This document shows positions 1 through 64,000 of a stretch of 64,000 nt of DNA, one piece after another. This DNA comes from Calcarisporiella thermophila CBS 279.70 (Eukaryota > Fungi > Calcarisporiellomycota), in contig NW_027192199.1 in NCBI RefSeq assembly GCF_041956535.1, positions 186,001 to 250,000 on the forward strand, in the 5' to 3' direction. The notes beneath the pieces are model-generated. The model worked only from the letters and a program-made list of their open reading frames with translations. It ran no database searches and had not been told where the DNA came from. How positions within the stretch are numbered: the stretch's first letter is position 1; each line of letters begins with the position of its first letter. The position numbers and the translations under genes are program-made.

Positions 1-1503
1 GACCAGTAGACGCCGGAGCGGATACGCCATCCTGTGGATTTCGCAAACCACGAAGCAGGCTCATCCTATATCAACCCGTGCACATTGAGTCGCCATGCAG
101 AGACGATGGAGAGTAATCGGACAAAAACATACCACAGCATAGGTTAATGAGTTTAAATAGGCAGCTAACGACGCGGATGATGAGGCATCAACGCCATACA
201 CATAATGGTAGGAGCCCACCTATTCAGTAAGTGCCATATATGTCTATAACATATGAACCAACTCTTATAATAGATTTCAATACCTCTTTCACAGGTGGTC
301 TTGAATTAATCTTGGTAATATGGCAAAGATCGGGCGGTCCCAGCTCGTGAAAATTGGCTGCCAGTGGAGGCATTAAAAGAATTATTAGAAAATTTTAGAT
401 CCTTTGTGAATTTCCAACATGGTAGATTAAAGAATTGGATGTAAGATGAAAAGCCATAGACACACCAATTTTGTCCTTTAATTATACCTCCAAAAAAAAA
501 CGGTATATAAAAAATTGGGATCGGCTAAGAAAATTTAATTACCAAGTATTTCAGTGCGCGAAGCTAAGGACTCTCCCAAGGTTGTCTCGAAAAATTCAGG
601 GACCGTTTTGAGAGTATCCGCCATCTTTTTGGTCACTTTCTACGGATTTTTGTCGGATGGATGCTTTTGCCTGGCCTCACAGTGAACTTGAAGAGGGGCA
701 AGATGGATGGAAGCGATGAATTGGACGCGTTATTACTGAGCATTTTCGGGAAATCCTCGGAGTTTAAGCCACGATGTTCCCTAGTAACCTAACCTTAACT
801 CTATGGGCTGAACCAGAGTAGAAAGCGGCTCAGGTCGAGATGCCTAGGATATTCGAGAGAATTGACAATTGAGTTGAGGCTGAATTGAAGAACTGGCACG
901 CGTATAACGGATCATCAGCTCTATTGAAATCCTGCTTGCGCAGTCCTCGGATAAACTCGTCCCTGGCGCACCAACCCTTACTTTCAAAGCGTATTAGCTC
1001 CTTGCGTAGTTATTAAAAATATTTCAAGGCAATCTCAAGATACATCAACTCCTATTGCTGGCTGATCCAGGTCCATAGTAGCTCTATAAATATGCATTAG
1101 AACACACAGTGGGCTGATCGTTATTGCAAAACAAGTTTTTGGCAAAAGAGTTTGTTTGTGCATATACGTGAGTGTGCCAGTTGCTGGAAATCGTGTTCCA
1201 TATTTTCCTTTACGCTTCAGGCGGAAAATAACAGAATCTCGACTAAAACACTTGTCCATTCAGTTCCATTAGCCTAGAGCAACCATGAGCAAATGAATTC
1301 CGTAAACACGAGTGCACAAATGGAATGGCTGGGCGTTTGCTGGCGTTTGTATAAAGAAGCGGCCCCATACGGCCTATGCACATTTCTTTCCGGCCCATCT
1401 AAGCTGGTGCTGGGGCATATCGCTCCAGTTTGAAACAGTTTCCTCCGCGCTATATAATCCAATTCAATTTCTATATTAAGACATCGAATTTCTGATATAG
1501 GAA

Positions 1504-3649
1504 ATGCCAATTTCATGTCTGGGCAGTGGACTCTTGAATAAGGGCCTGCCGTCTTTTTCTTGTGATCCGACTCGATGTTTTGGCATGTCCATGAATTCCA
1601 ACAGCTTTACTGACAGTGGTTCGCGGACCAAGCGGCTTGTATCCAAGGCTGATTCGCAAAGATCCATCGATCGATCCCTCTTAGCCTCTGATCAGGATTC
1701 AGCCGCAGAGATGGATGAAGCTATGTCACCCATTGAGTTTACGCCTACGTTGTTGACCCCTACAGAGGTCAAGATTGAGGAAAAGAATCCATCCAAATGC
1801 ATTGATCACAATCTTGACTGGACCTTTCTACTCACCCCGGAAGGCCTCCGATTTCAACTCAATCTCAACACATTGACCGACTTAAGACGGTTGCTCTTGG
1901 CTCATTTTGTGACTGAAAACGGCTTGAGATGCGTCACCATTCCAAACTGCACTGCGGATGCGAAACAAGAGCTGCTAGAAATTCCTCTTGCTGCACCTAG
2001 ATGTACGGTGTTCCATGCCACTAAGGAATGGGGCTCCATGATATCTGGCAACTTGAAGAGCGCGAGCCACGCTGAGAGGGACCGATTGAGAAAAAGCGAT
2101 GACACCAAGCTCAGCGCTAGAACCAAAAGCAACACCGTGACGACCAACGTCTATAACAAGATCATGGATTTTTTGTTCAATCTATACGCCGCAACCAAAT
2201 GTGTCTACCTCTTTCACCATCCCTCGCACTCCGTTCTTCTCGAGAGGTATTACCAAAACAAGCTGCATCCTCTACTGATTCACAGCGGAATCGCATGGGG
2301 TGCTGTCCACTTTCTCCACTATCACAAGCGCACCTCCTATCATAAACATTTACCGTCCCTGATCGAGCCGTTTCTTGCCAAGGCTCGCGCGGCAGTAGAG
2401 GATGCCTTTGACGAACCGAATTGGGAGATTGTTTTGGGTTTGCTGAACATGGAGTTTTGTGAAAGGTCGATGATGCGATGGGACCAAGCATACGAATACC
2501 ATAGACTCGCGGTGGTGATGGCACAATCGCTAGGCTGCGGGAAAGAAGAGTTGCAGTGCGAAGACCTGGCGGAAACTGAACTGCGAAAGCGAATATGGTG
2601 GGTGGGAGAAAGGAGCCTTCCCCAATTCTGCGGCCTCATGTGGCCTTGGGTTGGTGGGTGAGCGAAATTGACCCTATATTTTCTTGTCTTGCAGGTATTC
2701 GCTCTGTGTTTGTGAGACAACACACGTTATGGTGTTCTCGAAGAGTCCGCTGATCAACCTAAAGAGTATGGCCATGGCGCCAAGGCCTACACTGATGCCG
2801 GGTGAAGACGAGGAGGTGGAGCTATTAATAGTAAGTGACAAACTTTCCGCCCTCTTCCCTCTGCATTGGCACTAAGGATGACTTTGCTTCGTGGATAGTT
2901 TAATCTTACCACTTGCCTTGACTTCTACTTTAAATTTGCCTCTTACCCCGATATTGAATGGTCCCTCCCCGACCACGACATCCTAAGCGCTGTGACCGGG
3001 ATAGCTGCCCTCCTGCGCCAAGATCTCCTCAATGTGCGCAGCGCTCTTTCGGAGGAAAAGGCTAGCAAATACCACTGGGTTCATGTTGAAAGCGAGAGTG
3101 GTTTTTGGGTGAACTGGGGTGCAGTGTGGCGAAGATTTTTGGAATCCAATGCACCACCCGGCCGTTTGGAAACACCGCTGATGGCGCAGTTGAAGGAGAT
3201 AGCGATACGCGAATGCGTCAAGGTAAGCAAACTCCAGCGTCTTCCCCACCCCCTCCTCCTTCCGTGGCTAAGCATCCTCCCATTCCCCCTCCCCCTCCCT
3301 TTCTCCGTGGTAGGCTTCACGAAACGCGATCTGTATGCTAGAATATGCCATCCGGCTCAACAACTGGTGCCGCTTCAATCTAGTCAACTACTGCAAATGG
3401 GTTTGCCAAATCAGTCTTGTCGCTGCGCGATGCCATCCCAGCCTAGACGTGAAACGCTCTATCTTCCAGCTACTCCTACAATGCCTTCAGAGCTTACGGA
3501 ACCTGCCGGAGATCCCCTGCAGGGCCGCGCTCATCGTCATTTCGGACGTCATGAGCACCCTAGAGACCATGAAGAATATATGCTTTTCGAAGAAGGAGCT
3601 CGATAAGCCCAAGCACAAGCTAAGGCCTATTGCGCGCAAAGGGTCGTGA
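1504..3649 (+). CDS. Fungal transcription-factor middle-homology-region (Fungal_trans-like) protein, 4 exons; no Zn2Cys6 cluster seen
   Basis: ORFs 1504-2661, 2684-2875, ~2899-3222 and 3335-3649 join through GT-AG introns (e.g. 2598-2694 gives RKRIWYSLCVCE). Motif 'LAVVMAQSLG...ETELRKRIW' is typical of this domain. Confidence 0.6.
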
Positions 3650-3904
3650 GAGCCGAGGAGAAAGAGCGTGTACGAGTTACAATTGCCGATCCCCACTCTT
3701 TTCACCCCCATTCCACTGTAATTATATCATAACTCTGAGACGAATTTATTTATATTGTAATCTCATGTGACAAATACCAAAAATTGACTTTAATAAACAC
3801 CACTATCCCACTCGAGCTTTTCTATTCTCTTCTCATTGCAATCTTGCATTCCATTAAAATAGGTGGAGGGGAGCGGTGAGGGGAGGGGAGGATAGGAATA
3901 TAGA

Positions 3905-5081
3905 CTACCTCTCCAGTGCGTCTTGGAATGCATCCATGCTCCTTTTCCCCCCCATCTCCGCTGAGTCATTGATGAGTTTCAACACGCCGTCCAACGCGTT
4001 CTCCTTTTCCACGATACTCCACCCAATTCTCTCGTTAAACCCCATGCTTCTCTTTTTGTGGAGCTTTCTCCTGCGTTTCTTCTCGGGGCCGAATTCAGAG
4101 TGGTGGCTCTTTTTCGAGCGTGGCAGGGTAACCACGGAATCGTCTTCTCTACCCGGCATCGTGCAGTTAGATTCCTCTCCTCGCTCCGGCACTCCAGGTT
4201 GGGCAACATTGCTTAGCGGTGCCGGAACATATGGCGGCGATGAAGAGGGAACAACGCTGACATCGGCTTCAGAGAGTAGAGCGTTTTCCCGTGTGTTAGT
4301 AACCGTTTCTCCAGCATACTCGATAGCATCCTCGAATTTCTCCTGATCTTCATCATCCGTGTCCTGGTGAAACGGGGCAGTGTAGGCGGGGGTATAAGCT
4401 TGGGAGTAACTGGGCGTCTTGCCCCCCTCCTTTTTCCATTCAGCATAGACTTTTAAGGCCTGTGTGTAAGCGGCTTTGTCCTCTGCATATTTCCGGTCGT
4501 ATTTCTATCAAGATGGAAAAGATTGAGTACTTGCACACTTGACACGATGCGTGATCTGCTTTTTTTTCTGCCTTTCATCAGCTCCAAATTCAGCAGAAGC
4601 TTGGGCTAGCATAGATTGACTTACTTCGCGTTCTCCGGCCGGCAAATTTCTCCACTTTTCAGCCAATACTCGAATCAACTCTGTTTGATTCGCCTCGGGA
4701 AATTCCTCCTTCGCGCTTTTATACGCATCCTTGGTAAACCGCGCATAGTTCGAGAGGGGCTTCTTGGGGGCGTGGGGATCCACAGTCCGCTTTAGGCGCT
4801 TTTTGGGCGGTTGTTGCGATGTCAGTGTCGCAAAGTGCTGAATGTACTCGGGGAGATGGCTAGCCAAGTGCTCGAGATTATCCGCAAGTTTTCGTATGTT
4901 TCGTGCGGTCTAGCGTTGAGTACGAAGAGAGGGAAGAAAGAAGAGAATATGAGCAAGGGTGAAGTGACGCCTAAGATGTCATGATACTCACACGGGCACT
5001 CTTGTGCGAGAATGACCTCAGTGTCTGTTTCAAGGGTGGCAAAAGAGCGCTAGAAGACTCGACCTGTTTCTTCTTTGCCAT
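3905..5081 (-). CDS. Single HMG-box protein (HMGB/Nhp6/Hmo-like), 3 exons
   Basis: HMG box DPHAPKKPLSNYARF...VLAEKWRNLPAGERE|KYDRKYAEDKAAY across an intron at ~4505-4625. ATG at 5081 (MAKKKQVES). Confidence 0.8.
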
Positions 5082-5672
5082 TGCGGACTAGCAGAGGAAT
5101 GCAGGTAAAAGATAGCACATATACGCGCCTACGACGAAGTAGCAAATATGAGGGCACGTCGCGATGACTCCCCCTAAATGGCGTGTCAATAAAGGAGTAA
5201 AGAAGCGTGCTTCCTTAATAGCGCCTATTATAGCTTTAATGGATAGGTACAGATAGAGGGCGGGTTGGCTTTAAAATGGCTTTCACGCGGTTCTTTCTTA
5301 AAGAAAGGCTTACCTTTAGTGCAGTATGAAAAAAATGCTGCGTGCGGGGATGGGAAGGCTGCTCTACGAGAATAGAAGAAAAAGAAAAAAGGAGCATCAT
5401 ACTGGAACAGGAACGGGCCGGAGGTAATTTCTCTTTAGGTTAAGTCGTTGCAGGGCGGCCGGCAAAAACGGCCGGGAACCACGGGATCCATTTTCTGATT
5501 CATCTTAAATTTTTCCGTCAACTTTGCAGAGGGAGAGAGGGGATAAGTGGTGGAGGAAGATTACATTGGTGCAAGTTAAAGTGAGTGCAATAAATAAAGA
5601 GATATGAATAAAAAGAAGTAGAATGGTCCATGAGATGGTTTGTATGTGGTTCAAAAAGTCGCTATATCATGC

Positions 5673-8643
5673 CTATGCATTCCCGAGTCGCCCTCTCACA
5701 ACCTCCCAGATGGAGAGCCCTCCCCGTTGCGCGAGGTGCCACACGCTCTTGCAATACTTTCGCCCGGCCCGCAATACCGTCACCACGAGCCAAAACACGA
5801 TTGCCAAGCCAGTGACCATATACTCTAGCACCACGTACCCAATGTCCAACCAGGGACTTTTGGCCCGCACTGCATTGATGATCTGGATGTCATCCTCCAG
5901 CGCTTTTACCGTATGGAAATTGTGCTCATTAATCACGGCCATCATCTCCGTCATGTCGGCGGTCAGACTTCGAAGCTGCCCGACAATCTTCCGATTCAGT
6001 GCGTCGAGGATGTCGAGGCCGGCAGCCGTGCGGACCTGATCTGCGGACATGGCGTGGAGCGAGCCGTAGACAAATTCCTGTGATGGAATAAAACTCCCGC
6101 TGCCGGTGGAATTGGCCCCATGCTCGCTATGTATGATGATGGAGCTCGGCGGGCGGGTGGAGACGGATGCGTTGGTCGGAATTGAGCTCATGGATATCAT
6201 GGTCGAGAGTGACTCATTATCGGACTCCAGGTCATACAGGAACTCTTCAAGGAACTTGGCGCGTTGCTGAAGGTTCAACTGGAAGAGATGAAACAGATCA
6301 AAGGTTAAAAAAAAAAAAGCTTTGCACAATGAGAGGAGGGCTGGTTTAGTTCATTACTTCGCAGTGCTGGACAAAATCAAGCGCAATAGCAATCTGTCTC
6401 TGATATCTCGCTAGGGCACCCTCGATCTCGGACTGTTTTCTACATAATATCCTTTGTCAGCTGTCGCTAAACGGTATCTGAAAGCCAACCCATACTAACA
6501 TGTTTTGGTCACTCTCCGATACAAGGAGCACCACCAAATTGATGAGTTGATCCCCACCGTCAATCAGTTTTTCAAATCGTAGCTTAGCAGACGTGCTAGG
6601 ATCAAACACAGCTATAATGCAATCGTATGTCAAGAAAGCGTCAACAATTCCAACCCATGAAACCTCCGATTACCAAGGCTCTCCTCCTCGTCCTGCCGCC
6701 AGAGCACCGCCCATTTTCTAAAATGCTCCACATATGGCTTGATATGCTTCGGAACAAGATCCAAGTCGATTACAATGGCTTGTTCTAGATTCAACTCGAC
6801 CCCTAGATAAGGCAACCATCCAATGTCCATCGATGTGTAGTTAGATTATATATGGGGATATTTACCCTGTTCTTCGCTGTTAAACTGTTCCTCCTGCTCG
6901 TTCTCGTCCTCTTCTCGTTTCACCTCACCCTCGTCCCTCCTTTCTTCGTTATCCATCACCCTTTCACCAATCTCTTTTAAACTTTTTTCTGGTTCAAAAT
7001 CCCTTGCCTCCATCTCGCTTTCGTCACTTGGTGGCGGATCCTCGACTGCTAATGGCCTTCGGGGTCGGTGTATGAGCCGGCGGAGGTCCATGCGTCCCGA
7101 TAGAGCGGCCTCGGAAGCCTGCCTTGTGATTTTTGCGGTGCTACTAATTGAGCTAGTGGAGGCATTTCCTGAGGGATTGACCGGGAGAGATGAGACACGG
7201 CCAATGCCAGCCTCTTTGTAGGGAAACAAGGCGGGCTCTGTCCCTTCCTAAAGCAGAGGGGTTCAGTCAATATACTACTTCTCTTCATGTGCGTCATGAG
7301 GATTGAAATCACCTTTTGCTGAGGATAGATGACACCCAGACCTACTCCTTGGTGCACCCTCTGTCCATTCCCTTCGGAGTGTTCCTCTAGCTCTCTCCCT
7401 CCAGGACGCCATCCGAAAATTTTGTTGGTCCAAGATCGCCGTTTTCGCATTAGCTCATCATCGATGCCACCCACTTCCCCACTTGAAGGTTCTTCACTGG
7501 TCGCTCGTCGCTCCCTACTGCCAGGTGGAGCAGGCGGCCGTTTCTGGTGACGGGGCCGCCTTTCCGGCGAAATTCGTTGCGCTAGAAGATTGGTTGCAGA
7601 GTGTTCCAACAAAGGCGAATCATGGGGTGCGGTTCGAAATGAGGAGGAGGTGGCGGAGCCGGTTGATTTGGGTAGCAAGGATGCCTCGGTCGGGGGCGGA
7701 GGGGTGTGTATCCGCTCGTCGTCCTCTACCACTGCCTCAACACTACTCCCAGCAGACGCAAAGCTAAGGGCAGAGCCGGGTCGGTCCACAACCTCACTTT
7801 CCTCCTCATCATAGTGGTTATTCCAATCCTCGGGAGTGAGGAGCCAGTAGGTTCGTCTCGCTTTGCCTGCCCGATCACGTCGCCGAATAATCCTGAGGGG
7901 GTTATATTCGCGCCCCAGCTGGTGCAGCGCGGCAATCAGGGAGTACTGGTATTGTATCAGTTCCTTGCAGCGGCGCGAGCGGTCCCGTGTCTTGTCGGAG
8001 ATGAAGTCTTCCAGGGAAAAATCGTCGCTATCCCCACTAAAATCGCGCAATACCTCGCGAGAGGAATACCGCAGCTTACGCTTACGACGGGAGAGGCGGG
8101 ACTCGGTGGTCATATGCGCGAGTCGGAGTACATCCTCGGTCCCAATACCATCCAGAAGATCCTCCACGGGCTCTACACAAAGGATAGCCATTTGTTAATT
8201 TCGAATTCTAGCAATTACTTCTCTCCCAACGGAGCATCATAGCAACACTACCTCCAGGCTCTTCTTCGTGGGTTATACTCTTGAAACTCTTCCCTCCACT
8301 CTCAATATGATGCCGTACAAGTGCTAATTCTTCGACCTTTGCTTGACGCCGACTTTCGCGTCTTTTTCGATTGGGATTGGCATCCGTCGTGGAGGATTGC
8401 TCTCCCGGCGATCTCGTCAAGGCCTCATCCCTAAATAGCACAAGACCCCATGTTGGTTCTGTAGGCGGGGACGGTAGAAGACCCTGCGGGTTCGTCGACG
8501 ACCTCTGGCGTTCGAGAGGTGGGGATTAGAATGCGTTACACGGAATGATTTCAGGTATGGATTGATATGATTATTACCTTTTTGAGCGGCTCAAGACTAT
8601 CGTGGTCATGCTCATGTCGGAATGGAGGCGAAAATCCAGACAT
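5673..8643 (-). CDS. Mtc4-like protein (maintenance of telomere capping 4 family), multi-exon
   Basis: Spliced minus-strand ORFs 8208-8441, 7049-8191, 6846-7229, 6630-6830 and 5673-6329. Motif YNPLRIIRRR and C-terminal hydrophobic 'YVVLEYMVTGLAIVFWLVVTVLR' resemble fungal Mtc4 homologues. Confidence 0.55.
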
Positions 8644-8984
8644 TGAGATGGTGGTATATGGGTTTGGTATAAGCTGGTATATTGGAGAGGATTTTTAGGG
8701 TATGGGTTGAAAATGGGGAAGAGATTTATCTTGTGATTTAATAAGGATTTTTTTATCTCTTAGCCTAAATGGACTAAAATCCGCACATCGCACGTGCTGC
8801 ATTTGATTCTGATGCCATTTATTTTAAAAATGGGATTCCACATTTTCGACGCGTTTTTAATATCTCTGATTTGATTACATGAACGGTTATATATATTTAT
8901 ATCTGTATATGTAGCGTTCTCAAACTCATCCAGCTTGCGATCCAAAAAAAAAAAATACACGGGTTAACTTGGGTAGCTCAACAC

Positions 8985-10800
8985 TTAGCCAGAGTGCTCC
9001 ACCGGAACTGTGACTAGACGTCCATTGACCACAATACTCTTGAATTGCTCGGGCACTGGCACCTCTTTGAAATCGCCGCTTTCATCGGCGCCAGGCAAAA
9101 GCACATTCAGTGAAGAGCTCTTAGCTGTAAAAATCTCACAATCAAGGCATTCCTCTGATAGGTATATCAGGCCACTATCCGACTTGTCCACCGCAATAGT
9201 GGGGGTTTTGTGGAAGACCTGCAACTGGAAAGAGCGACTATTCACGACGTCAATTGTGCTCACCGTAGAGTCGATAGCAAGGCCACACTTATTACATGAA
9301 TCTATTTTTTTTTTGTTTTGTGACGCAAGAGTATTATTGGCCTTTTCTTGGAATAGAGGCGGAAAAAAAAAAAAAGAATGCATACCCATTGTGACGGCGT
9401 TCACCTTGCCCTTAACTTGGATCACACTATTTTGGCAGTTGAAGATATAGACTGACTGGTTGATTTGTGTGTTCTCAATAAGGATGGAATTGTTGCCTTC
9501 GTGATTCTCCACGACCCATTTATTTCCTTCAAGTTCCAAGCGCGCCGGTTTCTTGGCCTTCGCCTTTGTGGGAGCAGTGGGAGGGGATTTTTTCCCCGAA
9601 GTAAGAGCTGCTGGTTTTGGTGAGGGTGGGGGAGGAGTTCGCTTTGTCGGCTCGGTTGATGCTTTGACCACGCTGGACGCGCGGAGGCTAGGATTCTTGT
9701 GTGTCATTTCGCTCTTGTCCACCTTACGTAGACCCTTGGTGATTCCTTCGCCTTTGTTCAATTCCGCAAGAACGGCGACCATATCGCTCTTTTGTCCCGA
9801 CCCGGACGTCTCTTCTGAAAAATCAAAACTAGGAGGAGGAGGGGGTGGGGGAGGGACACCGCCCGCTGGAGGAGCGGGGGCAGCAGAAGCAGTAGGCTTG
9901 CGGCCAACAAAGGACTGAGGATCCTGGCCATGCGAGTTCCATTCAAGCCCCGTCGTATAACATTGCTTCACGTAATTATGTAATGCTGCCAACAGGTCCA
10001 TATAGCTTTTTGCCCACTCGACATGCTTTGTGTCCCTAGAAGCAAAGCGAAATGAAATCTCTTAGTGTCTCCGGAAGTAAAAATGGCACCTTACTTTTCT
10101 TTCCACTCTTTGATGACACGATTTGCGTAGAACTGAGCAGCATCCTTCATCTCATTTACAAAAGGAGCTGGTTTAGGTTCCTATGAAAAAGCATCAAATA
10201 GGCGTTAGACAAATTCATCGGTCTCATCACGAGAGCTAATCGGAAATTACCACTGCAACCCAACCAAGGGCTTGTATTCCCTCGCTCACCACGGTGAGAT
10301 GATTAAAATATTGGCTTGGGCGGTTCAAATCGCGAATTTCGCAAATCTTTTCCAAAGATTCGCGCGTAGGCTTGATAAGCTCGGCAAAAACGGGAGAGGT
10401 CACGTCCGGTTTTTTCGCCTGGGTTGCGATAAGGATAAAATCGCGCTGAGCATTGAAGACATCTTCGACGTACTTGCTCTGAACATTGGAATTGAATTAG
10501 TAAATCAATGATTCATGCTAAAATAACACAAATTTGATTTACCTGCTCGGCCACCTTGTCCCCGATCTTAAGGGATGCCTCAAGATAATTCTTCAGTGGG
10601 CCGCCAGTGATCTCATCAAACGCCTCGACTTTCTGAGGAAGCTGCGTCTGAGCTGCCGATGGACTACCAGCCGCACCAGCAGAGGCGGGGGGTGCTTTGG
10701 CAGAAGAAGAGGAGCCAGATGAGGACAAGGCAAGATCCTCCAATCGTGATGTTGCGATTTCTAAGCGCTTGATGAGAGTTGCGAGGGCGTTTTCGTGCAT
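8985..10800 (-). CDS. SRV2: Adenylyl cyclase-associated protein (CAP/Srv2)
   Basis: N-terminal LIKRLEIATSRLEDL, poly-Pro, WH2-like 'ITKGLRKVDKSEMTHKNPSLR', C-terminal CARP beta-domain ending VEHSG. Confidence 0.97.
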
Positions 10801-10972
10801 GTTATTTTCTTGTTACCTGGTAGTAGAGTTTTATTTTCTTGCAACCCTTTAAACTCTTTCTACAGAAGGGTTACCAAAATGTATATTAGGATTTATTCGA
10901 TCAACTATATTAAGAAACTAGAATTCATTCTTCCCACTCTCATTTATGGGATTTAGGGATGCGAAAAGTGAC

Positions 10973-10997
10973 TGCTAGAATAGAATCTATTCTAGCA
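10973..10997. repeat. Perfect 12-bp inverted repeat (TGCTAGAATAGA-A-TCTATTCTAGCA) upstream of CAP
   Basis: Read directly from the sequence. Confidence 0.9.
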
Positions 10998-11400
10998 TCG
11001 CAGCCATGTCAGTTAGAAACTAACAGAAAACAAACTTTCACAGATCAAACAACCAAGTACCCCAAAAGGAATAAAAGTGTAAGTTTCCATTATTTTTCGC
11101 ATCCTTCCATTTCACAGGTCGTCCTATTCGTTTAGCAGGTGGTGGCCAGATAATAATATCACTATTTTCTTAGGAAACGGCCAAAAGAGTTTCCATGGTA
11201 AAAGAAGTAGACGAATTCATGTTCCATCCAAATTTTTCAAGGACTAAATGAGTAAAAGGAAGATATTTAAATGGAAGAGGATTGCGAATAAAAAAAGCAT
11301 TTTTAGCTGTATGTTGAGCATTGGCAAAGTCTATATATTCATTGGCATACAACTGATAATAGTACACATATAATGCAAAATGGACAGAACAGAGAACCAT

Positions 11401-12198
11401 TTAGTTGGAGCTCTGATGAATCAGAGGCTGGTCATTGAATCCCTGGGAATTGACAATGTTCACGCTAGAGAGTTTCTGGTCACCCGATACGGTCACGTCT
11501 CCAGAGATGAACAGCCCCTTGTCCTTGGGGCTATGCTTTGGAATGACGGGGGAAGGAGCCGCTATCGTTGTGACGGTAATAGCAGGAGCTGTGATTGTCA
11601 CAACCTTAACTTCAGGGCTCGGTAGGGCTGTCATGAGAGGGCTTTCATCCACAGGCCTAGGGCTCTCTGCCTCTGGGGCAGCTTCTTCAGGTTGAGGTTG
11701 TGCAGACACAGGAGCATCCCCTTGTTCGGGGTTCGCTGCTACTGGGACGGCATCCTCTGCAGGTCTCGGATTATTCGCGGGGGGGACAGCGGAATCCACT
11801 GGCTGCGGTTGCTCAGCGGCTGGTTGCGGTTGCTCAACGGCGGGAGGCGAAGCCAAAACGGGCCTCTCATTGTTGACGTGCTGGTCCACGGCCGGCTGCC
11901 TGGTAGGTCTGCTACCGTCATTACCCTGAACAATGCCTCTCGCCTCCCCGCCGTTCTGATGGTTCACCACGATTTCCTTCTTCCCTCCAACAATGTTCTC
12001 CCCACTAACATCCACGCCCGAGGGGAAATCGGTAAGTTTGCCCCGGAACATCCTTGAATTTTCCATTTCAATCACACTGTTTGCGCTGAGCTCAGGCACA
12101 ACGACCTTTCCAGCGATACTGATCACACGCTTTTCAAGAGGGGCGGCAATGGCGCCGGTCGAAAAGGCAAGGAGAAGAGCAAAGTAGAGAGGCTTCAT
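11401..12198 (-). CDS. Secreted Pro/Ala/Gln-rich protein with Kex2-type propeptide
   Basis: Intronless 265 aa; signal peptide MKPLYFALLLAFSTGAIA, then APLEKR; internal EQPQP repeats. Confidence 0.8.
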   Translation of the reverse strand: MKPLYFALLLAFSTGAIAAPLEKRVISIAGKVVVPELSANSVIEMENSRMFRGKLTDFPSGVDVSGENIVGGKKEIVVNHQNGGEARGIVQGNDGSRPTRQPAVDQHVNNERPVLASPPAVEQPQPAAEQPQPVDSAVPPANNPRPAEDAVPVAANPEQGDAPVSAQPQPEEAAPEAESPRPVDESPLMTALPSPEVKVVTITAPAITVTTIAAPSPVIPKHSPKDKGLFISGDVTVSGDQKLSSVNIVNSQGFNDQPLIHQSSN

Positions 12199-14511
12199 TG
12201 TGGTAATGATGGAGAATTTTCAAGAAAGAATGGAGGTGGGTGCTATGGAGTGGGTGTAAATGAATGACAATGAATGCAATAAAGTGAAAAAGCGATGCCT
12301 GGTGGCCTCGGAGGGATGGGACTTATTTATTTGTTCAGGGGCGAGGTAGGTTAATTTGCCTGTTGCGAATTTGCCGTGGGAGTTTGCGTTTGGAGACTCT
12401 TTTTGGTACATGCTAATCAATGTTAACATAAGATGGTCGGTGATTGCTCGGAAAATGTCTTTGGCAAAGATCGCCAGGAGAGCGCGGTGGCACATGTTAA
12501 GCCGGTGAATCCAGTTAATCCGGCCATTGACCTCTCCTTACCTCCTCCGTTTCTATTAATAACCAGTGCCCGTGTGAAGCTTGCTAAATTTAGTGGCCAT
12601 AAGTGGTATTGGACACTGCACGTCGCCAATCAACCTCAACAGCCGAACCTCTAAAACATTTTCTCTGAAACACTCAAGCCGACCACGCCGTTGAATCCAT
12701 CACATAATACAGAGCATTTTTGCAAAGTCTTAACATGGTTCTCTTGTAATATGAAATGTCAAAAATGAAAATAATCTCGGCCCAACTCTGAGAGTGGTTT
12801 TTTCCAATCCGGATTCCTCCGCGCTTTCCTGCCCCCTATTTGAGCCCTCGATTCAAGCCATGGCACCAGCACTAGCATTGTAGCTATCTATCCCCCATCC
12901 TTTTTAAAGTTTAATAAAGGATCACTGTAATAAATGAAAAAAAAAAACCAATGCCAGGCATCATATAATATGATCTAGCCTGAGCATTACATGGCTTCCC
13001 AGATCGAACTAATTTCCTTCCACTCCTCTTAGTTGGCTTCTCCACTAGACCTGTATAAGCTATTAAAATAGCCGTTTGGCAAATAAAATAAGTGGTGCCC
13101 GGAGATTTTCATTCTTATTACCCGAGAGTCTTGAAAATAGGCTATGTCGGTTTTAGAAGGGAGGAATGACGAAAAGGGCCGTGAAAAAATGGAAAGGTAT
13201 TCTTAAACCGTTCTTGAACCGAATTTCTAAGAGCTCTATGACGCAAGCAACGGAGGAGGGGGGGGGGGGAGGAAGAGGAGGAGGGTATGGCAAAGTTTGG
13301 GTTTCAACAACTCGGGCAGCGCTCTTTTTAGTCAAGGGGGATTCGCTCCCTCTAGCTCTCTTCTGAGGTCCGATGGCCAGACCCATTGGATCCCGGTCAG
13401 TCACCCTGCAGGGTAGTCGAAGGATATCTGGCCGCTGCTAATCGTGACGCCATATCGACTGCTTAATATAGGGTTTCGTGCGAGTCATTTCAAGAATTCC
13501 ATGCATGCACCTACTTATGGAAGTGTTAGACATTCAAAATCTCATAAGAGGAAGAGAGATTTATCGGACCTGTAGCAATGCAGGGCCAAGCGTAGGAATT
13601 TTCGAGATGAGGGAAAAAGCCCAAAGTCCCCTATAGCAGAATTCCCGAAATATGAAATTGCGGACTCAAAGTGAAACGGTTTAATATCCAGTTCATCAGC
13701 AGCACACCTGTCCCCTCTCTCCCCCATCCTCTTAGGGGATTTTGCTCGCCTCCCACACAGCGCTAACGAGCGGCGCCAGAGAAGTATCACCTTCCGCGCC
13801 TGGGCGCCCCTATCGCCGCGCTGATGGGCCGGTTCCCAATCCAGAACACGTGGCGCGCGGATTGTATGAGCAGCGAAACTCACTCGTTCAGATGGGCAGG
13901 GCGATTCTATTTAGAAGCGGGAGGAGGAGGGGATCCCCTAAGTAGATGGCCGGCGGTGATTTGCGAAATTTTTCTCATTGGGATAACCCCTATGTCAAGG
14001 TCATACGACGCAAATCGAAAGACAAAATCGCTTTTTGTGCGCAAAATCATGCCAGAATTTAAGCCCTCCATGAGCTATTATCCTTCCAATGGCAAAACCG
14101 CGATTCCCGGATAGCACGTGCAAGTGGGGGGGGGGGATAGCCAGAAATTGGCAGGGATGACCTCAGCGTGCTTCCCCCAGAATGGATGCGTTTTTATTTT
14201 TCCAAGCTGGCATCGAACGAATTATTTTGAAACTCTGCCCGAATCGAACCCCCCGTCCCCATTCTTGGCTTGCGATATTTGATCCGATCGAGAGATAACC
14301 AAATTAAACTAGGTTTAGTGGAGCAACTTTATATAATCAGTTTCTAAATCGCTCGCTCCCCCCCCTTCTTTCCCCGCTTTCTCCCACTTCTTCTTTTCTC
14401 CCCCACTCAGCCCCGCTGCTCTTGACTCTTCTCTCCTCGCTCTCTGTCTCTTTCCTGCTGCTGCTTCTCTCTCCCCTCTCTCGCCCTCTTCCGCTTCACT
14501 CACAACCCACC

Positions 14512-16166
<1,655 letters not shown>

Positions 16167-16849
16167 TGGTTAATCTGCAGCTCTGAACTCCTTATCTAGC
16201 GGTGTATAGTCTCATGTAATGTTATATATATATTTTTTTGTTTTTCCGCTGGGAATTCGTGCTATCATTATATCATTTTTGAAGCTTTTGGTGATATAGA
16301 CTCTATCAACAAAACATTTGGAGAGAGGGATGTAGTTCATTCATTAAATCCTGAACATAAGTAGGAACACCTGGTGTAGACAATATGAACAAAAGAGATA
16401 TTATAGTATTCTTCTGGTTAAAATGCAACCTCTTAAGAAATTATAGTATAAATGCAAGCATGTGCTATTTTTTATCCTCTCTTCCAACCTGGCTAATAAC
16501 CAAAAGGAGAGAGAGTATTAGCAGCTGGCTTATGGACGGAGACAGATCAAATTTAAGGATCCTTTAGACGTGATAATTTGTCATGGTACATATGGAGGTC
16601 GGGGTAGTGTTATTCAAAAAAAAATGAGGGACACAAGAGAAGGAAAACAAATATAAGGGGGAGGCGGAAATAGCAACAAAACAGAAAAAAAAACGATACA
16701 GTTGCAAAGGAAGAGCTATACTCTGGAGACGTTAGGAAAAACACAAGGAAACGAAAATAATAAAAAACAAACGAAATGAAATAACATGTATATGTGAGTA
16801 GCAAACTTTATATAAATCGTAAGGGATGTGGGTTTGGGCATTATTGAAT

Positions 16850-17221
16850 TCATGAGAAGAAGACAGCTTTCGGGTCTAAAGGCAAGCCAGTAGCGGGGTC
16901 AACGTTGTTGGCCTTAAGTTTTCTCTGCTGCCTCAGTAGGCGAGCCTGGTCAAAGCTGACCCCCTCACGCTTCATTATTAATCGAATCTCTTCCGAGTCC
17001 AATCCGGGTCTGGTATCGTTCTGTTCAAGGTTCTGATTCAAGTCGAATGTTTCCGATGTGAGTCCATCTTCGATGTCTTGTTCAAAATTGGAGCTTCTAG
17101 GGATGCGCTGATAACGAACTCGTTCAAATATAGCAAGCAGCCTGTGGCGGAAAAAATATATTGCCAAGGAAATGGATATAAGGAAGAGAAACATCCATAG
17201 ATCGGTTGCCGTGAGATGCAT
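16850..17221 (-). CDS. Small single-pass membrane protein, DUF2015/UPF0357-like
   Basis: N-terminal TM; FEQDIEDGLTSETFDL...RPGLD...VSFDQARL...GLPLDPKAVFFS. Confidence 0.8.
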   Translation of the reverse strand: MHLTATDLWMFLFLISISLAIYFFRHRLLAIFERVRYQRIPRSSNFEQDIEDGLTSETFDLNQNLEQNDTRPGLDSEEIRLIMKREGVSFDQARLLRQQRKLKANNVDPATGLPLDPKAVFFS

Positions 17222-17466
17222 GGTGATTTTTCAATGATTCGAATGTGCCAAGTAAGATCTCTAAAAGAATGATATCAGCAAAATGGACGAGGAGGAAAAA
17301 GCCCTCATAGGGTAGGGGAGGGGGGAGATGAAGGAAACCGAAAGCGCATCCAAGGCCGTCTTGGATTAAGATTGTGTGGCTGAGTCAAGAAACTTCTCGA
17401 TCATAGCTGAGTCGCATTTTCAAGTCCACAAACTATCCTCTCGTCTGGTTCTAAATTAATCTCATC

Positions 17467-19225
17467 ATGAAAAGCTTGGAAGAAGAAGTTGGCCACGATG
17501 CAGAGTATGAGAGTGATGAGCAAGATGATGCTGATCTTGTAAACGGTTCAACGCGCAAGCGAAAGAGAAAGCAGAGTGACAGCCAAACCACTCCGACTAG
17601 GTCTTCGACACGTGTCCGCAAAGAAGTTCAGCGATTCTCTCCTCTAAGACGGGAGGAAAAACAGCCCATTGAGATCCGGAAGGTTCTTGATTTACCCTCA
17701 TTTAGTCCCTGCATTACATTTAAGAGCTGATCTTGTATCTCACCTCTTTTTCTTTTCGTGATCAGGGAGAAGGGGCTCCACTTGGGGAAATCGCAAAAAG
17801 TAATGTATTAGTGGTTTGCTCTCGAACTCATAAAACAGCGTCTAATTTGTATGCGAAATCCAAAGTTTCTGAATACATAGATAAGAACCGCGTGGAGGAT
17901 GTTCTCAAACCCCTACATCGCATATTATTTGGACGCGTTGAATCGCCTCGCAATATCAAGTCAAACCTACGCCAGTTCAGTGGATTGACCATAAAGGATG
18001 AGGTAATATGAGCTTGAATGTTGGTCCATTGTTCTTTGATATATAGTCTGTGGGTATTCTTTTGCAGAAAGAAGAGGAGCAGATGAAAATGAAATTCGGA
18101 AAATGGATGGCCACCGGGTTGAAGGATCTAGCGCGATTCCTTAACTTGGAAACATCGGGTGATAAAGTAAGCGCCTGTTCAACCAGGAGAATCTTCTTTT
18201 ATTTTTCTATCTTATCTAACAGCACTTCCTCTCCTAGAGCTCACTGATCGACCGTATCGTGGATTTTCTCAAGAAACCTCATGATACCGGCTATAAGAGG
18301 CGTGGGGTATGGGATCCTCATTTCAGCTTTTGAGGTTTTGGCCGTGTCATGTTGTATAACTGAATTTGGTTGAACCTGTAGGAAAAGAAAAAGCGCAGGA
18401 GCAAAACCGTATCATCCAAGAAGTCGAAGAAAAAAGTAACAGTATGTGGTTGGCCTTTTTTTCCCGATGGCGTGGGGTTGTGAGGTGGCAATCGTATCTC
18501 TTATTTGTCTATTATTTGAAACTTGTATAGGAAAACTCTACGGAAGAGGTGGTCACACTTGAGTCTGGACTTGAAGCCGATGAAAGCGAGAGTGATAGCG
18601 CCAGCGCCGATGGGGCCGACGACTATGAAGACTCTGCCATCCTCTCAGGTCGTGGTGAAGAGGCGGATGTGAGCAGTAATGTGGAAGACGAGTCACCGAT
18701 GCGTCGACATTCTAAAAAGGTGATCCGAAAGAGAGCAGAGCGGTCCATCGAGGCCTCAAAGAAGAAGAAAGAACAGAAAGCGGAGACCAAAGAAGAGTCT
18801 CGGCGTGTAGATGATGCGGACGATGAAGGAGAGGGCGGGGCTTGGAATGGCGAGGAGAAGCGAGAGAACTATGGGAAATCCAAGGATGAAAAAGTGGAGG
18901 GCACCGATAAGGAAGACAAGAACGAAAGCGCTGGGAGCGAAGCTAAAAACGACGAGCCTGGCGGGCCTAGTGATAAAGCGATCGTGGAGGAAATCAAGCG
19001 GATTTTGAAGGGTGAATAGGATAAATAGATTCATGTGCTTTTGTATCATAGCCACTGATTACCTCTTGCCTACCCTTGGGCCAATCAGATGCTAACCTCA
19101 ACGAGATCACCGCTAAGCAAGTGCGTCAGCGCCTGAATGAACACTTCGGAGTGGACCTGAGTGAGAGGAAAAAGTTCATCAATTCAATAGTCGACCAAGA
19201 GATCAATAGTTTACAGCCAGAGTGA
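17467..19225 (+). CDS. DEK-like chromatin protein (SAP-like region plus DEK_C domain), ~8 exons
   Basis: 'RSSTRVRKEVQRF', 'GEGAPLGEI', 'LHRILFGR...IKSNLRQFSG'. Spliced C-terminus PSDKAIVEEIKRILK|DANLNEITAKQVRQRLNEHFGVDLSERKKFI is a DEK_C domain. Confidence 0.85.
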
Positions 19226-19846
19226 GTGAGTTGATCAACCCCCAAGGATCAATATGCAGCAGATGTATATTTAATAGGTTTAACGCAATCCACTCTTCAC
19301 CTTCTATCTTATGAATGCCCATCAAACAATAAAATGTGGTTTAATCCATGGAAAATGTTCAGATAGATGCTGCATACTGTTATTTTCTATTTATATCAAG
19401 ATCCTCGACCTTGATGGATGTAATCGGAAAGCCTTTGGGATGAAACCGAGCATAATGGGATCCCTGTTCCTTCACTTGAAGCTCCGTGGGGTAATCCGAA
19501 TTCAGTTTGGAATTGCTTCAAAGAGACATTTGCATTTTTGAATAAGAAAAACTAAGGTGGAAAAAAAGTTTGAAATCAAAGCATTTAGAAAGAGCAAAGC
19601 AGAGAAGTAAATAATTACGGAATGGAAAAAGGCAAGATGAAGGAAAAAAGAAAAAGAAAACAATGGGAACCTAATATCTAAAGCTCGAAATAAATGAGAC
19701 GGATCTTTCTACATTTAAAAAAAGGGAGAGGGAGGAATAAATTGCGCAGAGAAATATATATATGGGTTGAATATATAATATATAATAAAACTTTAGCCTA
19801 GTCTTCAACCGTAATGAGGGGAGCCCTACATTCAACGGTGGGATCT

Positions 19847-22800
19847 TCAATAGGGAGGTTGATTGTATCGCGATTCGTATTGTTGCTGTGGATATCGTGG
19901 CTCCTGGTACTGGGGTTGCTGATGCTGTTGATAATAGGGCTCTTGGTATCGCAACGGGGGCTGCTGATACTGCTGATAAGGCGGGTAAGCTTGTTGCTGG
20001 GATTGCGCCTGGTAATACTGCTGCGGCTGTTGAGTTTGTGGGGGCGGGGGCATGGGCGGAGCATAGCCGATTCCGTTGTGGTAATCATAGGGTTGCTGAG
20101 GAGGCCCTAGGTCATCACCAATGTCGGAATATTCTTCGTAGTTGCTGTTCTGTGAAAATAGATGTGTGCGAGAGTCATCATCGCCTGGTATGACCTGATG
20201 TTGAAGATGTGCGGCAGAGGCAATGGTCGCACGCTGCCGTTCTCTTCGCTTGGCCTTGCGCACACGTTGACGTTCCCAATCTTCCCATCGCTTGAAGCAC
20301 GAAGAAGAAAGACAAAAAGCCAAAATTAGGTATACAGGTCAGAAATTCATGTAATTTCAGCAATTGGAGCGTACCTTCATCGGCACCTTCGACGCATCAA
20401 ACAGCCCCTCCTTCTTTCCATGATCATCCCCTTTCGTCTCTCCCGTCACTTTGCGTGTTTCGCCCCAGGAAAAGTCGTCGAAATGCCAATACGCATACAC
20501 GGGCAGAACCAAGTTCCACACAGGTAGAGCAAGAAGGTACACAAACATCCACATCACATATACGAGCTTACGCGAGGTCATCAAAATGAGAATTGCAGGC
20601 GAGAACAACACAATCACGAGAAGAGCGAGAGGGATGGCAGAGCTGACGGAGGTGATGGGCGTAAGCGCCAGGCTTATAATCAGCACAAACGTTAGGGCAA
20701 GCGCAACTGGTAATGACACGGTGCCGATAAGGTCGAGGAATACAACAAACTGCATTGAAAAACAAAATGTGCCACACAGATTGCGCACGAGCACCAGCTC
20801 TAGTAGATTGTGGATGGTCGAGTTGATCCATCGCCTACGCTGCGACAACAGCACTCGGAACTCGTCAGGTACAACAGTTTTACAAATCGCTTGGGGCATG
20901 AACATCATCTTGCGATGGGGGAAATTGCGAAGCATGAGCGTGGTGAGGAAACGATCCTCCCCAAGCAAGAGCAAATTCTTCTGATGAAGTGTGTCGACCA
21001 CGTTTTGGCTATATTCCTGCACAATTTCCGGCTTGGTGATGATGGGGACCCAGTCATCATCGCCTTTGCGGGCCTTTAATCTAATCATGTTTAAAAAATA
21101 AAATTAGAAAACAACGTCTATGGCTTGGTGATATGTGTCCAAAAATAAACAAAAACATGGTGCCATACCTGTACATGCAGAAACACCCAGGCAAACATGT
21201 CACACCTCCGAATATGGATTCAAATGCCTTTCCGAGACTATTTCGAGGAGGGAAAAAAAAACGTTATACATCCCTGTTCGCGCAACGAAAAGCAAACAAC
21301 GGTAAATATTGTTTGAGAACACTTACTGGTGAGAGATATAATATTCATAAACCTGAATTCCAGTCACCCACGAATCTCGCTTGTTCGCGATCTTTGTCTC
21401 CCCACATAACCCCATGATCAAATTGTCATTAATCATGCAGTTAATGAGCAAGCGAAGTGAATCTGGATAGACCTTGGTATCGGCATCAACCTAAAGTGGA
21501 AGCAACAAAGGGGAGATAAGATTTTGAAACAGAAGAGTGTCCTGATTGTGAGCAGATATTCGGTTATTGAAATTACCATGAGAACGATCTCAAAAAAGTC
21601 GGGGGTAACTCCCATCAAATGATGAATTTTAGTGAACAAGTCGTAATCAAGGGAAGTCATTCGGTCATTATAGGTAACGCGCGAGAAAAAATTCATCAAA
21701 ATAAGCTGTGAATCGCGTTTCCCACGGTTACCAGGTTTTGCTTTGCCTTGCTCTTCGGGAGTACCCCATTTCACAACGGTAATCATAGGGACACGGTGTC
21801 CTTTATGACCTGTGGCGTTGATAGAGGAGCGATATTAATATTTATTTTGAAAACTTGGGGAACACCGAGAAAATTTATACTCACAAAAATGTCCAGCATA
21901 TACTTTGGCCATGTTGTGTTGCTTGGAGCCCTGCGCAACTGCAATATAGCTCTGGGGTTTTGGATCATGAAAAGTGGGGTCTAACTCCATCATATCAATA
22001 CAAATGTCCGGGGTCGACTTGTCATTGCCATGTCCAGTGATTTGCCCGTCTTTCGGTTGGTGGGTGAGGGGGGGGGAGTGAAAGTCACTTGGTTAGCATG
22101 CGGTTTAAACATGTACAAAATAGCGAGAGGCAATTTTACCAGCAATAATAAAGAGCAGCTTCCTCTCATCAGGATATGCCGTTACCGCCAGCGATTCAAC
22201 TGTATTCCTGATCGAGGCTTCACCCTCTGAGTAACATGTTACCAACATTACCGTGAACAAGTCATTTCCAATGTCGGACCACGTAATCGTCTTCACGAAA
22301 TTGCCAGAGTCATTTCGCTGAGCCCAGGGCGCAGCGCGGTTTGCCATCTCGTAGTTATTACCGGGAAGTACTTGCGGGGAGACCATCGACTTGCGCACTT
22401 TGGGCGGGGGTTTTGCGAGACGCCAAGATAGAAACCAAGAAAACACGAGCGCCATGATAAATCGAGCAAACACTATCCCAAGCACAACCGTCAAGGACAC
22501 TAACAGCACAACTGAGGCTACGAAGCAACTTGGAGTCGCTTTGTCAATGTGCCCGGCATAATATTTCTCCACAAGACAGTTAACCGCAAGCTTAAGATCA
22601 TTTTGCCTGAAAAAGACCTTTGTTGCATCTTTCCCGCCATTGGGGTGTGTATTGGTGAGCACAGAACGGATCGCATAATCGACGATGTCTCCAACAATGG
22701 GCCGTGGATTTGCATTTATGTAGGGATCGAAATTAAGCACGTTGCCATCAATGACCAGGTAATTGCGCAGCGCCTGGTTTCCGAGCTGAACCCAGTCAAA

Positions 22801-23541
22801 TCCTACTTGTCGCGAAGTGTTCACCAATCCATACTGCTGAAGCGTCACAGGATTAAATGGTTGCAGAGGGCATCCGTTGAACCCGTTGTTGGTCACACAT
22901 GGATCAAACGTCACCGCAAGATATTTGTTTAGTGCTGGATTTTGGCAAGCTACGATGTTGTTTCCATGCGGGAAATAGTTGGTTATGTCAGTGCCCGAAA
23001 CAGTGGCAAGCTCATAGAAATTGACATTTTCCGTGGGCTTTGACTGCGTCATGTTAAATTGCCAGCCTTGTATACCGATAACCGAGCCTATTAAGGAGCA
23101 AAATAGATAGAAGCATTAGTATTTGGTGTGGTAGGGCAATTTGTTCTTATAATAGAACACATATGTACCCCTGAAGCCTGGGTCATTGTAAGGGATATAC
23201 AAATTCTGATTCGTTGCTTCCTGAGGCGGACAGAGTAATGTCTGAAAACCAATTGTGAAGAAAGCAACCACTCCTCCCACCAATGCAATTAGGAAACAAA
23301 GCGCTATCTTCTCTCGCCATGCTTGTTGCATTCCCGAATCCGATTTCCCCATCTTTGCTAATAAGAAGTTCGGTGCCCAAAATGTGATGATGCGCGAGAA
23401 CAGGACCCATGGATCAAATGTCTCACGCTCTTTATGACCAGTAAGTAATGGCGTAGGCTTCTGGTAACGTTCTGGGCGGATAAGAGTCTTGCCGCGCTGA
23501 AGCTGGGTAGCCCCACGCATGGGCTGTCCATTGGACGGCAT
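19847..23541 (-). CDS. Chitin synthase, class IV (Chs3-like), multi-exon
   Basis: [62 protein letters not shown]; no myosin motor domain. Confidence 0.95.
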
Positions 23542-24198
23542 ATTTAATGAGAGTATGTGGAGATATAATTAAAAGGAAATTGGTTATAAAAGCTAACGAG
23601 ATCCGGATCTAGCAATGCCTTAATGAAGCGCCACAGAAAAAAAAGTATGTGGTAAAGACAGATAACCTAATGGTAGTTAGAAAGAGGGGGGAAGGGAATA
23701 ACGACAACCAATTACTTAAGCTAAAGCTAAGTGGACGAATAACAAAGCTGAGATGGGTTGGAAATTCTTTGAGAGATAAAAGATGATGAGAATAAAAACT
23801 ATTCAATAATTACTGATGTTATCTGAAAATAGAGGGATGAAGTCTAAAAGGAGAGAGTGATGGTTAAGCGATATGTTCCTCTAGATTTCACGATGAAGAT
23901 TTCAAGTTAAGGAAAAATCATTTATAGAAAACTTCATCAACAAGAAATGGAAGGTGGAGTGGAAAACGACAGGGCGAGAAGCTGGGTTAGCCTAATTTAA
24001 TGGTACATAGCTTTCCCCCACATAAGCCGCGATCATTGTTATTTTTGTGATCGAGGAATTTTAAATTGGGATTTTGTATAACTATTCAAAGCCCTTGCAA
24101 ATACTTGTGAACAAGAAAAACCAAGCATTAGTTTAGTAGGTGGAAAATATACACAATGAAGCATTGCTTATATATATGTATATAAAATTAAATGTTTA

Positions 24199-27136
24199 TC
24201 ACAAAAATGGTATTTTGTCCAAGTCAAAAGGTGTTTTAAATTCCTCTTCATCAAAATCAAAGACATCGTCTTCCGATGAGTGACCACCCTTTACTTCCTC
24301 ACCATTTTCCTCCACGTCTCCTCCATCTTCTTCTTCGTTCGCCTTATCCTTGTCGTCCTTTTCAGTCTTCCCACTCCATCGGTCTCGGATCGATAGTGTT
24401 ACAAGACTCGATAGCAAGGACGGAGATAGCGAGCGAGGCGAAGATCGTGAGGAAGACGTGGGTGGTGACCGTGATAATTCGTTATCTTTCTCCTTCTCCT
24501 TCTCCTTTAGCTGATTCTCCTGTACAGCCTTACTTAAACTCGCCTCAGATGCACGGTTCTTCAGCAACGGCGAAGTTGCGAGCCCCAAAGAAGTTTCTGA
24601 GCGACTAGATGGCAGAGTACGTTTACGCGAATTGGAGGCTATACTTGTCAGCGAACGCAGCATGGACCGGGTGCCCCCTCCTGGAGTGGCATCAACTGGT
24701 CCAACCCCAGGTGATGATGCTGGTGATTCAGGCTCAGGGAGCTCAATATCTGGTAACGGGGCCTTCCACCAGTTCAGATCGGTGAAATCATTGTTAAGCT
24801 TTTGGTGCACAGGTGGAAAGAGTTGGTCGACAAGTTGACTTAGATCCATATATCTAAAATTAAAACAGGTAAGCAAGGATGTGGTTATGGGGGTGTATTT
24901 CTGGGACTCACGATGATTTGTAGCCTGCTGATGTCAGTAACTCGAGCACAACCTGACCATTTGGGTCAATGGTGAAGATGCGAGAAGCGGGAATATCTAC
25001 GCTGCGATAAGATAGAGCATCCTAATCCACGAAAATCCACGCAGTTAGAACTTCAATAATATCTATGAATAAAAAAAGATTACGACATACCGTTATCCGA
25101 TTCCCAAATCCAGCAAAAAATGGATTGCGGTCCGAAAATAGCCTTTGAATATCTCTTAAACAAGCCATCTTAAAGAGCTCTGGCTTTCGCATGATAACCT
25201 CACGATGGAATGCAGTCAATAATCGGTCTGGCGACATAATCACGGGTCCATCCGGAAGCTGGTAATTATTTTGCTCGACTTTTTTTAGGTAATCTCGCGT
25301 GTAATCCGCTTGGCCTATTGCACGTGAGGTCAGGTAGAGTATCTGGTAGCCATTTTGGTGAATATGTGTGTAGAGCTTCGCAACACCAGTGTGTGTCCAG
25401 TCTTTTCCAACCATAGTAAAGAGATGTCCAAGCGCGTCCGACCTAACCAAGAAAAATGAGCAAAGATGTTTAGAGAGATGACAACAGATAAAGAAATGAG
25501 GCTGGATTTTGGTACTTTGTAATAGTTCCATCGATATCAGAAATAATAATTTGGGTATCATGGTCCCAAAAGAAAAGCTTAGACACACACGTCGCCTTTC
25601 CATAATATGAAGAGGAAACAGTGAAGGAAATGGTATTCACTCCCTTTTTTAATTTCAAGGATTTCTGCAAAAAAAATTGTCAATTCATCTGCGTTAACAC
25701 CCCATGCACCTTCAAGTTATAGAAAAACTACAAACCAGTTGATCTGATGTTAACCGCAAAGTTTTCGCGTAATTGATTTTCCTTTGAGTGGATGTTGAAG
25801 GCTGTGGCTTCACATTTTCATGTGTCAAGATTTTCTCATCCCGCGTAAGTGTTGAGAGTGGAGCATTGGAATATTGTGGCGGCCACGACTTACTTCGTTC
25901 TCTCAGCCGTGCAGGAGTAGGAACTTCTGTGGAGATAGGTGTGTGGTCAGGAGTTTCAGGAGCTTCATGGGAATGAAAGGGAGCGGATGGCACCGCTACG
26001 GGTGCAAACTCATCTGTAAATCGGTGATGGTGCGAGTGCTTATGTGCAAGGACATCTACTTTTCCTCCGCTAGCGAGAAGATCGAGCTCGGATTTAGTTG
26101 AGGGTTTATTTGCTTCTGCTTCTTCAGCCTGAGCTTCAACATCAGTTTTATAGCCGGTTGCATCGATGACGGGGGGCTCTTAATAAATGAGAAATAAGTA
26201 TGAATACGTGCACTTTTTTTCATGATAGCTAAATAAATAAAGGCTTACTTGATTCTTTTACTTCGTCTTTTTCATGTTTGTTATCCTGCACTGCATCTAC
26301 CGAATGCTCTTGCTGTTCCGGCGACTCTTTATTCTCTTTCTCCTTTGACAATTTTGCCATAACCGCTTCCGCCATACTAGGTCCATTTTGAGTGTTATTT
26401 CCCTTCTTTTTTGTATTCTTAACTCTATTCGATACAGCTTCTCTTGGACTCTCTCCCTCACCCTCTAGAACGTAAAGATAAAGGGTTCGTAAATATGCAA
26501 CGGAATCCTAAGTTTTTATATCGGTAATATACCTGAACCGCTCGTGCTGTTTGCACTTACATATCCGTCACCTTCATTCTCACCCTCCAAAACTTTAGCG
26601 TCCGACACACTTAAATCTAAGAATGGTGGTTCCTATTATCATAACAATTTAAACAGCAGTTCACTCTTTAAATTCCTCCAAACATTGATGAGAAAAATAA
26701 AAGGTGGCTTACAGGCTGTTCAGCTGCTGAAGGCGATACAACTGGGCTTGCTATGGGTGAAGTGAGGAACTCTTCTGGTAGATCCTCCTCCGTCTCATAT
26801 ACAAAAAAGGCTTCACCAGAATCGCCAATTTTCATTGGAAAGTCTATAATTTCTCCATTCATTTTAATTTCCACCTATACAAAGGTTAATGATTCGTGAA
26901 AGGTTAGCTTTTAACCAAAAATATTCAATGAATTTATGAGATCTTGCCTTTTTCTCTTGTGGACGCAACACCGATAATTTTCCGAACCGGACATGAAAAG
27001 GCGAGCAAGCAAGTTCGCCATCAGGTTGCTCAACCACGATGACATCGATCGCACCTGAAAGAGTTGCGGGATTAATTTCGCGGTAAAATTGATTCACGGT
27101 GACCAGAACTCGGCCTAATTTCCCTACGTATTCCAT
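24199..27136 (-). CDS. PAH1: Lipin/Pah1/Ned1 phosphatidate phosphatase
   Basis: NLIP domain [15 protein letters not shown]...SPFHVRFGK; catalytic DIDGT; [14 protein letters not shown]; FAGFGNR. Confidence 0.97.
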
Positions 27137-27526
27137 GGGTTCGAAAAGGATGCCGTCTATATAACTTCTGCAGAAGGTAGTGGATTGATGTGATGAAGAA
27201 TGGATGCGGCTAGAGAGAAAAGAGAATGCAGAATGAATAACAGGATCAAGCGATCGTCGTTGAAGATATCATGAGAGGATCAAATAAAGCATCTTAGAAC
27301 TCACATGTAAATTCATCCTAGTCAATATTGAATCTCAGATTGGAAACGGAGCAATATGGAAACCGACGTCTTAGTGGTGAAAACTCAAAGCGTTTTTAAA
27401 GGAGTATCATTAAGGGATAAACAAAGCCATTTTCATTGTAGCTGAGTAATACCATAAAATAGAGTAAACAGAAGAATAAATAAAATAAAAGAACCATTTA
27501 AGACTATTAAAAATAAACCGAAATAT

Positions 27527-30500
27527 TCACAAGAAAATCTGCCGATTTTTTTCAATGACTGCCCGCAACCTCATCTCTACCATCTCTGCCTCACGCCGCG
27601 CGTTAGCCACCTCACGCTCCAGAGCCTCCACAATACCCATTGAGTGCTGCTGGTCAGCCACCCCTTCCCAGGACGACAAGGACGGTTGCCTGCCATCCCA
27701 AACCCCGCCCACATTAGCTTGCTGCTGCTTGGCCGCTGATCGCCGTTTCTTCTTCCCACTACGAGTTTGTGAAGAAAGCTGTTGAGAACCGGGCGAGGTG
27801 GAGTCGAACGACATCTGCTCAGGCTTGCCCTCATGCCCTGAATGCTTCTGTTCCTCCTCTTCAGGCTCAGGCTCAGGCTCAGCCTCATTCTCCTCATGTT
27901 CTCCCTCTGATTTCGGTTCGTTAGCGGAAACTTGTCGAAGCTGCTGTCGAAGTGGAAGATGTATAGGTTGCATTTGCGCGTTGCTAGGTTCAATGATAGT
28001 AGCATTCATCGGCTCGCCAATCCATCTCTCACCGCCAGATCGATCTCGTACATCTTCACAGATAAGAAAGAAAAAAAGAGATTAGTTCAGATATTACACT
28101 AAGATAGCGCTTATAAAATCGTATATAAAACAGTGCGAAAACAGAGAAGCGAAGAAAGGACAACACCTGGAGAGAAAATAGAGTAAGTTAAATAGAGCAA
28201 ATAATTCATTCATATGCAAATCCATTTTGAAACAAATAAAGTAATGAAAATTATATATTCATTCTTTATCAAATATGTATATAAAAGAAAAATATAATTA
28301 GAACAGGGTGTATAAATATTTGTAAATGAATAGAAAAAAATTGTGAAAATAAAACTAAAGGGTGATGCGAAATTAACAAAGGGAAGTGGCAAGGTAGGGA
28401 AGAATATTAAAAGACTTGTGGAGGTTGAATTGAAAAAAAGGCATGAAAATCAATGAAAGAAAAAAATTCAAGAAAAAAGAAAAGTTCCCCACCTTGTTCT
28501 TAATCGCTCCCCCATCTCACTTCTTATCAAATGAAAAAACCTCTTCAAAATCTACGGTTTGCCATCACCGACGAAGAAGTTGGAAACCCACCTGCCATAT
28601 CATTTCTAAATCCTGCCGCAGGAGAAAAACCACCAAAATCTCCTCCTGCCGATGCTGTGGAGGCTGTGATCGAGTCAAACAGCCCTTGTTGCGGTTTATT
28701 GGACATCTGTGACATGCGCACAGACATTATAGCAGGATCCTGAAAGGGTATACCTATTGCCAGCAATCACATGGAGATTATTCCTAGAAGAACTAAATAA
28801 AAGAGATGAATTGGATTTACCTTGAGCTCCACTATATCCGTTTGCATTTCCCACCGCATTCCCATTGCCATTACCGCCCACATTTTCACTAGTAGCCTTT
28901 TTCAAAAATTGTCCAAAGAACTCATGGGCACTTGCTGCGGAGGCAGACTGTTTAGGGATACCCATCAGTCCAAACTCTGAGAGGTCAGCGGTGGGCGTCG
29001 ATGAGGGAACATCGGTGGAAGAAGGCCATACATTGGGCGATGTTGTGAAGCCAGTGCGAGAGGATGCGGTGTTCAAATTTAGGCCAGGTGGAGGCGATTT
29101 TACTAATCCCGCAGGGTCGCGTGACTGCTGGAACTGTAGAGGAATCTGTTGTTGCAGATGCGATTGTGGGAGATGATGATGTTGCGGAAGGAGTAGGTTT
29201 TGCTGTAACTGTTGTTGCTCTGGAACCATAGAGCTGGCAAGAGACTGCTGCCCATTGTTTCCAACGCCAGCCTCTCCCCACATTCCGGCTCCTGCCGCAG
29301 GATTCCGCCCAGAGCTGAAGTTTACGTCCACATTTGGGAAAAGTGCTCTGAAATCCTCCTGCTGTTGAGTTCCCTTAATTCCTGCTGTGTTGCTCATTAT
29401 TGCGTTGGCGGGAAGAGCAGCTGTGAACCCACTTGCACTCCCGGCCGGTGCGGAGTCTTGTGCAAACCCAAACCGGGACCTCTCCCCTCCAAACCCAATC
29501 CCTCCGTCACGCTTTAATTGTTGAGAATGCTGCTGCTGTTGCTGCACGTGTGAATCCTGCTCACGAAAAGGGTCAAATATTGCAGCGGCAGCGGCTGCTG
29601 AAGCAGGTTGTGTCGAATATACACTAGCAGGAGATTGAGTTTGATTTCCAATGTTTGTGGATGACGAGCTTATCCATCTAGATCCTCCTCTCACGCTCCC
29701 ATTACCATACCCATGTTTCTCACCAAAAGAATCGGTCGTAAATGGATCGAAAATGCCATTATAAGAGGTGGAAGGAAGTCTAGCTGCTAGCACCACATGT
29801 AGCAGGAATTGGTCCATCGCACCCGCAAGGAGTTGCGCTGCACTTGCCGCAAGTTCCGCAAGCTGATTGCCGAATGAAAGATTAACCAGAGCTTCACGGG
29901 AAAGAATACCATCACTTGCTGTTGCTGCTGCAGATGATGTTGTTATTTCATTTTGTTGATCAATATCCTCACCAAAAACGTATTTGCTAAGCACGACCGC
30001 GAGATCCTCAGAGGGAGCAGAGGATAATGAAGCTTGTGCAGAGTCTTCTCTTGTCTTTTTTACTGGGGACGGAGGCATAGCTTGCTTTTGTGATTGCTGC
30101 GGAGATAACGGTGAAGAAGGAGAAGTCGTCTCTGTTCTCTTCTCTTCTGCGGCTTGATCCTCATTTGACGCAGCCTCTCCGTTGGAGCTCTTTGAAGTTT
30201 CATTTGATACTGCACTTCCATTCGACGGATATCTTCGATGTGATGTAGTTGCAGTAGTTTTTTGTTTTGTTTCACTGCGTATTCTGCCTCTACTAGAGTC
30301 GGGTGTTGCAGCTCGTTGCGGTAGTGGGAATCCAGGGAAATCCTGCGTGTTAAGAGTTGGCGTAGAAGGATTACTTCCAGATCCAACCTGCTTCGCCCAA
30401 GAGGCGGTAGGTGGTAAAGCAGAGCCTAGTAGCAACAGTTGGTGTTTACATTTACTAAAATTGATTTAATTTGGCAAACTTGTGATTTACCCTCGCTGTC

Positions 30501-31779
30501 GTGTTTTTCCTCTTGACCAGGAAGGTGACGTCCTAGACGCTCTAAGTTGGGGCTATCTAGTGTTGCGGAGCGGCGTGGAACAATTGGTGATGAAATAGGG
30601 CCGGAGGCACTGGACGAGTGTCGCCCGGAAAGCATTGGTCTTGCGGATGGGTCTGCAACTTGGTGGTGATCCTTTGGGTGATGTTTTCTAAAAATATATG
30701 GAAAATCGCAAGGATGAGCAAAAATGCTCTTTTAACGGTGTAGAAGTGGACATAAGTAACATACAGAGAGGATAAATCTTCCTTGGTATAGCTGTCAGCC
30801 TCTTCACCAGGTTCATGCAGGTACATACAGCCAGGGTTTTGGCATGGCATATTACGTAGATAATTCGTACAGTACTTTGTTGTTCCATAAGATGCTCTAT
30901 ATATTATCAAGTTTCAAAGTTAGCCTTCAGCCAAAACAAATGGTCCTCAAACTAAAAAATTTTACCTTAGAATTTTGCCATCGACCACTGTCCCATCTAC
31001 AGCGGCAATAGCTCGAGCTGCATCCTCTTTTCGGAAATATGTTATGTACACGCCGATACTTGGCTGTGGAACGACACCAGGAGTTGTCGACGAAGTGGCT
31101 GCAGGGTTACGACGATTAATAACGATTTTCGATATCTTGCCATACTGACCAAAGAACTCTGGCTGTTTCAAAGTCTGCAGTCGACAATTAGCATTTTTGG
31201 AACACAATTAAAATGACATGAACATATGAGCGCGAATACAAACCTCCTCATTCGCCACCCTTGGACTTAAGCCAATGACATACACCAAATTCTTTTGCAC
31301 TACACGCATGTTCGCAAGATTTTTGCGGGATTGCATCTCATGCTCCTTCTTTTCGCGCTCTTTCTGCTTTTTTTGCTTTTTTATTACGCTCGAGTCTATA
31401 TATATATACACGCAAATACACAAGAAAGTTGTTAATCTTAATTCTGATTGACTGCAATTTAGGAAGACGAAAATACATACTCTTCAGGAGAAATGGGAGT
31501 GAATTCCACCGTCTGCTCTGAATATTCTCGCCGACATGCCGGACATAACCCATTTAGATTTTCCTTTATATGATGCCAGCAAAATCGACAAATCTAACCG
31601 CAAAATCAAAAATCATAATTTAGATAATGAAGCTACTTACAAACACGACTTAGAGAATGAAAAAAACTCTTCAATACCTGATAGCCGCAAGGACACGGGC
31701 GAAAACGCCTATCAGAGATGTCCAATTCCTCCATGCAGAGGGGGCAGATGTAATCTTCATCATCAGAATAATGAGCCAT
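27527..31779 (-). CDS. NOT4: CCR4-NOT E3 ubiquitin ligase Not4/Mot2; short form ends at 28545, possible distal terminal exon 27527-28053
   Basis: ATG at 31779, MAHYSDDEDYICPLCMEELD...PCPCGYQ (RING); RVVQKNLVYVIGL and FFGQYGKI (RRM); GTTKYC...CMYLHE (CCCH); FQDPAIMSVR. Confidence 0.93.
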
Positions 31780-32582
31780 CTTTGACGTATTGAAAAAAAA
31801 CTAATATAGGCAGAAGATATCAATCTAAAAAAAAAAACGAAGGCAAAGTGAAAATAACTATAGTAAGAGTTTTAACGTTAATCAAATAGCAAAAAAAATA
31901 TATATATAAAAGGGCAACAACAACAACAGCAATATTTCTACTGATGGAGTGTTTAATCAGAAATTGAAAACGAAAACGAAACGAAGAGAAAAATGAAGAT
32001 AAAATAACTTCAACAAGGTGACGTCTGAGGATGACATAATCATAAAAAAATTTCATTTACCATTTATGCCCTAAGTAGAAACAGATGTATGCAAAGGTCC
32101 AAGGGTGTATACAAAGATATGCATTATGATTTATTATCACCATAAAAATCCGTATACACACCCAAGAGTTAGGTATACCCACAAATAAAACAACATGCAC
32201 TAATTTAAAACGAATAAAATATAAATAATTAGTGAAAAGAAAAGTAACGGAATATGTAATAATAATAGCAGAAAAAGAGTATTGGTAATTGTATTAGTGC
32301 AAAACAAAAAAATATAAGTAACAGTAGGAGAATATTATATAAAGTATATAAAATAAAAGGATCATACTTAAAGGAAAGAGGTTGAATGAGAAAAGAAAAA
32401 AAGAATAAAGCGAATCTGTTCAATGGAGAATATCGTTACAAAAAAAAATTATTCCAAATGGTAAAATAAGAGAAAACTGAAATATAAAGGAAAAATTATG
32501 CTTTAATCTTTTTATTTTTTTGCTTTCAAGTTGGTTCAATAATTGTACCATACCTAAAGCTATTCATGCACGCATCCTTAAT

Positions 32583-35500
32583 TTAATCCTCATCATCCAC
32601 CTCATCTTCCTCCACATCATCTTCTAACTCCTCCACCTCCTCACCTAAATCTTCACCCAGATCATCAACCAAATCTTCACCCAAGTCATCTCCCAGATCT
32701 TCGTCTTGTTCGTCGCCAAAATCTCCTGCCAACTCCTCCTCGCCCTCTTCGCCTTTCGACGGTAATTCCTCCTCCTCTGTGTATACCCCCTCATGTTGCG
32801 CTGCGTGATATTCTTGCGTCTCACGTGCATACCGCTCCTTATCTCTCCGAGCTTTTTCTTCCCAAGGTTCTCTCTCCTCAGCGCTCATGCTGCGCCATTG
32901 CTCGGCAATTCTTTTACTTATTGGTCCCACCGTACTCCCAGGTAGTTCCGCAGCTATAGCAGGGCGCATTGCAGAAAGGAAAAAGAAAAACCCAGACATC
33001 GGGTGTTTGGGTGCTTTAGGATCCTTTGCGCGTCGTTTACGCCTTTTAAGTAATTGCTGTGAGTTAGCTGCCGCATTATGTTGTGAACCAGCCGTGGAGG
33101 ATATTCCACCAGATGCTGGCGGGGATGCCTCGAGTTCATCAACTTCCTCATCATCCCCTAATCCGCCCCCGCCCTCGTCGAGCTCAGAGGCTCCAATCCG
33201 CCGCTTCCGGCCCAGTTTAATCGCCATTTCCGCCTTAGTCCTACGACGAAACACATATCCTGGATGCTCTGACAGAAAGTCTTCTTTCAATACTCGCGCC
33301 TGCTGCATGTATATTTCTTTCGTAGCTCGATCCATCGACCGCCATCGTGTGGAGATCTCACGACTTAACTCTGCAACAGTCATGTTCGGATTTTCATCGA
33401 GAAGTTTATGACGCATCTCGCGATTAAATAACAAGTAGGCATTCATTGGTCGCTTGAGGCGTTCTGGTTCGTCGCGGAAAAGAGCGTCAGAGTCCGAGAC
33501 CGTGGATGTGGGGAATGTTGAACGTTTAGCGGTAGCTGCAGCTGGAGTAAAGCTAACAGGTCCCATGCCTGCCACCATCGCAGATGAAGCTGGCGGCGGT
33601 GGAGCAGGCCACAGGACTGGTTTCGATATGGTACTAGTCTCGACTTTCGAGGACGAATTTTCGGCAGCGGGGGTAATTTGCCGCTCTTGTAAGGGCTTGC
33701 TCGTAGAAAAGCTAGGTGTTTGCATACCAAGTTTCGTCGAGCTATTCAATCGACCTGAATATTCCTCTTTCTGCATCTATATTATGAGAATTATAATAAG
33801 ATTAATACTCTATTAAGTTGCATCAACATAAATCATAAAATATTGTTAGAGATGCTTCATTACCCTATCCATATTTGCCCACTCATGGCTAAGAAGCTTG
33901 CTAATCTCCATCAATTGCATGGTTGGATGTTCACGTTCAAGCTGCGGCCGGCGCTCGGATTCAAAAAGTTGAAAAGCTGTCACAGGGAGTTGCGTGTTAT
34001 CTCCACCCGGCTCTACAACATTGGTGGTAACTGGATGGGCATTGCTGACTGAGATCGGAGACACTTGTTCATTGAAGACAGTTCGCCGAGACGTACTCTC
34101 ATCGCCACTCGCCGTGGTTGAAAATATTGGCTGTATAATCGGTTGCTGAGGAGATAATCGCGGTTGAAGCTGTGGGGTACGAATTGAATGAGAAGCCTGC
34201 GGAGAAGATTGCGTGGTAGTTGATGAATAAACTGGGCTAGGCCATTGGTGCTGTAATTGAGGAGAAATTTGCTGTGGTTGAGATAAAGAAGGTAAAGAAG
34301 GTGGTGGATGTATAGGCTGCGGTTGGTGAATCGAGTGAAACGACACTACATTCTGCGCTGTAGTCTGTCGCCACGACTGCTGCGGTCGCTGTTGAGGTTG
34401 AAATGACGGTTGGGGTGAAGGAAGCGATATGGGGATATTTTGCGGATATTGCTGCGGTTGCGAAGTTTTGATTGTGCTGGTGGTATGGTGAGACATATTT
34501 TGAGGAAACGTTCGATAATTCTCTTCCCCCTCAATACCTGTAGAGTAGCTTTGCCGGAGCGAGACGCGGTTAGCAGCCATACCCTCTGCAGCCAAATCAT
34601 CCGTCTCGGCATTGCCAAACACCTGGCCAGCATCGGGAGCAGTTTGATCGTATATCGCAATTGGTTGTGAAAATCGCTTTTGATTTGTTGTAGCGCTGAA
34701 TGCGGAAAATGGACGCGCGGGAGAAACATAAATTCCGCTTACATCGTTCTTTGCCCCCGACCCTCCCCCAATTCCTCGACCGTTATCTGAAATTCTTTGT
34801 TGAGCTGACTGATCAAACACTGGCAGAGTTGCCTGTCCAGCTACAGGACTTCTATAGGTAGCAGGTGTTCGACTTGAAAATCCTGAGTTCATATTGACTG
34901 GTGTTTCATAAGTGTCACTCACAGTCTGCTAAATGGGTATCGTTAAATGTCAAAAAAATTAATAATCTCTTTCTCCCTAACATAATAAATCGTATATTTG
35001 CGATACCTCCTCCTCCTCTCCGATTGCCACTCCTCTCTCCAGGTTTTCACCTACACCAACATTCTGCATAGCTCCTATATTTGAGGATATTCCTTCGAAT
35101 CCTGTCCCTACCACGCCTATCTGCCCTGTTGTAGTACCATCTGGCGTCTCCATTCCGATCCCTCCTGTTGTAGATATGTGTGGCCAATTTTTTGCTGTGA
35201 GGCCTGAGGTACCCAATCCTGACGGTACATTTCCTATAGTATACGCCAATGGTGTATGTATTGCTGTAAATTGTTGCTGTTGATTTGCTTGAGTATATTG
35301 CTCCTTCGGTGAATATGAAAGACTTCGTTGCTGCTGCTGTTGTAATGGCGACTGGCGCTGAGGTTCTTGTTGCAGCTGTTTGGGTGAAGGGTGTTGTTGC
35401 ATTTGCGATTGCTGCAGACTTGAATGCGTTGACTGTGTTAGAGAAATTGGGGATATATTTGAAGTTTCGGATGGATGTTGCAAGGTTATCGAGTTAGCAT

Positions 35501-35927
35501 TCCCACCCCCGGCACTATATCTCCCTGCGGTTCCTCCGACTGATGGGTAAAATGACGATAACCCTCCTGAGGTACCAGTCCCGCCCGACGAACTATAGAA
35601 CGGTGTAACGAAAGCATCCCCACTCGACAACTTAACAGCATTTTGCGGTATGAAAGTATTTCCTTGGTCAAAATTTGATGCAGCATTATAGGACGAACGC
35701 ACGGAAGAAGAGCCAAACGAGCTCGTAGCAAATGTCGATGGTGTCGGTTGTGTGTTCGTGGATGGTTGCTGCGAGGGTGAATGAACATTATGTGAATATC
35801 GCGGGTAAGGTTGGTGAAATGTAGTGGAATGAGTTGGACTTTGGGATGCAGACTGCTGCGGTAAAAAGTGGGTGGTGGAATGGCGTTGTGCGTGCTGCTG
35901 TTGAGTGTAGTCTTCCTGGTAGGACAT
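32583..35927 (-). CDS. Protein with three HMG boxes, long Q/S/P-rich N-terminus and acidic tail, 3 exons
   Basis: Box1 PVTAFQLF...HEWANMDR|MQKEEY; box2 KRPMNAYLLF...HPGYVFRRR; box3 DPKAPKHPMSGFFFF...DKERY. Confidence 0.88.
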
Positions 35928-36556
35928 AATTTGGTGCGAAAGAAGACGCGAGGCGCAATGGATATTATTAGATCAACGCGTCCTGCTATCTGCGCCGATA
36001 GCCAGCATAAAATATAGGAAACTGAATATAAAAAGGGAGAGAAAGTCAGATTAAGTAAAAGAAAAGGTGATCAGCCCACAAAAAAAAGAGATTAATTTTG
36101 GGTTGTACTTCATCAATAGTGTGATGTGATCGAGGTCATTATTTTACAGTAAATGAAGATTGAAATTAAAATAATGACAATTGTCCGTTATTTTTTAATA
36201 ATAGATAAAATAACAGAGTTAATACACTAAGCAGTTGCGTATATTAGAAGAGCGAGCTATTATAAAACGATTTTTCCTTTGTGCAAGAAAAAAATTTTTT
36301 CCTACTTGCACAAAACGTTATTGAGCGCTGCGCCACGATATCAACTTTAAATTGATGAGAGCCAATTCAGTGTGATGAAATAGATATTTGATTTGATCAA
36401 AATATTAATAGCATGGGATAAAAAGTTATATGGAGGATATGAGTATATAAATAAGAAGTAAATCCATTCGATATATAAATAATTATTAAATAAATAAAAC
36501 TGAAGGATTTAAAAAATCCCTTTCTCTCATTGGCATATATATAGCTATTACTCCAC

Positions 36557-39500
36557 CTAATCCCAATTAGCTCCTCCAGCTAATTCGCGCAACACTCGCC
36601 CTGAATCCCACCGCCTACCCGGATCAACTTGCAAAAGCCCATTCAGAATCGTGGCGACTTCGTCTTCCTCCACTCGTGGTACACTCCACCCCGCAAACCC
36701 AGGCTCCTGGCCATCACCTCCGTCCCGCACTCGGTTCCATTCGCCTGCAAGCATGGCGCTCGCCTCCTCGCCATCAGCAAAGAGAGGCTCTCGTGTCCAT
36801 ATTTCGTATAATATACAGCCCAAGGACCACATGTCCATTCTGGGACTCGCCACGGACTCATTTTCGGCGTCAAAAAGAGCTTCGGGTGCGCTATAACCAT
36901 TGCACACTTTATCCGTGGGTTCACCGACAAAGCGTGCATGCTGGAATGATGTTACTTTCCAGGTGGTTACATCGGAGTCCTCACTTAGGAAAGCAGCAGT
37001 TTCCAGTGCGAGGTGAACGATGCCCTTCCCATGGAAGAAAGAGAGCATTTGAGCAAGCCCCTAAGACGATAAAGTAAAATATACACATCGGTAAATATTT
37101 CTCCAAGAAAATGAAAAAAAAAAAACTGATAGGAGAATAACTTACCTTGGCAACTAGCCGGAAATACATCATTTCATCATGGGTCAGGTGTGGTACCTGA
37201 TCCATCCGATACATGGTTGGCTCTGAGACAATGACATAGGGTAGCACTGCAGCACCATGGGCTAGTTCAACTGCATCCACCATCTCCATCACATATGGAG
37301 ACTGCAGGTACTTTCGGAAACTAACCTCGCGATTAAAAGCCATCTCAACCGCATAAAACTCCAATGAAACTGTTCTACCCGAGGTATGGTGTGCGTGTCG
37401 AAGGAGAGCACCGTTGGAAAGGCGGATGGGTGGGCCTTTTTCCAATACATATTCCCCAAGAATAACTGTGTTCTCCGGGGCGTGTGGGTGTGATTCTTTG
37501 GCCTCCTCAAAAGTAAGACGGGTTTGACGACGCTGAAGATAACGTGTCTCTAATTCGAGAGTGGACGCAACAAAACCACCCATCGCGGCCGTAGCAAAAG
37601 ATATACTCGAAGATGTAACTGGTGAACGAGTCATAGAATATGCATCTCTCGAGAAACTCCCACGGGTGGGTGTAAGCATAGGAGCGTTCTCACTAGCAAA
37701 TGATGGTCTTGTTGAACCAGCACCAGAAAGCCGTCGCCCCTGGTTATTGTAATTGTTGAGAGGAACCTCCTCCAGCTGAAGTGAAGCTGTCTGATGTGAC
37801 CGTGGATGTTCGGAAAATTGCGCGTGTCCGAATGGGATCAACTGGGGAGAGGGCGGTATAGAAAATTTCTCCTGTACTGCTGTTCCATTTGACTCACGCT
37901 GCAGTGCACGTGCCGATATAGTGTCGGAGGCCCGGTCATTCTCCTTTCGCACAGTCAAGCTATTATTCTTCCGCCGATTAAACAAGAGAAATAGCCCAAT
38001 AATAAGTGCGATGAGGGCAACTCCTCCTACGCTCCCACCTATAATCGCGGCAAGATTAATACCACTCTCAGCATTTTGCTTCTGGGAAGCCGAATTTCCT
38101 GCATTTCCACTCCCATTGCTGTTATTTGGAGAATTTTTCACTTGCGAAGAAGTATCTGAGTCCCCGACTGAGACGATCCATTCTTGCCTTGTTGTATCAT
38201 ATGAATACGCCTGCTCAGAAAGCTGGTTGGAATCGGCTGGTATATTAAAGAGTACAAGCGAGTTTCGAACGGACACTGCCCGAGCACGAGTCAAAGCTCC
38301 CGCTGGAGGAGCCACGTTTAATGTTTGCGCCATGGCCGATCCAGCTCCACCCGTGTCAGATGTGGCGGCGGGAATTGTATTCAGCCCCCCAGTTGCCGGA
38401 TCGTAGATAGCTACTGCACCACTTCCACCGACATCCACAATATACATCTTGTCGCCGATTTTAGCCCCTACACTAGTTGAAAAGGTATTGGTTCCAACCT
38501 GCTTGATCTGGCTTTCCCATGTGGAAGACTTGATATCATATGAATAAATCGTGAGGGTATTAGGAGGAGGCGAGGGATAATATTTCCCGGCTCCAAAAAT
38601 ATATGCTTTCTGCCCAAATATACCAACGGAAGAGAGAGGTGAGATTGTCTCTGGTCCTTGAGGGGTATTGTTCTGCACATTAAGTGTCCAAGATTTTGGA
38701 TCGAGGACGAACACTTTGGAATTACTAGAACCTCCAAAGATTATAATTTTATCGTCAGATGTCCATGTGGCCGTTATATTGGTTGTGTAGTGGAGCTCAC
38801 TCACGGCTGACCCCTGCACAGGAGGTGATTGGCAGAGAGCCTTCTTTTGAGTATCGTAATAGTATAGGTATCCTGTGTCTTGACTTTGCGACTCTCCAGA
38901 TGGCTGCGATTCTTGTCTTTTCATTAACCGATGGTTATGCATACGAATTGACCGCGCGCGCTTAAACCTTGCTTTTCCACTCTGTGTCTTACTTACTAAA
39001 CTTCTTCGCCGCAGTTTAAGTCTCATTCTTCTCTCTTCATCTTCGTAATCTTCGCTCTCATCATCTTCATCACTACTTTCACCCCCTTCTCCTTCCTCAC
39101 CACTATCAGTGGAAGATGGAGTCGGATTCACACTACTCGCGCGTTGTGTACTGACATCGCTATAAGGTGTCACAGTGGAGGAAACGCTCGTAGTCGAGGA
39201 GCTGGTAGTTGAATCGAGAGCAGAGGAAGTGATGGTTGTTGAAAGAGAAACTGCAGTCGGGGACATAACTGTCGAACTTTGAGGTGCTATAAGTAGGAAG
39301 TGTTTTATTTTAGAAAAAATCCAGCCAATTATTCATCTTCCACGAACTATAACCTACCACTTCGACAACTCAATGCATCTTGATTAACAGAATATGCAAA
39401 TTCTCCCCCAAATATGTAAATTCTTCCATCATTTCCTGCAACACACACTGCATTAGCTGGTGATCTTACGGGAATACTGCCAATCTTTTCCCATGGGACG

Positions 39501-39715
39501 GACTTCGAGTTAAAAGGAGGAGAAACCCTATATGCTGAAAATTCGCCTGTTTGACTAGTTTGACCAAGGGACCAGATGGATGGAGTTTCGACACCATTTT
39601 CGAGGAATACAACACACGGAGGTAGAGGAGATGGCTGTGAAGATTGTGCCAAACTCGTGGGAAGGAATATGAAAAAGGAAGAAAGTAAAGCCAGTGCCCC
39701 AATCCGATGCATCAT
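36557..39715 (-). CDS. Receptor-like pseudokinase: signal peptide, Kelch-like ectodomain, TM helix, kinase fold; 3 exons
   Basis: Signal MMHRIGALALLSSFFIFLPTSLA; Kelch-like IYIFGG/IIIFGG/AYIFGAG; TM AIIGGSVGGVALIALIIGLFLLF followed by NRRK; kinase subdomains YSAPE and DMWSLGCILYE. Introns ~39289-39357 and ~37061-37145 keep frame. Confidence 0.82.
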
Positions 39716-40263
39716 TGTATGATTCTGAGCCAAAATGTGTATTGTGAATAATGTATGATGATGCTCTGTATCAGAGCTATGATAATGGCTTCAGAAAGCT
39801 ATCGCGGAGTCGATATTAGATGATGACGATAAGAATAAATAAGGGGTATAATATTATTTAAATAATAAAGAAGATTCACTTTCAAGTCATCTCACGTTCC
39901 CGGTTCAATATTGGAGAGTATAAAAACGGAAGTCGAGGCTCGGTAAGACAGCCACATAATTTCGACACTTTAAGCTCATTACCAAAATGAATATTGAACC
40001 GCGCACAAAAGGGGTAATGAAAAAAAAAAAATAGCAATAATATAAAAAGGATGCTTTTTTGAAAATCCACCACCAGGACTTAAATAGTTCAACTTCAAAT
40101 GCAATTAAGGGACCTTTCTCTATTTTTTGGAGCAAACTATTTTCGTGGCCTCACTGAAATCCCCCATCACTAAATATAAAATTTAGGCAGAACGAATAGA
40201 TTATAAAGGGAGATATATGTTTTGTCGAATATTTGATAATGCCTACAATTCCGTGTGATCGCC

Positions 40264-41326
40264 TTATTTATCTCCAACTTCCCTATTATCTCCTTCTTCA
40301 CCCTCCGTGATTTTCTCTCTCTCTCGCTCATTTAGCGCAATCAAGAATGACTCCACACTACTTGCAGCCTCCAATGGTAAACCCATCTCTGCTGCTAAAG
40401 GAATCAGACCGCCAGAACGTAATGCCGCATCTAAAGTTTTCACTGCCTGTGCAAACTGCGCGCTCTGCAATACCTCCTCTACGTCTTCAGGAGTTTGACC
40501 TAGCGAAGCTGGGATATGTTGGCTTAAAGCTGCAGATGGCAGGGAGCAAAAGAAGGATGAACCGGGAAAATTACATCAGATAAAGAACTAGGAGTAATTT
40601 GGCAACTCAGGAAGACTTGCCTTTGTGAGCATCCTCATCCCAGGCCAGTTGTCTTACGACACTTGGTTCTAATACGTGTGACAACCGAATATCTCTTCTT
40701 CTCTGCGGAACGCGAATGCCGCTCAATATCTGGCTCAGCGTTTGGCTTAGGTTATTAGTGGACGGATTTCCTTCTTGCTCTGCTTCAATATTGGAGTCTA
40801 CAGTCATAGCCTCACCGGTTTCGGCGTCTATTTCCTCCTCGAGGAGTTCGGTTATTCGTGCAACTATCTCACTATCATGTTCGGGATTCGCGTCTTGCAT
40901 CCAGTAAAAATACCTCTGTCGGCTAGATAAAATGTACAACATATAGACTCTTCCAGTAGTGCAGTTTTCGATGCGCTCAAAGATCGCCTGATTATTGGGC
41001 GGAATAATCAAGTTCTATCAAACCAAAAGAAAGTATGGAGGGCAAAATTGTAAGATTGGTAGAATGATATAAATACAAAAGATTAGAAAATCTCACTTCT
41101 TCAACCTGATTGCTCCGTCGATCCTTCCAGCAGAACCGTAGAGTTCCTTGCTCTTTGTATAAATACACTAGTCTACCCAGATTTGACGTGAATCTTTCAA
41201 TCAAACTCTTTACAATATAAAAGCTCAACTAAATTACCCTTTGCGAGTATCAGGCCGTAACATTCTTCCATCCCGGACCATCTTCCCCGCTCTAAATTCA
41301 ACCAAATTGGATGGTGGTGTAGACAT
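40264..41326 (-). CDS. RPN13: Proteasomal ubiquitin receptor Rpn13/ADRM1 (Pru plus DEUBAD-like C-domain), 4 exons
   Basis: LVEFRAGKM...RPDTRKGLVYL...FCWKDR; CTTGRVY...RYFYWMQD; C-terminal SAQFAQAVKTLDAALRSG. Confidence 0.93.
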
Positions 41327-41599
41327 TTTAGATAAGTTTATTTCGATAGAAGTGGTAGGGTGCGGAAGTGTCTTTCATATAAAAAAGGGTTAAGTTACAA
41401 GCCACAAATTATCAAAGAGAAAGAAAACGATTTAAGCGAAAATTTAGAGTTAAATAGCAAAAGAGCTAACAGATATAAGTGCAATGCAAAACAAGGTAAA
41501 AGAAAGAAAAGGGAAAATAAAAAGCAATTCGAAGGAGTGAATAAAGAATGAAAAAAAAATGCAATATACAAACAAAAAGAGGGTAAGAAGCTTTGGTAT

Positions 41600-43294
41600 T
41601 CATGACCATTGATCCATTAGATTTAGAATAGTTTTTCCCTCTCTTGGTAAAAAACGCATCTCCATATCTCTTAGTTTTGCACGTTCCCTGACGATTTGCG
41701 ACGTGAAACTCGAAAGCTTAGCACATTCCGTAGAACCCGCTACAAAATATGTTGCCTGAGTAGCCGTAATTTTGTCAAGAATCCCAAGCAAGCCTGGATC
41801 GTACTGGTCATCAATGGCCTCTCCTCCATGTTGGTCCTCGAGATCAGGAGTAAGCTCGTCCCTAACATCAATGACACCAAATCCCGCTCTTTCCTTAGCT
41901 ATGAGTGGTTTTTGGAAGCTTCCATTTCGCTCTCTCTGCAAATAGTATACATCTTTGGCCGGGGTTATTCTTCCTCGTGCCTTACGGTCTTCATTCAGCG
42001 ATAGCCAAGTGACGACATCGATCTTCTCCTTAAGTATCCGGATAGCCTCGTGATGATTTTCCGTCATATCCTCTTTATGCCAGGTCGAGGAATGGGCATA
42101 TTTGCCCTCAAGAGGATAATCCGTGGCCAAATATACATTCTTAATATTGAGGCGCTTTTTTGTATGCTCGAGATAGTCGGCCAGCTGGGCCGCACACTGA
42201 GGCAGTACCTGAGGCGCAACGGTTTCCATCCGCCAGTGGACTGCAATGAATGGTCTTAATTCATTTGCTACGGTCATTGCTTCTTCGTACCACTGGCTGT
42301 CATATACAAGAGGGGATTTCCAACTGCCATCCGAGTCCTTCATGTCAAACATAGCGAGGCGCAAATTATAGCGTACCAGCAAAACGTCGGCACTGTTGTC
42401 ATGCATGAACCAGCTTGCGGCGCTGGTGAAATTTGAGTTGTCAAGGGCACGCACGAGATCATCGCCGCCGATTTCAGTGTCGTCGACGCCTTTTTGAGTA
42501 TGGAAGCGGAAGGTAGAATGGCGATCGTACCGGAGAGGGATGTCGTCGATGCAGTAAGTGCGACGAAATTTGTGTAAGTTGAGAGAAGGCGAGATATTCT
42601 GCTTTCCTCCCTTGCTTGACTCGGTAATCTGAATTTCACTCACTCCATTGTTATCATTATAAGGTCCGATCTTCCCATCTGCTCCTCTCTCAACCACTAC
42701 GTATTGTGCTGTTGCATCTCGACCGGATGGGCCTGTAGCACGCTCTTTTGCCCATTGACCAAACGTTTCTTGGGTTATGAAAGGAAACCGATTAGCCAGT
42801 GTGACATTGGAGAAATAATGCGCAAAAGGGAATTTCTGGCAGCTACCAAGCCTTCCCTTGCTTGCATTTGGTAGGACAATTGTCCGATTGAGTCTTGATG
42901 ATAGGATGGCCAACTGCTGGAAATGCATCTGGGCCTTCGATTCTTGCTCGCCAACCCAAACAGGAAATAAAAACTTGCAAGGTCCTCCACAATACCGAGC
43001 GTCCACTTTTCTTTGATGTATTGCAGCCATTCTCTGCTGATGAGAGATGTCTGACGGACTTCCCGGCATTGGTTCAAGAGAGAGCACGGCCAGATGGAAA
43101 ATGAATGTGGCAGTAAGGATCAGAAGTAAAAAAGGGAGGAAACGGTATTTCGACAGGAAGAATCGCAGCTCATATCTGGGAGAAAGTGGGAGGTATTTGC
43201 GGGGACCGCGCGTTGGTGAGGGAGAATGAAGGGGGAGAAGTGGAGTGGAAGGGGATATGGGGGATGCGAGGAGTTGTGTAGTTTTCAGCTTCAT
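41600..43294 (-). CDS. Type II membrane O-fucosyltransferase-family glycosyltransferase, intronless
   Basis: N-terminal TM; EQESKAQ...RTIVLP, FIAVHWRME, VYLATDYP, GILDKI...YFVAG...SSFT. Confidence 0.8.
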   Translation of the reverse strand: MKLKTTQLLASPISPSTPLLPLHSPSPTRGPRKYLPLSPRYELRFFLSKYRFLPFLLLILTATFIFHLAVLSLEPMPGSPSDISHQQRMAAIHQRKVDARYCGGPCKFLFPVWVGEQESKAQMHFQQLAILSSRLNRTIVLPNASKGRLGSCQKFPFAHYFSNVTLANRFPFITQETFGQWAKERATGPSGRDATAQYVVVERGADGKIGPYNDNNGVSEIQITESSKGGKQNISPSLNLHKFRRTYCIDDIPLRYDRHSTFRFHTQKGVDDTEIGGDDLVRALDNSNFTSAASWFMHDNSADVLLVRYNLRLAMFDMKDSDGSWKSPLVYDSQWYEEAMTVANELRPFIAVHWRMETVAPQVLPQCAAQLADYLEHTKKRLNIKNVYLATDYPLEGKYAHSSTWHKEDMTENHHEAIRILKEKIDVVTWLSLNEDRKARGRITPAKDVYYLQRERNGSFQKPLIAKERAGFGVIDVRDELTPDLEDQHGGEAIDDQYDPGLLGILDKITATQATYFVAGSTECAKLSSFTSQIVRERAKLRDMEMRFLPREGKTILNLMDQWS

Positions 43295-45772
43295 CGTTCA
43301 CTAATATGAAATAAATAATAGAGAGGGGAGGGGAAAACTAGAAAAAGGATGGCAACAAGGGTAACTACAAAATGAGGGAGGGGATGTTCTCGCAGAGAAC
43401 CGTGGGGATATCACTTTCGCAGAAAGTGCGCGGAATAGCTTGCTTTATTGCGTTTGGAGAGAATTAGAGGAAGCGGGCGATAGAAAGGTGGGAGGGATTT
43501 CTTGTACAATATTCTATTTTATTAGCAGCAAACGGCTTTTAACCAAATTGGTAGGTAATAATCTGATGGCCCGTGGATTGGTTAAATCGGTTGTTAGTTT
43601 TCATTCAGCGAACTATTATTATGAGAAATAAAGCGCGCCCGCACATTGCGGCCCACAGCTAACCTCGAATGCAGCGAGTTTCCTGTGCATCAAGCCAAAG
43701 TGCTAAGGTAGGATATGGCAAAGCAAGGAGAGGAGCGAGTGGCCTTATCGTCCATTTGATCCTAGTCCCGCTCTGAACTCATAGGACACAAGTAGCCGGG
43801 GGATATCAACCTTATGTTTTTCTAGCCGCACAACTGGGCCGTACTCGCGCAACTCTATTAAGCGTGATACAAATGATATTAAACCATTAGGATGTTTCTA
43901 ATTTAGAAAGCTTTGACATATGTGGGATTGAATTGCCAACTCCGCTGGTGAATTCCACGATATGCCCATTGGAATTGAAAATCAGCAGAGATCCCCGTGC
44001 TGATGCTCTTCTCAGTAGGTATCTCCTGTTGTCCAAACTCGGCTCATCTACTACGGGCATGAATCTATTTGCGCATGTAGATGGAGATCCCACTCCGTTG
44101 TTTGCATCGGCTTTATGCGCTTTCCGCGCTAACCCTTCGCGCAGAGCAAGCTGATAAATTGGATCGAATGTTCGCTTGACATTCGAATGTGGTTGTGGCT
44201 TGCATCCTCATCCCTCTCCTCACATAAGGATGTCCCACAGAGCCAGCCTTTGCTAGAGTTGACTCGGGGTAATTGTTGTGATTATGTAGCTTCCAATTTG
44301 GAAACATCGGTGAGCGAGCGTGTAATCAAAGAGCATTACGAGTTTATTATGTAAATCAAATATATGGGATTCAGAGCACGTGTGCCTAATTTAAAATAAC
44401 TGGCCCTCGATACCTGAATTGATCCAGGCTCATTCACAACCAGTACACAAACTATACGCGTGCTTTTAGGGGAGCCATCCCTTTCTTCAACTGTGCCCGT
44501 CCCTATTTTTTCCCAATTGATTGAAAATGGGAATTAAGCCACGGTAAGGATCCTAGAAATAAATAAGGTCAGGGATCGGCTCCCGGACGTGTCAGCTATT
44601 GCTTGACTTTAATGACACGAAAAAAAAGCGGGCAACTTGAACGAGATTTCAACCCATAATACATTGTACTGATTTGCGAATCCTTGTTGAAATTCCACCC
44701 CGCCCGAGTCGATCCATTGAACCAAATGAGATATCTTTGAAGATAATGAAATCGATAATATATCCTGACTCGGGCAATTTCCATTTAATTCTATTGATAT
44801 TCAGTGACCAGCTATCTTCTATAACCGACAGTTAGGTACCACGTTGGATTCCGAATTTTAAATTTTCTAATATTGACAAACTATGCTAATAGGAAAGCAA
44901 AAACGCACACTGAAATTACTTATAGTTGTATGAATGCTTCTTAAAGATATGCAAAAAAAAAATTGTAAACAATTAATAGAAAGAGCTATGTCCAAAATCC
45001 TCTGTCCTCATCATAATGATTTTGATGCAAGCTTCACCCAATTTGATTAAAAAAAACACGGGAAAATTTCGTTTACTTTCATTTTATTTTATCATTCATC
45101 TGAATTTTCAGAAGTAATGGTAATTTCATCTTTCTGGATGCGTATGGAATGAGATGTTGCCCTTCTTTTATTTCGCGTTAAAACCAAAAATAGTGCTATT
45201 ATATCCAGTTCACCAGTGCTGATGGGTTAACGTTGAAATAACTTACACATTGCTTTAGTAGAAATGAGAGGCAGCACGAAAAACAATGCGTTTAGACAGA
45301 TATATACCATTATGTCCAACAATTAGCTACGCTTGCATAAGGCATATCGCATTATACCTTATCACTCCCAATACCCACATCGTAGCCAATCAAGTATCAG
45401 AGCTCAGTCATACTTCTCAGCAACTCTATAATGGCAGTAATTTTGTATTCTTTGGGCTATCTGTGGCTTATATTTTATATATCGTCAATTGGAATAAGCC
45501 ACCTATGTCCTCCAATAGTTTTAGGCCAATTCTTTTTACTTCTCTTATTAATATCTTCCTTCATCATCCCATCTTTCTTGATCCGATTCATAGATTCAGT
45601 GTTCTGTATACATTATTCCATAGCCAGTACATATTCTCAAAGATCAAGGTATGCATCTTTTAATGCCGACCGTGATCTCACAGATGGTCGACATGGATTC
45701 AATTTTGAATGGATATATCCATAATGACTTTTGCTTATTGTCTTTGAATAAATTCTATTGTCAACAGCAAAG

Positions 45773-46917
45773 ATGAGTTCTTGGGGTAGCTGGTTGATGG
45801 GAACACCTTCCGATTCTCGTACCTCTTCAAATCTCTCTACCCTTTCCAACTTTGGCAATACTGGTAGAGTTGGTCTCCTAACACCTGCACAACAGACTGC
45901 GCTTACACGCTTCAAAGATGAGATCCAAAAGGAAGGTCTCTACGATGAAAAACGGCATACGGATCATCTGCTCTTGCGCTTTCTACGTGCGCGAAAATTT
46001 GACCATGAATTAACTATGACCATGTTCCGGAACTGTGAGCAATGGCGCAAAGAATTCAGAGTCGAGGAGCTAGTGCGCAATTTTGATTTCCCCGAGGGAG
46101 AGCGGATCGCTCGTATATATCCACGCTATGTGAGTTGATGTTTATTCAGCCAAGATTTATATCTTCTATTGCTAGACCCTTTTTTTTCTAATTCCCTTCG
46201 ACTTCGCCTTTAGTATCACAAGATAGATCGCTTGGGCCGACCTATCTATGTGGAACACTTAGGCAAGATTGACATCAATGAGATGTTTCAGATCACCACC
46301 GAAGACCGCATGATTCAAGCTTTTGTGGTGAGCTATGAAGGGCTCATGAACGAGCGGTTTCCGGCATGCTCCTTGTTGGCAGGCAGGAATATTGAGCAAT
46401 GCTTCACGATCCTAGATCTTCAGGGACTCTCACTGATGCAAGTTCCATCTGCCCTCGGTTTCATTCGACGTACCTCAGCCATTGCACAGGATTATTATCC
46501 AGAGGTACGGCATAATCTCTTGTCCATAAGAGTGTTTATGCCGCGAACTCACTGATTACCTGTTTGTTTATGACAGATGATGGGGAAAATGTATGTGATT
46601 AATGCGCCAATGCTTTTCTCTACTGTCTGGAGCATGATTAGGGTAAATATGCCAGCTATCAATATTGGTGAACACTCTAACTCACGGCCTCGTCATTTTT
46701 ATAGCCCTTCCTTGATGAAGTCACAGTAAACAAAATCGTGATTCCAAGCGCGAATGTCCAACAGGAACTGCTGAAAGATGTTGAGCCTGAAAACCTGCCT
46801 GCCATTTTCGGCGGAAAATGTCAGTGCCCAGAGGGATGCGACCGTTCCAATGCTGGGCCATGGTGTGATCCAGAATATAACCCTTCGTTACAAAATGGAA
46901 GTATTGATAAAAATTAA
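45773..46917 (+). CDS. SEC14: Sec14-like CRAL-TRIO lipid transfer protein, 4 exons
   Basis: LLRFLRARKFD, GRPIYVEHLGKID, IAQDYYPE|MMGKMYVINAP, PFLDEVTVNKI, NLPAIFGGKCQC, GPW. Confidence 0.93.
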
Positions 46918-48272
46918 TAAAGTCACGTAAAATTCCCCCCTCCCCCCTTCTCTTTTAATTATACTGTGTTTTATGAGTGTAATCGGTTTTTTTTTCTCTC
47001 TTTATTTTACACATTTTCTATTCTTTCTTTGGGTTATCCTATTTTTCACGTTGGGTTTCGGGTGGATAGAAGAAGAGGAGAAACTTATCTCTACATTATT
47101 TCAACCAACAAGCCTTTTCTTTCATGATGTTCTCTAGCCACTGTTCTTTTTTTTGGATTTTATATGAACAGAAAAGGAGATAGAAGTGCCATTTTTCTTA
47201 CTTCATAGTTGATATTTTAATAGTCGAATACAATTATTTGATAATCGCTGAGCCTCACTTTTCTCTTAATTTCTTGGTTTTGGTATATATCATATCAAAA
47301 AAAAAAATTGTCCTAGCACAGTGCACATTCAAGTGATGGGAAAGTGCTTCCGATCATATTTGGGCACCTCCTTGTACTCAGAAAACTTTCTACTTCTAAG
47401 TGAGATGGAGCATTGTCTACGATATCCGAGATCCTCTCCAGCCCACTTCCCTCTGTTTCATCCGGTCTCTTTCCCTTACTTGGCCTTGTCAATCTTGAAC
47501 ATCTCACCGCCTTGAGCAGAGCGGGAGAATCAGCTTAAGGTCGCACCCATCCGGTTTATCCTTAATTCTCGAGGTCAGAGCGGAAGGGCAGAGTGGCTTA
47601 GTTGATATTTCAATATACCCGAGTTAGGAGTATGGAAATTGATGTCCAAGCGCTTAAAAGATCATCGACCGAAGCAAAATGATACAATATGGGTGAGGAT
47701 TTCCCCCATTGACCATATTAATGGCTACCCATTTCACAACTCTGCACGCCATCCTGCATGAGGGGATCTTTCCCAGACTTGGCCGATCCCCCCACCTCCC
47801 AAATAAAGCACACCTAGTTTCCATCTCCACAGAAACGCATTGACATTGCTTAGGCTATCTGCTTTTGAATTAGATCATGGTCAAGGCTAATTCAACAAAA
47901 AAAGGGGCCACATGGCAGGATCCGAGCTCATACTTTCTTTATTTTACACTTTATTTTCATTTATCCCTTTTTTTTAGTTGTCTCCAAATGAATTTATAAA
48001 GAATCGCTTTCGTCCCCTGCTTTACTTTTCTGCTTTCCTTCATCACCCATTTCTTCTAGCTTCCCACCAAGCAAACCTTTACAAGGCATTCTCCTTTGCT
48101 CCACTCTTTCACACTTCTCCATCACTACAATCTCTAGCATTCGTGCAGTTGCCTTCATTTGACATCATAAAGCTAAACTACACTCACATACACATCCCAC
48201 CCACTCCAACTTCACCCAGCACTCGAATACACAACTACACTCCACTCAGCCTAGCGCCCAACACTCAAGACC

Positions 48273-49041
48273 ATGAAAAAAATTGTATTCATCGCCTTGT
48301 CGTCACTGGTAATGCTCTGCCAAGCCGTTCCTCTCCGTCGTGGAGTCGAATTGCAAGGGCTCTCTATTCCCGACGTGAACAACCTCCTTACGATGTAAGC
48401 AGCTTTTTTTTCGATTATCGTTATAATGATGAGTTTTGACTTGACCGCTTTCTTTTTCTGTTTCTTCTCATACTTATAGTAGGCCAAGTCAAGAGGCTGC
48501 TGCTGCTGCTCTTGCACCACAACCTCAAGCGCCGATGGCCGCCAATCTTGCTCAGCCAGTTGGTGCCTCAACCGCTCCTGCAGCTGAACCCAAACCCGAG
48601 CATCACCATCACCATCACTCGCATCACAAAGAGAACAAGAAGGGACGCAAAGTCGACAAACTTGCAGCTTATCGCGCCGCCACCATCGTGAAAAAAATCT
48701 CCGCTCAACCCGCCAAGTTTAACAGGAAGCGGCATGTCTTGATCATTCCTCCAGGTCAACTCGCGTACCAGGAATTCCAGAATGAGCACTCCCTTTTCCC
48801 AGTTCCTGAAAACGTCGAGGAAGAAAAGAAGGAAAAGAAGCGCGAGATTGAGAAGCGTGACGAAAAGCATCACAAGAAGAAGCACCACAAGTCCAATGCT
48901 GGTCGTGTCGCTCCAGCGACGGACCAGGCTGCTATCCAAGCCTCTGCGGTGGCCCCGGCCGCTGTTCCAGCAGCCCCGGCCGCTCCACCCGCCGATCAAT
49001 CCGGGCTACTGGGCGCGCTAACGAGCGGCCTGCATCTATAG
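48273..49041 (+). CDS. Secreted His/Lys-rich protein with multiple dibasic sites, 2 exons
   Basis: MKKIVFIALSSLVMLCQA-VPLRR; intron 48395-48479 (or 48482) joins in frame to ORF 48535-49041; EHHHHHHSHH, RKR, EKR. Confidence 0.78.
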
Positions 49042-50269
49042 TGGCTTATATGATTGGATTTGGTGTTCAAACAACCTTGAGATTTGAACGCATTTCTCGT
49101 TTGATCCAATATCTTCTTCAAGAGAAGGAGGGGGAAGGGGTGGTATAACGCATATAATCTTAATCCATATTATGGAATGGAATAGTAAAGTTTTTGTTAA
49201 TAATGCTTTGTTGTCTATCCTTCTTTTCTTATTTCTTTGCATTTTATTGTAACCTCTGGAACTATTTTTGCAATATCAAAACTGTCTTCATTATTCGATG
49301 TACAAAAAAAAAAGTAAACCTTGACATGAGGCTAATATAAACATCCAAGAAGCTATTAAAATTGACTAAAATTAGTTAGAGATCAAAGTCCGCCAAGCTT
49401 GATTAATAAAATTTTCTGCAGCCAAATATATTCTCCTGGAACGTGGAAATCCAAGAGGAACAAAGCTAATAAGTTACAGGGATAAATAAACATGCAAATG
49501 GGCCCCAGACTTTTCCTTTGCGATTTAAGATCAGGGTCCCTTGACTATGAGGTTATTTAGCGGCGTTACTTTGTAATTTACAATACATCTGCAAAAATAG
49601 TGACAACCAGTTACAAAAAACTTTTTGGAAATCAGTTGGATCAACCTTAGGTAAAGTCAGGAGAGGATTCCAGGCGCATGCCACAGCAACAACCTCATTT
49701 GTGTGTTTGTATCATAGCAACGTAGAGGGTACAAATACTAACACGGCGGGAAGCTTATTTCTTCAAGATCTATTTTCAAACCATAGTGGAAGAGGCCATA
49801 TCTAGTATAATTAAACATGTAAATTAATGTGCTTAGCTCTCCTTCGGAAAAAAGGGGCCTCTATGATCAGGGTGCAGTAATCGGCTAGGCCCAATAAGTT
49901 ATAGCAGAAAGAGTGCCTGATTTCCGACTTTAGGTTAATATGAAACATGAATAGAGGCGGCGTGAAAACAAAGGGAAAAAAAATCCTGGGACGATGCCCG
50001 GAAGGGAGAGTGGAGCCATACCAAAGCTAGAACTCTATTCCATAATAAAGAAAATATAATAACAGGGATCGACCTTTCACGGCTAAGATCAATCGAATGC
50101 AGGTATGATTTCGAAAAAATAAGAGTGTGCTATGCAGCCTGTTCTGTTTTAAATGCTCGGCATTCAATGGACGGCATTGTGTTAAATATAGATGAAAAAA
50201 GTATAGCAACTTAGGTTGAAAAATGCTATCAACAGGTTTAAAACGGTAGCTGTACCGCAAGTGAAATCG

Positions 50270-50278
50270 GATATAAAA
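50270..50278 (+). promoter_or_regulatory. TATA box of the 50420 gene
   Basis: GATATAAAA ~145 nt upstream of ATG, followed by a pyrimidine-rich leader. Confidence 0.5.
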
Positions 50279-50419
50279 CGAGAGCATTATTCTTGGTTTC
50301 TCTTCTGGGTCTTCGCCTAAACAACTTTATATTTTCTACACACTCTCACTCCTTTTCATCCATACTTGATATCCCTCATTCTTTTGCATTAATATCCTTG
50401 CATTTTCATATCAGAAAAC

Positions 50420-51598
50420 ATGCGTACTTTCATTCTTCTTACCTTGGCTTTTGTTGGATCTGTGCTGGCTGCTCCTGTCAACGATAATACCTCAGGGGGG
50501 GTGAGCCAACTCCCGAAAACGGTCGATCAACCCGCCGCCGTGAGCGGCTGCTCCAGCATTGCTGCTGATGGTCATGGAAAGCGCTCCTGCCGACGGACCT
50601 TGAGTAAAGCTGCTGAATTGCAAGAGGATAGTTCCGTTAAAGCCGCTCCGGAGCCGCCAGTGGGGGGCCCCACTGCTCCTGCCGGAGAATCCACAGGAAA
50701 GACTGTCAAGAAATCGGATGGACAGCCCGTTAATAAGAAAGCCACAACAAAAGCGGTGGATGACGCTGATTCTACCGCAGAGGCCGGAAAACCTTCAGAG
50801 GTAAAGCCTGACGTTCACGCAAAAGAAAAAGTTCCAGCAGCAACCCCAAAGGATCAAACGACCGAGGAAATAGCTAAAACCCCCCAGACTGGGAAGATTA
50901 CAAAAGGAACATCTCCGGAGGCAGTCACCGAAGGGAATGCCGTGATTCCTGGAACCGGAAATACTGCTGAAAGCAATATCGCCGCTCCGGGAGCGACTGG
51001 GGAACCGGAACAAAGTGAGGCCCCCCCAGCAGGCTTGGGTGGAGATTTGGAGCAGACTGAGGAACTGGAAAAGCGTGAAGAGCAGGAGGAGGATTCAACC
51101 GGTGAGCCAGTCACCCCTGTGACAAGTGGATCCGAGCAGACGGAGGGTGAGGCAGAGTTTCCGCACCTCCACCGGCGAACTCACTCGTCGAAGACTACGC
51201 AAGCAGGAGCACCAGCAGGCGCAGGAGCAGGAGCGGAGAAGGAGAAGGCAAAGGCCGACACTGAGAAGGCTGCTTCGGCTCCTAAAGATACTGCTACACT
51301 CCACCGACGAACTCACTCGTTGAACACTGCGGGAGCAGGAGCAGGAGCGGAGGAGAAGGCAAAGGCTGACGTTGAGAAGGCAAAGGCTGACACTGAGAAG
51401 GCTGCTTCGGTTCCTAAAAATACTGCTACGCTCCACCGGCGAACTCACTCGTCGAAGGCTACGGGAGCAGGAGCACCCGCAGGAGCAGGAGTAGGAGCCG
51501 GAGCGGAGAAGGAGAAGGCAAAGGCTGACACTGAGAAGGCTGCTTCGGTTCCTAAAGATGCTGCTACGCCCAATGAGCCTAAGTCGCAGGGGCAGTAA
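50420..51598 (+). CDS. Secreted Kex2-processed repeat precursor (three LHRR-THS units)
   Basis: Signal MRTFILLTLAFVGSVLA-AP; KRSCRR, EKR and 3x LHRR sites; intronless 392 aa. Confidence 0.85.
   Translation: MRTFILLTLAFVGSVLAAPVNDNTSGGVSQLPKTVDQPAAVSGCSSIAADGHGKRSCRRTLSKAAELQEDSSVKAAPEPPVGGPTAPAGESTGKTVKKSDGQPVNKKATTKAVDDADSTAEAGKPSEVKPDVHAKEKVPAATPKDQTTEEIAKTPQTGKITKGTSPEAVTEGNAVIPGTGNTAESNIAAPGATGEPEQSEAPPAGLGGDLEQTEELEKREEQEEDSTGEPVTPVTSGSEQTEGEAEFPHLHRRTHSSKTTQAGAPAGAGAGAEKEKAKADTEKAASAPKDTATLHRRTHSLNTAGAGAGAEEKAKADVEKAKADTEKAASVPKNTATLHRRTHSSKATGAGAPAGAGVGAGAEKEKAKADTEKAASVPKDAATPNEPKSQGQ
51167..51570 (+). repeat. Three coding tandem repeats (~120-140 nt) with high nucleotide identity
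   Basis: ctccaccgNcgaactcactcg...gagaaggcaaaggcYgacactgagaaggctgcttcgg recurs three times. Confidence 0.9.
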
Positions 51599-52202
51599 AT
51601 TAATTTTATATCCTAATTATTGCTTGTGGCCTTCATGTCCAAGAAATCAATGAAGTTGTCTGGTTTATCGGGAACCATCTCTTTTTTATACCTAAACCTT
51701 AGATCCAGGAAATTGAAACCCAATTTGCTTAAAATCTATGTAAGATAAAACTAATAGCTCATCAAGCCAAAATAAGTCACTAGTTAATAACAAGGAAAGT
51801 TTTTGAACTTTTGTAAACATAAACTTTAGAAGAGGGACATTTGTTGTAACCATAAAATGTGTGCAATGGAGTGGCTGATGATACTCACAGAGTAACTTTA
51901 TCATGATTAATACAGGCTTGACGCAAAACAGTGCTCAATGATTGCCCACAAAGTTCATTATAGAGAGAAATAAAGCTGTTACAGCCATTGAGTTCCAAAT
52001 TGGAAGATTGGAAGATTTAAATCTGGTATGGCGGGGATGAATATATGGAGTAGCAACATAGAAATGCAGCCTTCATTTTACGCGTTGTATATAGGGTTCG
52101 TTAATGGATGAATGTAGAGTTGTTTAGACTATCCTACATCGACGCGATGGGAGCCATTTGGCTTGGTATTTTATTATGCTTGTGGGAAAAAATGGATAGA
52201 AT

Positions 52203-52685
52203 TTATCTGCGATGTATTCGTCTAAATAGCTTGAGTAACTTATACATTGACCCTGCTTGTTCACTATCTTTAGTGCAATCATCCATTGCGTAAGAAGGGG
52301 GATTTATATCGATCTGTACAGTTTGCTCATCCTCCTCGCTGTCATTCAAAACGGCGGGGGGTGGGGGACTAAGCCTATATAATTCCTCGAGCACTTGCTC
52401 TGAGATTATCCGCACCTGCGACTCTGATAAGCTTCCCGACGTTTCATTGACTTCGCCATAGGCTGGAAGTAATTCCTTATCGTGTTCGTTCTCGGATGCC
52501 TCTCTGTTGCTTTGAACCTCTTGCATTCGTGTCCGAACGCGTGCTGCTAATGAGTTGAGAATCTGGCGTTTTTTGACAAGTCGGAGGTGTAGATAGCAAG
52601 ATATTATCAAAACAATGAATCCCATGCCTGCCCCGATGGATACGGCCGTCACGAACTGGGTGGGAATGGCAGAGGAGCTGCTCAT
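52203..52685 (-). CDS. Single-pass membrane protein with PY motifs (candidate Rsp5/Nedd4 adaptor or cargo)
   Basis: N-terminal TM VSIGAGMGFIVLIISCYL, basic stop-transfer, LPAY and PPSY motifs; TATATA run upstream. Confidence 0.65.
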   Translation of the reverse strand: MSSSSAIPTQFVTAVSIGAGMGFIVLIISCYLHLRLVKKRQILNSLAARVRTRMQEVQSNREASENEHDKELLPAYGEVNETSGSLSESQVRIISEQVLEELYRLSPPPPAVLNDSEEDEQTVQIDINPPSYAMDDCTKDSEQAGSMYKLLKLFRRIHRR

Positions 52686-54127
52686 AGATAAGGATGCGCG
52701 TGAAAATGGAGGATGCCGGTTGAATATAGATGAGATCGCCCAGACCGTTTAACCGGGAGGGAATTGGCGACTATATATATGAGGTGTTTGGGGTTGCAAT
52801 GTACATTGGATTTGCAAATTTTGGATGATGCCAGAATCTACTGATACGGATTATGAGGAGTTGGATTACTAAAGAATGTGCCGCATTAAGGTTGTATGGC
52901 TTGGAGAGACTTCAAATCCTGAGTCGATAGCTTGACACATTGTTACGTGGAAGAATGAGGCTTGGACCCTCTCATTTGTCGCAAATACATGGCCATTTGG
53001 TCGCCAATGCAAGATTTTACCAAAATGAATTCGTTGACCAAAGAGTCTATTCTTGGCGTCATTGCTCGATTGTCAGGTAAAATGGTGCACTTTCTTGCCA
53101 GTCAAAATGGCCAGAAGCTGCCTGCTTTTAGTAGAACGAAAATTCCTGTCGAGGTGGGCATTGGTTCTTGATCCTTATTTGTCATCCCCACATTCTGAAA
53201 TTCAGGATGAAATCAGGTGCCCACTACTGAATAGAGTAATATTATTAGTATATTTGTCTTAAACAATAGGTCTAAAATGGTCTCTGTGGATGATTTAAGC
53301 TTCCTAATACAATTTCATTGGTTTTGCCCATGAATCATTGGCGACAAGAGGAAATGCATTGCCATTTTACTCTGAAGATGGTGATCAAACTGAGTCCCTG
53401 CTCTATTTTTTTTAGAGAATCAGGTCGCTGTGAAATTACTTTTGACATGTTTAACTCCTCTCCATCCGCTATGACTGCTTATCTGCGCTGGTGGCTATAA
53501 TTTTACTAACGCGTAGAAGGTGGATTTGTATTTACGATTGTCTCTTCCAAGAGTGCCAATAGATGTTTTCTAGCACTCCTGTAGAGCACAAAGGGATGCT
53601 AAGGATTAAATAAGGAAATTTCATCTAATTGTGGGTCGAGTTATAGAGCTGACGTCTCCTGTTGGCTCCAATCTGCTTATCTTATGATTGAGCAGATTCG
53701 AGCATTGCGTACATTAAGTATATTTTATATGCACAGCAAAGACGCAGCCTGAAGACGTCATTCGATGTGAGCCTGGAAAATCGAAATCTCGATTTCACTT
53801 AAAGGTAGCATCCAATTGCGCTTGGATCAAGGCTGGTTAGGGAAGGATCTCCTTAAGGTCAAAGCTCCCAATTATATTATTTTTTTGTCCTCTCACTTGC
53901 ACAGACACACTTCTCCCCCCCTTTTTTTTCTATTAAACTAGCTAAGGAAACCCTGTAGTTTCCTTTGCCGATGATGCTTTTTGTCACCCAGCGATCTTCG
54001 CAGCTGGATGCGTATGATTGCCACATCCGAAGCCTGGTTTGGATGATAGTATTACGGAAGATCGTGCACTGTCCTTGCTGCCTTGTCAAGAGCACATAAA
54101 GTGTTGGTAAATGCATCTTAGGAACTC

Positions 54128-54137
54128 GATATAAAAA
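54128..54137 (+). promoter_or_regulatory. TATA box of the 54346 gene
   Basis: GATATAAAAA ~215 nt upstream of ATG; CT-rich leader with (TTC)n at ~54305-54331. Confidence 0.5.
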
Positions 54138-54345
54138 GAGTGCCCATTTCCCGCGAGAATAAGACTTCTTCACACATCTCCCATCTCCCATATTCAACTC
54201 CATTGCAAACAGCAACCACATCCACCTCCCATTTTCTTTTCTTTTTCCAATTCTTCCTATCCAATATCTCCTATACACTCCACATTTTGCTTTCCTCTTA
54301 CACATCTTCTTCTTCTTCTTCTTCTTCTTCTAACCAACCAACTCC

Positions 54346-56928
54346 ATGAGGAATTTGGCCTTCATCATCGGCCTTATCGGCCTTGCCAATCTTCCCCTGC
54401 TTCAAAGTGCACCTCTCCGTGAAAAACGCGCCGCTGACATGTCTTTTGGATCCATCTCCTCACCAGCCCAGGCGGTCGACTCTGAGGAGGGGGCCTATGA
54501 TGAGACTAGGCTACCCAAAACTCGGGGAAGGCTTTGGAAACGTGGTTTAATCGACGGTACGCTCAACAATCCCCACATTATCGACCACGTCTCCGCACTC
54601 GACACCAACATCAACTCCGACCCTCAGACGAGCGAAAATAACAATGCGAATACCCGCGCTGATGGATGCCTCAACAACGCCATCGGCCAGCACCAAAAGC
54701 GCCATGGTATGTGCAGGCGTAAAGTCGAAGGTACGGTGAAAGCGCCTGAGCAAGAAAACGAAAAGCGTGGGCTACTGGATGGATCTGCAAACAATCCTCA
54801 TGTCATCGATCATATCTCTGCACTCAACTCCAACATCAACTCCGACCCTCAGACGAGCGAGAACAACAATGCAAACACGCGTTCCGACGGCTGCCTCAAC
54901 CATGCCATTGGCCAACACCAAAAACGCCATGGAATGTGTCGCCGCTCAACTCCCGAGGCCAACAAGGAGAAGGCCACGGAGGAGAAGCAGGAGAAGCGTG
55001 GGTTGTTGGATGGATCTGCGAACAATCCTCATGTCATCGATCATGTCTCTGCACTCAACTCCAACATCAACTCCGACCCTCAGACGAGTGAACAAAACAA
55101 TGCAAATACGCGTTCAGAGGGATGTCTCAATCACTCCACTGGACAACATCAAAAACGCCATGGAATGTGCCGCCGTGCAGCTACCGACAGCAACAGGGAG
55201 AAAGTCGTGGAGGAACAACAACAACAAGAGAAGCGTGGATTATTGGATGGGTCAGCGAACAACCTTCATGCCGTTGATCATGTCTCCGCACTCAACACTA
55301 ACATCAACTCGGATCCGCAAACCAGCGAAAACAACAATGCAAACACACGCGCAGATGGATGTCTCAACAACGCAATTGGTCAGCATCAGAAACGCCATGG
55401 AATGTGCCGCCGTTCTCACAACAACACCAACCCCAACACTAGCGCCAAGAAAGAAAGCACCAAGAAGGAGAGCGAGAAGGTCGTGGAAGAGAAGCAGGCG
55501 AAGCAGGAAAAGCAGGAAAAGCAGGAAAAGCAGGAAAAGCAGGAAAAGCAGGAAAAGCGCGGGCTCTTGGATGGTTCAGCCAACAATCTTCATGCCGTGG
55601 ACCATGTCTCTGCACTTAACACCAACATCAACTCCGATCCTCAGACGAGTGAAAACAACAACGCAAACACCCGAGCGGATGGATGCCTCAACAATGCCAT
55701 CGGCCAACACCAGAAGCGCCATGGGATGTGCCGACGAGCCACCACCGAGCAACCCAAGGTAGAGGCGGTGGAAGAGCACGAGAAGCGCGGGGTTTTGGAT
55801 GGGTCCGCCAACAATCTGCAGTTGATCGACCACGTCTCGGCTCTCAACACCAACATCAACTCGGATCCCCAGACGACGGAGAATACCAACTCAAATACCC
55901 GTGCGGACGGCTGCCTCAACAACGCGGTGGGTCAGCATCAAAAGCGCCATGGCATGTGCCGACGTGGACTTGTGGATGGCTCGGCCAACAACCTGCAGCT
56001 GGTGGACCATGTCAAGGCTCTCGACACCAACATCAACTCGGATCCTCAGGTCGCCGAGAACACCAACGCCAACACTCGTGCTGAAGGCAAGGGAAACAAT
56101 GCGATCGGTGAACACCAAAAGCGCGGGCTCCTCGATGGGACACTGAACAACTTGCAACTGATCGACCACATCACCGCTCTTGACACCAATATCAATTCCG
56201 ACCCGCAGGTCGCCGAGAACACCAACTCCAACACTCGCTCTGATGGATGCTTAAACAACGCGATTGGTGAACACCAGAAGCGGACATGTCGCCGTGGCCT
56301 GGTCGATGGCACATTGAACAACCTCCAACTCCTTGATCATATCGATATTTTGACGACCAACATTAACTCTGATCCCCAAGTTGCGGAGAACACCAACTCC
56401 AACACGCGTTCCGACGGCACCCTTAATCATGCTATCGGCGAGCACCAAAAGCGTGGTCTATTGGATGGTTCTGCGAACAATCCTCATGTCATTGACCATG
56501 TCTCTGCACTCGACACCAACATCAACTCCGATCCACAAACTGCAGAAAGCAACAATGCCAACACTCGATCATCAGGTAAACTGAATCACGCCACCGGACA
56601 ACATTCGCGACGTGGGCTTCTCGATGGGACTCTGGGACAACCTCACATCATCGATCATGTAGACTTACTCAACACGCTCATCAACTCGAATCCGCAGAAG
56701 ACCGAGAACAACAATGCCAACTCACGCGCAGACGGGAAACTTAACAATGCCGTAGGTCAACACCAGCGCCGTGGGCTTCTTGATGGGACACTAGACAATC
56801 CGCACATCATCGATCATATCGGCCTTCTTAACACCAATATTAATTCCGATCCGCAGACGTCAGAAAACAATAACGCAAATACGCGCGCAGATGGCAAGCT
56901 CAACAATGCAATTGGACAGCATCAGTAA
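54346..56928 (+). CDS. Secreted Kex2-processed repeat precursor (KEP) with twelve 51-aa Asn-rich cores
   Basis: Signal MRNLAFIIGLIGLANLPLLQS-AP; each core (GLLDGSANN...NNAIGQHQ) is bounded by KR/RR or the stop codon; intronless 860 aa. Confidence 0.93.
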   Translation: MRNLAFIIGLIGLANLPLLQSAPLREKRAADMSFGSISSPAQAVDSEEGAYDETRLPKTRGRLWKRGLIDGTLNNPHIIDHVSALDTNINSDPQTSENNNANTRADGCLNNAIGQHQKRHGMCRRKVEGTVKAPEQENEKRGLLDGSANNPHVIDHISALNSNINSDPQTSENNNANTRSDGCLNHAIGQHQKRHGMCRRSTPEANKEKATEEKQEKRGLLDGSANNPHVIDHVSALNSNINSDPQTSEQNNANTRSEGCLNHSTGQHQKRHGMCRRAATDSNREKVVEEQQQQEKRGLLDGSANNLHAVDHVSALNTNINSDPQTSENNNANTRADGCLNNAIGQHQKRHGMCRRSHNNTNPNTSAKKESTKKESEKVVEEKQAKQEKQEKQEKQEKQEKQEKRGLLDGSANNLHAVDHVSALNTNINSDPQTSENNNANTRADGCLNNAIGQHQKRHGMCRRATTEQPKVEAVEEHEKRGVLDGSANNLQLIDHVSALNTNINSDPQTTENTNSNTRADGCLNNAVGQHQKRHGMCRRGLVDGSANNLQLVDHVKALDTNINSDPQVAENTNANTRAEGKGNNAIGEHQKRGLLDGTLNNLQLIDHITALDTNINSDPQVAENTNSNTRSDGCLNNAIGEHQKRTCRRGLVDGTLNNLQLLDHIDILTTNINSDPQVAENTNSNTRSDGTLNHAIGEHQKRGLLDGSANNPHVIDHVSALDTNINSDPQTAESNNANTRSSGKLNHATGQHSRRGLLDGTLGQPHIIDHVDLLNTLINSNPQKTENNNANSRADGKLNNAVGQHQRRGLLDGTLDNPHIIDHIGLLNTNINSDPQTSENNNANTRADGKLNNAIGQHQ
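55501..55557 (+). repeat. 9-nt coding minisatellite (aagcaggaa)x6 encoding KQE repeats in a spacer
   Basis: Read directly from the sequence. Confidence 0.92.
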
Positions 56929-57919
56929 TCACCGACTTCATCTGGTTATCCAGTATTTTTTTTCCTACTTATCTAATGTATTCTCTTTTCTCTTTTTCTT
57001 CTCATTTTTTTCCCTCCTATTTTCCCTCTCTTTCCCTCTCTTTTTTTCCCCCCTTTCTCATATTAAGTTCTCATGAAACATCCTATCATTGACATTTTCA
57101 AAATATGATATAATTTCTTATTAATGATTCTGCTGTATCATGATTTTCTTTTATTTTCAATTTTCTCATAACATAGATGCTTTTTTTTTGAATCTTTTAT
57201 TCTTGGGCATTTTTCGATTAGGCACAATCTTATTAGCTTGTTGTCTGAATAAAATCAGTTTCTTTGTTAGTGAACACTGCTTAGCACTCGAATTTCCTTA
57301 TTTTTTTTTCCGGTTTGAAAACTTGCCGACGGAATGGAGCAATATCTTGATTTGTAAGAGAAGGGCTATGGTCGCAATGGACTTCTGCAGACGGCATTCG
57401 CTGGATATCTTCTCTGCATTCAGGGCATTTGGAAGTTCTGTGGGCGTCCCTATTTAATTTAATATATGTTCTAAGAGGCTCATTAATTATCTCATTTTTA
57501 ATTTTTCTCTTAATGAGGAAAGGAAGGATTGGTTAATTTGGCAATGTAGAAAGGAGCAAACATGGCCGCCCTCGATCTCTGTGGTACACTCGCGAACAAG
57601 TCAATGGAGAGGCAGAGACCAGCATTGTTGTGTGCGCAGCAGATTTTTTTAAATAAAACCGAAACACTAGTGAAAAATCGAAGGACACAGACAATCCTGT
57701 TGTCTACTGCGAGTCATCTTGTCCATCTTTTCTCCCGTCCCTCTTCAATATCCCCCTATATCTCCACCGTTAATATCAGTCCTGCCTCTCATTGGGAGAA
57801 TGGTGTCTGTTTAAATCGCTTTTTTCTTTACCAATTTTTAGTAGACGGACTCTTCAATTTCGCGGCAACCCATAAACCAGCGTTTTTTTTAGACTAAGAA
57901 TAATTTGGCCCCATCCAAA

Positions 57920-60249
57920 ATGCCGTGTCTAGGATCTCGTAAAAAGAACAAAAAGGCCCTGAACATCACATCCCCAGATCTTATACGCACGCCGTCTGGA
58001 GCTTTGCGGCCAGGTTCGCAATCCTCTGTCGTACTGCCAAGTCAGCTCCGCTCACAGCGCACAAGTACTTCGCCGTCGCTTCCCCATTCTCCTCGTGATA
58101 GCGGCCAGCTGACCACCCCACCCACTAGCCTCAGCTCGGCTGGATTCCCATCTGGGTCATCTGTCTCATCGGAATCGCTGCCGGGCATCCCCGTGGCAGC
58201 TAAGACAACGAGCAGAAACCTGTCGGGATTCTCATTGAGAGGAGGGAAAATCCCAGCAAAGCAATTGAGGGCGGAATTCGATGAATTAAAAATTCAGGTA
58301 ATTGAATTTAATGAGAAGATGCTCGTGGGTTGGTCATTCAATTCGCTGAGTTATTATTGGTATAGAGCGAGGAGACCCTAAGGAAGCTTGCAGAGAACCA
58401 AGAGCTCCTTCGAACCCGCGAGGCTGAACTGGAGGCCCTCCGCAGGCGTCTCGAGCAAGAACAACAATCCCATAATTTACGTACTGAGGAGCTGAAGGCG
58501 TCCTCAGAAGAAGAGTCGCGTAAGCTCATTGCAGAACGTGACGCTCTCCTACGACAGCAAGAGGAGCAGATAACCGCTCTGCGCCAGAAGTTGGAGCAAG
58601 AGCAAGAGAAAAAAGCGGAGGAGGAACGCATCGCTCTGGATGAATTGGATAAGTTGAGGATAAAGAATGAAGAGACGCTCAGGCGCTTGGCTGAGAAGGA
58701 GGAGATGCTGCGGGTGCACGAGCAGGAGTTGGAGAAACTTCGCCTGGAGTTGGATGAGGAGCGAAGAGTGGCCATGGAGACGGTGGGTGAGGTTGAGGGG
58801 TTGAAAGAGGAGAAGGTGGAAGCACTCAGGAAGCTTGCTGAGAAAGAAGCCTTGTTAAGCACGCACGAGGAGAAACTCGATGAATTACGCCTGAAACTCG
58901 AGCAAGAGCGTGCGGAGGCTGTGGTCATGCCGGCACTGGAGGAGGTGAACCAGCAGCTTGCTGAACTGCACGAGCGTCATGAGGATTTGACGCAGCGTCT
59001 GGCCCAAAAGGAACAAGAGCTGGAGAATGTTCAGAAGATGCTGGCCTCGCAAGCCCAGCCTACGTTGGAGGTGGATGAGGCAAAGAAGAAGCAATTCCGT
59101 CGCCTAACGGTGGAGCTGGAGGCCGAGCGGGAGATGATGGCTCGGCTTGAGGAGCTGACGCAGGAGCTGGAGGCCCAAAAGCAGGCGCACGAGACCGCCC
59201 TTGCTCTCCACGAGCAGGTGGTGGCCGAGAAGGACTCCCTGCTCAGGGAACACCAGCAAGCTCTCGAGGAGATGCAGCAGTCCCACCAAAAGGCTCTCGA
59301 CTCTCTAGCGGAGAAACATCGTTTCGCTCTCGAGGAATTGCGGCGACGGCATCATGCCGAGATTCAGGAGTTAAATGAGCGCATCGAGAGATCCAAGCAC
59401 GAGAAGTTGGATCACGAGTTTGAAAAGATGCTGGCGGAATTCGAACAGACTCGCCACAACAACGAGGTCCAGATCGAGTCGCTCCGGGCTGACCAACAAG
59501 CCGAGCTCGACACGCTGCAGCAATCCCAGCAGACACAACTCGACTCCTTGCGCAAGACCCAAAATCGCGCCACGGCCCAGTGGCGCCGGCAATCCGCATT
59601 GTTCATCAAGCCTACGGAGGCGGTTTCGTGGCCTGCCCCGCAGCCCCTAAGCGTCCTGCGAAAGACTACATTGCGGCACGTGGAGCCTCCTAAGGAGCGC
59701 AAGATCACTGACGACGGATACAACCTCGACCCGGAAAGCCATCTTGTCCAGGTGTACATATCTTCGGTGAGCGGGAGCCTGACAATCAAACGGCAGCAGG
59801 AGGAGATCAGGCAGATGCTTGCAGCCCTTTCCATCCCATTCGAGGAAATTGACATTGCGGCGAGCGAGCGGGCTCGCAAGGTCATGCGCGAGCGAAGCGG
59901 ACTGAGAGAAGTCCCGCAGGTATTCGTTGGAGGAGAGTATCGCGGCTCCCATACCGATATCAAACAGGCGCAGGATTTGACAGTCTTTTTGCAGGCGCGT
60001 GCTCAGCGCAGGGAAAACGAGATGGGTCGGGGGGAGGCCAATGGATGCTCAGCACCGGCCCCCACTCTGCAGCAAAATGGGGAGCGCTCGCCTGTGTATC
60101 CTTTGAAGCATGGCCACGGGCGCGAGAATACCCCCTGCTCGCAAGAGGCTCACAACGACGCCACTGACGACGACCAAATGTTTCGGATGTTAGAGAAAGA
60201 GCTGCAAGAAGGAAAAGTGGATGCCGCGCTGGTCCTGGCAGATCTGTAA
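57920..60249 (+). CDS. Long coiled-coil protein with C-terminal SH3BGR/glutaredoxin-like domain, 2 exons
   Basis: Intron 58298-58365 keeps frame; heptad E/K/L-rich rod; VQVYISSVSGSLTIKRQQEEI...FEEIDIA...VPQVFVGGEYRG. Confidence 0.85.
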
Positions 60250-61200
60250 ATGAAGAGAGCTTGCTTTCTTTATCCTGCTTCATTCTCGGATGGATATTTC
60301 TCGAGTGCGAAATTGTGTTATAATACTAAACCAACCCCCTCTTTTATGTACTTTTTTTTTAATCTCTCCTCTCCTTTATATATATAAATATATAAGCCTA
60401 TTATTTGCTTCTCTTTTCACTTAGTTCTTTACATTATTAGTACTAGTAATCCTCTTTCTATTTTTTTTTATTATCATTATTTTATTCGGATGTGCTCTTT
60501 GGGCTCACTCTCCTTTTTAATTAACCTTCCATTCCCCTCCATGGCCGATTTTTCGAATATATCTATCTTTTGCTATGCATCATCAAGTGCTCTTCCTCTC
60601 TTTCGTTCCCTCACTTCAAGATGGGTGCGAAAAATTCAAAAATCAACCAAGTATGATTTTTGGGTTGAGGATGAAAGGAGCATACCAAAGAACCAATAAC
60701 GGACTTGTACGGACCTAAAGTCTCATCCATTTCGCGTTCTTCTATGAATGAGGGAGCTAGCGGGATTCGAGCACTTTTGGCTAGATTCTCCTAGCCCATG
60801 GAATATTTTTCACCCCTTTAAAGTCTTGTTGGAGCTCCTTAGAGTAGGGTATCAGTCAATGCCATTAGTAAGGATGAGGTGTTGGTCACCCAGCCATCAA
60901 GTCTCCAAAATGGCATTATTTGGACACTCGTTGGTAAATGGTGCCATAATTAATGTTATCCATCGGGATGCGGAAATATTGCCACCGGCCATAGGCAAAA
61001 TCCGTTCATTAATGGATGAGTAAATACAAACACGCTAATGCAGCGAAACGTCATTTGGTACTGCCAAAGACTATCTGATAATAAAAAGACTTTATTATGT
61101 GCATGGGAGAGGAGAGGAAGATAGTAGAGAAGAAGAAGAAGGAAAAAAAATAGAGAAACGTAAATAGGCTGCCTCTGTGCAGCTATATATACACTCGCCC

Positions 61201-61221
61201 ATATATATATATATATATATA
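61201..61221. repeat. (AT)n microsatellite downstream of the bestrophin gene
   Basis: atatatatatatatatatata. Confidence 0.9.
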
Positions 61222-61335
61222 GAAAACAACGTCACGTCGATCGAAAGTGGAAGAAAAAATTTTGTGCAATAAATTAAGGACAATACATACAAGTTATAAT
61301 ACAAAGGACTATTTACAAAACAGACCATTCCTTCA

Positions 61336-63170
61336 TTAGTACATTGGGCTATTATTAAAGCTGTGGTGCTGTTCCCTGTAATCGTGGAGAATATCTTCTC
61401 TCCACCTTCGCTCATGCATTGGAGATACTGCGACCTGCTGATCCAATCTACTATGGTGAGGCATTCTACGATGAGGTGAGAGTCTCAAGTCGTCGTCAAC
61501 CGTCAAGGTCAGTCGTGGAGGGGGCTGCAGAGTCTCTGCGTGATCTTCCGACCTGGTTCTCTCTGGTCTTTCCCTACTACTTGGAGTATGATCCATCGGA
61601 TCAGTGGAAAGTTGAGAGAGTTTCTGAGATTCTCCGGGTGTATCAGCGCTCAGGAGGGATCGCACATCTTCTATGGAGACTGATCGTAGATCAGCTGCAC
61701 TTGCATTTGAGCCTGAGAACGGCATATTCTTTTTGCTGAAGACCCAGTCATCCGGATTGGGTGGGGGTTGGGAAGTAATGGCATTCAATTCACGCTTTAG
61801 GACCCTGTATAATAAAAAGGTTATCGACAATGAAAAAAGAAATAGAGCAGCATGGTGGGGCTCACACTACTTACTTGCAGAAATCGTCAAGTGGGAGATC
61901 ATTCGCATCGTATCCAAATGGATCCTCTGAGAAAATAGAGCACAACAAGACAGTAAAGAAGTTAGAGGTACGATATTCGTTGGCACTTGAAACAGAGGCA
62001 GGGAGAGGGAGGAGGAGGAGGGGGGGAACATACCAATTTCTGCGCCAATGCTCTCAATTCCTAGGAGAATGAACGAAGTTACACAAGCCACGATGATATT
62101 GACTAAAGAAAGACCCCCGAGTTAACTTGGAATTTCACATCCGAAGCTTCCTCTTGCTTATCAAAGAGCTTTTACCATAGCCAAGGTTCACAAGTTGGAA
62201 CGGCAGGGAAAGACAGTAGATCCACACACATACGCGTAGATGAATGGCGTACGCAAATGGCATTGGCGTAGTCCGGACTCCTACACGATCGAAGAGGGGG
62301 TTAGGATTCCAATTTTCTTTCTCCCCCAAGGAACTTCTTCTACTGACTCTCAAAGCCTGCTAAACACTCTACCAAAGCGTTCAACAACGCGTAGAGATCG
62401 GAAATGGCCACGACGCTCGCTTTCTCTAGGGCATTCACCTCTCGGATGTACGAGCTTAAATAGTAGGAGATTTCCAAAGGGAGATTGCCTGGCGGCGGGC
62501 TATCCTCGCTCTTCTGTGCGTAGTACCACGGAAGATGGGAAAATTCCAAGGAGCGTGCCGCATCGGGGAGGTCTCTTAAGCAAGGAATCAGCTTCAACAT
62601 CAGAAGCCTCTTTTCCGAGGGGGGTTCTAACACGGCGGTATTTATAGCCGAACTCGAATACTGAGGGATATGCGCAAGTAGTTCACGAAGATCGTCGTAG
62701 TTGGTGCCAAACTCGGCGCGGAGGTAATGTTTTGTTGCGACAGCAAAAGCGAGCAGGAGGTTTATAGCGCCCTTCTTGGAGAGGACGTCCACGGCAGTCT
62801 CCTCGTCCACTTGCACCCAAATTAGGCGGGAAAAATTGCGTATAACCACTATCATAGTGCTCCAGAGACGCCGGCCCTCCCAGTATCTTAACGAGATGGG
62901 GGGCAAGAGAGGAGATAAAAACAGACTCAATCCATGACATGACATAGCTAATGGCCCATGTTATCCTCATGCTTACCTCTCATAGGCTATGTTAGTTCGG
63001 AAAACGAGCAGCAAGGATATCACCATACTGATGGTGGTGAGTAAAGAGGTGCCGATATTGAGGCTCACCGGCGTCTTCTGATCGATGAGGGTGACGGCAG
63101 TCGCGAACACAGTTACGACAATGGTGCCGGGAATATTTCGGGAGATGGCCGATGCAGTCCGCAGGAACAT
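61336..63170 (-). CDS. Bestrophin-family (UPF0187/YneE-like) anion channel, multi-exon; true start may lie up to ~63330
   Basis: ISLLLVFRTNIAYE-RYWEGRRLW, FAVATKHYLR, TPMPFAYAIHL, LLGIESIGAEI-EDPFGYDANDLPLD. Confidence 0.92.
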
Positions 63171-64000
63171 GATGGGATGAGAGGAATGGTACGTAGGCTA
63201 GTTTATGGCAGATTAAGGTATGCGGTGCGAAAACGCAAAAAGTGAGAAATAAGGGGGGGAAAGGCACTCGAGAGCCAAACGGACCCAAAGTCTACCCTTG
63301 TTGTGTTCTAGCGGTGACTTCATTCCCCATCCCTCATCCCTGGTACTGAGAGACGCAGTGGTCCGTGCGCGCCTTGATTTAAACTAGGGGATCGGCGAGC
63401 GGAGCGCCAAGCAGGCCTCTCACTCGCCGGCCGGGCTCTGATCAAACATGGAGGGGCCAGTGGGATAGAGTGCAAGCGTGACTCTTATTTTAACACCGAG
63501 CCAGCATGAAACCGATCATGTCATTACGGCTCCCCTTTTCCCGGCGGCATGAGCAGGCTCTTCCTTTCAAGGGATGGAGCCCCCCCGCCGGATTGGAGCG
63601 GTCTAATTGCATCAGTCCCCTCTGCATATGCCCTCGTCGTATCGACCTGATCCTTCCCCTCCGGCTCCTGGGTTGTTCCTATTTTGTGCCTCGCTCTATC
63701 CCGGTTAAGCCTTCTGCCCATTATGGGGGCTGGGCCTTTGCCAACGGTGACCATGGGCCCGATAAGGTGCCCTCCTTCTCCTCCATATACCCGCAATGCA
63801 GCCCCGCCGGATTTGGCTGGTCAAACCTCCTCCGTCCACAGGGACGTCAGGTCTCGATCGCAGAGCTGTAACCTCGAAACATGCGCTCCGACTCGCCTCC
63901 TAAACGAGCGATGAAAGATGGTGCAATGGGGACCGAGGTTGCAAGCGGCTTCAAGAGGCTCCCAGCAGAGAGCTTGAGAAGGCAACGAGATTGTATTTGG

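Follow-up and report, generated by a model that had tools for sequence, protein, structure and literature searches.

What does the soil fungus Calcarisporiella thermophila make from one secreted precursor that holds twelve near-identical 51-residue peptides, and where did that peptide come from? The question is raised by a gene in a 64,000-nt stretch of the CBS 279.70 genome (contig NW_027192199.1, positions 186,001 to 250,000; hereafter, the window), whose features are collected in Table 1. The first-pass annotation had described the product as a signal peptide followed by twelve indel-free cores bounded by KR, RR or the stop codon, i.e., as a Kex2-type precursor, and had proposed for the released peptides a repellent-like, curlin-type amyloid role at the cell surface. 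The architecture was borne out: splitting the open reading frame at KR and RR yielded exactly 12 fragments of 51 residues, all with a Gly start and zero indels, behind a signal peptide whose cleavage site we placed by eye, without a predictor. The genome also contains six kexin-type genes, including two convergent pairs, so that by gene count the Kex2 family is expanded in this fungus. Judged by its architecture, the gene product is a KEP. The exact precursor protein was absent from the public protein collection searched.

Table 1. Features of the precursor gene (window coordinates) and location of kexin-type genes in the genome
Feature	Position	Strand	Remarks
TATA-like box, ~215 nt 5' of ATG	54130..54136	+	sequence; function inferred
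Single-exon gene, 860-aa precursor	54346..56928	+	one open frame, no intron needed
Hydrophobic signal peptide, about residues 1-22	54346..54411	+	paralogs all begin alike
Pro-region with two KR sites	54412..54543	+	
Core 1, Cys42	54544..54696	+	45/51 identical to Streptomyces NBC_00775 peptide
HGMC mini-peptide 1, KR before, RR after	54703..54714	+	probable disulfide partner of core 1
Core 2, Cys42	54769..54921	+	its HGMC 54928-54939
Core 3, Cys42	55000..55152	+	sole sequon; its HGMC 55159-55170
Core 4, Cys42	55237..55389	+	46/51 identical to Streptomyces P0051; its HGMC 55396-55407
Longest charged spacer	55414..55554	+	9-nt tandem repeat (QEK units)
Core 5	55561..55713	+	protein as core 4, 26 synonymous codon changes; its HGMC 55720-55731
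Core 6, Cys42	55789..55941	+	its HGMC 55948-55959
Core 7	55966..56118	+	without Cys, without mini-peptide
Core 8, Cys42	56125..56277	+	its TC dipeptide 56284-56289
Cores 9-12, Cys-free	56296..56925	+	starts 56296, 56455, 56614, 56773; KR/RR the only joints; core 12 ends at stop codon
Kexin-type genes	G000 C5:1110032-1112179, C7:757755-759762, C17:258385, C19:558104		S8 + P-domain

The cores are identical to one another at 29-51 of their 51 positions, have masses of 5.28-5.50 kDa and pI values of 4.1-5.8, and contain 8-11 Asn each. Cores 4 and 5 are the same protein encoded with 26 different codons, all of them synonymous, and between adjacent cores synonymous differences mostly outnumber replacement ones, indicating an old array, kept by purifying selection, and not an echo of assembly. 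The annotated charged spacers are present; the statement that the later cores directly abut holds for cores 9-12, and fails for the 6/7 and 8/9 joints, where a mini-peptide intervenes. The 51-residue consensus itself stood, except that position 42, given as variable, is a Cys in 7 of the 12 cores.

These same seven Cys42 cores (1-6 and 8), and no others, precede a dibasic-flanked mini-peptide that ends in Cys and lies between the core and the charged spacer: HGMC after cores 1-6, TC after core 8, and nothing after the five Cys-free cores. In the whole gene family, 15 of 17 cores with Cys at position 42 or 43, spread over six genes, have a downstream partner Cys; in six other cores the tail itself holds a Cys pair, and 61 are Cys-free. 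The simplest reading of this covariation (Fisher p 4e-10, on cores that are not independent) is a probable disulfide staple spanning the Kex2 site. A Cys pair across a dibasic cut is reminiscent of insulin-like logic and of the yeast killer toxins K1 and K28, which are disulfide-linked two-chain Kex2 products; here, however, the second chain has only 2-6 residues and is optional, and the likeness is one of layout.

The five ORFs near the precursor, scanned for dikaritin-type RiPP tailoring (DUF3328/UstYa), encode secreted repeat proteins, a membrane protein, an SH3BGR/glutaredoxin protein and a bestrophin. One secreted protein (50420-51598, + strand, 392 aa, no Pfam match) has dibasic sites and three LHRR-delimited Ala/Gly/Lys repeats, with the same Cys...KR/xC-RR staple close to its N-terminus. 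A further secreted protein, encoded at 48273-49041 (+ strand), probably has two exons, which were read separately, and combines poly-His runs with KR/RR sites. The product of 52203-52685 (- strand) is a small protein that crosses the membrane once and has Pro-rich, PY-like motifs and a weak TMEM51 match. The coiled-coil protein with an SH3BGR/glutaredoxin domain (58591-60249, + strand) and the exon of a fungal bestrophin (62340-62945, - strand) support a fungal contig.

When the genome was searched with a core profile, we obtained 90 core matches at about 19 loci, representing about 20 genes, two of which are interrupted by assembly gaps; the top full-length matches of the precursor are also C. 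thermophila proteins. All paralogs consist of a signal peptide and cores with dibasic flanks, many of the cores bearing tails rich in His or Asp, and at 65 of 71 motif starts in the family KR or RR is followed by Gly. Some paralogs (L013; L028 at G000 C12:178-181 kb; P0001) contain half-cores with long His/Asp/Trp-rich tails, which suggests that the N-terminal half of the core may suffice alone.

The count of a single N-glycosylation sequon in the 12 cores, in core 3, was correct. As an argument for Asn ladders, its scarcity is weak: joint column shuffling gives p about 0.04, and the nearest bacterial relatives are also sequon-free. Among the paralogs, 26 of 53 cores have a sequon.

The annotation had implied a fungal family. 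Instead, HMMER searches placed the closest relatives of the cores in bacteria, and outside C. thermophila the core unit is single. It had no real match in Pfam, NCBIfam or the PDB (the Pfam matches of the precursor to TetR_C_21, DUF2095 and LAMB4 are repeat-summing artefacts), and literature searches, by text and not by sequence, found no description of the peptide family. Streptomyces species encode dozens of 74-77-aa proteins made of a signal peptide ending in A-x-A and then the core, often with exactly 51 residues to the stop codon; further actinomycete carriers are Nocardia, Kribbella, Phytomonospora and Actinokineospora. In cyanobacteria-like contigs the core stands behind a double-Gly leader. 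Single or partial copies occur in the fungi Orbilia, Dactylella and Crucibulum. In two plants, the grass Stipagrostis and the poppy Papaver, the core follows a signal peptide and an R-x-x-L site that we take to be subtilase-like. No core match was found in curated phages, nor in 401 Actinomycetota genomes beyond the seed genome. Some metagenomic relatives carry an extra C-terminal domain; in actinomycete-like proteins (P0018, P0113, P0119-P0125, P0145, P0147) the core is fused to one of two unmodelled domains, both about 80-90 aa long and each containing two paired Cys.

Across the family Gly1 is conserved at 94% and Asp4 at 100%, and the relatives are almost always cut to begin at that same Gly. 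One peptide appears to be freed at one residue by signal peptidase, by a C39 exporter at double-Gly leaders, by Kex2 and probably at plant subtilase-type sites.

The nearest relative is the Streptomyces NBC_00775 peptide P0051, which matches cores 4 and 5 at 46 of 51 positions without gaps; the best of the 15 fungal paralogs compared has 32 identical residues. It is scarcely credible that this likeness results from contamination or from convergence of low-complexity, Asn-rich sequence. Such an explanation could appeal to the short, compositionally biased 51-residue alignment and to the weak tree support, but 46 gap-free identities are far above what composition would give, and the fungal gene has eukaryotic neighbours as well as about 20 paralogs. 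P0051, for its part, is encoded with its own signal peptide on an 11-Mb Streptomyces chromosome, upstream of phage-tail genes, and the Orbilia and Papaver genes contain introns, meaning that they are eukaryotic. We therefore rejected contamination and regard the pair of explanations as largely refuted already. Moreover, synonymous sites are scrambled, only about 45% of the shared codons being identical between P0051 and the fungal core, and the GC3 of P0051 is 0.92, which argues against a very recent copy as well.

Other bacterial copies were found on plasmids, beside transposases and on viral contigs, and the bacterial loci show no conserved gene neighbourhood, except for P450 genes near four of them. 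In trees, whose support is weak, bacterial subtypes fall between the fungal cores, for which an AU test (53 rows and 48 columns, with rows picked after a first tree) rejects a single clade (p 0.0019). As read from these alignments, the interleaving would mean that the gene was transferred several times, that it moved in both directions or that convergence within the family was strong, and we assign no direction. Streptomyces also has a frameshifted copy of the gene with the promoter intact (L050:2699 and L085).

This patchy, mobile spread and the interleaving would also suit a soluble interaction peptide, that is, a bacteriocin-like antagonist, signal or decoy with a conserved target, whose fungal variants would match or mimic the bacterial versions. 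The retention of Gly1 and Asp4 through several processing routes points the same way, as does the cyanobacteria-like homolog P0025, whose gene is flanked by an NHLP-type HlyD gene and by that of a C39 peptidase ABC exporter, as in bacteriocin-type systems. However, the leader and exporter that P0025 has in common with double-Gly peptides apply to a minority of homologs, and we saw neither modifying enzymes nor a sign of toxicity. At the bacterial loci, neither immunity genes nor modifying enzymes are recurrent neighbours. The peptide is acidic and not cationic, and twelve near-identical copies suggest bulk output. Since a developmental sheath-type promoter (see below) also suits a structural role better, we consider the interaction peptide unlikely.

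What the Streptomyces genes share, without sharing neighbours, is their 5' end. The ATG is preceded, at a fixed spacing of about 7 nt, by an element GT(A/G)AC-N16-CGTTGA, which matches the consensus CGTAAC-N16-CGTTGA of the sigma factor BldN (PMC2375139), whose targets include chp and rdl (PMC12211087). The exact element is present in 12 of 29 distinct loci and its -10 box is in place in all 29, with a spacer that varies; a looser promoter pattern, for which there is no background rate, covers 26 loci. Scores of at least 9 out of 11 were reached by 16 of 32 loci, as compared with 1.6% of random windows, and the exact motif occurs just 3-12 times per genome. Among 20 exact-motif sites examined, a bldM-like response regulator follows one and a chaplin gene another, most others having no evident developmental link; the same element was seen at many chaplin and rodlin genes in the loci examined. 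On this evidence, the Streptomyces peptide is probably made from a leaderless message in aerial growth, alongside the hydrophobic sheath.

The promoters offer new and independent support for a coat role. The promoter is, on the other hand, a consensus match that another ECF sigma factor could read and that is inherited among related loci, and we count this against a coat.

The hydrophobic period of the core is near 110 degrees in residues 10-25, i.e., helical and not beta, and near 180 degrees in residues 26-47, so the core reads as an amphipathic half with a polar, beta-type half behind it. A beta-solenoid or cross-beta fold had been predicted. The AF2 model of cores 9-12 is indeed all-beta, with the same strand pattern every 53 residues, and a pattern repeating once per core is what an in-register stack would give; confidence is low (pLDDT 49), and a single Streptomyces peptide was modelled as a helix (pLDDT 54). 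In fold searches with the AF2 model, FapC and the CsgA fibril came out on top, in the company of generic beta-helices and at scores that are not significant (best Foldseek E 0.23; VIA Z 7.1, rmsd 8.8). In the Atlas, structure searches gave nothing useful, and the nearest named clusters, rodlin at 0.81 and chaplin at 0.79, are a lead only.

Of the proposed resemblance to curlins, the N-x-A-x-T-x-A-x-G-x-x-N-x-A spacing stands, and core 7 does read GKGNNA. Kinship does not: the Q-x-G-x-x-N-x-A-x-x-x-Q repeat of about 22 aa occurs in 0 of 181 cores, and there is no Pfam curlin match. Unlike CsgA and FapC, the core lacks the defining Gln, is a 51-residue unit with an extra amphipathic N-terminal half, and occurs as one unit per mature peptide.

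Rodlins are recognized by an NF041022 match, two conserved Cys and a mature protein of about 105 aa. The core has no NF041022 match, and its alignment to the rodlin profile, colinear and better than 150 of 150 column shuffles, reaches an HHalign probability of just 1-9%; we leave it as a weak lead. Rodlins and chaplins are likewise small secreted peptides behind BldN-type promoters, and the rodlins have in common with the core an L-x-x-G-[ST]-L-N motif as well as rough colinearity. Rodlin matches were present in 28 of 41 genomes, whereas only about 3% of Streptomycetaceae (9 of 301 genomes) carry the peptide. Chaplin membership was rejected (no PF03777 domain match, no HHalign match, score within the shuffle range), and so was hydrophobin membership, because the cores have 0-1 Cys and not the eight-Cys pattern.

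A close formal parallel is Rep1 of Ustilago maydis, whose 12 repeats, behind a signal peptide, are cut at Kex2 sites; the resulting peptides of 34-53 aa form amyloid on the aerial hyphae (PMC3133707). Unlike Rep1, the cores have bacterial homologs, a Cys-stapled mini-peptide and a family of about 20 genes. No Ustilago protein appeared among the matches in the core database searches.

Taken together, these data favor, with a probability of roughly 55%, a Kex2-processed polyprotein of a bacterial-type 51-residue peptide that would self-assemble on the surface of aerial hyphae or spores into a film or a coat of fibrils. By analogy, the coat would most likely work like Ustilago repellents and Streptomyces chaplins and rodlins, while lying outside those families. 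Since the core is up to 90% identical to a Streptomyces peptide with a sheath-type promoter, it is probably a new surface-coating peptide common to both kingdoms. In this respect the repellent-like role first proposed gained from the BldN-type promoters and from the polar, period-2 C-terminal half, and lost the curlin and sequon arguments.

In such a coat, Cys42 would bond in the ER with the Cys of the next HGMC or TC segment, the charged spacers would hold the cores soluble, and kexin would cut after KR/RR, with trimming by a Kex1-type enzyme, releasing seven cores as two chains, with the mini-peptide stapled on, and five plain ones. Once secreted, the N-terminal half with its hydrophobic pattern (residues 2-23) may adsorb to the air/wall interface, and the polar N-x-A-x-T-x-A-x-G half may build cross-beta or beta-solenoid fibrils by in-register stacking on Asn ladders. 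The module itself would have passed from kingdom to kingdom by gene transfer, with amplification in the fungus.

Against a coat we also count the acidic, hydrophilic composition of the cores (GRAVY -0.6 to -1.0), the helical periodicity of residues 10-25, the bacteriocin-type export system of one cyanobacteria-like copy, and the rarity of the peptide in bacteria, where it is accessory, unlike the core sheath genes. Hydrophobins are reported to be rare in Mucoromycota, in which we presume C. thermophila to be placed. We rejected the idea that the peptide substitutes for missing hydrophobins: the fungus has hydrophobin-like genes, so the peptide fills no obvious gap, which again counts against a coat. 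There were three PF01185 matches above the cut-off (G000 C25:89122, C18:373349-375051).

The HGMC staples and the His-rich and Asp-rich tails of many paralog cores could instead indicate a metal-binding or redox scaffold, in which the assembled core displays His/Met/Cys-rich tails (HGMC; in paralogs, poly-His and C-x3/4-C) as cell-surface ligands of Cu, Zn or Ni. We find this improbable as the main function, in that most bacterial versions, and five cores in the window, have no tail or Cys; it can, however, be an add-on compatible with the coat. One bacterial copy, signal-less and with a Met-Gly start (L127:6792-7341), lies 4 nt after an ArsR/SmtB regulator gene and divergent from an iron-type ABC transporter; this context would favor metal binding, but belongs to a single lineage.

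Still more improbable is a stress or water-interface protein, such as a desiccation shield or a small-subunit ice nucleator. The size (5.3-5.5 kDa) and the Asx/Thr/Ser-rich composition resemble those of a 5.3 kDa ice-nucleator subunit of Fusarium, and the carriers include a desert grass and a poppy. However, Glx is about 9% here and 19% in the Fusarium subunit (PMC10655213), none of our database searches retrieved a Fusarium homolog, and the size match may be chance. The host fungus, moreover, is heat-loving by name.

Returning to the coat, a more far-reaching version of it can be put forward only tentatively, and we give it less than even odds: an undescribed, horizontally mobile aerial-coat (functional amyloid) module. 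This would be a third class of BldN-controlled Streptomyces sheath peptide, which a fungus would have captured more than once, or exchanged both ways, and turned into Kex2 polyproteins in which a disulfide-stapled His/Met mini-chain is optional. Independent adaptation to their own processing signals would have taken place in cyanobacteria, other fungi and two plants, always with a free Gly start. If the coat is indeed amyloid, a solution to aerial growth would be transferable and common to bacteria and fungi, a case until now regarded as textbook convergence (chaplins and rodlins versus hydrophobins and repellents); at 90% identity, the fungal and bacterial peptides could even co-assemble or cross-seed. 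For most KEP peptides neither function nor origin is known. Here, a near-identical bacterial twin exists in a tractable genus, and its promoter predicts the timing, which makes the function testable in Streptomyces with ordinary tools.

The promoter searches also brought to light an unmodelled family of 63-67-aa secreted peptides in Streptomyces (L162-L184), whose gene often precedes a conserved one of about 390 aa. It is commoner in Streptomyces than the core peptide, with weak matches in about 70 of 401 genomes, and has the same BldN-type promoter position and a similar signal peptide. Its similarity to core residues 3-30 is weak (probability 17.5%), albeit above 200 shuffles. The family may be a distant relative of the core and, on these features, is a candidate for an overlooked sheath component.

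What the first reader, a model, noticed from the sequence alone, without database searches (positions are those of the whole stretch)
54544..56925. Perfect Cys co-variation across the Kex2 site implies a disulfide-tethered mini-peptide
Seen: cores 1-6 and 8 have Cys at position 42 (GCLN), and every one is followed by KR plus a tiny Cys peptide (HGMC six times, TC once) plus RR. Cores 7 and 9-12 have K or T at that position, and none is followed by a Cys peptide (7/7 versus 0/5). Inference: the two Cys form a disulfide loop spanning the KR site. After processing, a 2-4 aa piece would stay covalently attached (insulin-like two-chain logic), or the loop would shield the site. One gene would thus give capped and uncapped peptides, for example a redox-removable brake on polymerisation or a cross-link/metal (His-Met-Cys) handle.
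Basis: partly seen in the sequence, partly recalled or inferred. Interest (0 to 1): 0.85.

Follow-up and report, generated by a model that had tools for sequence, protein, structure and literature searches.

The report
Fungal polyprotein with disulfide-tethered mini-peptide caps
A fungal gene strings together twelve copies of a 51-residue secreted peptide that some soil bacteria make singly, and seven copies carry a cysteine paired with a second cysteine on a tiny piece just beyond a protease site, so that piece probably stays attached by a disulfide after cutting; what the peptide and its cap do is unknown.

Summary
ORF 54346-56928 (860 aa; genome is Calcarisporiella thermophila) has a signal peptide and twelve 51-aa cores between KR/RR sites. 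All 14 Cys form seven core-Cys42 / KR-mini-peptide-Cys-RR pairs. The pairing recurs in paralogues: 8 of 10 Cys cores have a partner, and 0 of 54 Cys-free cores have a lone one. It also arose independently in a Streptomyces-type homologue with a Gly6 linker and no KR. It is strong but not perfect. A disulfide is likely (~85%); cleavage of the inner KR to a two-chain product is only moderately likely (~60% given the bond). The His-Met-Cys metal handle is not supported, since only the terminal Cys is conserved. The redox brake is untested. The core matches no Pfam family, is up to 91% identical to single-copy Streptomyces peptides, and also occurs in cyanobacterial-type loci and a few fungi and plants. 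I favour a Rep1/chaplin-like self-assembling surface peptide, but no structural or expression evidence was obtained. The scan had already noted, on other DNA of this genome, the bacterial kinship (s1-593856, s1-600670) and the Cys co-variation (s1-605971).

The parts
54346..56928 (+). Single open reading frame, 860 aa, secreted Kex2-type repeat precursor with 12 cores
54130..54135 (+). TATAAA box candidate, followed by a pyrimidine-rich leader
   Evidence: consensus match only
54346..54408 (+). Signal-peptide-like N-terminus (about residues 1-21); no later transmembrane segment
   Evidence: hydropathy; cleavage point judged by eye, no SignalP run
54409..54543 (+). Pro-region with two KR sites
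54544..54720 (+). Core 1 (Cys42 codon 54667-54669) + KR + HGMC (54703-54714) + RR
54769..54945 (+). Core 2 (Cys42) + KR + HGMC (54928-54939) + RR
55000..55176 (+). Core 3 (Cys42) + KR + HGMC (55159-55170) + RR
55237..55413 (+). Core 4 (Cys42) + KR + HGMC (55396-55407) + RR
55414..55554 (+). Longest charged spacer (47 aa, with a 9-bp tandem repeat). Other spacers: 54721-54762, 54946-54993, 55177-55230, 55738-55782
55561..55737 (+). Core 5 (Cys42; same protein sequence as core 4) + KR + HGMC (55720-55731) + RR
55789..55965 (+). Core 6 (Cys42) + KR + HGMC (55948-55959) + RR, directly followed by core 7
55966..56124 (+). Core 7 (Lys42) + KR, no mini-peptide
56125..56295 (+). Core 8 (Cys42 codon 56248-56250) + KR + TC (56284-56289) + RR
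56296..56454 (+). Core 9 (Thr42) + KR
56455..56613 (+). Core 10 (Lys42) + RR
56614..56772 (+). Core 11 (Lys42) + RR
56773..56925 (+). Core 12 (Lys42), ending at the stop codon exactly as the Streptomyces single-core peptides do
50549..50596 (+). Same C-x9-KR-SC-RR module in the neighbouring secreted ORF 50420-51598, which has no core

Best explanation
The gene is a Kex2-processed polyprotein of a bacterial-type 51-aa acidic, Asn-rich secreted peptide. In seven repeats, Cys42 of the core forms a local disulfide in the ER with the Cys that ends the next 2-4-residue segment (inferred, about 0.85). In the late Golgi, Kex2-type proteases cut after KR and RR and Kex1 trims the basic residues (established pathway, not shown here). 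The inner KR is then probably cut at least in part (inferred, about 0.6 given the bond). The gene would release five plain cores and seven cores carrying HGMC or TC on a disulfide at position 42, an exposed variable position between invariant Gly41 and Asn44. The constant chemical feature is a C-terminal Cys bonded to Cys42; the other residues of the mini-peptide do not matter. Most likely use (weak inference, about 0.4): the cores self-assemble into a Rep1/chaplin-like surface layer or fibre, and the cap is one of several interchangeable C-terminal decorations of the family, which masks or modifies position 42.
For: All 14 Cys are in such pairs. In paralogues, 8 of 10 Cys42/43 cores have a downstream partner and 0 of 54 Cys-free cores have a lone one; the within-gene permutation product is 3e-7, not corrected for shared ancestry. 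P0101 gained Cys42 and Cys58 together, in frame, while close relatives have neither. Cys-to-Cys distance varies from 12 to 24 residues with unrelated linkers, which fits a flexible tether rather than a fixed hairpin staple. The inner site is KR in 13 of 14 fungal loops (KK in one) despite free linkers and synonymous divergence. Its upstream context (HQKR) is the same as at the core 7/8 and 9/10 junctions, which have no other site. The genome has six kexin P-domain hits. Window cores have 1 N-glycosylation sequon against 15 +/- 3 in shuffles, a stronger depletion than in bacterial cores (122 vs 178), compatible with passage through the ER. Precedents for convertase-cut, disulfide-held chains: K28 (PMC5391188) and the DT loop (PMC9018708).
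Against: There are no protein or RNA data (no run listed). Loops without any dibasic site exist (P0101; last core of L033), so cleavage is not needed for the pair to be selected. L021 cores 1 and 2 each have a lone Cys43, and L033 has five Cys. The tree-based independent-pairs test had only 3 well-supported pairs (p 0.25). AlphaFold gave only low-confidence models (pLDDT 55 and 50) with a helix at residues 9-23 and no beta structure, so assembly is not supported structurally. KR may simply be the inherited repeat boundary.
Confidence: 0.5

Rival explanations
1. Same disulfide, but the inner KR is shielded and not cut. The product is a single chain, core-KR-HGMC, closed by a C-terminal disulfide ring that stiffens or protects the C-terminus, like the intramolecular disulfide of chaplins; useful in a thermophile.
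For: P0101 (Gly6 linker) and the last L033 core make the ring with no dibasic site. One L022 loop has KK. Other paralogues carry short Cys-x3-4-Cys tail loops with no site inside. The TC ring is only 14 residues. Chaplin Cys pair and its importance: PMC5618241.
Against: KR is kept in 13 of 14 fungal loops while everything else in the linker drifts; ring length is unconstrained; convertases do cut inside disulfide loops of similar size (and own knowledge of DT).
Confidence: 0.3
2. The mini-peptide is a built-in protecting group. It occupies Cys42 during ER transit so that seven like thiols do not cross-link the precursor or cause its retention. After secretion and assembly, thiol-disulfide exchange swaps it for core-core cross-links, or removes a brake on assembly.
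For: Only the Cys of the mini-peptide is conserved. Two L021 cores with lone Cys43 could pair with each other, showing that core-core links may be tolerated. Cys-bridged oligomers are needed for BslA hydrophobicity (PMC5618241).
Against: It needs free thiols or a reductant outside the cell, and this precursor has none. Assembly of the cores is not shown. P0101 cannot shed its partner.
Confidence: 0.12
3. No functional disulfide. Cys42 and the mini-peptide are 45 bp apart and travel together in repeat duplication and conversion; the co-variation is hitch-hiking.
For: The repeats are tandem duplicates; only 3 starred independent pairs; two exceptions in L021.
Against: Different linkers in five paralogous genes, two core positions (42 and 43), an independent bacterial gain, Cys-to-Lys changes needing three base changes, and no lone mini-peptide Cys in 54 Cys-free paralogue cores.
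Confidence: 0.05
4. On core function, not exclusive with the above: the core is a bacteriocin-like or signalling peptide and not a structural one, with the cap tuning its activity or stability.
For: One cyanobacterial-type homologue has a double-Gly leader next to a C39-peptidase ABC exporter. The gene is rare (6 of 351 Streptomyces genomes) and sits in mobile contexts: plasmids, next to phage tail genes, inside a DUF2397/2398/2399-SbcC cluster. Residues 10-24 have helical amphipathic periodicity.
Against: Cores are acidic (net -2 to -6). No conserved immunity or modifying gene was seen beside the Streptomyces copies (by inspection of ORFs). The core tolerates very different C-terminal passengers (His, Asp, Lys, Tyr-Gly tails; ~100-aa bacterial domains), which fits a scaffold better.
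Confidence: 0.3

Closest known systems
KEX2-processed repeat proteins (KEPs; PMC6339444, PMC7329392, PMC9769878)
   Same: Signal peptide, repeated cores between KR/RR sites, charged spacers.
   Different: The core has no known family and has bacterial single-copy counterparts. A keyword check of PMC9769878 gave no 'cysteine' or 'disulfide' hits and PMC7329392 no 'cysteine' hits; the Cys passages seen in PMC6339444 concern pairs inside alpha-pheromone cores. I found no described KEP with a disulfide across a dibasic site, in a limited search.
Ustilago maydis Rep1 repellents (PMC3133707)
   Same: Signal plus 12 repeats, Kex2 products of 34-53 aa, uncyclised peptides.
   Different: No sequence link was found (Rep1 itself was not compared directly); amyloid and surface activity are shown for Rep1 only; cores here are acidic and very Asn-rich; no disulfide cap is described for Rep1.
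Streptomyces chaplins (PF03777) and rodlins
   Same: Short Sec-exported actinobacterial peptides of similar size; nearest named clusters by language-model features (0.79 and 0.81, leads only); chaplins carry an intramolecular disulfide. The same fungal genome has three true chaplin-domain hits elsewhere.
   Different: No Pfam chaplin match for any core. The family is present in about 2% of sampled Streptomyces, whereas chaplins are widespread (own knowledge). Cys is optional and almost absent in bacteria.
Two-chain convertase products: insulin, yeast K28 killer toxin (PMC5391188), diphtheria toxin loop (PMC9018708)
   Same: Disulfide made first, dibasic site cut later, chains stay linked.
   Different: Here the second chain is only 2-6 residues, optional, mixed with uncapped copies in one precursor, and cleavage is not demonstrated. 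No toxin homology.

Membership tests
KEP (KEX2-processed repeat protein) | N-terminal secretion signal | tested here: met
   Hydrophobic stretch at residues 3-14 and no later TM segment; hydropathy only, no SignalP
KEP (KEX2-processed repeat protein) | Repeated cores flanked by dibasic sites | tested here: met
   12 cores of 51 aa between KR/RR
KEP (KEX2-processed repeat protein) | Kexin present in the organism | tested here: met
   Six PF01483 P-domain hits over the cut-off, one with stops inside
KEP (KEX2-processed repeat protein) | Actual processing into peptides | not testable with these tools
   No peptidomics; no RNA run listed
Two-chain disulfide-linked convertase product (insulin/K28 logic) | Cys pair flanking a dibasic site and co-varying | tested here: met
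   7/7 vs 0/5 here; 8/10 vs 0/54 in paralogues
Two-chain disulfide-linked convertase product (insulin/K28 logic) | Disulfide formed and inner site cleaved in vivo | not testable with these tools
   Needs non-reducing MS; loops without a site exist (P0101, L033)
Chaplin (PF03777) | Match to the chaplin profile | tested here: not met
   No match for 47 + 33 family members; the genome's chaplin hits are at other loci
Rodlin (PF25848) | Match to the rodlin profile | not testable with these tools
   Model absent from the Pfam copy; only a 0.81 feature score
Rep1-like repellent / functional amyloid | Cross-beta assembly and surface activity | tested here: inconclusive
   AlphaFold low confidence with no strands; alternating hydropathy at positions 18-48; no fold match
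Hydrophobin | Eight-Cys pattern / PF01185 | tested here: not met
   At most one Cys per core; no Pfam match
Dikaritin-type fungal RiPP | Adjacent DUF3328/UstYa modifying genes | not tested
   Only three neighbouring ORFs were scanned, none UstYa-like; the whole window was not searched
Double-glycine bacteriocin-like peptide | GG leader with C39 ABC exporter | tested here: inconclusive
   Met for homologue P0019; P0021 and P0025 have the leader but no adjacent exporter; does not apply to the fungal gene

The most novel reading that the evidence does not exclude
An undescribed cross-kingdom secreted peptide, exported by Sec in actinobacteria, by a double-Gly route in cyanobacteria and as a Kex2 polyprotein in this fungus, self-assembles into a surface polymer. 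The fungus has evolved a genetically encoded 2-6-residue disulfide cap, cut from the same chain, that works as a removable protecting group controlling cross-linking or assembly, with capped and uncapped subunits mixed in a ratio fixed by the gene.
Probability: 0.12. Interest if true: 0.85.

Novelty: new variant of a known kind. Interest (0 to 1): 0.58.

Why it matters
It would be a very small instance of insulin-like two-chain processing, and I found none described for a fungal repeat precursor: a way to encode a side-chain decoration or thiol-protecting group in the gene itself. It also gives a directly testable handle, with exact masses, on an unnamed peptide family that is up to 91% identical between Streptomyces and an early-diverging fungus and has expanded to about 90 cores in about 20 genes. 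The natural capped, uncapped, uncleavable (P0101) and lone-Cys (L021) versions form a ready control series.

Tried and rejected
Pfam hits on the whole precursor (TetR_C_21, DUF2095, LAMB4) are treated as artefacts of summing weak scores over repeats: single cores match nothing. PDB sequence searches were empty. The atlas gave no usable hit for the fungal fragment. Both AlphaFold jobs were low confidence and Foldseek found nothing, so disulfide geometry could not be modelled. Genome-wide DNA pattern scans for KR-x-C-RR and C-x9-KR-x-C-RR were at control level (121 vs 181; 51 vs 42). None of the 30 loci checked from the first scan showed the full motif in a secreted-looking ORF, so there is no evidence for a genome-wide module beyond this family and the neighbour gene. 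A His-Met-Cys metal site was rejected because the mini-peptides share only Cys. 'Cores replace missing hydrophobins' was rejected because the genome has three hydrophobin hits. Contamination was rejected: 19-20 loci on eleven contigs, KR-split architecture, GC3 0.61 against 0.86-0.94 in Streptomyces. Recent transfer is not supported: codon identity at shared residues is only about 30-60%, similar to that between repeats. Direction of transfer cannot be read from a 45-column tree. No phage record carries the peptide. Withheld N stretches in L023, L025, L034 and L035 were left out of all counts.

Full report
Observation. The region lies in one ORF, window 54346-56928 (+), 860 aa. Split at KR/RR it gives a hydrophobic N-terminus, a pro-segment, twelve cores of exactly 51 aa, seven mini-peptides and five charged spacers. 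Cores 1-6 and 8 have Cys42 and are followed by KR-HGMC-RR (six) or KR-TC-RR (one). Cores 7, 9, 10, 11 and 12 have Lys or Thr and no mini-peptide. These are all 14 Cys of the protein. Naive Fisher p is 0.0013. Because the repeats are duplicates, I built a DNA tree without codons 42-43. Cys-free cores fall with different Cys cores (7 and 9 with 6 and 8; 10 with 2 and 3; 11 and 12 with 1), which suggests about four joint changes, though no branch is starred. Cores 10 and 11 are the only loop-less cores followed by RR, as expected if KR plus the mini-peptide was deleted (inference).

Source and family. Homologues named Calcarisporiella thermophila lie on contigs with the same lengths as contigs of the window's assembly, so this is that early-diverging fungus. 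A core profile finds 93 matches in about 20 genes on eleven contigs. The paralogues are signal-peptide precursors with the same core and very different C-terminal tails: poly-His, Asp/His-rich, Lys-rich, Tyr-Gly motifs and short self-contained Cys pairs. The genome has six kexin P-domain hits, three hydrophobin hits and three chaplin-domain hits at unrelated loci. Multi-core precursors were found only in this genome, apart from one partial two-core bacterial-type protein.

Does the co-variation hold in homologues? Among 64 paralogue cores, 10 have Cys at 42 or 43. Eight have a downstream partner: seven as KR or KK + mini-peptide ending in Cys + RR (HKFC, NGGGPC, WNKGPC, HGGPC, HNC, NNNC, WC), and one inside the tail with no dibasic site. 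None of the 54 Cys-free cores has a lone downstream Cys (one L027 core miscounted was corrected by hand). The chance of this placement within genes multiplies to 3e-7. That figure ignores shared ancestry, and the strict tree test has too few supported pairs to reach significance (3 pairs, p 0.25). Exceptions exist: L021 cores 1 and 2 each have a lone Cys43 (they could pair with each other), and L033 has five Cys. In all 14 fungal loops the second Cys sits directly before RR, never KR, so after trimming it is the C-terminal residue. Cys-to-Cys distance is 12-24 residues. The strongest independent evidence is P0101, a Sec-type bacterial homologue in a Streptomyces-like locus. It gained Cys42 and a penultimate Cys58 joined by a Gly6 linker, in frame, while its close relatives have Gln42 and stop seven or eight residues earlier. 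It is the only one of about 120 non-own cores with Cys at this position. The neighbouring secreted ORF 50420-51598 carries C-x9-KR-SC-RR with no core (pairwise E 0.022), either a remnant of a shared ancestor or a reused module.

What the core is. It matches no Pfam, NCBIfam or PDB entry. An exhaustive profile search and a follow-up found well over a hundred single-core 'hypothetical proteins'. Most are 74-77-aa Streptomyces and other actinobacterial proteins whose signal peptide ends exactly before the Gly that starts the fungal core and whose stop falls exactly where core 12 ends. Window cores 1, 4, 5 and 12 are 89-91% identical over 45 columns to P0095/P0156, against at most 67% to their own paralogues. 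Cyanobacterial-type copies have double-Gly leaders, one beside a C39-peptidase ABC exporter. Single copies occur in Orbilia oligospora (after KR, with an intron in the core), Dactylella, Crucibulum, Stipagrostis and Papaver. Three export routes thus yield essentially the same N-terminus, which independently supports cleavage at the KR before each core. In Streptomyces the gene is rare (6 of 351 genomes), shows no conserved neighbourhood and sits in mobile contexts. Horizontal transfer is likely; synonymous sites are largely diverged and the direction is unresolved. Conserved positions are G1, D4, G5, N8, L19, S25, N34, N36, T37, G41 and N44. Position 42 is among the most variable (Lys 41%), as expected for an exposed turn. 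Hydropathy is helix-like in residues 10-24 and alternating in 18-48. AlphaFold gave only a moderately confident helix at 9-23. Nearest named clusters by language-model features are rodlin and chaplin, below the reliable range.

Mechanism. Shown: the architecture, the pairing, its recurrence and exceptions, and the bacterial kinship. From established knowledge: disulfides form in the ER before Kex2 and Kex1 act in the late Golgi (PMC9769878; K28, PMC5391188), and convertases can cut inside a disulfide loop leaving the parts tethered (PMC9018708). Inferred: Cys42 bonds to the mini-peptide Cys (about 0.85). The inner KR is cut at least partly (about 0.6 given the bond), because it has the same upstream context as junctions that have no other site and is kept in 13 of 14 loops while the linker drifts. 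Loops with no site (P0101, last L033 core) show that the bond, not the cut, is the primary selected trait. Sequon depletion in the window cores (1 versus 15 +/- 3 shuffled; bacterial 122 versus 178) fits a product that passes the ER and must stay unglycosylated, though part of the depletion is built into the conserved motif. For function I lean to a self-assembling surface peptide like Rep1 (12 repeats, 34-53-aa products, amyloid; PMC3133707) or chaplins (intramolecular disulfide; PMC5618241). The reasons are that the core accepts many passengers and that the same genome holds chaplin domains. A bacteriocin-like or signalling role remains open. The His-Met-Cys metal handle is rejected; the redox-brake or protecting-group idea is possible but untested.

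Comparison and novelty. By architecture it is a KEP, and the defining sequence features are met. It is not a chaplin or hydrophobin by profile; rodlin could not be tested. The two-chain logic is known from insulin and K28. An optional 2-6-residue second chain mixed with uncapped copies in one precursor was not found in the papers searched, a limited search. I class it as a new variant of a known kind. The scan's notes show the bacterial kinship was reported before from two paralogous loci, and the Cys co-variation from the L022 paralogue. I read these after obtaining my own results, and they are not independent support. The chaplin check came from one such note. Limits: no expression or protein data, withheld stretches in four paralogue loci left out, and no usable structure.

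Noticed in passing
window 50420-51598 (+): Secreted-looking 392-aa Ala/Lys/Glu-rich ORF with 132-bp repeats split by RR and a C-x9-KR-SC-RR module near its N-terminus; no Pfam match and no paralogue of its first 100 aa in the genome.
   Followed up: partly
window 58591-60249 (+): Coiled-coil protein ending in an SH3BGR/glutaredoxin-like domain; probably an exon of a larger gene starting near 57905.
   Followed up: no
window 52203-52685 (-): 160-aa ORF with one N-terminal hydrophobic segment and a PPSY motif; weak TMEM51 match below the cut-off.
   Followed up: no
G000:C10:350299-350454, C30:220558-220698, C1:916489-916608: Three chaplin-domain (PF03777) hits over the cut-off in this fungal genome.
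   Followed up: partly
G000:C25:89122-89352, C18:374809-375051, C18:373349-373579: Three hydrophobin (PF01185) hits, uncommon outside Dikarya.
   Followed up: no
G000:C5:1110032-1112179, C7:757755-759762, C17:258385, C19:558104: Six kexin P-domain hits, four of them in two convergent pairs: a possibly expanded Kex2 family that might treat KR and RR sites differently.
   Followed up: no
L034:260-2939 and L037:2313-4127: Paralogues whose cores are truncated and fused to long His/Asp-rich tails, suggesting metal binding; L037 ends with a Cys pair across KR (C-x6-KR-TSDC-stop).
   Followed up: partly
L093:5001-5477 (P0094) and relatives P0017, P0041, P0108, P0154, P0160: Bacterial fusions of the core to an unnamed ~100-aa domain with two Cys; P0094 lies inside a DUF2397/2398/2399/3323-SbcC gene cluster.
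   Followed up: partly
L099:3076-3240: The Crucibulum locus encodes a complete single core in one frame; the annotated 132-aa protein appears mis-spliced.
   Followed up: partly
L068:1139-1513 (G000:C3): 125-aa secreted-looking ORF that keeps only the C-terminal half of the core motif.
   Followed up: partly
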